Origin: Scyliorhinus canicula
Lineage: Eukaryota
Reading direction: 5' to 3'
Length of the DNA: 64,000 bases
NCBI RefSeq assembly: GCF_902713615.1
Contig: NC_052174.1
Location: forward strand, 14,068,514-14,132,513
Position numbers and translations under genes: made by a program. The notes under the pieces were generated by a model, which saw only the letters and a program-made list of their open reading frames with translations, was not told the origin of the DNA and made no database searches. Of this stretch, positions 1 through 64,000 are shown in pieces; position 1 is the first letter of the stretch, and each line of letters starts with the position of its first letter.

Positions 1-124
1 GGAATCGAACCCGGGACCCGAGCGCTGTGAAGCAACAGTGCTAACCACTGCGCTACACAGCCGTCCCAGTGTAGAGACCTGAGGGCAGCAGGGCTGGAGG
101 AGGTCAGAGGATTGGTGGAATTTA

Positions 125-570
125 CATAGGAACAGGAGGAGGCCATTCAGCCCCTCGAGCCTGTCTCGCCGTTCAATGAGATCTGTGACCCAACTCCATA
201 AACCTGCATCTGGCCCAAATCCTTAATATCTTTGCTCAACTAAAATCTGTCAATTTCAGCTTTAAAATGAACTGTTTCAGCTTCAAGTGCTGTTTGTGGG
301 AGGGATTTCCAACCCCCTACCAGCCTGTGAGTACAGAACTTCTTCCCGACATCTCTCCTGAACCATCTGGCCCTAATTTGTAGACTGTGCCGCCTAGTTT
401 TAGAGTCGCCAACCCATGGAAATAGTTTATCTTCATCTACCCCGTCCTTTCCTGTTAATATCTTGGAATGCTTCGATCAAATCTCCCCTTAACCTTCTAA
501 ATTCTAGCGAAAACAGGCCTAATTTGTGTAATCTCGCCTCGTAACTTAACCCCTATGGTCCAGGTATCGT
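125..570 (-). mobile_element. CR1 LINE 3' fragment
   Basis: CR1-type 3' UTR and degenerate ORF2 tail on the minus strand. Confidence 0.65.
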
Positions 571-758
571 TCCTGGAAGCCGTTTAATAACCAATGGTGC
601 ATCTTTGAAGTACAGCCCCTGCTGTAATGTCGGAGATTCGGCACAGTAAGCTCTCACAGGCAGCAACAGCCGACCGGATCACGGTGCGGGGGGTGGCAGA
701 GGCCTGGTTTCAACAAGAAAAGGAATAAGACAGGAAGTTTTTTTTTTCAAAAAGTGAT

Positions 759-764
759 TTTATT
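759..764 (-). terminator. Candidate polyadenylation signal for SLC16A13
   Basis: AATAAA on the minus strand about 1.2 kb after the stop, just before repeat-derived DNA begins. Confidence 0.5.
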
Positions 765-1982
765 GTCTCCACATTTTCAAGTTTCCGATAGGACGCAGCA
801 ACAAACAGGCAGCGGGTTTTTTTGGGAAGTGGTCGGGATAACGGGATTCCTGAGAAATTGCACCGTGGGGAGGGGGGGGGGGGGCAGCGGGAAATCTCGT
901 TGCAGAATTAGTGTCGCCGCCCACTCACACACACCTCCCTCGAGTTAGTTACCCGAATGCCAAGGCACATCGACTGGCGCAAGTCCGGGAGGGAGAGGGT
1001 ATGCCAGGGCGCTGAGTACAGGAATGCCAAGTGGGAGATTCCCAGCTGTCCCCCTCACCGGACGCTCCAAATACACATCGGTTCGCGCAAACAGGCGATT
1101 GGAAATATCAACAACAAAGAACAAAACAAAAAAATCAGATCTTCAAGTCAAGAGGAATGATTGCATCAATGGCTGTTTCCACAGTTTCTCAATGATTCTG
1201 TCAGCATTAGAATTTTGTGGCTTTGGTAGTTATCAACTGGCGTCTTCACACTCGGGAGGTTGGGGGAAGGGGTTTGGGTGCAGGGGATGGGCTGGGCGCT
1301 CAGCGAAGTTACAGCAATAAGGGGGCTCGCCTTGTTCTGTTCTAGAAAGGCGTCGGGGAGGAAGCGCCGCGAGTTGCGAGCTTGTTACCACACCAGGTAT
1401 GACCTGCCCTCGGGACACCTTCCACACTGCTATCCCGCCCCCCCCCCCCCCCCCAATTTTCGCCCCCTCCTCACAAGGAGCTGCCTATTCCTCCGGTATC
1501 ATTTCCACACACACACACACACACACAAGCTTGCCAAAAGCAAGCGGCAGTGGGCTATTTGACAGCAGCAACCATCACGCCTGCTCTCACCTTCTTCCGA
1601 CAACCACACGCACACAACAGACTGTCCAGTGGAATGGGGGGGGGGGGCTAATTCCTCCACCAACGGGGACCACACTATTTTAAACGATTGACTTTCCGCA
1701 CCTAATTTGTATTGTGGAACCATCCTCCACTTACTGCCTCCTGCTAGGGAAATTATCCTGCTTGTATCGGGGGACTTTGCCATAGTTTCAGTCACGAGCC
1801 TCCGCTTGTTGTCATCTGCAGAGGCTCCACTTGAATAGACTCTGTTTGCCGTGAATTCTGCCTCGACCCCCAACCCACTGGCTGACGCAGTGGCGACAGT
1901 ACTGACTCCGTTCTGAATTGGAATTGGAGAGCGCTCGATTTAAATATCAACATCCGCTCCCCGCCTTCGGTCAGCTCCCAGC

Positions 1983-2260
1983 TCAGGCCACTGAGGAGTT
2001 TATTGAAGCAGCGGTGGTGGGCTCGATAGGGAGGCACCGTGCCTCCAGGCCAGATCCATTCAAGACCGCCATGGACTTGCGTTCCTCCTCCTCCTCCTCT
2101 TCCTCCTCCTCCTCCTCCAGCCGAGGTAACCTGGCAGGCGGGAGGCAGGAGCAGGACAAGGCACTGGGGATACCAAGGAGGACCAGGCTGCCGAGGAGGA
2201 GGAAGGTACCCGCCACCACAAAGGAAGCCGTGTAGTTGCCGGTGGCATCGCGCAGCCAGC
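1983..2260 (-). CDS. SLC16A13: SLC16A13 last coding exon (last TM helix plus tail with 12 Glu)
   Basis: ttccag acceptor; [24 protein letters not shown]...; TGA at 1985-1983. Confidence 0.88.
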
Positions 2261-5200
2261 CTGGAAGAGAAAAGTGCCAAAGATTAGGTCAGTTCAAGTC
2301 TCGCTTCAGGAGCCCGGGTGCATAGCCAGAGCTGGCCCCTGGGGGGCAGTGCTGAGGGGGGGGGGGGGGCTGCACTGTCAAGAGGCGTCACCTTTAGGAG
2401 ACTGCAAACAGAGGCCCTCTCGGACCTCCTCGGGGCGTTGCACAAACATCCCACAACCACAGGGGGGAGGCGACGGCGGTGTGGGCGCGGAATCCCGAGA
2501 CCCAGGGTAACGCCTGGCGGATCCGCGTTCGAATCCTGGCGCGGCAGAGGGGTGAAATTTTAATTCAATTAGAAAAAGAACAGAAATCTGGAAATTAAAA
2601 GATGACCGGGAAACTGATGTTGGCCGTCACAAGGAAGGAAATCTGCCGCCCTGCCCCGGTCTGGCCGACATGCGAATCCAGACCCACAGCAATGTGGCTG
2701 AATCTCGACGGCCCCTCTGAAATGGCTGAGCGAGCCGCTCACTTCAAGGGCCCATAATCACATGAATGAATGGTAAAATCTAACAGGGGCAGTGACGGAC
2801 GGGGGGATCTCCCCGGTGATCTGGCTGTGGGAGCCACCTTTCCTACATTACAGCAGGGACTGTACGTCAAAGGTGCACCGTGGCTCATTAAACAGCTTGG
2901 AACGTCCTTGTGAAAGGCCTGGTTCCTGCCATTCAGCCCATCACAAGACCATAAGAAATAGGTACGGGGCAGGCCATGTGGCCCCTCGAGCCGATTCAAT
3001 TGGATCATGGCCGATCCGACATTCCTCACGTCCACTTTCCCACCCTTTCCCCGTAATCCAAGATTCCCTCGCTGATCAACGATCTATCTCAGCCTTAAAT
3101 AGACTCTCCCCCCCAGCTCTCTCTGAGGCGAGGAATTCCAAAGCCCCGCAACCCTCCGAGGGAAGGAGTTCCCTCCTCATCCCACTCTGAAAGGGGCTCT
3201 GAATCTCCGCCCTCTGGTCCCAGACTCTCTCACGAGGGGCAACATCCTCTCCAGCATTTACCCTGTCAACCCCCTTAAAAATCCTCCAAGTTTCAATGGG
3301 ATCACCTCTCATTCTTCCGAATTCCGTTGAGTCTCAACCCGTTTAACCTTTGCTGGTAAGACAGTCCCCCCACACACCGGGGATCGCCCCAGTGAACCTT
3401 CTCTGAACCCCCGCCAATAAAATAATAGTTTTCCTTAAATCAGGAGACCGCCAGTGCTCCAGCTGTGACCTCACGAGCACCGTATCCAGTCGGAGCAAGA
3501 ATTCCCAACTTGAAATGAGGGCCAACGATCCGTTCTGCTTCCCGATTACCGCCGCACCGCTTTGTGTTTCGTACACAAGTGCCCCCCCCGGGTCCCTTTG
3601 TGTTGCAGCTCTCTGCAGTTTCTCGCCATTTATATAATACTCAGCTCTGTTGTTCTCCCTGCCAAAATGGACATTGCGTTTTCCCCACATTAAACTCCCC
3701 TTGCCACCATTCTGCCCACTTAATTAGCCTGTCAGTATCTCTTTGCAAACTGCCCGAATCCCCCTCACAACCTGCCTTTTCGCCTATTTTTGTGTCGATC
3801 TGTATCTCAACTCGACATTAACAATCTGACTGAAGGCACTGTTGCTAAGTTTGCAGATGATACAAAGATCTGCAGAGGGACAGGTAGTATTGAGGAAGCA
3901 GAGGGGTCTGTGGAAGGATTTGGACAGGCTAGGAGAGTGGGCAATGAAGTGGCAGATGGAATACAATGTGGAAAAGTGTGAGGTTATGCACTTTGGAAGG
4001 AGGAATGGAGGCATAGGCTATTTTCTAAATGGGCAAATGCTTAGGAAATCAGAAGCACAAAGGGACCTTGGGAGTCCTTGTTCACGATTCTCTTAAGGTT
4101 AACGTGCAGGTTCAGTCGGCAGTTAGGAAGGCAAATGCGATGTTAGCATTCACGTCGAGAGGGCTAGAATACAAGACCAGGGATGTACTTCTGAGGCTGT
4201 ATCAGGCTCTGGTCAGACCCCATTTGGGGTATTGTGAGCAGTTTTGGGCTCCGTATCTAAGGAAGGATGTGCTGGGCCTTGGAAAGGGTCCAGAGGAGGT
4301 TCACAAGAATGATCCCTGGAATGAAGGGCTTGTCACATGAGGAACAGTTGAGGACTCTGGGTCTGTACTCGTTGGAGTTTAGAAGGATGAGGGGGGATCT
4401 TATTGAAACTTACAGGATACTGCGAGGCCTGGATAGAGTGGATCTGGAGAGGATGTGTCCACTTGTAGGAAAAACTAGAAGCAGAGGATTCACCATCTCA
4501 GACTGAAGGGACGATCCTTTAAAACAGAGATGAGGAGGAATTTCTTCAGCCAGAGGGTGGTGAATCTGTGGAACTCTTTGCCGCAGAAGGCTGTGGAGGC
4601 CAAATCACTGAGTGTCTTTAAGACAGAGATAGATAGGTTCTTGATCAATAAGGGGATCAGGGGTTATGGGGAGAAGGCAGGAGAATGGGGATGAGAAAAT
4701 ATCAGCCATGATTGAATGGTGGAGCAGACTCGATGGGCCGAGTGGCCTAATTCTGCTCCTGTGTTATGGTCTTACTCCAACTACTTGGTTCCATAACCTT
4801 TAATAACCTAAACAGGTGGAGTTCCTCTAACCCGCCTCTCGAAAAGTGGAAATACCGAACCGAGGGAGTTTGTTTTTGGGAGGTGGGGGTTGCTGACTGT
4901 ACCTGATATGGGGGCTCCCAGGAGGCCCCCCACGCTCTCCAACATCTGCAGCAGTCCCAAAGCTCCGTAGATCCTCCCGATCCCGACGATCTCAGGCAGC
5001 AAGGAAAACACCACGGGCGTCAGGGCTCCGGCGCAGAAGCCATAGGCCACACTGATGGTCATCAGCGTGGAATAGGTGCGGGCGAACGGGATGGCAATCA
5101 GGCTGATCCCCGTCAGCAAGGTCCACAGCATCAGGATGTGGACTAGTCGCATCCTGCGCAGGTCGGAGAACCAGCCGGACAGGAGGCGGCCAATCAGGTC

Positions 5201-7263
5201 CATCACCCCCGCCACCGACATCAGGAACGCGGCCTTGTACTCATCGAAGCCGATGGAGCGGGCGTGGGCCACAAAGTGGACGTACGGCACAAAGTAGCCG
5301 GTGTTGATCAGGGTGATGGACAGCACCAAGGTCAGGAAGGGCCAGTGCTGGAGCAGGGTCAGGTCCAGCAGGTCGAAGATCATGCCCCCGGCTCCGCGGC
5401 AACAGGACGCCCCCCTGCCGCTCGGCCCCGGCGCCGCGCAGACCAGGTCCTCCTTCAGGGTCAGGGGTCGGATCAGGGCGCCGCAGACCATGAGGTTGAG
5501 CATCATGCCGGCGATGATGAGCAATGCCCCCCTCCACATGTACTCGTCAATCAGGTACTGGAAGAGCGGGGAGAAGACGAAAGAGCCGATGCCAACCCCG
5601 GTGAAAGACATCCCCATTGCCAGGGTCCGCCTCTTGTTAAAGTAGCGGCTAACTGCAGCAACGGCTGGGGTGAAGACCAAAGCCCAGCCAAAACCTGCCA
5701 AACAACAATAAATAATTACAGACAATTACAAACACCACTGAGATTCTCGAGGTGTCCACAGATCTCGGCGCTCTCGTAATTGAGTCACGAAAGTTAGTAT
5801 GCAGGTGCAGCAAGTAATTAAGGCGACTAATGATGTTTACAGCAGGGAAACAGGCCCTTCGGCCCAGCTTGTCCATGCCGCCCAGTTTCTATCACTAAGC
5901 TAGTCCCACTTGCCCGCATTTGGCCCATATCCCTCTGTACCCACCCTGCCCATGTAGCTGTCTAACTGCTTTTGAAAGGACAAAATTGTACCCACCTCTA
6001 CCACTACCCCTGGCAGCTCGTTCCAGACGCTCACCACCCTCTGCTTGAAGAAATGACCCTCAGGTCTACTTTGTATCTCTCCCCTCTCACCTTTAACCTC
6101 TGCCCTCTAGTTCTAGACTCCTCTACCTTTGGGAAAAGATATCTACCTTATCAATGCCCCTCATTATTTTATAGACCTCCATAAGATGGGTAGCATAGTG
6201 GTTAGCACTGCTGCTTCACAGCTCCAGGGTCCCAGGTCCGATTCCCGGCTTGGGTCACTGCCTGTGCGGAGCCTGCATGTTCTCCCCGTGTCTGCGTGTG
6301 TTTCCTCCGGGTGCTCCGGTTTTCTCCCACAGTCCAAAGATGGTTAGGTGGATTAGCCGTGATAAATTGCCCCTTAGTGTTGGGTGGGGTTACTGGGTTA
6401 TGGGGATAGGGTGGAGGTGTGGGCTTGGGTAGGGTGCTCTTTCCAAGAGCTGGTGCAGATTTGATGGGCCGAATGGCCTCCTTCTGCACTTTAAATTCTA
6501 TGAAGATCACCCCTCGGCCTCCTACGCTCCAGGGAAAAAAGTCCCAGCCTATCCAACCTCTCCTTATAACTCAAGACCATCAAATCCTGGTAGCATCCTC
6601 GTAAATCTCTTCCGCACTCTTTCTAGTTTAGCAACACCCTTCCTATAACAGGGTGACCAGAACTGAACACAGTATTCCAGGTGTGGTCTTGTACAACTTC
6701 AACAAGACGTCCCAACTCCTGTATTCAATATTCTGACCAATAAAACCTCACCTTCTTCACCACCCTGTCCACCTGCGGCTCCACCTTCAAGGAGCTATGA
6801 ACCTGTACCCCGAGATCTCTTTGTTCTGTTATTCTCCCCAACTCCCTAACCATTAACTGAGCAGGTCCTGCTATCCCTTATTAAGAAAGGAACTGAACAC
6901 AAGGGGAAAGATGTTACGCTTCAGATACACACACAGGGCGTTGGTGAGCCCACGCCTCGAATATTAAGAGAGGTTGTGGTCTCCTTATTTGAGGAAGGGT
7001 GTAAATGTGTCCGAGGTGGTTCACTGGACTGAAACCTGGAATGAGCGAGTTTTGTTATGAGGGGAGACACTAGGCCCGTTTCCACTGGGGTTGAGAAGAG
7101 GGAGGAGCCTGAAAGGTCTCGGCAAGGTGGATGTGGAAGACTAAGGGGGCACGGTTTGAAAATTGGGCGTCGCTCTTTTAGGGCAGCCATGAGGAGAATT
7201 GTTTCCCCTCCGAGGGTTGTGAGGCGTTGGAACCCGCTTCCTCGGAAGGCAGTGGAGGCCGTG

Positions 7264-7295
<32 letters not shown>

Positions 7296-10200
7296 GGGTG
7301 TCGCTGAATATTTTTAAGCTGGGGTACATAGATTCTTGTTGGTGCAAGGGAATCAAAGGTTATCGGGGGTTAGATGAGGAATGTGGAACTCAACACTAAC
7401 AGATCAGACATGATCTTATTGAGCGGAAGAGTGAGATGAAGGGGCTGAATGGCCTCCACCTGCGGCCAGCTTGCATGTTGGTACACAGCACCTTCAACAT
7501 ATTGAAGCACCCAATGCGCAGAGATCTCGGAGGGTTGTCGGGGCTGGAGGATGTTAGAGACAGGGAGGGGTGTAGGGGCTGGAAGTTACAGAGATAGGGA
7601 GGGTCGTAGGGGCTGGAGGAGGTTACAGAGATAGGGAGGGGTGTAGGGGCTGGAAGTTACAGAGATAGGGAGGGTTGTAGGGGCTGGAGGAGGTTACAGA
7701 GATAGGGAGGGTTGTAGGGGCTGGAGGAGGTTACAGAGATAGGGAGGGGTGTAGGATTGGAGGAGGTTACAGAGATAGGGAGGGGGTGTAGGGGCTGGAG
7801 GAGGTTACAGAGATAGGGAGGGGTGTAGGGGCTGGAGGAGGTTACAGAGATAGGGAGGATTGTAGGGGCTGGAGGAGGTTACAGAGATAGGGAGGGTTGT
7901 AGGGGCTGGAGGAGGTTACAGAGATAGGGAGGGGTGTAGGGGCTGGAGGAGGTTACAAAGATAGGGAGGGTTGTAGGGGCTGGAGTAGGTTACAGAGATA
8001 GGGAGGGGTGTAGGGGCTGGAGGAGGTTACAGGGATAGGGAGGGGGTGTAGGGGCTGGAGGAGGTTACAGTGATAGGGAAGGTCGTAGGGGCTGGAGGAG
8101 GTTACAGTGGTAGGGAAGGTCGTAGGGGCTGGAGGAGGTTACAGAGATCGGGAAGATTGTAGGGGTTGGAGGAGGTTACAGAGATAGGGAGGGTTGTAGG
8201 TGCTGGAGGAGGTTACAGAGATAGGGCGGGGTAGGGGCTGGAGGAGGTTACAGTGATAGGGAGGGCCGTAGGGGCTGGAGGAGGTTACAGAGATAGGGAG
8301 GGTATTCAGAGCTGAAGACAGACAGGAAGAGGAAAAGGGTAACCAACCATCTCTGTGGCTAGCACACAATCCAGGCTGGCACTGTGGCAGCACTGAGCGA
8401 GTGCCACACTGTCCAGAGTCTACAGTCTTTAGAATAAGATCTGTCAGGTTCTCTCACGTAGACGTCGCTTACCAAGGCACAGCATTTGCTGCCCATCACT
8501 AATTGCCCTCTAACAGGGCGTCTCACTCGGCCATGTCACAGGGAGGGGCGGTTCAGAGTCAACCACATCGCTGTGGGACTGGGGTCACGTGTAGGACTGA
8601 CCGGGTAAGAAGATTAGTGAGCCCGATGGGTTTTTACAACAATCACACCTGGATCCTGGCTAATATTAACCCCTCGGTATATTAGAAAATGGGCATTATC
8701 TCAATGCAGTCTTGCCTACGTATTGACTGCCACATTTTCTCCTTTACCTGAGGTTATGATTGTCAAACACGGAAAGTACAGAGGGGAAGTGAAAGAGGAA
8801 GTTAGACTGGAGGAGAGAGTTTCTGGGCAAAGATTAGCAGCTACCACAGAAAGCGCAGTAAAGTATTTCAGAAGGTAACATGTAAATGACGCCGCAGTCC
8901 CAGGAGGCCATGGGCTGCTGTCCCCCAAAGAGAGCTGACTGGTGGCAACGTAACAGGAGGGTCATAGCAGGTTCGGGTGGCAGGGTGGTTGGATTGACTG
9001 GGAACCATCAACAGATCTCCTTGTGGAGGTCGAAGGCATGGCAATAAATGAGTACCATAGAGGAGGCCACTGGGCCCATCCAGTCTGCATCGGCCCTTGG
9101 AAAGAGCACCAAGTCCACGCTTCCACCCTATCCCCGTAACCTCAACTCACCCCATCTTTTTGGACGCTAAGGGACAATTTATCACGGCCAGTCCACCTCA
9201 CCCGCACATCTTTGGACTGTGGGAGGAAACCGGAGCACCCGGAGGAAACCCACGCAGGCACGGGGAGGACGTGCAGACTCCGCACAGACAGTGGCCCAAG
9301 CCGGGAATCGAACCGGAGACCCTGGCGCCGTGAAGCAACTGTGCCAACCACTGTGCTGCCCGTAAAAGTACTTTGCGATTGTGAAAGAGGGTGCGACCCA
9401 GGTCACGGAGAAATATGAGATAGTTGAGAAATTGGATAGGGTTCAGATTGAGAAAGGAACAGGTTCTGACACATCAGCGTTGCTGAAAGGTAAGCAAATG
9501 GTGTAGTCCAGGAAGGGCACGCCATGGGCGGCCGTGGTAATGCAGCACTGTGCAGGGACGCAGCGAGATAAACATCAACCGTTGCTCATCCCACCTTAAC
9601 CGCAGATCTTTCTATTCCTTTCTCTCTCTCTCGCAGGTGTTTACCCAGCTTCCCCCCCCCCCCCTCAAATCTCGGATATTCACCTCAAGTTCCACATTCT
9701 CACCACTCTCCTCAGCCACGGTTCAGCACCAGACGGAAACTTTCAGATGGTTTAATCCTGTATCCCGTGCTGCTGCCCTATACTTCTGTATTCTCTAAAC
9801 GCTTATGGAACCGCCAGCCGTCTTTGTGGGTGGTTTAACAGAAATTAAGAGTCCCGTGTCTGGTACGTTTAGCCGTCGACAGCACCAAGAAGCACCCGGC
9901 TATTAAATGGGATGATGCTCAATTTCGGGGCCTCGGTGAGGAACGCCCCTTCGGACCCCCCCCCCCCCCCCACACACCAATGTCTCAACTTACCAATGAG
10001 CCCCCCCTTCCGTACACCACCTTGTACGGGCAGGGATTCCCCGGGCCCCATCCCGGCACGGGCAAGATGCCACCCAGGCACCATGGCACTGCCGGTGCTT
10101 CAGTGGCATAGGGGTGGCAGGGTACCACCCTTCCCTCACCTCAGTGCCCCGGGGACAATGCGGGACTCGCTCCCACGGGGAGTGGGGAGAATGTGGGACT

Positions 10201-13200
10201 CGCTCCATGGGGAGAATGTGGGACTCGTTCCCACGGGGAGTGGGGAGAATGTGGGACTCGCTCCCACGGGGAGTGGGGAGAATGTGGGACTCTCTCCCAC
10301 AGGGAGTGGGGAGAATGTGGGACTCTCTCCCACAGGGAGTGGGGGAGAATGTGGGACTCGCTCCCACGGGGAGTGGGGAGAATGTGGGACTCGCTCCACG
10401 GGGAGTGGGGAGAATGTGGGACTCGCTCCCACGGGGAGTGGGGAGAATGTGGGACTCGCTTCCACGGGGAGTGGGGAGAATGTGGGACTCGCTCCCACGG
10501 GGAGTGGGGGGGTGGAATGTGGGACTCGCTCCCTCCCACGGGGAGTGGGGAGAATGTGGGACTCGCTCCCACGGGGAGTGGGGGAGAATGTGGGACTCGC
10601 TCCCACGGGGAGTGGGGGAGAATGTGGGACTCGCTCCCACGGGGAGTGGGGGAGAATGTGGGACTCGCTCCCACGTGGAGTGGGGGAGAATGTGGGACTC
10701 GCTCCCACGGGGAGTGGGGAGAATGTGGGACTCGCTCCCACGGGGAGTGGGGAGAATGTGGGACTCGCTCCCACGGGGAGTGGGGGAGAATGTGGGACTC
10801 GCTCCCACGGGGAGTGGGGGAGAATGTGGGACTCGCTCCCACAGGGAGTGGGGAGAATGTGGGACTCGCTCCCATAGGAGCGACAGTTGGACAACATTTA
10901 CTGAACAATCCTGAATGTGCTAAAAATTACGCTGACAACCAATTTAAGATTATCAGTTGTGTTCACAGTGTGGCACAGAGAGTGCTAGTATCTACATTTT
11001 TAATTCACAGGCCCATGTTCTTTGCACAGAAATAACATTGTGCCTGTTTCAACTGAACAAAATAGGTGGCAGCCGTCCCCTGGTTCATTCCTCCGGGGGG
11101 GGGGGGGGGGGGGCCTCCCGGGTTTGATGCATTATTATTGTGCGCCGAACGCAGAGAAGGTTCAGGGATGAAATAAGAAGGTGGGGGGCTTTGTGGCTGA
11201 GGATGGAGGCGGGTTTGTGTAAGGGGGGGGGCGGGTCGGGGTTGGGGGAACTGGCAACGTTACCGCTCCCGATGGCCCCAGGGACGTGGTCGCCGAGTCC
11301 AGTGGTGGTGGCCATGCTGAAGATTTGGAAGCAGCTTCGGCAGCGATTTAGGTTTGGAGCGAAGTTCCGGGGGTGGGAAGAGACGGGGAACAGGGAGATG
11401 AAGGATCTGGATCTGCTTCTGGAAGGGCGGTTTGCGAGCTTGGGAGGAGCTGAATGAGAGGTTTGGGTTGGGGCGGGAGGAGGAGGGTTGCCGGGACATG
11501 CAGGTGCGGGACTTTGCGAGGTGGATCTTACCGATCAAAAGGGAGGAGGAGGAGCTGGGGGTGGCGCTGGAGGAGGGATCGTAGTGTGAGGTGCTACGGA
11601 GGGCGAGTGCCTCGACTTTGTGCGCGAGGCTGGGGCTGATCCAGGTGGAGATGGTGTCACAGGGCTGGACCTGACCAAGTCGAGGATGTGCCGGCTGTTC
11701 GAAGGGGCGGAGGACGGCTGTGAGCGATATGGGAGGGGCTCTGCGAACCACGTGCACCTGTTCTGGTCCCGCCAGAGGTCAGACGGGTTTTGGAGGTCGA
11801 AGGTCAGCACCATTCCGGGGGCTCGGCATGTTGGCCTGGAGCCCAGTCCCCTAGAGGCCAGATTTGGGGTGTCAGACTAGTCGGAGTTGCAGACGGCAGC
11901 GGGGGGGGGGCTGATCGCAGGCGGATCTTGTTGGGGTGGAGGTCAGCTTCTCCAGCCTGTGCCTCGGCGTGGTGGTGGTGGGGTGGGGGCCCTGCCGGAG
12001 TTCTTAACCCTGGAGAAAGTTTTGTAGGGTGGGTGGATGGAGAGGGGGGGGTGATAGGTTCTACAATAGTTGGGGTTTGTTCATTTTGAATTGAGAGTTG
12101 GTTACTGTTGAATGCTGAGGGAGGAAGGGGCGAGGTATGTGGGGGGTGGGGGGTTAATGTGTTGCGTGGAGAGGGGGGTTAGTGTTGCGTGGAGAGGGGG
12201 GTTAGTGTTGCGTGGAGAGGGGGGTCAGTGTTGCGTGGAGAGGGGGGTCAGTGTTGCGTGGAGAGGGGGGTCAGTGTTGCGTGGGGAGGGAGGGTGATGC
12301 TTGTTGTAAATTGTAAAAATGTTGAAAATTTATAATAAAAATACTTTCAACAAAAAAAAAAAAAGTTTTGTTGCCTCCTTCGCTTCGGTATTCCTGTAAA
12401 TGGGAGCAAGACAATAACGTTTCCTGTTTTCAGCGACAGTCATTTTAAGTTGTCTAAAAATGCTGGTGTTGGTCGATCGAGCGTTAAGGTTTCGGATTGT
12501 TGGGACTGTGTCAGCAATCTCCTCAGGGAGTGAAACCGTCAGGCGGCGCTCCCTGGTCACGCGGCGCTCCCTGGTCACGCGGCGCTCCCTGGTCACGCGG
12601 CGCCCCCTGGTCACGCGGCGCTCCCTGGTCACGCGGCGCTCCCTGGTCACGCGGCGCCCCCTGGTCACGCGGCGCTCCCTGGTCACGCGGCGCTCCCTGG
12701 TCACGCGGCGCTCCCTGGTCACGCGGCGCTCCCTGGTCACGCGGCGCTCCCTGGTCACGCGGCGCTCCCTGGTCACGCGGCGCCCCCTGGTCACGCGGCG
12801 CTCCCTGGTCACGCGGCTCTCCCCTGGTCACGCGGCGCCCCCTGGTCACGCGGCGCTCCCTGGTCACGCGGCGCTCCCTGGTCACGCGGCGCTCCCTGGT
12901 CACGCGGCGCTCCCTGGTCACGCGGCGCTCCCTGGTCACGCAGCGCCCCCTGGTCACGCGGCTATCTCTGATTTTTCTTTCTTGGCACATTGTGGACGCT
13001 CAGGGTTGCTGCGCAGTCCAGAGGGAAGTTTGGCCGTCTCTCGATGGCCTCCACTGAGGGCCGGCAGTGATCGGGCCCAGTCAGGGTGGGCACCGTCCTG
13101 CCAACAAAACAAATAACGGCCAGAACCTACCCACACCGAGAGACACAGAGCAGAGAAGCTGCAGCCTCTTGCCGCCAATCGGCCAGTTCCTCCGGCCACT

Positions 13201-13305
13201 TTCACACTCACCTGAGAGCAGGCCGATCGAGAGGTAGAGGTGAGTCAGGCTGGTCGCCAGGCACGCAAGCATCAGCCCCAAGCTGGAAAGAAATGCCCCC
13301 ATCAT
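1983..13305 (-). CDS. SLC16A13: Monocarboxylate transporter 13-like (SLC16 family), 5'-partial. Exons on minus strand: <13305-13212, 5694-4903, 2260-1983
   Basis: Spliced translation ...[17 protein letters not shown]|FGWALVFTP...[11 protein letters not shown]...GYFVPYVH...GRLLSGW...[10 protein letters not shown]|[17 protein letters not shown] matches SLC16A13 motifs. GT/AG sites give consistent phase-1 introns. The start lies in or beyond the N gap. Confidence 0.88.
2950..3795 (-). mobile_element. CR1 LINE 3' fragment
   Basis: [21 protein letters not shown] motifs on the minus strand. Confidence 0.8.
3810..4772 (+). mobile_element. CR1 LINE 3' fragment
   Basis: [22 protein letters not shown], 3' UTR; frameshifted. 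Confidence 0.9.
4903..5694 (-). CDS. SLC16A13: SLC16A13 large exon (792 nt, multiple TM helices)
   Basis: Inside ORF 4808-5725; ggcag acceptor and gtacag donor; MFS/MCT motifs. Confidence 0.92.
5830..7470. mobile_element. CR1 fragments (minus 5830-6870, plus 6880-7470) with SINE 6188-6503
   Basis: Degenerate CR1 ORF2 C-terminal motifs and 3' UTRs. Confidence 0.7.
7525..8305. repeat. About 37-bp minisatellite GTAGGGGCTGGAGGAGGTTACAGAGATAGGGAGGGTT
   Basis: About 20 tandem copies. Confidence 0.95.
10160..10875. repeat. 33-34-bp minisatellite GGGACTCGCTCCCACGGGGAGTGGGGAGAATGT
   Basis: About 21 copies. Confidence 0.95.
10878..11090 (+). mobile_element. Penelope-like element fragment (GIY-YIG endonuclease end)
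   Basis: [23 protein letters not shown]...P...QK resembles PLE endonuclease C-termini. Confidence 0.55.
11160..12364 (+). mobile_element. L1-clade LINE 3' fragment
   Basis: [10 protein letters not shown]...ANHVHLFW motif, AATAAA and poly(A) at the end. Confidence 0.7.
12542..12962. repeat. 18-bp CpG-rich minisatellite GCGGCGCTCCCTGGTCAC
   Basis: About 23 copies in SLC16A13 intron. Confidence 0.95.
13212..13305 (-). CDS. SLC16A13: SLC16A13 internal exon, truncated by the gap
   Basis: [32 protein letters not shown] followed by a gtgagt donor. Confidence 0.85.
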
Positions 13306-13505
13306 NNNNNNNNNNNNNNNNNNNNNNNNNNNNNNNNNNNNNNNNNNNNNNNNNNNNNNNNNNNNNNNNNNNNNNNNNNNNNNNNNNNNNNNNNNNNNNN
13401 NNNNNNNNNNNNNNNNNNNNNNNNNNNNNNNNNNNNNNNNNNNNNNNNNNNNNNNNNNNNNNNNNNNNNNNNNNNNNNNNNNNNNNNNNNNNNNNNNNNN
13501 NNNNN
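13306..13505. other. Assembly gap (200 N)
   Basis: N run. Confidence 1.
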
Positions 13506-13623
13506 TGGATTTTGGGATGTTGTGTAGTGTGAAATCCGGAGTTGCTGGCGTTGCCTCCTGGTGAATCACAGCTGGGAGTTAATAATGAGATGTGTGTGTG
13601 CTTTGACCCAATAGGATCTGGTG

Positions 13624-25800: not shown

Positions 25801-28800
25801 CTAACCACTAACTAGTATGGGCAAAATAAGACCAAATGGCGGGCCCCTGTGCTGTAAGATTATGGCCCCTGTTGCCGAGGTTATCTGACTGCACAAACTG
25901 GTGGCCAAAGGTTGGGTTTGACTGGTTTTGGACCACCTGGGCAGTGTTTAACCACCCCGAACCCCTCGGGTGTGGGAAGGGGGGGGGGTTAGATATATTC
26001 CTCACTCCTCGGTCAGAGGTGAGGAGCAGTGATCTAAACGTCAACCCGTCGATCATTGGGGACCAGCTGATGGTGAGTTCCTGATTCTGCCGTTGCTCTC
26101 GTTGGCGGTTCTGGGCCTTGCTGACGGTATTTCATTGCCAGGGCGCTGTGCTCGGTGTGGGGAGAACGTGGTTGGAGACGGCACGGGCTGCATCGCCATG
26201 GACCAAGTCTTTCACGTCGAGTGTTTCACCTGTATGACCTGTCGCTGCCGCCTGAGGGGCCAGCCTTTCTACGCCATCGACAAGAAATCATACTGCGAGT
26301 CCTGTTACATTGTAAGTAGCACGCAGCCGGTCACAACGTTGTAGCGCATTGCCAGTTACAATAAATGTAGAGCCCGTGGTAACTTGAGATGCACGTTGCA
26401 TGGGCAGATACAATACACATAGTGTGCAGCTGCTCACAACGCCTGTAGCTTGTGGCCATTTACAATGCACGTAGTAAGTTACGATGTCTGTGGCGCAGGC
26501 AGTTAAGATGCACTTAATGCAGAGCCTGTTCCGATGCATGTAGTGTGCAGCTGGTTACGATGCACGTAGCACAGGGATGTTACAATGCACATAGCCCGGG
26601 GACATTACCATGCCCGTGGTTCAGGGATGTTATGGTGCATGTAGTACACGGACGTTACGATGCCCGTAATGCACGGATAATAATCTTTATTGTCACAAGT
26701 AGGCTTACATTAACACTGCAATGAAGTTACTGTGAAAATCCCCTAGTCGCCACATTCCGGCGCCTGTTCGGATTCACAGAGGTAGAATTCAGAATGTCCA
26801 ATTCACCTAACAGCACGTCTTTCGGGACTTGTGGGAGGAAACCGGAGCACCCGGAGGAAACCCACGCAGACACAGAGAGAACGTGCAGACTCCTCACAGA
26901 CAGTGACCCAAACCGGGAATCGAACCCGGGACCCTGGCGCTGTGAAGCAATAGTGCTAACCACTGCGCTGCCGTGCTGCCTGTATGTTACGGTGCCCGTA
27001 GCACAGGGAAGTTAACAATGCTCGTAGTGCAGGTACGGTTTGGTGCACGTAACACGGGAGCGTTACGATGCCTGTAGTACAGGGGTGGGCAAACTACGGC
27101 CCGCGGGCCGCATGCGGCCCGCCAAAGGTATTTCTGCGGCCCACCAAGTCATTAAAAAAAAAAAAAAAAAATTTTTTTTTAAATTTTTTTTTTTTTTTTT
27201 TAATTTTTTAAAAAGTTAATGGGGGGGGGGCTGTTGGGTTACTTACTGGTATAGGGTGGATACGTTGACTTGAGTAGGGTGATCATTGCTCGGCACAACG
27301 TCGAGGGCCGAAGGGCCTGTTCTGTGCTGTACTGTTCTATGTTCTATATGAGGCGCCCAGAATCATAACCGGGTGAAGTAATTATTTTACTTAATATACT
27401 ATGCGGCCCTTTGTGAATTGTGAATTTCTGAATGTGGCCCTTGCACGGAAAAGTTTGCCCACCCCTGCTGTAGTATGTGGGCAGTTACAATGCATACCTG
27501 TGTCTCAGTGGGTCACCCGCCCAGCCATTTTCTATCGCATTGTCGGTCCAAACAATTGTAGCTTGACGTGAGAGCAAGAGAGAGAGAGAGCGAATGCATT
27601 TAGCTTAAATAATTCATTGATCCAGCGATACATTGAGCAAACATTGGGCTTCCCTGGATGAGCCCGATGCCTTCGATATTCCTCGAGCGCAGGGACACTT
27701 AACATTTCACCCTGTGCAAACCCAGCCAGATATCAAACCCTGGCCAATGCTGCCCTCCACAGGCCCTGACTGTTATTGCCACAATGTGCTCACTTTATCA
27801 GCACAGCTGGGCGATGAGCAGACTGCTGTTCTGTCTCTTTCAGAGTATTTGTGTCTTGCCTTAACTCTGAAACAGTGCCAAATGAGAGAGAGAGACAATA
27901 TGTCACCAGCACAATCACATTGCTAGTGGTGGGAGCTTGCTGTGCAGAAACTGGTGCCGTGTTTCATACATTCCAACAGGTAAAAGGTACCTCATCCCGA
28001 AATGGTGAACGATGCTATAGAAGTGCAGATTTGTTCTTGTGGTGCTTAATCGTCAACTCTAAGTAATGCACAGGAGTGCGGACCTGGATTATATGTTTGT
28101 GGGATCCTGCTGTGCCATCCCACTGCAGTGAGGGGCCTGGGGGGTGTACATTAGAAAGGGTGGTGACCGTCCAGCTTGTGAGAGAATTTTTATTCTGATA
28201 ATTTTATTCCATTTACTGTACAGAACACCCTGGAGCAATGTTCCGTCTGTTCCAAGCCCATTATGGACAGGATTCTACGTGCGATGGGCCGTGCCTATCA
28301 CCCACAGTGCTTCACCTGTGTGGTGTGTCACCAGTGCCTGGATGGGATTCCCTTCACTGTGGATGCTACCAGCCAGATTCACTGCATTGAGGATTTCCAC
28401 ATGTAAGTAACCCATGTGACATACAGAGTAAAGCTTCCTCCACACTGTCCCCATCAAACACTCCCAGGACAGGTACAGCACGGGGTTAGATACAGAGTAA
28501 AGCTCCCTCTACACAGTCCCCATCAAACACTCCCAGGACAGGTACAGCACGGGGTTAGATACAGAGTAAAGCTGCCTCTACACTGTCCACATCAAACATT
28601 CCCAGGACAGGTACAGCACGGGGTTAGATACAGAGTAAAGCTCCCCGTACACTATCCCCATCAAACACTCCCAGGACAGGTACAGCATGGGGTAGGGCAG
28701 CAAGTGGCGCAGTACGTTAGCCCTAGCCTCATGGCGCTGAGGTCCCAAGTTCGATCCTGGCCCTGGGTCACTGTCCGTGTGGAGTTTGCACATTCTCCCC

Positions 28801-31138
28801 ATGTTTGTGTGGGTTTCACCCCCACAACCCAAAGATGTGCAGGGTAGGTGGATTGGCCACCCTAAATTGCCCCTTAAGTGGAAAAGAAAAATAATTGGAT
28901 ACTCTAAATTTATATTTAAAAAAAAAGATAGCATGGGGTTAGATACTGACCCTCTGACAGTGCAGCACTCCCTCAGTACTGACCCTCTGACAGTGCAGCA
29001 CTCCCTCAGTACTGACCCTCTGACAGTGCGGCACTCCCTCAGTACTGACCCTCTGACAGTGCAGCACTCCCTCAGTACTGACCCTCTGACAGTGCGGCAC
29101 TCCCTCAGTACTGACCCTCTGACAGTGCGGCACTCCCTCAGTACTGACCCTCTGACAGTGCGGCACTACCTCAGTACTGACCCTCTGACAGTGCAGCACT
29201 CCCTCAGTACTGACCCTCTGACAGTGCGGCACTCCCTCAGTACTGACCCTCTGACAGTGCAGCACTCCCTCAGTACTGACCCTCTGACAGTGCGGCACTC
29301 CCTCAGTACTGACCCTCTGACAGTGCGGCACTCCCTCAGTACTGACCCTCTGACAGTGCGGCACTCCCTCAGTACTGACCCTCTGACAGTGCAGAGCGTC
29401 TGGCCAACCTATGCGCTCAAATCTCTGGATTGGAACTTGAACAATCTCTGGGGAGAGGGTGCTGGGTTTCTGCTGAATTTCGTATTGGGTTAATTAGTGA
29501 TTGGTTCGTGTTTATGATTCGGTTTTGACCTGCCCCACACATGGACCCAGTGTTGCTCCGAACTACTTGATGCCGTAGCTGAGGGGTGTTGTGTGATTTG
29601 TATCTTCACAGGAAGTTTGCTCCGCGCTGTTCAGTTTGTGCCAAGCCCATCATGCCTGAGGCTGGACAGGAGGAAACTGTGCGGATTGTTGCCCTGGATC
29701 GCAGCTTTCATGTCAACTGTTACAAGTGTGAGGTAAGAGCTCTGTGTCACAGGCAGGGGACACTTTCCCTGATTGTAGACGATGAAGGGGGGGGGAGGGG
29801 TCTAATCAAGCTGGGGGCAGGGACATGGGAACAGGACTAGGCCATTCGGCCCGTCGAGCCTGCTCCGCCATTCAGGTTCAGCATGGTTGACCGTTTACCT
29901 CCATCACAATCCCCCCTCCCCCAATCCCTTGATATCATTGGTCTCCAGAAATCTATTGGCTTCTGCCTTGAACCTGCTCGATGATTGAGCTTCCCCAGCC
30001 CTCTGGGTTGAGGAATGCCACAGGTTCACGACCCTCTGAGTGAAGAAATTCCTCCTCATCTCAGTCCCTAAATGGCCGACCCCTTATCCTGGGATTGCGT
30101 CCCCTGCTTTTCGACAGACCAGCCAGGGGGAAACATCTCGAGTACATCCAGCCTGTCGAGCCCTTTTAGAAGTGCGTAAGTCTCACTGAGATCACCCCTC
30201 ATTCCTCCAAATTCGACGGAATATGGGCCCAGTCTCCTCAATGTCTCCTCACAAGATAATCCCGCCACCCCTCGGATTAGTCTGGGGAACCTCCGCTGCA
30301 CTCCCTCTCTGGGAATATATCTGTCCTACAAACAGGAGGCCCGTATAGTGCACAATACTCCGGGTGAGGTGTCACCAAGACATCTTTATTCCTGTCCTCC
30401 AAGCCCCTTGCGATGAAGGCCAATTTGCCTTCCTAATTCCTTGCTGCTCCTGCCTGCGAGCTTTCAGTGGCTCGTGAACAAGGACACCCTTTGGACACCA
30501 ACACTTCCCAATCTCCCACCCTTTAAAGAATACTCTGCCTTTCTGTTCTTTCTACCAAAGTGGGTAACTTGACATTTATTCACATTATAGTCCATCGGCC
30601 ACGTCCTTGCTCATTCGCTTCGCCTGTCGAACTAGCCTTGAAGCTTCCTTGTGTCCTCCTCACAACTCCCATTCTCACCGAGTTTTGTGTGATTGGAAAT
30701 TTGGCAATGTTGCATTTTGTCCCAATATCCTCGCGCGGGGGGGGGGGGGGGGGGGGGGTGCTGAATTGGTCGCCTCCTGTGCTCTGCCGTCACAGGGCTG
30801 GTCCTGAGATCTTGTTCTGCGCAAACCTCTGCCTGGCCTCCCGCGTCACTGAAATGGTTACCTCAGAACAGCGCCATGGGCCCTGGGAAGGGATTGGGAG
30901 CTTTGTCGAGGTGGGGAAAGGTGCTATTTCAACGGGAGCTCTTTGAAATGTCTGTGAGCCGCTGCCTCCTCTTGACTCATCCCGTGTCCGTTCTGACCTC
31001 CCGCAGGACTGCGGCTTCGTCCTGTCGTCGGAGGGGGAGGGGTGTGGCTGCTACCCGCTGGACGGCCACATCCTGTGCAAGACCTGCAGCTCGCGAAGAA
31101 TTCAGGACCTCTCCGCCAAAATCACCACCGACTGCTGA
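13624..31138 (+). CDS. TRIP6: TRIP6 (zyxin/LPP family LIM protein), 665 aa. Exons 13624-13837, 21389-21546, 22079-22198, 22350-23132, 24133-24253, 26142-26311, 28224-28402, 29612-29732, 31007-31138
   Basis: Starts [10 protein letters not shown]; [20 protein letters not shown]; [21 protein letters not shown]; three LIM domains; ends TTDC, which is TRIP6-type (LPP ends STDL). Exon lengths sum to 1998 nt in frame, all introns GT-AG. Confidence 0.93.
13990..16700 (-). mobile_element. Long CR1 LINE fragment interrupted by SINEs
   Basis: [38 protein letters not shown] on the minus strand. Confidence 0.88.
17166..18065. repeat. Composite GC-rich array shifting from 12/20-bp units to 16-bp GGGTGCCGGGCGCTGT
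   Basis: Direct inspection. Confidence 0.95.
18458..19378 (+). repeat. 33-bp minisatellite ACTGTCAGAGGGTCAGTACTGAGGGAGTGCCGC
   Basis: About 28 copies, followed by Deu-SINE-like sequence. Confidence 0.95.
19800..21325. mobile_element. Dispersed LTR-like repeat, homologous to about 24700-25590
   Basis: Shared blocks such as cctgcagat..gcctgtgtca.actactg and acatcttaattgcac..ttgcagccacag. Confidence 0.5.
19992..20213 (+). mobile_element. Short AT-tailed V-SINE variant with long TSDs. Other copies near 16810-17033, 20495-20729, 25600-25808, 28694-28929, 32771-32995, 35627-35820, 36240-36438, 36815-37040, 38260-38440, 45740-45887, 47745-47967, 56270-56490
   Basis: tRNA head plus V core; TSDs AAAATCC(A/C)CTTTTAA, TTACAAAGGCTAAACAT, GTTTATACAGAGCA. 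Confidence 0.85.
21389..21546 (+). CDS. TRIP6: TRIP6 coding exon 2
   Basis: tggtag acceptor, gtgagg donor; phase 1 to 0 links exons 1 and 3; [15 protein letters not shown] resembles the TRIP6 N-terminal region. Confidence 0.7.
22079..22198 (+). CDS. TRIP6: TRIP6 coding exon 3 (nuclear export signal)
   Basis: [18 protein letters not shown]; ttgcag acceptor, gtgaga donor. Confidence 0.9.
22350..23132 (+). CDS. TRIP6: TRIP6 coding exon 4 (Pro/Tyr-rich, 261 codons)
   Basis: ORF 22377-23189; tttcag acceptor, gtaaga donor. Confidence 0.88.
24133..24253 (+). CDS. TRIP6: TRIP6 coding exon 5 (pre-LIM)
   Basis: [27 protein letters not shown]; gtgagt donor. Confidence 0.92.
26142..26311 (+). CDS. TRIP6: TRIP6 LIM1 exon
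   Basis: CARC...[11 protein letters not shown]...YCESCY. Confidence 0.93.
26678..26979 (-). mobile_element. SINE variant with (ATT)n tail. Other copies 14835-15125, 46990-47450, 31910-32040; different-head form at 20785-20944 and 47148-47335
   Basis: tRNA head plus GTGGCGACTAGGGG..TTCACAGTAACTTCATT...GTGACAATAA tail. Confidence 0.75.
27080..27467. mobile_element. hAT (Charlie-like) MITE
   Basis: 16-bp TIR CAGGGGTGGGCAAACT; perfect 8-bp TSD CTGTAGTA. Confidence 0.88.
28224..28402 (+). CDS. TRIP6: TRIP6 LIM2 exon
   Basis: [35 protein letters not shown]...HCIEDFH. Confidence 0.93.
28418..28693. repeat. 69-bp tandem repeat (4 copies)
   Basis: TACAGAGTAAAGCTCCCTCTACAC...GGGGTTAGA. Confidence 0.9.
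28944..29393 (-). repeat. 33-bp minisatellite, same unit as 18458, reversed
   Basis: About 14 copies. Confidence 0.95.
29612..29732 (+). CDS. TRIP6: TRIP6 LIM3 exon a
   Basis: [40 protein letters not shown]. Confidence 0.93.
29830..30730 (-). mobile_element. CR1 LINE fragment
   Basis: QRRFPRLI...MRGDLSETY. Confidence 0.75.
31007..31138 (+). CDS. TRIP6: TRIP6 last coding exon (end of LIM3, PDZ-binding TTDC)
   Basis: [43 protein letters not shown]. Confidence 0.93.
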   Translation, partial: DCGFVLSSEGEGCGCYPLDGHILCKTCSSRRIQDLSAKITTDC

Positions 31139-31795
31139 CTGCCCTCGTCTCTCTCCACGGCGGGTGAGGGGAGTGGGGGGATAGAATCTCGTACCGAGGG
31201 GGGGGAGACCGAGTGGGGACCTGACTGCAGGAGGGCAAGGACCCTTTCCAGAGACATCCCATGTGAATGGGACATGTTGCACTGGTCACGCGTGTGCTGG
31301 CACAGTGCTGAGCGCTGGCTGTTCCCTGGTTCTGCTCAGAGGGTCCTGGCTCCTCGTCTGCAGAAAAAGCCCCCCCCCCAGCCTTTCATTTAAAATTAAA
31401 CCGAAGTGACCTCGAGATTAATGGTGACACGGCGCCACGTTATTACCTGAAATCAGCACCCCCACCTCTCACTCCCACCCCTCTCTCGATTTAATCTGCT
31501 TGTGTGGTCCACTCATTCTGCCACCTCGCTCGTACTCGCCGCCCAGCTTGGCGCCGAGACGCTGGAGGGTGTCACACAAGCCGCGGAGAATGTTACTGAA
31601 ATAACCATCAGTGCCTTGGGCACTGTTGGTCAGACCCTTTCCCAGATTGAAACCCCCAAACCATTTATTTTAACACTCCCAGCCCCTCCCTTACCATCCA
31701 CCCTCTGGGGTCTAATGGGGTATGTTGCCGGGGAGGCATTGCTATTGTTATATCTCTGGATCCTGTTACAAGGCTGTGTGACAGCAAAATAGCCG

Positions 31796-31801
31796 AATAA
31801 A
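31796..31801 (+). terminator. TRIP6 polyadenylation signal
   Basis: AATAAA about 660 nt after the stop, followed by a T/GT-rich tract. Confidence 0.65.
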
Positions 31802-33431
31802 GCTTCATCAATTGTATCATTCCTCTCCTGTTTTATTCATTTGGGGGTTGGGGGTGTGGGGGGGGTCAGCTGTACAAATCCAGCTGTTGGTTTCCTATAA
31901 TCCTGTGGGTTACTGTGAAAATCCCCTCGTTGCCACATTCCGGCGCCTGTTTGGGTACACGGAGGGAGAATTCAGAATGTCCAATTCACCTAACAAGCAT
32001 GTCTTTCGGGACTCGAGCGCCCGGAGGAAACCCCCACAGACCACTGAAATTGATCAAAGAGTCAACGGTCGGAGATTACATGATGTGTCAAATTTTAGGG
32101 AGCGATTAACTGAGGCTGGTGAGTTGGCTGGAAAGCAGTTAAAATTGTCACAGCATGTGATGAAAAAAGGCGCATAAGAAATCCAAAATTTGTAGTTTTG
32201 TTAGTGGGGGAAAAAGTATTAGAATTATTGCCAGTGGTAGGCGAACCATTAAAAACCAAGATTTAGTGGGCCTTATCAATTTGAAAGGAAATTGAGAGAG
32301 GTGAATTGTTTAATACCAGTGCCAGATAAAAGGAAAAGTCAGAATGTGTCTTGTTATTATGCTCAAAAGGTATTTTGAGTGTGTTAATCGTTGTAACACA
32401 GGGAGAAGAGATAAATCCAGATGATTCGATTGAGTAATGAAGTAATGAGAAATGTGAGTAAATTGCTGAGATGCCTTCGGGAGGAATATCAAAGTGACCT
32501 AAAAGACTTATTACAGCCACATAGAGGTATTTGTGGGGACAAATTAAGTATAAAAGTATTTATACATGTGTAGGCAATTGTATTCCAATTAATCAACATC
32601 CATATAGCCACAATCACTTAACGTTGGCACAGGTTCAAAAGGAGATTGGAAGCATGTTTTAAAATGATATCTTTGAAGTCAGTTGCAGCAATTGGAGCTC
32701 ACCTATTGTGATGGTACCAAAACCAAATGGAACGCAACGACTGTGTGTGGACTATAGAAAAGTCAATGCTAGGGCAGCACGGAGCAGTGGTTAGCATTGC
32801 TGCCTCATGGCGCTGAAGACTCGGGTTCAATCCCGGCCCCGGGTCACTGGAGTTTGTACATTTCCCGTGCCTACATGGGCCTCACCCCCCACAACCCAAA
32901 GATGTGCAGGGTAGGTGGATAGGCCACGCTAAATTGCCCCATAATTGGGGGAGAAAAAAAAGAATTGGGCACTTAAAATTTATTTATTTTTTGAAAAAGA
33001 AAAGCCATCACAGTTACAAATTTGTACCCTATTCCTCGTGTGGATGACTGTGTTGAGAAGGTGGGACAAGCACATTTACTTGACCAAACATGACCTACTT
33101 AAAAAGATATTGGCAAATATCTTTATCAGGAAGGGCGAAGGAAGTTTTGGCACCAAACGGTCTGTATCAGTTTAAAGTTACGCCGTTCGGAATGACGAAT
33201 GCACCAGCAACTTTCTAAAGATTAACCAACGAGTTATTTCTGGGCTAAAGCATTGTGCCAAGTACGTAGACGATCTGGTGGTGTTCAGTGAAGGGAGCAT
33301 TTGGAATATTTAAGGGAATTATTCAGTCGACTACAGGAGGCTGGCTTGGTAAAGGTGGCTAAAATTGAATTCGGGGAAAGCTCAAGTCACAATCTCAGGC
33401 CATAAAATTGGACGTGGTCAGATGGTCCCAC

Positions 33432-34848
33432 TGTGCTTTAATAAAAACTTCTTTTTGCAATCTCCCCTAAACCTAAGGGTCAAAAAGACTCCTTATGCAG
33501 ACTTTGGTCGGTGCTATTCAGGGTCAAACTAATATTTCAAGTTATCCCTGGTGCAGTCTATATCTACAAAGAAGATTTTTATCTACTTACCACTCAGTAG
33601 CTTCGATCCTGTGCCCTGCTTGGCTGAGGTAACAGTATAATAGTAGACTTCCTCTATTTTGTAATAACCACTATTTCAGGTCAGAGGCAATTTTTAGTTT
33701 ACTTGATTTGTTTCAAAAGATAAAATTACTGTCATACAACAAGTAAAAAGATCTTGCTTCTGGAGTCCCGTCGAGTTGACCAGACCTTCGTGGCCCCCTT
33801 GACAATCTCTCTTCCTCTTGGTGTGCTCAGTAGTCGCTGTTCCCTATTCGAGTCCAGCTGTTCCCATGTTCCGAAGTAGCTGCATAGCTCGAAATACCGG
33901 CAACCAGCGATTCAGGGTTTTTATACTTTTTAATTGCCCTTACTGATTACATGATCTTTTCTTAAGTTAATATCTTCTGCTCATCCATGTATACATCATC
34001 AAGGCTTGATGTTTAATTTTGCTTCATTATTCATGCGTCATATAATTGCTTAACAGTTATTTGTTTCATTTTAAGCTAAAAGCGTCTAAAACGTAAGTAC
34101 TTCTTGCTGTGGTTTTTACATAAGGGCTGTATGTCAAGTAATACATCTTGTTGCTGTGGTGTTAACATTACCTTAGCTTGTCTGAATATTGGCAAGGAGG
34201 CTTGTCTGATCACTGGCAGGAAGAACTCCTTCATAGAATCATAGAATTTACAGTGCAGAAGGAGGCCATTCAGCCCATCGAGTCTGCACCGGCTCTTGGA
34301 AAGAGACTTCCCTACCCAAACCCACACCTCCACCCTATCCCCATAACTCAGTAACCCCACCCAACGCTAAGGGCAATTTAGCATGGCCAATCCACCTAAC
34401 CTGCACATAGAACAGTACAGCACAGAACAGGCCCTTCGGCCCTCGATGTTATGCCGAGCAATGATCACCCTACTCAAGCCAACGTAACCACCCTATACCA
34501 GTAACCCAACAACCCCCCCCCTTATTTTTTAGGACAGTAAGGGCAATTTAGCTAACCCGCACATCTTTGGACTGTGCAGAACTGAGGAGAACGTGCAGAC
34601 TCCGCACAGACTGTGACCCAAGCCGGGAATCGAACCCAGGACCCTGGAGCTGTGAAGCAATTGTGCTAACCACTTTGCTACCGTGCTTATTACTGTGTTC
34701 TATTTAACCCTTCAATCCTTTATAATTTTTAAGCATTTTATTACGTTTGCGTTTATAGGATATTTTCCTATTTGCTTTTTTCTTGTGTTCCTTTTGGGTT
34801 ATCATTAAAACCACATTTCAAATGACATTCGTCCCATGATCATTTACA
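33432..34848 (-). mobile_element. Solo LTR (about 960 bp plus nested SINEs 34232-34686) inserted in the gypsy RT
   Basis: TG..CA ends; 4-bp TSD CCAC; removing it restores ...MVPRNVKTKAIG... in frame; TATAAAA on the minus strand. Confidence 0.75.
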
Positions 34849-36453
34849 CCACGGAATGTGAAAACGAAAGCCATTGGGACGTTTCCAGTGCCATCAACGA
34901 GAAGAGACGTTCTGAGATTTCTGGGCGTGAGCAGTTTATACCGGAAATTCGTGTCCAATTTCAGCAGCAAGGTTGCTTCCCTAACTGAGCATCTGAAAAA
35001 GCGCGGGAAATTTCAGTGGACCGCAGATTGTCAGGAGGCATTTCACAAACTATGTCGACCGCCACACCAGTTTTGGCGACACCGGCCCATCGAGTCTGCA
35101 CCGGCTCTTGGAAAGAGCACCCTACTCAAGGTCCTCACCTCCACCCTAGCCCCATTACCCAGTAATCCCACCCAACACTAATGGCAATTTTGGACACTTG
35201 AGGGCAATTTAGCATGGCCAATCCACCTAACCTGCACGTCTTTGGACTGTGGGAGGAAACCGGAGCACCCGGAGGAAACCCACGCACACACTGGGAGGAC
35301 GTGCAGACTCCCACAGTGACACAAGCCGGAATCGACCCTGGAGCCGTGAAGCAATTGTGCTATCCACAATGCTACTGTGCTGCCCCTAGGGCCAAACAAT
35401 TTGTGGTGGCAGTTGATGCGAGCGATGTGGGTGCCGTGCCTTTACAAGAAAACGACAAAATGATCGAAAGACCTATTGGTTATTTTTCCAAAAACTATTC
35501 GAAATATTCATCAAAAGGAATATTCGACCATCGCGAAGGAGATTATAGAGTTCGGTATTGGCGTTGTAACATTCTGACATTTATGTTGCTTCTAATTCAT
35601 CTGAGGCAATTGTTTATACAGAGCAGAAGGCACGGGTTAGCCCTACGGCGCCGAGGTCCCAGGTTCGATCCCGGTTCTGGGTCACTGTCCGTGTGGAATT
35701 TGCACATTCTCCCCGTGTCTGCGTGGGTTTCGCCCCCACAACCCAAAAATGTGCAGAGTAGGTGGATTGGTCACCCTAAATTGGAAAAAATGAATTAGGT
35801 ATTCTAAATTTTTTTTTTAAGTTTATACAGAGCATAATCCATTAAAGTTTTTACAGACGTTTAAAAATCGAGATTCAAGACTATTCAGATGGAGTTTATT
35901 GCTACAACCGTTTATCTTGAAAACTGTACACGTAGCTGGAAGAGAAAACGTGATTGCAGATGCTTTATCACGACCTTCAGATGTAAGAAGGATGGAATGT
36001 TCAAAGTTGGGGGAAAAAATGGATGATACTAAATGTTTAAATTTGCATGCCCAAATACAATAAAATATGTATCTTGTCGAGTACGAGTAGTGTTTAAAGT
36101 TCAAAAGGCTTTTGGGGAAAACGAAACCATCTTTTATATTGCTGGCTCATTTTTTTAAGGGGGGAGGTGTGATGAATATCAGCAATTTTTATTTATATTT
36201 GTATTATGTGCCTGTGGCAGTCATGATATTAAAAGAACGTTTTAAAAATAAATTTAGAGTGCCCAATTCATTTTTCCAATTAAGGGGCAATTTAGCGTGG
36301 CCAATCCACCTACCCTGCACATCTTTGGGTTGTGGGGGTGAAACCTATGCAAACAGGGGGAGAATGTGCAAACTCAACACAGACGGTGACCCAGAGCCGG
36401 GATCGAACCTGGGACCTTAGCACCACCGTGCGACCCCATATTAAAAGAACTTA

Positions 36454-36584
36454 ATGATTCACCTGAGGAAGGAGCAGTGCTCCGAAAGCTAGTGATTGAA
36501 AACAAACCTGTTGGACTTTAACCTGGTGTTGTAAGACATCTTACTGTGCCCACCCCAGTCCAACTCCGGCATCTCCATATCATC
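36454..36584 (+). ncRNA. Short Penelope-type insert with a minimal type-I hammerhead ribozyme motif (core 36459-36495)
   Basis: TCAC-CTGAGGA-A-GGAGC/AGT/GCTCC-GAAA-GC-TA-GTGA; flanked by 10-bp direct repeat AAAGAACTTA (36444-53, 36585-94). Confidence 0.65.
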
Positions 36585-37041
36585 AAAGAACTTAGGATCA
36601 GGTATCCAGTCTGCTAAAGCTGTGATTAACAGGAGCCAGGCAAGCTGTGATGTCACACATGGGAGGGGCTGGGTCTGTTTTTTTAGTTTCATTTTCAAAC
36701 CTGCCCAGTGTCTGTTGGTTTTTATTTTTATTTTTAGAGTTCTGCTCTGGATTCTGAGAAAGGGTGTGTTTCTCAGACTGACCGTTTGGTAAATGTGTGT
36801 AAGAGTGTGGTTTTAAAAAAAAAAAAAATTTCGAGTACCCAATTACTTTTTTTTCCAATTAAGGGACAATTTAGTGTGGCCAATCCATCTACCCTGCACA
36901 TCTTTGGGTTGTGGGGCCGAGACTGACACACACACTGGGAGAATGTGCACACTCCACACGGACAGTGACACAGAGCTGGGACCGAACCCAAGACCTCGAC
37001 GCCATGAGGCAGCAGTGCTAACCACTGCACCACCGTGCCGC

Positions 37042-37265
37042 TATATGTGTGTGTAAGTGCATGCGTGTATAAGAGTGTGTGTATGCGTATGTGGGCGTGC
37101 ATGTATATGTGCGTGTGTATGTGCCATGTGTGTGTGTGTAAGTGCACGTGTGTATCTGCGTGTGCATGTATGTGTGTGCAAGAGTGTGTGTAAGTGCATG
37201 TGTATATGTATGCGCATGCATGTATAGGTGTGTGCATGCGCGTGTGTGTGTGTGTGTGTGTGTGT

Positions 37266-37296
<31 letters not shown>

Positions 37297-37300
37297 CGTA
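37042..37300. repeat. (TG)n/(TA)n microsatellite complex
   Basis: Direct inspection. Confidence 0.9.
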
Positions 37301-38957
37301 TGGTGTCCCCAATACCCAGAGACACCATAACTCTGTCTATTCCAGCCTTACATATATTCAACAATGGAGCATCCACAACACTGAAGACATTTCTTCTCCT
37401 CTCAGTCCTAAATGATCAACCCTTTATCCTCAGACAGTCCCCCATCTGTTGGATTCTTCAGTCGGGGGATTCATCTCCGTGTGTATCCTGTCCCGAGCCT
37501 CCAGAATCTGGATGCTTCAATGAGTTCTCGCTACTGTGCTCCGGACAATATTGCTCTGTTAGTTTTCCAGCTATTTCTGTGTCCCTTTAGTGATGCTGGG
37601 TGCTGTACGTCCCGTTTGTCTCCCCCCCCCCCCCCCCCCCCCACCCCCACCCCCACGGAGCTTCATTCCCCAGGTGGAGTTGTGCCCCACGAACCCCATC
37701 TTTCCGCCCCCCCCCCCCCCCCCCCCCCCCCCAGGAGTCTCGAGGCGGAGTTGTGTCCCCCTGGTGGAGCTGCATCCCTGCCCTGGAGTCCCCAGGCGGA
37801 GCTGTGTCCCCCTGGCGGAGCTGTGTCCCCCTGGCGGAGCTGTGTCCCGTGTCCCCCTGGCGGAGCTGTGTCCCCCTGGCGGAGCTGTGTCCCCCCCCCC
37901 CCCCCCCCACAGAAGCTGTGTTCCCCCTCCTGCAGGCGGTGTTGTGTTCCCACCCCGGACACCAGTGTGGTGTGTGGGTGCCAGAGCGGGAGCCGATGCC
38001 CTCCCCAGTCGAATAGCTCCCCAGCCCTTGCGCGAAACGGGTCGGCTGAATGGAAGCCTGGGGGTGGGTGGCGAGGGTGGTGTTCCACTGCCCCCCCCCC
38101 CCCCCCCCTCCAGGACAGATCGCCTGTACGTTTTGCCTGGTGACTGTGGGCTCATGCCGCGCTGCGGGGTAAATTAGAGGTTTTGTTCCCTACATTGCGA
38201 AGGGAACTCCCCTCGTCAGGAAAAAAGAGCTTCTCCCGGAAGCAGGGCAAAGATGTCAGTTCGAATCCCGGCCCTGGGTCACTGCCCATGAGGAGTTTGC
38301 ACATTCTCCCCGTGTCTGTGTGGGTTTCGCCCCCACAACCCGAAGAGGTGCAGGGTAGGTGGATTGGCCAGGCTAAATTGCCCCTTAATTGGAAAAAATA
38401 ATTGTGTACTCTAAATCTATTTTTTTTTTAAATAAAAAAAATATTTGTTCAGCGACTCAAAGCTCAGTTTGGTGGGCGGCTTCGGGCAGTGGCTGACTAT
38501 CTGCCCGTTTCTGCCAAAACAAGTACTCCAGCCATGGGTATCTTTAAAAATTATTTCGAGAATCCCTGTAGTTTGCTGTTTCTGAACATAAATGGCAGTT
38601 GTTTTAGGACAAGGATCTGTTACCGCCCGAGGGTGGCAGTTACAATTAAAGAAAAGCCAAAATAAATTGAAAGATTATTACCCGAGGGCATTGCTTATCT
38701 CCATTTGTGTGGCGAATGAGGTGGGTTTGAAAATGGCCTGGAATTTTTCAGGGTCGCACGCAGCATGCTGGTGAATAATCTCTCCTGACATTTGTACGTT
38801 ATACCGGTTGAACTGATTCGCCAGACCCTAAAGATCCTCTCCAACTGAACATTAGCAAAGGCTTGTCTCAAAACAGTTGAGGGAATGAGGATTTGAGAGA
38901 ATTCCTGTTCGTTATCAGGCAGATTATTTTGATTCATTGTGCCAAACGGAAGCGTCT

Positions 38958-39865
38958 TGCTCCTGATCACTGCCAGTGAGCCCTGGGTCAGAGAGGGTTC
39001 CTGCTCATGATCACTGCCCAGTGAGCCCTGGGTCAGAGAGGGTTCCTGCTCCTGATCACTGCCCAGTGAGCCATGGGTCAGATAGGGTTCCTGCTCCTGA
39101 TCACTGACCAGTGAACCCTGGGTCAGAGGGTTCCTGCTCCTGATCACTGCCCAGTGAGCCCTGGGTCAGAGGGTTCCTGCTCCTGATCACTGCCCAGTAA
39201 GCCCTGGGTCAGAGAGGGCTCCTGCTCCTGATCACTGTCCAATGATCCCTGGATCAGAGAGGGTTCCTGCTCCTGATCACTGTCCAGTGAGCCCTGGGTC
39301 AGAGAGGGTTCCTTCTGATCACTGTCCAGTGAGCCCTGGGTCAGAGAGGGTTCCTGCTCCTGATCACTGCCCAGTGAGCCCTGGGTCAGAGAGTGTTCCT
39401 GCTCCTGATCACTGTCCAGTGATCCCTGGATCAGAGAGGGTTCCTTCTGATTACTGTCCAGTGAGCCCAGTGTCAGAGAGGGTTCCTGCTCCTGATCACT
39501 GTCCAGTGAGCCCTGGGTCAGAGAGGGTTCCTGCTCCTGATCACTGTCCAGTGAGCCCTGGGTCAGAGAGGGCTCCTGCTCCTGATCATTGCCAAGCGAG
39601 CCCTGGGTCAGAGGGTTCCTGCTCCTGATCACTGCCCAGTGAGCCCTGGGTCAGAGAGGGCTCCTGCTCCTGATCACTGCCCAGTGATCCCTGGGTCAGA
39701 GAGGGTTCCTGCTCCTGATCACTGCCCAGTGAGCCCTGGGTCAGAGAGGGTTCCTGCTCCTGATCACTGCCCAGTGAGCCCTGGGTCAGAGAGGGTTCCT
39801 GCTCCTGATCACTGCCCAGTGAGCCCTGGGTCAGAGAGGGTTCCTGCTCCTGATCACTGTCCAGT
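38958..39865. repeat. 43-45-bp minisatellite CTGCTCCTGATCACTGCCCAGTGAGCCCTGGGTCAGAGAGGGTTC
   Basis: About 20 copies upstream of the somatostatin promoter. Confidence 0.95.
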
Positions 39866-40127
39866 AAATTCCAGCATTACTCCGTGACACACACACAGCC
39901 GAACACCCTGTTGTCCAAGTTCACCGTTGGAAAATGGCCCATTAGGAGGAAGTGCGTGGAGAGTGTACGGGCGTAGGGGAAGAACCTTGAGGTGGGCGAT
40001 GAAAATCTCTCTTTCCTCACATCGTATTGCGCAGGGGGAGGGGGGGGGTGCGGCAGGGGGCAAGAAACAGAAATCAGATAGAAAGCAAAATGGGTTTCTC
40101 TTCATTGAGTGAGAGGGCATGCCACTG

Positions 40128-40235
40128 ATTGGTACACCGTCCGCCCAATTAAATCGCAGCACCAATCAGAGAGTGAGGAGCGTGGGGGGCTTTGCTTGTG
40201 ACGTGATTGCTACCTCGCCTGAGGGGGTATATAAA
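40128..40235 (+). promoter_or_regulatory. Somatostatin proximal promoter
   Basis: TATATAAA 40228-40235; CRE-like TGACGTGA 40199-40206; CCAAT boxes at 40128 (reverse), 40145 and 40162. Confidence 0.75.
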
Positions 40236-40361
40236 GCAGGTAAATCGCAGGGCTGGAGTTGGTCAGAGCAGTTACACAGAGAAGCTCGCCTCTTGCCCAC
40301 ACTGCCCGACGAGACAGTTTGCCAATCGCTCCCATCCGCAGTAAGAAAATCAGAGCTCGAG

Positions 40362-40493
40362 ATGCCGAGATCGCAGACTCAAGTCCTCCTCACTCTGGTC
40401 ACTGTCGCTCTGCTGTTACTGCGGGGATCGAGTACAGCCAGAGTGCAGGGGCTGCCCGATATCTTACAGGAGAGGAACGACGAGGGGACTGAG
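40362..40493 (+). CDS. SST: Somatostatin exon 1 (signal peptide, 44 codons)
   Basis: ATG about 125 nt downstream of the TATA box; strong gtaaga donor. Confidence 0.87.
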
Positions 40494-43400
40494 GTAAGAC
40501 AGATACCCCTATAAAATCTCCATCCTGTTGCGCTGGCGCAGGTTAACCCCAGACACTCCATTCTGCACTCTATTTAACCCGTTAAGATCCAGCACTTAAC
40601 ATAATTTAAATGCATAATTTTGTTTAGTTTATTGCTGGAATCCATCTCAATTTAATTTCAACATGTTCGAGAGCTAAAATATTGAAGGGAGCTGGATTAT
40701 CAGTAGGGATACAGTCAGTAACACAGGGCGCTGGGGGAGAGGGGTTACTGAGTGACAGTGTGAGGGAGCTGGGTTAACATCAGTAGAGATACAGTCAGTA
40801 ACACAGGGTGCTGGGGGAGAGGGGTTACTGAGTGACAGTGTGAGGGAGCTGGATTAACATCAGTACAGATACAGTCAGTAACACAGGGTGCTGGGGGAGA
40901 GGGGTTACTGAGTGACAGTGTGAGGGAGCTGGATTAACATCAGTAGAGATACAGTCAGTAACACAGGGTGCTGGGGGAGAGGGGTTGCTGAATGACAGTG
41001 TGAGGGAGCTGGATTAACATCAATACAGATACAGTCAGTAACATAGGGTGCTGGGGGAGAGGGGTTACTGAGTGACAGTGTGAGGAAACTGGATTAACAT
41101 CAGTAGAGATACAGTCAGTTACACGGGGTGCTGGGAGGAGAGGGGTTACTGAGTGACAGTGTGAGGGAGCTGGATTAACATCAGTAGAGATACAGTCAGT
41201 AACACAGGGTGCCGGGGGAGAGGGGTTACTGAGTGACAGTGTGAGGGAGCTGGATTAACATCAGTAGAGATACAGTCAGTAACGGTGCTGGGGGAGAGGG
41301 GTTACTGAGCGACAGTGTGAGGGAGCTGGATTAACATCAGTAGAGATACAGTCAGTAACACAGGGTGCTGGGGGAGAGGGATTACTGAGTGACAGTGTGA
41401 GGGAGCTGGATTAACATCAGTAGAGATACAGTCAGTAACACAGGGTGCTGGGGGGAGAGGGGTTACTGAGTGACAGTGTGAGGGAGCTGGATTAACATCA
41501 GTAGAGATACAGTCAGTAACACAGGGTGCTGGGGGAGAGGGGTTACTGAGTGACAGTGTGAGGGAGCTGGATTAACATCAGTAGAGATACAGTCAGTAAC
41601 ACAGGGTGCTGGGGGGAGAGGGGTTACTGAGTGACAGTGTGAGGGAGCTGGATTAACATCAGTAGAGATACAGTCAGTAACACAGGGTGCTGGGGGGAGA
41701 GGGGTTACTGAGTGACAGTGTGAGGGAGCTGGATTAACATCAGTAGAGATACAGTCAGTAACACAGGGTGCCGGGGGGAGAGGGGTTACTGAGTGACAGT
41801 GTGAGGGAGCTGGATTAACTTTGATCTCTAGTTGGCAGAGAGCAGTGTTTGAGAAGATGGGGGATTTGCTTACAGAGGGGAGCTTTCCGAGTATTAGGAC
41901 GCTGGAGGAGAAGTTTGGGTTGGCGAGGGGAAACAAATTCAGGTATCTGCAGGTGCGGGACTTCCTACGTAAACAGGTTCAACCTTCCCGCTCCTACCGC
42001 TAAGGGAGATTCAGGGCAGGGTAGTTTCCAGAGGATGGAAAGGGGAAGGGAGTGTCTGACATTTACAATGAATTTATGGGGGTCAGAGGAGACACAGACT
42101 GAGGAGCTGAAGCGCAAGTGGGAGGAGGAGCTGGGAGGAGAGGTAGAGGATGGTCTATGGACGGACGCGCTGTGTAGAGTCAACGCATCTGCAACATGCG
42201 CCAGGCTCAGCCTGATATAATTTAAGGTTGTTCACCGGGCTCACACGACAGTGGCCCGGATGAGCAGATTCTTTGGGGTGGAGGACAGTTGCGCAAAATG
42301 TGCGGGAGGACCAGCGATCCATGTCCACATGTTCTGTACATGTCCGAAGCTTAGGGGATTTTGGTAGGGGTTTGCGGATGTCATGTCCACGGTGTTAAAA
42401 ACAAGGCTGGCACTAAGTCCAGAGGTGGCGATTTCCAGGGTGTCGGAAGACCCGGGAATCCAGGAGGAGAAAGAGGCAGACGTTCTGGCCTTTGCTTCCC
42501 TGGTAGCCCGGAGACGGATACTATTCGCTTGGAGGGACTCAAAGCCCCCGAACTCGGAGACCTGGCGATCGGACATGGCTAGCTTTCTCTGTTTGGAGAA
42601 AATCAAGTTCGCCTCGAGAGGGTCACTGTTTGGGTTCGCCCGGAGGTGGCAGCCGTTCGTCCACTTCTTCGTGGAAAATTAATCGTCAGCAGAAGGTGGG
42701 GGGGTTAGTTTAGCTTGGAGTAGGGGGTTAATAAAGGTTGGACCTGTAAGGGAGAGAGATGGCTTTTGCACTATGTTTATAGATTCATGTACATTGTTTA
42801 TTGTGTTGTTGTTATAATATCAAAAATACCTCAATAAAATGTTTATTTAAAAAAAAACATTGGTCTCTAGTTTAAAGATTGCCTGCTTTAGGGACAGCAG
42901 GATTCTATCAGGCACAGGAAAATATTGGTTCGAAGACGAGATCACAGAATCACAGAAATACACACTGCAGAGAAGGCCCTTCAGCCCATCCAGTCTGTAC
43001 CGACACCTGACCTGCCGACCTAATCCCATTGGCCAGCACTTGGCCCATAGCCTTGAATGTTACGGCGTGCCAAGTGTTCATCCAGGTACTTTGTAAAGGA
43101 TGTGAGGCAACCCGCCTCTACCCCCCTCCCAGGCAGTGCGTTCCAGACCCTCACCACCCTCTGGGTAAAAAGGTTTTTCCTCAAATGCCCCCCTAAACCT
43201 CCTGTCCCTCACCTTGAACTTGTGTTCCCCTCGTGACTGACCCTTCAACTAAGGGGAACCACTGCTCCCTATCCCATCCTGACCACGCCCCTCATAATCC
43301 TGTCCACCTCGGGCTGGTCGCCCCTCAGTCTTCTCTGCTCCAGAGAAAACAACCCAAGCCTATCCAACCTCTCTTCATAACTGAAACGTTCCATCCCAGG

Positions 43401-45311
43401 GAACATCCTGGTGAATCTCCTCTGCACCCCCTCCAGCGCAATCACATCCTTCCTATAATGTGGCGACGAGAACTACACCCAGTGCTCCAGCTGTGGCCTC
43501 ACCAAAGTTCTATACAACTCCAGCATGACCTCCCTGCTTTTGTAATCTGTGCCTCGATTGATAAAGGCAAGTGTCCCATATACCTTTTTCCCCCACCATC
43601 TTATCAACCAGCACTTCTGCCTTCAGAGATCTGTGGACAAACACGCCGAGGTCTCTTTGTTCCTCGGAACATTCCTGTGTGGTGCCATTCGTTGAATACT
43701 TACTGATCTGATTAGCTTCCATTGAAAGAGAATGTTGACGGAAAGAAAAACATGTGGGGTGGGAAATTTAGAAATGAGTGTGTGAGAAAGGAGAGATGTA
43801 ATAGGGTTAGGTGGCAGTGGGAGTGGTTAACCGAAAAGAGCGGGAGATGGAATAAAATGAGATAACACCGAAATCAGATTTAATTGCTACTTTATTCCAC
43901 AACCTCATTGACATGATGTTTGCTGTAGTTCAGTAACACTCTTCCAATATCTCATCTCTAAGATTGTGGATTTAAGACCCACTCCAAATACCTCAGCACC
44001 AAACACAGACCCTTAATCTCAGTGTAGTCCTGAGAGACTGCTGTATTGTCAGAGGGTCAGTACTGAGGGAGTGCCGCACTGTCAGAGGGTCAGTACTGAG
44101 GGAGTGCCGCACTGTCAGAGGGTCAGTACTAAGGGAGTGCCGCACTGTCAGAGGTTCAGTACTGAGGGAGTGCCGCACTGTCAGAGGGTCAGTACTGAGG
44201 GAGTGCCGCACTGTCAGAGGGTCAGTACTGAGGGAGTGCCGCACTGTCAGAGGGTCAGTACTGAGGGAGCACCGCACTGTCAGAGGGTCAGTACTGAGGG
44301 AGTGCCGCACTGTCAGAGGGTCAGTACTGAGGGAATGCCGCACTGTCAGAGGGTCAGTACTGAGGGAGTGCCGCACTGTCAGAGGGTCAGTACTGAGGGA
44401 GTGCTGCACTGTCAGAGGGTCAGTACTGAGGGAGTGCCGCACTGTCAGAGGGTCAATACTGAGGGAGTGCCGCACTGTCAGAGGGTCAGTACTGAGGGAG
44501 TGCTGCACTGTCAGAGGGTCAGTACTGAGGGAGTGCCGCACTGTCAGAGGGTCAGTACTGAGGGAATGCCGCACTGTCAGAGGGTCAGTACTGAGGGAGT
44601 GCCGCACTGTCAGAGGGTCAGTACTGAGGGAATATTTGGTATTAAATGAAGACCCCACCTTCTCTTTCAGGCTGACTCCACAGTCAGCATTTAAAGAGAT
44701 GAGGGCTGAGGGGGGAAGTGGGTGGGGTCGGTCGGTTTGGGGGGGATAAGGTAGTTCACCCCTTTGTCCTGGGGGCTAATATTTACCCTTCATTCAATAT
44801 CTCAAAAAGAAAATAAGAGATGGGTCCTTGCTACTTTGCTTTGTGGGATCTTGCTGTGTACAAATGGTGTGTGTGTGTGGGGGGGGATATAACAGTGGCC
44901 AACAGCTAATTGTTTAATAAAAAGGTGCTGCATTGTCTGCGAGGTGCTCTGGAAGATGTGCGTGGGGGTGGGGGACATGCTGGGGATGTGCCAGGCGCTA
45001 CACCAATAGAACAATGGAACATTACAGCGCAGTACAGGCCCTTCGGCCCTCGATGTTGCGCCGACCTGTGAAACCATTCTAAAGCCCATCTACACTATTC
45101 AAATGCCAGTGTTGTGTTGTGTTTACAGGAGCTGTCCAGGACCATGGTGCTGAACCTCCTCTCCGAGCTGCTCCATGCTGGGGACAAGGGGTTGCCCAGC
45201 ACCGAGAGACGGGAGCTTCCCCAGGCTGAGATCGTCCGCCGGTGGAACTCACCGCGGGACCGCAAAGCAGGCTGCAAGAACTTCTTTTGGAAAACCTTCA
45301 CCTCTTGTTAA
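40362..45311 (+). CDS. SST: Preprosomatostatin, 104 aa, exons 40362-40493 and 45129-45311; probably the SS5-type paralogue
   Basis: Hydrophobic signal peptide [26 protein letters not shown]; phase-0 intron GAG|gtaaga...ttacag|GAG; C-terminus [16 protein letters not shown] is canonical SS-14. Confidence 0.93.
40686..41818. repeat. About 80-bp minisatellite in the somatostatin intron
   Basis: About 14 copies of GGGAGCTGGATTAACATCAGTAGAGATACAGTCAGTAACAC...GACAGTGTGA. Confidence 0.95.
41820..42857 (+). mobile_element. L1-clade LINE 3' fragment in the somatostatin intron
   Basis: [13 protein letters not shown]...[27 protein letters not shown] and A-tail. Confidence 0.82.
42942..43700 (-). mobile_element. 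CR1 LINE fragment in the somatostatin intron
   Basis: [14 protein letters not shown]; CR1 3' UTR. Confidence 0.8.
44047..44630 (+). repeat. 33-bp minisatellite, same unit as 18458
   Basis: About 18 copies with Deu-SINE-like flanks. Confidence 0.95.
45129..45311 (+). CDS. SST: Somatostatin exon 2 (propeptide plus SS-14)
   Basis: [15 protein letters not shown]...[18 protein letters not shown]. Confidence 0.96.
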
Positions 45312-45602
45312 CGTGCGGAGAGAGAGGGAAAGAGAAAGTGAGCCGGCGGGGGGAGAGATATAAAGAGAATTCCTCCCTCTCCCAAAACCTATCTTCAGCT
45401 CCTGAAGGGAGGCAAAAAAAATCAATTGCCTCTATCTTGTAGATTTTAAGATTCACAAATCCCAACCACCTCCGTCCCTCGAAAGATTGCCTCCCCCTTT
45501 GGGCTGCCTCTCCGCTGAGGATTTCTCTGTGTCTTTATCCAAGGTGTTTGTAAATGATTGACTTGTTTGCTTTGTTCTCTGAGCATGGACTTGCTCTCAC
45601 AC

Positions 45603-45608
45603 AATAAA
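45603..45608 (+). terminator. Somatostatin polyadenylation signal
   Basis: AATAAA about 290 nt after the stop. Confidence 0.7.
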
Positions 45609-45887
45609 ATATCTTTATTTCTCAGCAACCTCCACGACTTTGTGTTCCTTTCTGCCCTCTCTCTGACTGGGAATCCATCCCTGCACCACCTTCCACACTC
45701 ATACCCAGCTCCCCTCTAAAAATCTAATCGGTTATGTGAACATTTTTGGGTTGTGGGGGGTGAAACCCACGCAGACACAGGGAGAATGTGCAAACTCCAC
45801 ACGGACAGTGACCCAGAGCCGGGATCGAACCTGGGACCTCGGCGCCATGAGGCAGCAGGGCTAACTCAATGCGCCACCGTGCTGCCT

Positions 45888-46970
45888 TCATAGGCTGTTA
45901 ATGACCTCATCCTCCCTAAACAAGCGAAAGAGGGGTTTGCAGCTTGTAACGACTATGAAGTACCGTCCATAACTGTATTCCCAGAACTTCTCCACTCGGA
46001 AAATTACGGCTAGTCCCTTTTTCTCCATATGAGAATTAAGCTTTTTCGGCATCAGTCCGAGTCCTCGCACAGGCAATAGGCCACCTTAAATGATAAAACC
46101 GCTCCGATTCTGGGTGAGAATGATCGCTATTAGCGGGGAGTGGGGGGAGGGGGGGATTCTAAATGAATAAGAAACTGGATGACTGGAAAGCTAGTTTGAC
46201 CTGTTAAAAGGTTTACTTCTGATGTTCTCTCCAATACCACCTCTGCTGCTTCTTGAGCAATGTGTGTAGGGGTGCCAACATTACAGAAAGATTAGGAATA
46301 AATCTTCCGTAACCATTCACCATTCCTGAAGAAAATTTCAGTTCCACACATTTTTGGGAGCTGGTGCTTCCTTCGATATTCTCCTACATTGGTTGCAGCC
46401 CTTGGGCGTCTACCCTGAACCCCAAGTACTTCACTCGATGAACCTGGAACGTGCACTTTTCAATTTTTAAGACTTTTTAAAACTTCTCTAATTCTAATTG
46501 TTGGCACGCTAGCCTCATACAAAGTTTAGTGTCAGTTAAACCTGCTAATTTAACATATAAGTCTTCGATTCTTGGTATTGAGTAACTGCCCAATTTTGCT
46601 GCCAGTTTCACGGTTAATTTATAACCGCACATATCTCAATGGTTCCATCTGGTTTAACCACAGGCACGATGGGTGCTGCCCACTCCGAAAACTGCATAGA
46701 TCTGATGATGCTTCATTCTTCCAATGTCTTGAATTCAGGTTCAACCTTCTCATGTAAGGCACGGGGGTATGGGCCAGGCTCTGTAAAACTAGGATCCACA
46801 AGCAAATTTAATTTGACGATAAGAGCCCCAGGGGAGACGATAGCGGCATTCACGGCGTACCTAAGACAAACAGCTGAGTGTTGCAAGCTCGGGTCTGCGC
46901 TCAACGACATGTTGAGAGACCGGTTCATCCATGGCGTTACCGACATGGCCAAATTACTAGCAGAGGCATA
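45888..46970. mobile_element. Scrambled gypsy fragments (RNase H and RT on minus, gag on plus)
   Basis: SHMEKKGLAVIF...KPLF (minus); YSIPRIEDLYVKLAG (minus); GETIAAF...LNDMLRDRF (plus). Confidence 0.65.
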
Positions 46971-49189
46971 GATTACCTCATAATAATCTTTATATATTTT
47001 ATAATCGTTATTAGTGTCACAAGTAGGCTTACATTAACACTGCAATGAAGTTACTGTGGAAAACCCCTAGTCGCCACATTCTGGCGCCTTTTCAGGTACA
47101 CAGAGAGAGAATTCAGAATGTCCAAATGACCTAACAAGCTGTTAGGGAGGGGCTGATTAGCTCACTGGGCTAAATCACTGGCTTTGAAAGCAGACCAAGG
47201 CAAGCCAGCAGCACAGATCGATTCCCGTAACAGCCTCCCCGAACAGGCGCCAGAATGTGGCGACTAGGGGCTTTTCACAGTAACTTCATTTGAAGCCTAC
47301 CCGTGACAATAAGCGGTTTTCATTTCATTTCATTTTCAAGCACGTCTTTTGGGACTTGTGGGAGGAAACCGGAGCACCCGGAGGAAACCCATGCAGACAT
47401 GGGGAGAACGTGCAGACACCGCAGTCAGTGACCCAAGCCAGGAATCGAACAATTATGAGTTCTTCAGCGCACATTCTACACAGTATAAGTGTGGTTCAAG
47501 GTCTCTGGCCGACAGCCCGTGATGATCTTCCTTGCGAGTTATCACTGATGCCTTCCTGCTTGATTTAAAGATACCGCTGCATTAAAGTCACAGGTGCATT
47601 ATTCGTCCATGGATATAAGTTGTATAGCAAAAATAAAACGGAAAACAGGGAACATAGATCGTTTACAGGTTAATCACGTTAAATAAGTGACACAGTGGTT
47701 AGCACTGCTGCATCACAGCACCAGGGGACCCGGATTCAATTTTTTAAAAAATAGATTTAGATTAGCCAATTATTTTTTCCAATTAAGGGGCAATTTAGGG
47801 TGGCCAATCCACCTACTCTGCACATTTTTGGGTTGTGGGGGCGAAACCCACGCAGACACGGGGAGAATGTGCAAACTCCACACAGACAGTGACCCAGAGC
47901 CGGGATCGAACCTGGGACCTCAGCGCCGTGAGGCAGTTGTGCTAACCACTAGGCCACCGTGCTGCCCCCCCGGATTCAATTTTGACCTTTTGAGGATGTC
48001 ACAGACGCTATAGATAAATGGGTGTCCATGGATATTTATTCATTTGGACATCCACTGTTGCTCCACAGCTCCAGGGTCCCGGGTTCGATTCCCGGCTTGG
48101 GTCACTGTCTGTGCGGAGTCTGCACGTTCTCCCCCGTGTCTGCGTGGGTTTCCTCCGGGTGCTCCGGTTTCCTCCCACAGTCCAAAGATGTGCAGGTTGG
48201 GTGGATTGGTCAGGTTAAATTGCCCCGTAGTGTCCAAAAGGTTAGGTGGGGTTGCTGGGTTACGGGGATAGGGTGGAGGGTGTGGGCTTGGGTAGGCTGC
48301 TCTTTCAGGGGCCGTTGTAGACTCGATGGGCCGAATGGCCTCCTTCTGCACTGTACATTCTATGATTCACGAAAGCATGGAACAAGGTCCCACACGCAAG
48401 ACACAAATTAAGAACAAATGGATGCGGAGACAAATAATTGTCAGGGATAGGGGATTGGATTCACAGGTAGGAGACAGAGCGTGGGGCGAATGGGCGTGGT
48501 ATTGGCAGGATGCGATCTGTGATGTCCTCCCCACCACCTGTCCCTCAACCTTTCACGACCACGGGACAGAAGGAGGCAACTCGGCCCATCATGTTTGCGC
48601 CGGCTCTCCAAATGAGCATCATGTCTCAGTGCCGTTTCCCCCCCACCTTTTCCCTGGAACCCTGCACATTGTTTCCGTTCGAATAATCAGCGAGGCCCTC
48701 AGCTGCCTCCACCACACTCCCGGGCCGCGCATTCCAGGCCCCAAACACTCGCTGGGTGAAAAAAACCTTTTTAATCGCATCACAGTCGCTTCTTTTGCAA
48801 ATCGCTTTCGGTCCGTGTCCCCCTCGAGCTTGATCCTTTTACGAGGGGGAACAGTTTCACCTGATCGACTCAGCCCAGCCCAAAGGAGGAACAGTGCATC
48901 GTTTCAAGAGCGAGTGGAAAGTTGGCCTTTATCTCGAGTGGGCAATACAGAGAGGAGGGACGCGATGCTTCCGGTGTACAAAGCCTATCTCAGACAAGAG
49001 TGGGGGGGGGGGGGGGGTCAATCGGATATGAAAGGGTGGGGAACCAAGGCGGTTAGATGGTGTTAAGATACAGATCCGCCAAGGTGTCACTGAATGGTAG
49101 AACGGGCTAGAGGGGCTGAATGGCCTCCTCCTGCTCCTGTTGGTGTCAAATTGCCTCTCAACCTTCCCAGTCTAACAACGGGTTAAGAA

Positions 49190-49690
49190 AGATTCTGGGG
49201 GTTTTCTGGTTGGCGCCTCGGGGAGGGGACCCTGCTTGCCGTTTCACTTAGCGGGGACTAGGTTTCGATACTTAGGGGGTCTACATGGCTGGGGATTGGG
49301 CGCGGCTCCGGAGGTGGAACTATACGAGCTTAGTGAGCGGGGATAAGGAGGGTCTGCAGAGGTGGAATAGTCGGCATTATCTTTGGCTGGCTTTGTCCGA
49401 TCGGGTTAGTGTGAAAACCTTGCTGGGATTTTTTGTTTTTATTTCAAAGTCTCCCGGTATTCCCGCCCGAGTCTTTTTTCCACGTTTTCGGAGCGGCTTA
49501 TCTCCAGCTTTATTTGGGCGGGTAAGGTCCCAAGGATTCGGAGGGGAAGGGGGGGGGGCTTCTTCAGAGGGATAGGCAGTGAGGAGGTCTGGCACTGCCA
49601 GACCTGTGATAGTGGTACTGGGCGGCTAATGCCCATGGTGTCGGGGTCGTGTCGAGGTTTGGGGGCATTGCTAACGTCGCCCCGTCTGTT
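49190..49690 (+). mobile_element. L1-clade ORF2 fragment
   Basis: FRYLG, SSFIWAGKVPRI, GGLALP. Confidence 0.65.
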
Positions 49691-49819
49691 GGCACCAGAA
49701 AGGTACTCGACGAATCCGGGGGTGCCGTCCACATTAATAATATGGAGACAAAAACGAACATTGAGACAACTCTGCCAACACTATGAGTTGGGGGCTGCCT
49801 GAAGGTTGGAGAGGGTGAA

Positions 49820-50019
49820 NNNNNNNNNNNNNNNNNNNNNNNNNNNNNNNNNNNNNNNNNNNNNNNNNNNNNNNNNNNNNNNNNNNNNNNNNNNNNNNNN
49901 NNNNNNNNNNNNNNNNNNNNNNNNNNNNNNNNNNNNNNNNNNNNNNNNNNNNNNNNNNNNNNNNNNNNNNNNNNNNNNNNNNNNNNNNNNNNNNNNNNNN
50001 NNNNNNNNNNNNNNNNNNN
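49820..50019. other. Assembly gap (200 N)
   Basis: N run. Confidence 1.
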
Positions 50020-50049
50020 GGCAACAACACAAACTCACTTCTTATTACA

Positions 50050-53000
50050 CTCAGTGTGTGTGGGACCCGTACCCCAGTGAGAGTCAGTGTGTGTGGGACC
50101 CGTACCCCAGTGAGAGTCAGTGTGTGTGGGACCACAGTGAGAGTCAGTGTGTGTGGGTCCCCAGTGAGAGTCAGTGTGTGTGGGACCCGTACCCCAGTGA
50201 GAGTCAGTGTGTGTGGGTCCCGTACCCCAGTGAGAGTCAGTGTGTGTGGGACCCGTACCCCAGTGAGAGTCAGTGTGTGTGGGACCCGTACCCCAGTGAG
50301 AGTCAGTGTGTGTGGGACCCGTACCCCAGTGAGAGTCAGTGTGTGTGGGACCCGTACCCCAGTGAGAGTCAGTGTGTGTGGGACCCGTACCCCAGTGAGA
50401 GTCAGTGTGTGTGGGACCCGTACCCCAGTGAGAGTCAGTGTGTGTGGGACCCGTACCCCAGTGAGAGTCAGTGTGTGTGGGACCCGTTACCCCAGTGAGA
50501 GTCAGTGTGTGTGGGACCCGTACCCCAGTGAGAGTCAGTGTGTGTGGGACCCGTACCCCAGTGAGAGTCAGTGTGTGTGGGACCCGTACCCCAGTGAGAG
50601 TCAGTGTGTGTGGGACTCATACCCCAGTGAGAGTCAGTGTGTGTGGGACCCGTACCCCAGTGAGAGTCAGTGTGTGTGGGACCCGTACCCCAGTGAGAGT
50701 CAGTGTGTGTGAGACCTGTACCCCAGTGAGAGTCAGTGTGTGTGGGACCCATACCCCAGTGAGAGTCAGTGTGTGTGGGACCCGTACCCCAGTGAGAGTC
50801 AGTGTGTGTGGGACCCGTACCCCAGTGAGAGTCAGTGTGTGTGGGACCCGTACCCCAGTGAGAGTCAGTGTGTGTGGGACCTGTACCCCAGTGAGAGTCA
50901 GTGTGTGTGGGACCCCAGTGAGAGTCAGTGTGTGTGGGACCCGTACCCCAGTGAGAGTCAGTGTGTGTGGGACCCGTACCCCAGTGAGAGTCAGTGTGTG
51001 TGGGACCCCAGTGAGAGTCAGTGTGTGTGGGACCCGTACCCCAGTGAGAGTCAGTGTGTGTGGGACACGTACCCCAGTGAGAGTCAGTGTGTGTGGGACC
51101 CGTACCCCAGTGAGAGTCAGTGTGTGTGGGACCCGTACCCCAGTGAGAGTCAGTGTGTGTGGGACCCCGTACCCCAGTGAGAGTCAGTGTGTGTGGGACC
51201 CGTACCCCAGTGAGAGTCAGTGTGTGTGGGACCCGTACCCCAGTGAGAGTCAGTGTGTGTGGGACCCTGTACCCCAGTGAGAGTCAGTGTGTGTGGGACC
51301 CGTACCCCAGTGAGAGTCAGTGTGTGTGGGACCCGTACCCCAGTGAGAGTCAGTGTGTGTGGGACCCGTACCCCAGTGAGAGTCAGTGTGTGTGGGACCC
51401 GTACCCCAGTGAGAGTCAGTGTGTGTGGGACCCGTACCCCAGTGAGAGTCAGTGTGTGTGGGACCCGTACCCCAGTGAGAGTCAGTGTGTGTGGGACCCG
51501 TACCCCAGTGAGAGTCAGTGTGTGTGGGACCCGTACCCCAGTGAGAGTCAGTGTGTGTGGGACCCGTACCCCAGTGAGAGTCAGTGTGTGTGGGACCCGT
51601 ACCCCAGTGAGAGTCAGTGTGTGTGGGACCCGTACCCCAGTGAGAGTCGGTGTGTGTGGGACCCGTACCCCAGTGAGAGTCAGTGTGTGTGGGACCCGTA
51701 CCCCAGTGAGAGTCAGTGTGTGTGGGACCCGTACCCCAGTGAGAGTCAGTGTGTGTGGGACCGTACCCCAGTGAGAGTCAGTGTGTGTGGGACCCCGTAC
51801 CCCAGTGAGAGTCAGTGTGTGTGGGACCCGTACCCCAGTGAGAGTCAGTGTGTGTGGGACCCGTACCCCAGTGAGAGTCAGTGTGTGTGGGACCCGTACC
51901 CCAGTGAGAGTCAGTGTGTGTGGGACCCGTACCCCAGTGAGAGTCAGTGTGTGTGGGACCCGTACCCAGTGAGAGTCAGTGTGTGTGGGACCCGTACCCC
52001 AGTGAGAGTCAGTGTGTGTGGGACCCGTACCCCAGTGAGAGTCAGTGTGTGTGGGACCCGTACCCCAGTGAGAGTCAGTGTGTGTGGGACCCGTACCCCA
52101 GTGAGAGTCAGTGTGTGTGGGACCCGTACCCCAGTGAGAGTCAGTGTGTGTGGGACCCGTACCCCAGTGAGCGTCAGTGTGTGTGGGACCCGTACCCCAG
52201 TGAGAGTCAGTGTGTGTGGGACCCGTACCCCAGTGAGAGTCAGTGTGTGTGGGACCCGTACCCCAGTGAGAGTCAGTGTGTGTGGGACCCGTACCCCAGT
52301 GAGAGTCAGTGTGTGTCAGTCTGTACCCCAGTGAGAGTCAGTGTGTGTGGGACCCAGTACCCCAGTGAGAGTCAGTGTGTGTGGGACCCGTACCCCAGTG
52401 AGAGTCAGTGTGTGTGGGACCCGTACCCCAGTGAGAGTCAGTGTGTGTGGGGCCCGTACCCCAGTGAGAGTCAGTGTGTGTGGGACCCGTACCCCAGTGA
52501 GAGTCAGTGTGTGTGGGACCCGTACCCCAGTGAGAGTCAGTGTGTGTGGGACCCGTACCCCAGTGAGAGTCAGTGTGTGTGGGAACCCATACCCCAGTGA
52601 GAGTCAGTGTGTGTGGGACCCGTACCCCAGTGAGAGTCAGTGTGTGTGGGACCCGTACCCCAGTGAGAGTCAGTGTGTGTGGGACCCGTACCCCAGTGAG
52701 AGTCAGTGTGTGTGAGACCCGTACCCCAGTGAGAGTCAGTGTGTGTGGGACCCGATACCCCAGTGAGAGTCAGTGTGTGTGGAACCCGTACCCCAGTGAG
52801 AGTCAGTGTGTGTGGGACCCGTACCCCAGTGAGAGTCAGTGTGTGTGGGACCCGTACCCCAGTGAGAGTCAGTGTGTGTGGGACCCGTACCCCAGTGAGA
52901 GTCAGTGTGTGTGGGACCCGTACCCCAGTGAGAGTCAGTGTGTGTGGGACCCGTACCCCAGTGAGAGTCAGTGTGTGGGACCCGTACCCCAGTGAGAGTC

Positions 53001-53710
53001 AGTGTGTGTGGGACCCGTACCCCAGTGAGAGTCAGTGTGTGTGGGACCCGTACCCCAGTGAGAGTCAGTGTGTGTGGGACCCCAGTGAGAGTCAGTGTGT
53101 GGAACCCGTACCCCAGTGAGAGTCAGTGTGTGTGGGACCCGTACCCCAGTGAGAGTCAGTGTGTGTGGGACCCGTACCCCAGTGAGAGTCAGTGTGTGTG
53201 GGACCCGTACCCCAGTGAGAGTCAGTGTGTGTGGGACCCGTACCCCAGTGAGAGTCAGTGTGTGTGGGACCCGTACCCCAGTGAGAGTCAGTGTGTGTGG
53301 GACCCGTACCCCAGTGAGAGTCAGTGTGTGTGGGACCGTACCCCAGTGAGAGTCAGTGTGTGTGGGACCCCAGTGAGAGTCAGTGTGTGGGACCCGTACC
53401 CCAGTGAGAGTCAGTGTGTGTGGGACCACCAGTGAGAGTCAGTGTGTGTGGGACCCGTACCCCAGTGAGAGTCAGTGTGTGTGGGACCCGTACCCAGTGA
53501 GAGTCAGTGTGTGTGGGACCCGTACCCCAGTGAGAGTCAGTGTGTGTGGGACCCGTACCCCAGTGAGAGTCAGTGTGTGTGGGACCCGTACCCCAGTGAG
53601 AGTCAGTGTGTGTGGGACCCCAGTGAGGGTCAGTGTGTGTGGGACCCGTACCCCAGTGAGAGTCAGTGTGTGTGGGACCCGTACCCCAGTGAGAGTCAGT
53701 GTGTGGAACT
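50050..53710. repeat. 3.7-kb 33-bp satellite CAGTGTGTGTGGGACCCGTACCCCAGTGAGAGT
   Basis: About 110 highly homogeneous copies next to the gap. Confidence 0.97.
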
Positions 53711-54347
53711 GTACCTAACAATGTGAGGTGTGGTGATGCTGACTGTACTTCTGAGTTATTGGTGTGGTCGAATTTGGTTAATTTGGTAAAAGCGACATGA
53801 TTAATTCCGCTCCCCTGTGCGTTCGAGCGCGAACTGGAAGAGTTCAGTTTGTGTGTGAAATATTCGGGTGGGGCAGAGTTTCCAGCATCTTCTGTTTACT
53901 GAATATATCCCAGCGTTTGCTTTACAAACAGTAAATTCTGGAAAGAGGAACAGGGAACAGGCAGCCCTTGTGGTGAAGAAAAGCTGTTGACCTTTCTGCT
54001 CTGTGACCTTTCACTGCAGACAGATGGAGAAGTGACGGATTTACAGGAAGTACAGAGACCAGGCAGAGCGAGGGAAGGGAGCAGGTGGGCAAAATATCAA
54101 CCGGGTCGCTCTGAGATTGGGCGGGACGCCAGAGAAATCAAACCATTAAAGGGGGATGATGGTGCAAGACAGCAAGAGCTTGTCCTGAAAATGAATTCAG
54201 AATCGCAGAGTGTGGCGACGCAGTGGTTAGCACTGCTGCCTCACGGCGCCGAAGACCCGGGTTCGACCCCGGCCCCAGGTCACTGCCCGTGTGGAGTTTG
54301 CACGTTCTCCCCGTGTCTGCGTGGGTCTCACCCCCCACTACCCAAAA

Positions 54348-55327
54348 ATTACATAGATGATTTGGAGTTGGGGACCAAGGGCAATGTGCCCAAGTTTGCA
54401 GACGACACTAAGATGAGTGGTAAAGCGAAAAGTGCAGAGGATACCGGAAGTCTGCAGAGGGATTTGGATAGGTTAAGTGAATGGGCTCGGGTCTGGCAGA
54501 TGGAATACAATGTTGACAAATGTGAGGTTATCCATTTTGGTAGGAATAACAGCAAACGGGATTATTATTTAAACGATAAAATATTAAAGCATGCCGCTGT
54601 GCAGAGAGACTTGGGTGTGCTAGTGCATGAGTCACAGAAAGTTGGTTTACAGATGCAACAGGTGATTAAGAAGGCAAATGGAATTTTGTCCTTCATTGCT
54701 AGAGGGATGGAGTTTAAGACTAGGGAGGTTATGTTGCAATTGTATAAGGTGTTAGTGAGGCCACACCTGGAGTATTGTGTTCAGTTTTGGTCTCCTTACT
54801 TGAGAAAGGACGTACTGGCACTGGAGGGTGTGCAGAGGAGATTCACTAGGTTAATCCCAGAGCTGAACGGGTTGGATTATGAGGAGAGTTTGAGTAGACT
54901 GGGACTGTACTCGTTGGAATTTAGAAGGATGAGGGGGGATCTTATAGAAACATTAAAAATTATGAAGGGAATAGATAGGATAGATGCGGGCAGGTTGTTT
55001 CCACTGGCGGGTGAAAGCAGAACTAGGGGACATAGCCTCAAAATAAGGGGAAGTAGATTTAGAACTGAGTTTAGGAGGAACTTCTTCACCCAAAGGGTTG
55101 TGAATCTATGGAATTCCTTGCCCAGTGAAGCAGTTGAGGCTCCTTCATTAAATGTTTTTAAGGTAAAGATAGATAGTTGTTTGAAGAATAAAGGGATTAA
55201 GGGTTATGGTGTTCAGGCCGGAAAGTGGAGCTGAGTCCACAAAAGATCAGCCATGCCCCCATTGAATGGCAGAGCAGGCTCGAGGGGCCAGATGGCCGAC
55301 TCCTGCTCCTAGTTCTTATGTTCTTAT
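54348..55327 (+). mobile_element. 5'-truncated CR1 LINE with uninterrupted ORF2 end, inserted within a SINE (54212-54347 / 55328-55405)
   Basis: [47 protein letters not shown]; (GTTCTTAT)n tail. Confidence 0.92.
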
Positions 55328-55687
55328 GTGCAGGGCGAGGTGGATTGACACACGCTAAATTGCCCCTTAATTGTAAACAAGATAATTGGGTGCTCTAAAT
55401 TATTTTTAGAAAGTAACGCAAAGTGTTCGAGAGGGGGTCTGAAGGGCCGGATCTGCCTTTTCTGATGTCCTTTGAACAAGTTTGGGCAGAGTGGTGTCAT
55501 TTGAAGGTGTTGAACACAGTGTTGCATCCAAAAAGTTGTACATCAGTGACAGGCAACCTGGGACTATGAGTCCCCTTCAACTCAGGAGGTTGCAAGATTG
55601 AAATCAGGTGGTAACCATGACCCAATGAATAAGATTAAATCCATATCGTGCTCCCCGACCCGCAGGAACATAAAGCTATCGACCAGG

Positions 55688-56050
55688 GGTAGCACGGTAG
55701 CATTGTGGATAGCACAATCGCTTCACAGCTCCAGGGTCCCAGGTTCGATTCCCGGCTTGGGTCACTGTCTGTGCGGAGTCTGCACATCCTCCCCGTGTGT
55801 GCGTGGGTTTCCTCCGGGTGCTCCGGTTTCCTCCCACAGTCCAAAGATGTGCGGGTTAGGGTGGATTGGCCGTGATAAATTGCCCTTAGTGTCCAAAATT
55901 GCCCTTAGTGTTGGGTGGGGTTACTGGGTTATGGGGATAGGGTGGAGTTGTTGACCTTGGGTAGGGTGCTCTTTCCAAGAGCCGGTGCAGACTCGATGGG
56001 CTGAATGGCCTCCTTCTGCACTGTAAATTCTATGAAATCTATTTCTATGA
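55688..56050 (+). mobile_element. tRNA-derived V-SINE with CR1-like tail. Other copies near 6188-6503, 9055-9362, 15200-15425, 24765-25075, 34232-34686, 35085-35385, 48055-48365
   Basis: Pol III A/B boxes (GGTTCGATTCC); GTGGATTGGCC..TAAATTGCCC core; tail ATGGCCTCCTTCTGCACTGTAAATTCTATGA. Confidence 0.85.
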
Positions 56051-56094
56051 AATCTCCACTTCGGAGCCATTGATGCAGACGGGGGGGGGGGGGG

Positions 56095-56218
56095 GGGCTC
56101 CGCTTCCTGAAGTCGATGATCAGTTCCTTGGTCTTTCTGACATTTAAAGAAAGTTTGTTTTCGGTACACCATGCAACCAAGTCATCTATCTCCCTTCTGT
56201 AGTCTGATTCGTCGTTGT
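56095..56218 (-). mobile_element. Rex1/Babar-type LINE RT fragment
   Basis: DESDYRREIDDLVAWCTENKLSLNVRKTKELIIDFRK. Confidence 0.65.
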
Positions 56219-56732
56219 AAATGGTAAAAACGGGCAAAACGGGTAAAATTCCTCCTCATCTCAGTTTTAAGGTGGCACAGTGGGTTAGCCCTGCTGCCTC
56301 ACGGCGCCGAGGACCCGGGTTCGATCCCGGCCCTGGGTCACTGTCCGTGTGGAGTTTGCACATTCTCCCCGTGTTTGCGTGGGTCTCACCCCCACCACCC
56401 AAAGATGTGCAGGGTAGGTGGATTGGCCGTGCTAAATTGCCCCTTAATTGGGAAAAATGAATTGGGTACTCTAAATTTAGGAAAAAAAAGTAAATGGTAA
56501 AAACAAAATTAATATTTACACTTTGGACATAGGGAGGGCATGTCTCACAGTCAATGTAGGCAGCGATCAGCACGCACCGCACTTCACTCACTCCCGCTTT
56601 ACGTACGAATCACTTCAGCCATACCGGTCGGAAAAAAAACTTTGCCGACGGAAGTGGCAGCCCTGCCCAAGGGCGACGGTGAACAAAGTGTTTACCCATC
56701 GCTGGCTGTAAAGTGTCTCACTGAAAGACGAG

Positions 56733-58197
56733 GGGCTGGGTTCTCCACACCCCGATGCCGAAATCGCGGCCGGCGTGAGGGGGGGGGGGGGGGGCGGAGG
56801 CTCCATTCTCCCCCAGAAAACTGGGAGCACCGGCGGCTCGCCGATTCTGCGGGCCCCGAAAAGCTGCCTACTCGGGTAGGACGCCGCCCAGCACCTCCCT
56901 GGGGCCATTGCCAGAGGCCTACTCCGCCCCTGACCGGACAAAGTCCTGACCGCGCCGATCTAATGTGGTCCGCCGCCCTGGTCGACCGGAGGGCGGGGGG
57001 TGGGGGGGCCTTTGTAGGCAGCCGGGAAATGTTTGTGCGGGCGGAGAGAGTCGGGCGCGCGGCCAAGCGAGGGGGGGTTTATTTCTCGGGTCCAGCTCCG
57101 TGGTCCGAGTCCGCCATGGAGCACGAGGCAGCCGCTGGAGGCCGGCGCCTGCACGACCTCTGACCCGGAAGTGCGGGGGCCCGTATCTGCAGCAGAGGCT
57201 GCTGGATCTGGTGCTATGTCTTTTCGTCCGACGTCATTTCGTCCAACGACACTTCGTCCACGTCTTTTGGTCCAACGTCTTTTTGTCCGCCCGTCTTTTG
57301 GTCCAACGTCACTTCGTCCAATTATCCAATTACAAATAGTTTAATTTAGTTTTTCAATGTTACTGCTCAAGGATCCTCTCCACCTATTTTGCCTCTTGAT
57401 GTTGAGTTCTGCATTTGTGCTGCTTGATCTCCAGACATTATTAAGATAAGCTGCAGGATATTCACCCATGTATGCTCCAGCGTGATGAGAGCCATTGTAT
57501 CTGATGGAATATTTGATCATTTCAGACCTGTAATGTCAGAACCCACTGCCAACCAGAGGTTTTAATCACTCGACGAAAATCGAGTTTAAACCTGCTTCTT
57601 TCAGAACTGCACTCATTGTCTAAATCCAATTAGACTCCCACTTATATCTGTGTCTGTCGGAATTGTAGAATATCAAATCATCTTGTCCTCTCCCCATTAT
57701 TCTCTCGCGGGTACAGTTCTGGAAATCTAACTTTTAGGGAATTTCGGGAATTTACAATTTACATCAATTTTAAGTAATTTTGGGAATTTTAAGTAATTAG
57801 AAAACTTTTAGATTTTTTAACTGCACTTTTAGATTTTTTAACTGTTTAACTGCATTTTTCAACTTGCATTTTACTTGCATTTTATCAATTACTTGCATTT
57901 TAACAATTAAATTAACTTGCTGTATTGTACTTGCATTTTATCAATTAAATGGTTTTATACGGAGTTAATTTGTAATTGGATAATTGGACGAAGTGACGTT
58001 GGACCAAAAGACGTGGACGAAGTGTCGTTGGACGAAGTGACGTCGGACGAAAAGACGCGACACGGCTGGATCTACACCGGGTCCCCGCTAGCCCCCTGCA
58101 GGGTTAGGAATATGTGGCCCTTTCAAGCCATTTCTTTCTGGCGTGAAACCACAGTTTTGATGTCGGTATGGGCATCAAACGATGGAGAATCCAGCCC
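56733..58197. mobile_element. GC-rich MITE (Harbinger-like?) hosting the foldback element
   Basis: TIR GGGCTGGGTTCTCC...GGAGAATCCAGCCC; only an imperfect 3-bp flanking match. Confidence 0.5.
57210..58064. mobile_element. Non-autonomous Mutator/foldback-like DNA element
   Basis: About 100-130 bp inverted termini built of ~15-bp subrepeats; 9-bp TSD GCTGGATCT (57201-09, 58065-73). Confidence 0.78.
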
Positions 58198-59434
58198 GAA
58201 GTGCTGTTCTTTGAGTTTATGTCGAATGATCCATTCAATGTGGAGGTTGGTAGGGAGGAGAGGGTGAAGGAAATCCGATCGCGACTCTGTGAAGGAGGGG
58301 ATGGGGGTCAAGGCCCCAAGTTAACACAGCCTCTCCTCCCTGTGGTATCCACGTTGCCCGGCCTGGAGCCCAGTTGCTAATCCGAATTCCCCCAGCTCCC
58401 TGAGTTTGGTTCAATCAGTAATAGGCGAGTGATTAAATCGCCTTGTCCTGTCCATGCCCCAGTGCCCACACAATATGTTCTTTCCAGTGTTTGCTATAGT
58501 GGGATGGGGCATTGTCCTTTACTGAATGTATCATAATGTTTGCCTTACTCATTGCTGCTCTGAGCAAGCGCTGGTTTTTGGCGTCAAACGATTCGGCTGA
58601 AAACCAAATGGGAAATAACCGGGACAAAAAGACCGGCAAGAATTGAATTTGTGAAGAAGCGGGGAAGGTGAAGACTAAAAAAAATAAATTTGAATAAGAT
58701 AAAAAGGGGAATTGATAAGGGCAGATGTCTGGAGGGGGGGTTTGACCTGTGATTGAGAATCGCAGTGAGAAAAGCAAGTGCTTACTTGCACAAAAGACTG
58801 TTGCACAATATGAGAGTGCCACGCCGTTAAGGGTAAAGTAGTAGCACGGATAGAGGATTGGTTAACTAACAGAAAGCAAAGAGTGGGGATAAATGGGTCT
58901 TTCTCTGGTTGGCGATCAGTAGCTAGTGGTGTCCCTCAGGGATCAGTGTTGGGACCACAATTGTTCACAGTTTACAAAGATGATTTGGAGTTGGGGGACC
59001 AATTGTAATGTGTCCAAGTTTGCAGATGACACTAAGATGAGTGGGAGAGCAAAGTGTGCAGAGGAAGTTTATAAAATCATTAGGGGTATAGATAGGGTGA
59101 ACAGTTGGAGGCTTTTTCCCAGGGCGGAAGTAACATTTACAAGGGGGTACAGGGTGAAGGTGAGGGAGGGACAGGTTCAGTGGAGAGGTGCGGGGGAAGT
59201 TTTTTTACGCAGAGGGTGGTGATGGCCTGGAATGTATTGCCAAGTGAGGTGGTTGAGGCAGATACGTTAGCGACCTTTAAGACTTATCTGGATAGGCACA
59301 TAAACAGACGTGGTATAGAGGGATACAGGTGGTTGGTCTACATAGGACATGTGATTGGCGCAGGCTGCATTGTTCTTTGTTATTTGACACTGGAAGTCTG
59401 CAGAGGGCTGTAGATAGTTTCAGTAACGGTGCAA

Positions 59435-62400
59435 TGTTAGACGTTTAGCTGCTGTTGTATAAAGAGTCAAAGGTTCTGCTCCTTTTCCACAAACACCTTT
59501 AATTTCCTTCAGCAGACTCTGCACAAACTCTAACATCACATCACCGACACAAAGGCCTCCTGAAGCACCTTTACATATCCGTGTCAATTATTGGATACTT
59601 AACATAAATGAGACAACTAATTGGAATGGCACTTAACCCATTATTTAACAGTCTCCCCTTCCGTGGAGAAAAAAATAATTAGGTGAAAACAAAATTACAA
59701 GAAACTCAAAAACACGCAATATCCCCCCTTCTTTTCGTTTCATTTTTGGAAGAAAAAAGTCACAGAAACAGGCGCCCTTCATGAACAATATCCAAAGGTT
59801 TCTGTCAGCTAGCCCCTTTTTTTGTAAAATAGTGACAATTGATAGCTACTGTCGACCCATTTAATTTTTGCTATTGCCTCTCTGTCCAAAATCTGCTTCA
59901 AACCTTGCGATGTCTATCCTCAACCTTTTTTTATTGACATGTTTTATAGAGTGTACATTTTCCCACAGGGATTTATGATCAATGTGACATTCAATAGGCA
60001 TATTACCCTAATCCCAAAATTTCTTTGAAACCATTGCGTCTTTTTGTGAAACCCAGCCATGGCTAATTGCTATTGGGCTGATGCTTTCTAAATAAGATTG
60101 CTGACGTAAAGTTGCCCCTAATTTAGTCTGTCCGATTTTCAGTCCAATATATTTAAATGCACCGGAAGCCTTACTTCCAACCCTAAATTCTTTCCTCAAA
60201 CCAGAGATTATAATAGCTTCGAAATCACGAGTCCCATCCCACAAAAAATCATCGTCATGCATCATAAAGATGCAGAAAGATTTCCTTTATAGTACCAGTA
60301 AAACATTGCAGGATCTGCTTTCAACTGGCGGCAGCCTAACTTTAACAAAACTGACCTTAACGAAAAATACCAGACTCTAGACGCATCATTTAATCCACAT
60401 ACACATTTGTTCAACTTCTAGAGTACGCCTTCTGTGTTAGCTGCTTCTTTAGGAGGACGGAGAAAAATGTCTCTCTGGAGCTGATGCCCCTGCAAGAAGG
60501 CAGCTTTTATATCTATAGATTTGCAGTCCCATGCCTTTGTGGCTAATAGAGCCAAGAAGATCTTTAAAATAACCTTTCCTGCCGTAGGTGAATCTACCCT
60601 TAAATCCTGATCTACGTTTTCTTCAAATCCCCTTGCCACAAGCCTGGCCTTTGACTTATCAGTTCCATCTGGAAGAATCTTTTCCGTGCAAATCCATCTG
60701 TGGGAAAGAGCTCTATCCGGTACTTCCGTGTATACCCCAAATTCACTCCAACTACGCAGTTCTTGCTGTTTGGTATCTTTGATAACTTTTTCATCTAACT
60801 TATTGGAAGCCTCCAAAATCTCACGTGCATGTGGGCTTCTACTCCTGGTAGTATTTGTAGTCTTACTCATGTTCCAAGACCTTGATAAGCTACGTCCCCT
60901 CTCCCGCCTGGTATCTCGTTCTGTTCTGCTACTGCTTGATCTTTCCCTTCTGCTGTGGGATGTCCTTTCAATAGTTCTCGACCTTTTCCTGCGGACCTGC
61001 TCACTATCCGATGTACTATCTGAACAGGCACTGCGTTTCTGTGCCCTCCATTTTTGAACTTTGTTTTCCCAATCCATTGTCTTGACTCCCTCCCCTGAAT
61101 GCTGTACATTCAACCAATGTTTATACTTTCCAGTGGCCTTTCCCTGCTCTACTAATAACAGTTGCCTCCTGCCATTGACTAGCCCCTTCAGGTAAGTATG
61201 TCACTTTTGTACCAACTTTTGGCAGATGTCCTTTCGGGAAAATGGCATGTTCTAATTCATCAGAAGTGTTGTGTTCCTCTACAGAAACCCTGTCTGTATC
61301 GGTTAACTGGTCCTCATAGTTCTGTAACACGTGCATACCAGATGACCGTTGTAGCCACCTAAGATGGACACTGGGCTACAAAATGGAGAACTGCTAAGGC
61401 TGCAGGGAGAAAACAGTCTTAGCAAGGACAAGCAGTTTGCAGAAGGCTAATTAGCATTCTGCACGTACAGAAACCAGTTTATGGCCAGGTGCAGAATCTC
61501 AGCTAAAGGTGTAAATGGCAACAACGATTTACATAGTAATGGGGTGATCCAGATCCAGGCCCACACAATAGAAACATTTAGGTTTGAATGGATACTTTGA
61601 GTAGACGCCCAGACGAAACGGCACCATAAGTATCCATCACAAAGCACCATAGAGACCGCCCCACCCATCGAGAAGCGACCCTCAGATTGGGGCGTTTGGA
61701 AAATATCGATTGGGAGAAGACCCAATCGATATACAGCAGGTAGAGACCGCCCCGAAGAGGCACGGACTTTGGGGGGACCTATAAAAGTAGACCCCGCACA
61801 TGGTCCGGTCTGTTGTTGCTCCGGTTTGCTGTTGTTTTGGCTCCGGCTCTCTGCTGTCTTCATCGCTTTGCTGATACATCGCATCCTGACTCCAGTTCCA
61901 TCACCAGCCGTTGAGCTACCAGCCATCGAACTGTAAGTGTCACCACGACGATCGCTACGTGATCCAGACTTGCTAGACCCTGACGACCTTTAATACCTGA
62001 GAGTTGCAGACCAAGAACGGGACGAAGGCCTCGCTCCCTGACCTTGCCTGTTCCTGTTTAGATAAGTATTTTAGTCGTTTAGTTTAGAAGTAACTTAGTC
62101 TCTTAACTTATGCATGTGTATTTATTATATTTGTTATAATAAATATCAATCGTTTGAACTTACTAATCGGTGTACAGATTTAATACTTTGAACCTGACCT
62201 TGATATACTTGTGAGGTGTCTAAATACGGCACCTGGCGACTCCTGAGCTGAATTACATACACAGAGCTGTAGTAGTGTTAAGCACACGGCCTTTAAACGG
62301 AGGCGTGTTAATACACTCCAATAAAACACGTAACACTCAAGTAAAACGTGCAACACCGTGCTTCCTTGTCATGTCTGACTGCTGTGTCTAAATTTGAAAA

Positions 62401-63918
62401 TTTGTAATCTGTCCCCATTATCCTTGATGAATGTACCCTAACAGTTTGATTGCCATGTTGCAAAATAATTGCTTTGCCATCTATGCCTTTCCATTCATTA
62501 AAATTGCCTCTCTTATAGTATACTATGCCTCCTTGCTGAAAAACGGTGTTTGATGGCCGTACATTATGTCTTCAAGCTCTGCGTATTCTTTCAGAGACTT
62601 CTGCTTCCAAAAAAGCTTTTCTATGGCTATGCAATGCATTTAAATGTTCAGCAAAAGGCAGAGCTAATTGTAGTCCCTTCCCAAGCTGGAAGCTGGTCAT
62701 CCAAAATGGACGGAATTTTAGGATTTCTACCTAATCTATTTCCTCTTCTGACTCTTCCGTGTCATGTGTCGCTTCAAACGCTATTATAACATGTTGGGAC
62801 AGTTAAAAGCATAATGGTATTGGGAGTCACATTGCAAACATCCATTTATCATGCCCCGTGCATTTCTGGTTCATCTTCCTATTGTAGGTCCTAACTGGGT
62901 TCCTGTCTTCATAATTTCCGGGTCCCGATCTCCTTCTATAGTTTTGCAACGATTTTACCATCCTGTTAGTAGTGTATCTTCCATATTCTGCTCTATAGCA
63001 GGCTGACCTATTTGGGTCACCAGAGCCATCGGAATCGAATGTTTCCCCAGAACCTTTTTAAAGCTCTGTCATCTGATCGAATAAGGTATCCTTATCCGCA
63101 AACTGAACTCCTGTCAAAACCAGGAGCCTATCCATGTTGCTCACTCCAGCACAGTCAAGTAATTTAGAGGCCAACACAGACTATGGAAATTCCAGGTTGT
63201 GTTTCTGCAGCCTTTTATATAGTCTGCCAAATTCCATTATATAGTCATCAATGGAGAATTCCTCTACTTAGTGGAATCTATCAAAATCCGACCATGCTTC
63301 ACACGCACTTAATAAGTCATCCTTCTTATAAATCTTATCCATGAAACCTAACACAGTCTCCACATCTTCTTCTGAGTCTAACTCTTCCAATTCCAGCTCA
63401 GGAAACACTTTGCTCCGGATTTTACTGTCATAAGGTAGAGAAAGAGCCAATGCCATTCCTTGTTTTCTCTTTCCCAAGGCAGTTACCTTAGTCCACATAA
63501 CTACTGCACTTCTCCATTGGTCGTACAATCTCCTTTCAGAAAATAAAGGGGGTAGTCATATCCAGCCATCTTTATCCTAGGTTTGACCATATACCTTTGT
63601 TTTCTTTTGTCTTCTTCTCACTCAAGCCTTGGTTTGATCTGGAAAAGTTGTATCTTTCAACCCTTCACAATTGCACAGCAACCATCCTCCGCTACTATTT
63701 GTTAGACTTTTAGCTGCTGTTGTATAAAGAGTCAAAGGTTCTGCTCCTTTTCCACAAATAACTTTGATTTACTTCAACAGACTCTGCACAAAACTCTAAC
63801 GTCACATCACCCGACCCAAAGGCCACCTGAAGCACCTTTACATAATCAGTGTCAATTATTGGATACTTAACACAAATGAGACAACTAATTGAAATGCCTC
63901 TTAACCCATTACTTAACA
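59435..63918 (-). mobile_element. Degenerate Ty1/Copia LTR retrotransposon (GalEa-like) with both LTRs (63918-63700, 59650-59435)
   Basis: TG..CA LTRs of 219 and 216 bp; 5-bp TSD TGCAA; PBS 63697-63680 matches the tRNA-iMet 3' end 16/18; PPT AAGGGGAGAC; RT motifs KARLVARGFEE, DIKAAFLQG, GLNDASRVWY, MHDDDF; RNase H RLRIDIA; gag remnant 63268-63528. Confidence 0.88.
61350..62355 (+). mobile_element. Solo LTR nested in the Copia element
   Basis: TGTAG...AACA termini; 4-bp TSD CCGT; TATAAAA near 61780; AATAAA near 62138 and 62320. Confidence 0.8.
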
Positions 63919-64000
63919 TGCAAGGGCCTGGCAGATGGGGTTCAATGTGGGTAAATGCGAGGTCATCCATTTTGGTCGGAATAACAGCAAAATGGACCAT

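Follow-up and report, generated by a model that had tools for sequence, protein, structure and literature searches.

Analyses of the window, by which we mean the whole 64,000-nucleotide stretch of Scyliorhinus canicula DNA studied here, identified a two-exon somatostatin gene on the plus strand beside the LIM-domain gene TRIP6. This gene is almost certainly the somatostatin-5 gene of the catshark (PSST5, formerly ScPSSb). The features of the locus, numbered from the first letter of the window, are as follows.

4811..5725, minus strand: large exon of an SLC16/MFS monocarboxylate-transporter gene, head-to-head with TRIP6
13624..31138, plus strand: TRIP6, eight coding pieces found when proteins named TRIP6 were searched against the window by tblastn
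~13624-13836, 22028-22183, 22461-23084 and 24148-24264, plus strand: TRIP6 pieces 1-4
26141-26317, 28224-28400 and 29604-29729, plus strand: TRIP6 LIM pieces (LIM1, LIM2 and the first half of LIM3)
31004-31138, plus strand: last TRIP6 piece, the second half of LIM3, ending ...ITTDC and a stop
40199..40206, plus strand: CRE-like octamer TGACGTGA, one base from the canonical TGACGTCA and ~25 bp upstream of the TATA box
40229..40237, plus strand: TATA box (TATATAAAG), read from the sequence
40277..40493, plus strand: PSST5 exon 1, with 5' UTR from ~40277 and CDS 40362-40493 (residues 1-44), from the translation and the X1/X4 contigs; it holds a predicted signal peptide (~residues 1-26) and the first part of the pro-region
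40494..45128, plus strand: sole PSST5 intron, 4,635 bp, GT..AG, from the X1 and X4 contigs; it contains an 80-bp tandem array (40686-41819) and a 33-bp tandem array (44026-44631), by Tandem Repeats Finder, and transposon debris
45129..45311, plus strand: PSST5 exon 2 CDS, residues 45-104 and TAA at 45309-45311
45237-45242, 45261-45266 and 45267-45308, plus strand: processing sites in exon 2 (RR, RK and SS-14, respectively), from the translation
45312..45628, plus strand: PSST5 3' UTR, with AATAAA at 45603-45608 and contig ends at 45616-45628

The coding sequence of PSST5, as read from the sequence, occupies 40362-40493 and 45129-45311, with the donor GTAAGA after 40493 and the acceptor ...TGTTTACAG/GAG before 45129. 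When spliced it encodes a preprosomatostatin of 104 aa whose C-terminal end is RDRK and SS-14, followed by a stop. Residues 87-104 matched the Pfam family PF03002 (Somatostatin) with an E value of 1.4e-11 and 44.5 bits (cut-off 20.3), and the SS-14, with the C-x-N-F-F-W-K-T-F-x-x-C core of that family, lies at the extreme C-terminus. A hydrophobic run at residues 8-20 and the pair R89-K90 directly before A91, both read from the translation, point to a secretory precursor.

The 104-aa sequence matched exactly two S. canicula records, AGC23334.1 (UniProt L7SSJ7, 'Prepro-somatostatin b') and XP_038642842.1. According to papers that cite the original work, AGC23334.1 is the 'prepro-somatostatin b' (ScPSSb) cloned by Quan et al. 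2013, which Tostivint et al. 2019 renamed PSST5, and its mature peptide is stated to be that of SST1 (bioRxiv 10.1101/823187). The published ScPSSb and the PSST5 of the window are the same gene, with an identical 104-aa sequence, the same span and the same neighbor spacing; the span of 4,950 bp and the 9,224-bp spacing from TRIP6 are those of the gene call in GCA_902713615.2. As far as these sources go, catshark PSST5 is not a discovery of this work: publications already cover the gene and its expression in the brain, its assignment to SS5 and a hormone identical to that of SS1. The TRIP6 neighbor has likewise been used in published SS5 synteny tables. A reading of the raw sequence alone reached the correct SS5 orthology call.

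The coding sequence of TRIP6 runs to 31135, in its last exon, and the stop occupies 31136-31138; from there it is 9,224 bp to the PSST5 ATG at 40362. The only N runs in the 64-kb window are at 13306-13505 and 49820-50019, and none lies between the two genes. Two of the TRIP6 exons matched Pfam LIM, tblastn located the third LIM domain, and the product called in GCA_902713615.2 has 665 aa. The best PDB matches of the LIM exons were human TRIP6 LIM1 and LIM2; however, neither LPP nor zyxin is represented among the LIM domains in the PDB, and these matches therefore do not tell TRIP6 from LPP; the C-terminus and named orthologues were used instead. The protein ends ...SAKITTDC, and TTDC is the PDZ-binding motif of TRIP6 (PMC9957548). 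Among named proteins, the proline-rich exon best matched alligator, gecko, cod and axolotl TRIP6, and the C-termini agree. Based on its sequence, the LIM neighbor of PSST5 is TRIP6, set apart from LPP by TTDC and the named orthologues; LPP was rejected given this C-terminus and the matches of the proline-rich exon to named TRIP6. The proposal of the sequence-only reading, that a TRIP6 gene lay 9 kb upstream with no gap between, was thus upheld.

The same neighbor was found in other fishes. In the sawfish and the sevengill shark a TRIP6 orthologue lies 6-8 kb upstream of the SS5-type gene on the same strand, and in gar TRIP6 is 5 kb from SS5 in an orientation opposite to the shark arrangement. 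The last TRIP6 exon in these three species was 84-98% identical, ending I[TS]TDC. For fugu and zebrafish, Table S3 of PMC7073721 lists Trip6 as the neighbor of SST5. In lungfish the SS5-type accession comes directly after the last TRIP6-like isoform accession (XP_043932996-XP_043933006, RefSeq). The isoforms of this lungfish TRIP6 orthologue are named both 'LPP homolog' and 'TRIP6-like', and automatic names are unreliable here. On the other side of catshark TRIP6, the transporter exon matched Pfam MFS_1 (5.8e-23) and, in the PDB, best matched MCT2 and MCT1 (1e-33 to 1e-28), a family-level assignment. No BCL6B was seen within the 64-kb window. A zinc-finger gene beside gar SS5 was considered as BCL6B and is probably not that gene, having only Pfam C2H2 fingers and no BTB-like N-terminal sequence.

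According to the published account, the two early vertebrate genome duplications left three somatostatin genes, SS1, SS2 and SS5. Our tree, of ~100 columns, showed a 100/100 split between a group formed by the window precursor, nine shark and ray orthologues, 17 bony-fish SS5 and a newt sequence, and a group formed by 16 SS1 together with catshark SST1 and SST3. Within its group the window precursor was placed with the SS5 of gar, bichir, sturgeon, coelacanth, lungfish and teleosts. Global alignment of the pro-region gave scores of 72-121 against SS5-type sequences, 50-59 against SS1-type sequences and 53.5 against catshark SST1. The SS5 anchors are published SST5 sequences, P0161 from I. punctatus and P0139 from A. 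mexicanus (PMC7073721 Fig. S2). The newt sequence is an SS5-like precursor from Pleurodeles (P0143) that falls on the SS5 side of the split. Tetrapods have reportedly lost SS5.

With no SS2, SS4 or SS6 sequences included, the tree is unrooted, and it takes the tree and the common TRIP6 neighbor together to support the orthology of shark and bony-fish SS5. The constraints placing the window group and SS1 on one side, or newt P0143 and SS1 on one side, were both compatible with the best unrooted tree in the AU analysis. An unrooted tree in which the shark and bony-fish SS5 groups form two clades joined at a node of near-zero length would also accommodate a window gene of separate origin in the early genome duplications, not the orthologue of bony-fish SS5, with each lineage having lost the copy that the other kept. 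We consider this very improbable: both groups adjoin the same TRIP6 orthologue, whereas such hidden paralogy predicts paralogues such as LPP or zyxin, and the pro-region architecture is common along its whole length.

The chance that the window gene is instead a duplicate of SS1 specific to cartilaginous fishes, and merely resembles bony-fish SS5, is slimmer still. SS3 is a tandem duplicate of SS1. The hormone is the same as that of SS1, and trees of ~100 columns built from short, fast-evolving sequences can mislead; however, forcing all shark sequences into one clade cost 43.7 lnL units and was rejected at p < 0.001 (p-AU 0.0008). In addition, the window gene is on a different chromosome from SST1, and its TRIP6 neighbor is common to the SS5 genes of gar, fugu and zebrafish.

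Remoter yet, and already refuted, is the reading that equates the gene with SS1, whether as its orthologue, an allele or a copy produced by assembly. The mature SS-14 is identical, and NCBI names the gene and its orthologues somatostatin-1 or -1A-like. The same assembly nevertheless contains a distinct SST1 of 113 aa ('prepro-somatostatin a', XP_038673132.1), which lies on a 163-Mb sequence, as opposed to the 16-Mb sequence of PSST5 (both GCA_902713615.2). The window precursor is separated from it by the 100/100 branch, has ~30% pro-region identity to it and lacks the SS-28 segment. The name 'somatostatin-1A-like' is given in RefSeq to both catshark SST1 and PSST5, and 'somatostatin-1/-1A' is the NCBI name of SS5 orthologues in nearly all fishes examined. 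Labels shared in this way can lead automated comparative or expression work astray. The sequence-only reading had called the gene probably SS5-type rather than SS1, with a propeptide divergent from SS1 and without the SS-28 extension, an SS1-identical hormone and a proneness to misannotation as SST1. The tree, the pro-region identity, the shared SS-14 and the RefSeq label agree with these calls in turn. None of the refuting outcomes named in that reading was found.

Two studies supplied contigs, of 693 nt (run X1) and 725 nt (run X4), that leave out a stretch of exactly 4,635 bp bounded by GT..AG; the runs with this splice joint are presumed to be RNA. The contigs cover 40277/40297-40491 and then exon 2 to ~45625, ending 8-20 nt past AATAAA, and there is a partial third case. 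The one discrepancy is that the transcript contigs carry 8 extra nt, as an insertion, in the 5' UTR compared with the assembly. The contig starts at 40277 and 40297 are consistent with a start site ~30-45 bp downstream of the TATA box, and the CRE-like octamer has a putative function, suggested by analogy with SST1 promoters. Together with the existing cDNA record, these contigs indicated a transcribed and correctly spliced two-exon gene. The earlier claim of a complete 104-aa somatostatin precursor with canonical SS-14 was borne out by the CDS, the PF03002 match and the spliced contigs.

No reads fell on the PSST5 exons in the raw oligo-dT RNA run X23, which is expected because the gene is expressed in very few cells. 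In situ hybridization is reported to have located catshark PSST5 only in the area of the entopeduncular nucleus and in a few preoptic cells, a very restricted pattern compared with the wide brain expression of PSST1 (bioRxiv 10.1101/823187). The probability that the window gene is an unexpressed relic with a frame kept open by chance is vanishingly small: it has a repeat-swollen intron and no exon reads in the single raw RNA run examined (X23), but it has already been refuted as a relic by the spliced contigs of two studies and the partial third case and, in the published record, by a cloned cDNA and an in situ signal, and the gene is 94% conserved with S. torazame, with processing sites almost invariant across sharks and rays.

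On the most likely reading, PSST5 is the SS5 product of the early vertebrate genome duplications and has kept its ancestral position beside TRIP6. The TATA-driven, two-exon gene gives an mRNA of ~0.7 kb that codes for a secreted prohormone of 104 aa. The results above show the structure, splicing, transcription, orthology and synteny of the gene. The signal peptide (~residues 1-26) would be removed and, judging from the basic sites, prohormone convertases would cut after Arg89-Lys90 to release SS-14. As this SS-14 is identical to the SS1 product, it would act on the same somatostatin receptors, and the difference between the genes would lie in where and when PSST5 is made.

The Arg81-Arg82 pair could also give an N-extended form of 22 residues. 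We tentatively suggest, with considerable doubt, that the shark SS5 precursor may yield such a lineage-specific peptide, W-N-S-P-R-D-R-K followed by SS-14, by cleavage at the Arg-Arg. Sharks and sawfish show almost no variation in the pair and the octapeptide after it; H-R-L replaces R-R-W in the sevengill shark, and the skate keeps R-R-W with changed residues following. The segment at this position differs in bony-fish SS5. If this suggestion is correct, the 22-residue peptide could stand apart in receptor preference or in stability, giving SS5 a function that SS1 lacks.

Shark SS5 was compared with that of gar (P0113), bichir (P0124), sturgeon (P0121), coelacanth (P0090), lungfish (P0110) and teleosts (e.g., I. 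punctatus P0161). Shark and bony-fish SS5 have in common a length of 100-110 aa, a co-linear pro-region, the absence of the SS-28 segment and the TRIP6 neighbor. Their precursors share the S-Q-x-Q-V-L-L signal region, L-x-D-L-L-Q and E-G-K-E-[ED]-L-S-R-x-L-x-L-K, as well as a basic site ~10 residues ahead of R-K. They differ in that bony-fish SS5 has the segment R-Q-L-P-x-x-Q-R-E-R-K, where sharks carry a different segment of 10 residues. Position 4 of the SS5 peptide is Arg in gar, bowfin and teleosts, whereas it is Lys in sharks, paddlefish, sturgeon, bichir, coelacanth and lungfish.

PSST5 shares with SS1, including catshark PSST1, an identical SS-14, the R-K cleavage site, two exons and a PF03002 C-terminus. 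An SS-28 type segment, 'SANSNP..APRERK', is present in all the SS1 precursors of Feng et al. (PMC7073721 Fig. S2). SS1 precursors are 113-116 aa long in non-teleosts and have this conserved SS-28 N-terminal segment, whereas PSST5 has 104 aa and is without it, with a 10-residue segment in its place. In the catshark itself, SS1 and PSST5 lie on different chromosome-sized sequences and on opposite sides of the 100/100 branch.

The somatostatin gene comprises two coding exons on the plus strand and lies downstream of a TRIP6 gene.

Features of the somatostatin gene and its upstream neighbours (window coordinates)
Upstream of TRIP6, minus strand: exon of an SLC16/MFS transporter
13624-31138, plus strand: TRIP6 gene, 8 coding pieces over 17.5 kb, located by tblastn with TRIP6-named proteins of alligator, gecko, cod and axolotl
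40199-40206, plus strand: putative near-consensus cAMP-response element TGACGTGA, read from sequence
40229-40237, plus strand: TATA box, read from sequence
40362-40493, plus strand: exon 1 CDS from its ATG, followed by donor GTAAGA, read from sequence
Between the two CDS exons, plus strand: intron of 4,635 bp with 3' end ...TGTTTACAG
45129-45311, plus strand: exon 2 CDS with TAA at 45309-45311, read from sequence
45603, plus strand: poly(A) signal AATAAA

Translation of the spliced CDS gave a precursor of 104 aa with a hydrophobic N-terminus, an acidic, leucine-rich pro-region, Arg-Arg at 81-82, Arg-Lys at 89-90 and canonical SS-14 as its last 14 residues. The Pfam Somatostatin model matched residues 87-104 of this precursor (E 1.4e-11).

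Contigs of public, apparently RNA-derived runs were aligned to window 40150-45750. Those from two different studies, X1 (693 nt) and X4 (725 nt), both covered about 40277/40297-40491, skipped 4,635 bp with GT..AG ends and resumed at 45127-45616/45625, and one contig from a third study (X2) spanned all of exon 2 and the 3' UTR. The gene is expressed and spliced as predicted; its mature mRNA is about 0.7 kb long, with the 5' end about 45 bp past the TATA box and the 3' end 8-20 nt past the poly(A) signal. In one raw oligo-dT run (X23), no reads fell on the exons; expression of the gene is limited to very few cells. The complete SS-14 precursor of 104 aa claimed by the sequence-only reading was thus borne out by the two-exon CDS, the Pfam match and the spliced contigs.

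Two further observations came from these contigs. Relative to the assembly, those of both X1 and X4 had 8 extra bases, TCTCCCAC, after 40334 in the 5' UTR, attributable to a polymorphism or else to a minor error in the assembly. In X2, the contig of another transcript matched only at the 33 peptide-coding bases 45272-45304, and its flanks encode [Pro2]-SS-14 followed by a stop; this is the catshark SST6 peptide (bioRxiv 10.1101/823187), indicating that the mRNA of a paralogue is present in that run.

Repeats make up most of the somatostatin intron: one array has 14 copies of an 80-bp unit, another has 18 copies of a 33-bp unit, and there are also pieces of transposons. Besides 44026-44631 in this intron, the 33-bp family is found in two introns of TRIP6, at about 18430-19380 and at about 28950-29400, and is readable as peptide in two frames. 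Its very high contig depth in the transcript-like runs identifies it as a satellite or SINE tail that is dispersed and transcribed in the catshark genome. Separately, the ORF listing showed short tandem repeats across about 3 kb (50600-53700), directly past the N gap (49820-50019), with several open frames on both strands (...THTDSHWGTGP... / ...PYPSESQCVWD...).

Full-length database matches were at first from cartilaginous fishes only, all named "somatostatin-1(A)-like", with 94% identity to the window protein in S. torazame and 41-79% in other sharks and rays. Profile searches then identified a second, co-linear set of precursors of 100-110 aa in gar, bowfin, paddlefish, sturgeon, bichir, coelacanth, lungfish and many teleosts, separate from those species' own SS1 (113-116 aa). 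The I. punctatus (P0161) and A. mexicanus (P0139) proteins were letter-for-letter the SST5 sequences in Feng et al. 2020 Fig. S2 (PMC7073721). A maximum-likelihood tree of 46 sequences, with catshark SST1 and SST3 taken from that figure, contained a 100/100 branch with all SS1 and catshark SST1/SST3 on one side, and the window protein, nine shark/ray orthologues, 17 bony-fish SS5 and one newt protein on the other. Placing all shark sequences in one clade, as a lineage-specific shark duplication would require, cost 43.7 log-likelihood units (p-AU 0.0008) and was rejected. In global alignments, the pro-region scored 72-121 with precursors of the SS5 type and 50-59 with those of the SS1 type, among them the catshark's own SST1 at 53.5. 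The tree is unrooted, having no SS2/SS6 outgroup, and this gap is closed by synteny.

The TRIP6 pieces encode three LIM domains, and the last exon ends in TTDC, the PDZ-binding C-terminus of TRIP6 (PMC9957548). Named matches to the 288-aa proline-rich exon in a HMMER search were all TRIP6, with the sole exception of a lungfish gene whose isoforms are labelled both "LPP homolog" and "TRIP6-like". The best PDB matches of the LIM exons, human TRIP6 LIM1 and LIM2, are consistent with TRIP6 in a database that contains no LPP. From the TRIP6 stop to the SST ATG is 9,224 bp with no N run, in agreement with the ungapped 9 kb first described.

Sawfish and sevengill shark likewise have a same-strand LIM gene that terminates 6-8 kb upstream of the orthologue, and in gar one lies 5 kb from SS5 on the opposite strand; the last exons of these genes are 84-98% identical to that of the window and end I(T/S)TDC. 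SST5 directly adjoins Trip6 on fugu chr 8 and zebrafish chr 7 (Feng et al. Table S3, PMC7073721). In lungfish, the SS5-type protein bears the RefSeq accession number next after the final TRIP6-like isoform, indirect evidence that the two genes adjoin. In the gar record (CM082494.1, 760-3920 and 16564-21586), TRIP6 is downstream of SS5 and on the opposite strand, but its position in sharks and sawfish is upstream, with both genes on one strand, which implies that one lineage underwent a local inversion. On its other side, gar SS5 is flanked by a C2H2 zinc-finger gene, considered as BCL6B; since the N-terminus of this gene is not BTB-like, it is probably not BCL6B.

SS5-like precursors with canonical SS-14 were also found in the lungfish Protopterus annectens (XP_043933007.1, 102 aa) and the newt Pleurodeles waltl (KAJ1080252.1 / XP_069072227.1, 103 aa). 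The published view is that SS5 was lost in tetrapods and is recorded for cartilaginous and ray-finned fishes and coelacanth only, and no description of an amphibian SS5 was found in the literature searched. The newt pro-region scored 112.5 against that of catshark SS5 (SS1-type precursors, 50-59), and the 100/100 branch placed the protein with SS5. However, its branch is long and the tree contains no SS2, and we therefore regard it as a candidate amphibian SS5, a lead rather than a result.

The window gene is an SS5 orthologue, a prohormone gene that is transcribed and spliced. Its SS5-type rather than SS1 identity, proposed from sequence, was upheld by the 100/100 split, the p-AU value, the TRIP6 synteny and an exact-sequence look-up, in which the protein was identical to S. 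canicula "Prepro-somatostatin b" (AGC23334.1 / UniProt L7SSJ7) and to RefSeq XP_038642842.1, "somatostatin-1A-like". The span of the gene in GCA_902713615.2, 4,950 bp, and its distance of 9,224 bp from the preceding LIM gene (665 aa) are exactly those of the window. A separate SST1 is present on a different, 163-Mb sequence of that assembly ("prepro-somatostatin a", 113 aa, XP_038673132.1). The anticipated mislabelling as SST1 has also occurred, as RefSeq names both catshark genes "somatostatin-1A-like". For gar, sturgeon, bichir and most teleosts, the RefSeq name of SS5 is likewise "somatostatin-1", "-1A" or plain "somatostatin", and true teleost SS1 goes by "somatostatin 1, tandem duplicate 1".

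By analogy with established prohormone biology, the signal peptide would be removed and convertases would cut after Arg89-Lys90 to release SS-14, while alternative cleavage at the conserved Arg81-Arg82 may give a 22-residue form; the product would signal via somatostatin receptors.

SS1, SS2 and SS5 are considered in reviews to be products of two early vertebrate genome duplications. The window gene has already been described (cDNA 2013, renamed SS5 2019, expression mapped 2019-2020), and the linkage of SS5 to TRIP6 is in published synteny tables for teleosts. According to Sobrido-Camean et al. (bioRxiv 10.1101/823187), catshark ScPSSb was shown to be PSST5 by Tostivint et al. 2019. SST1 and SST5 have the same SS-14 peptide (bioRxiv 10.1101/823187), and the retained duplicate would therefore differ in regulation and expression domain, not in ligand; PSST5 mRNA is reported only in the entopeduncular nucleus region and a few preoptic cells (bioRxiv 10.1101/823187).
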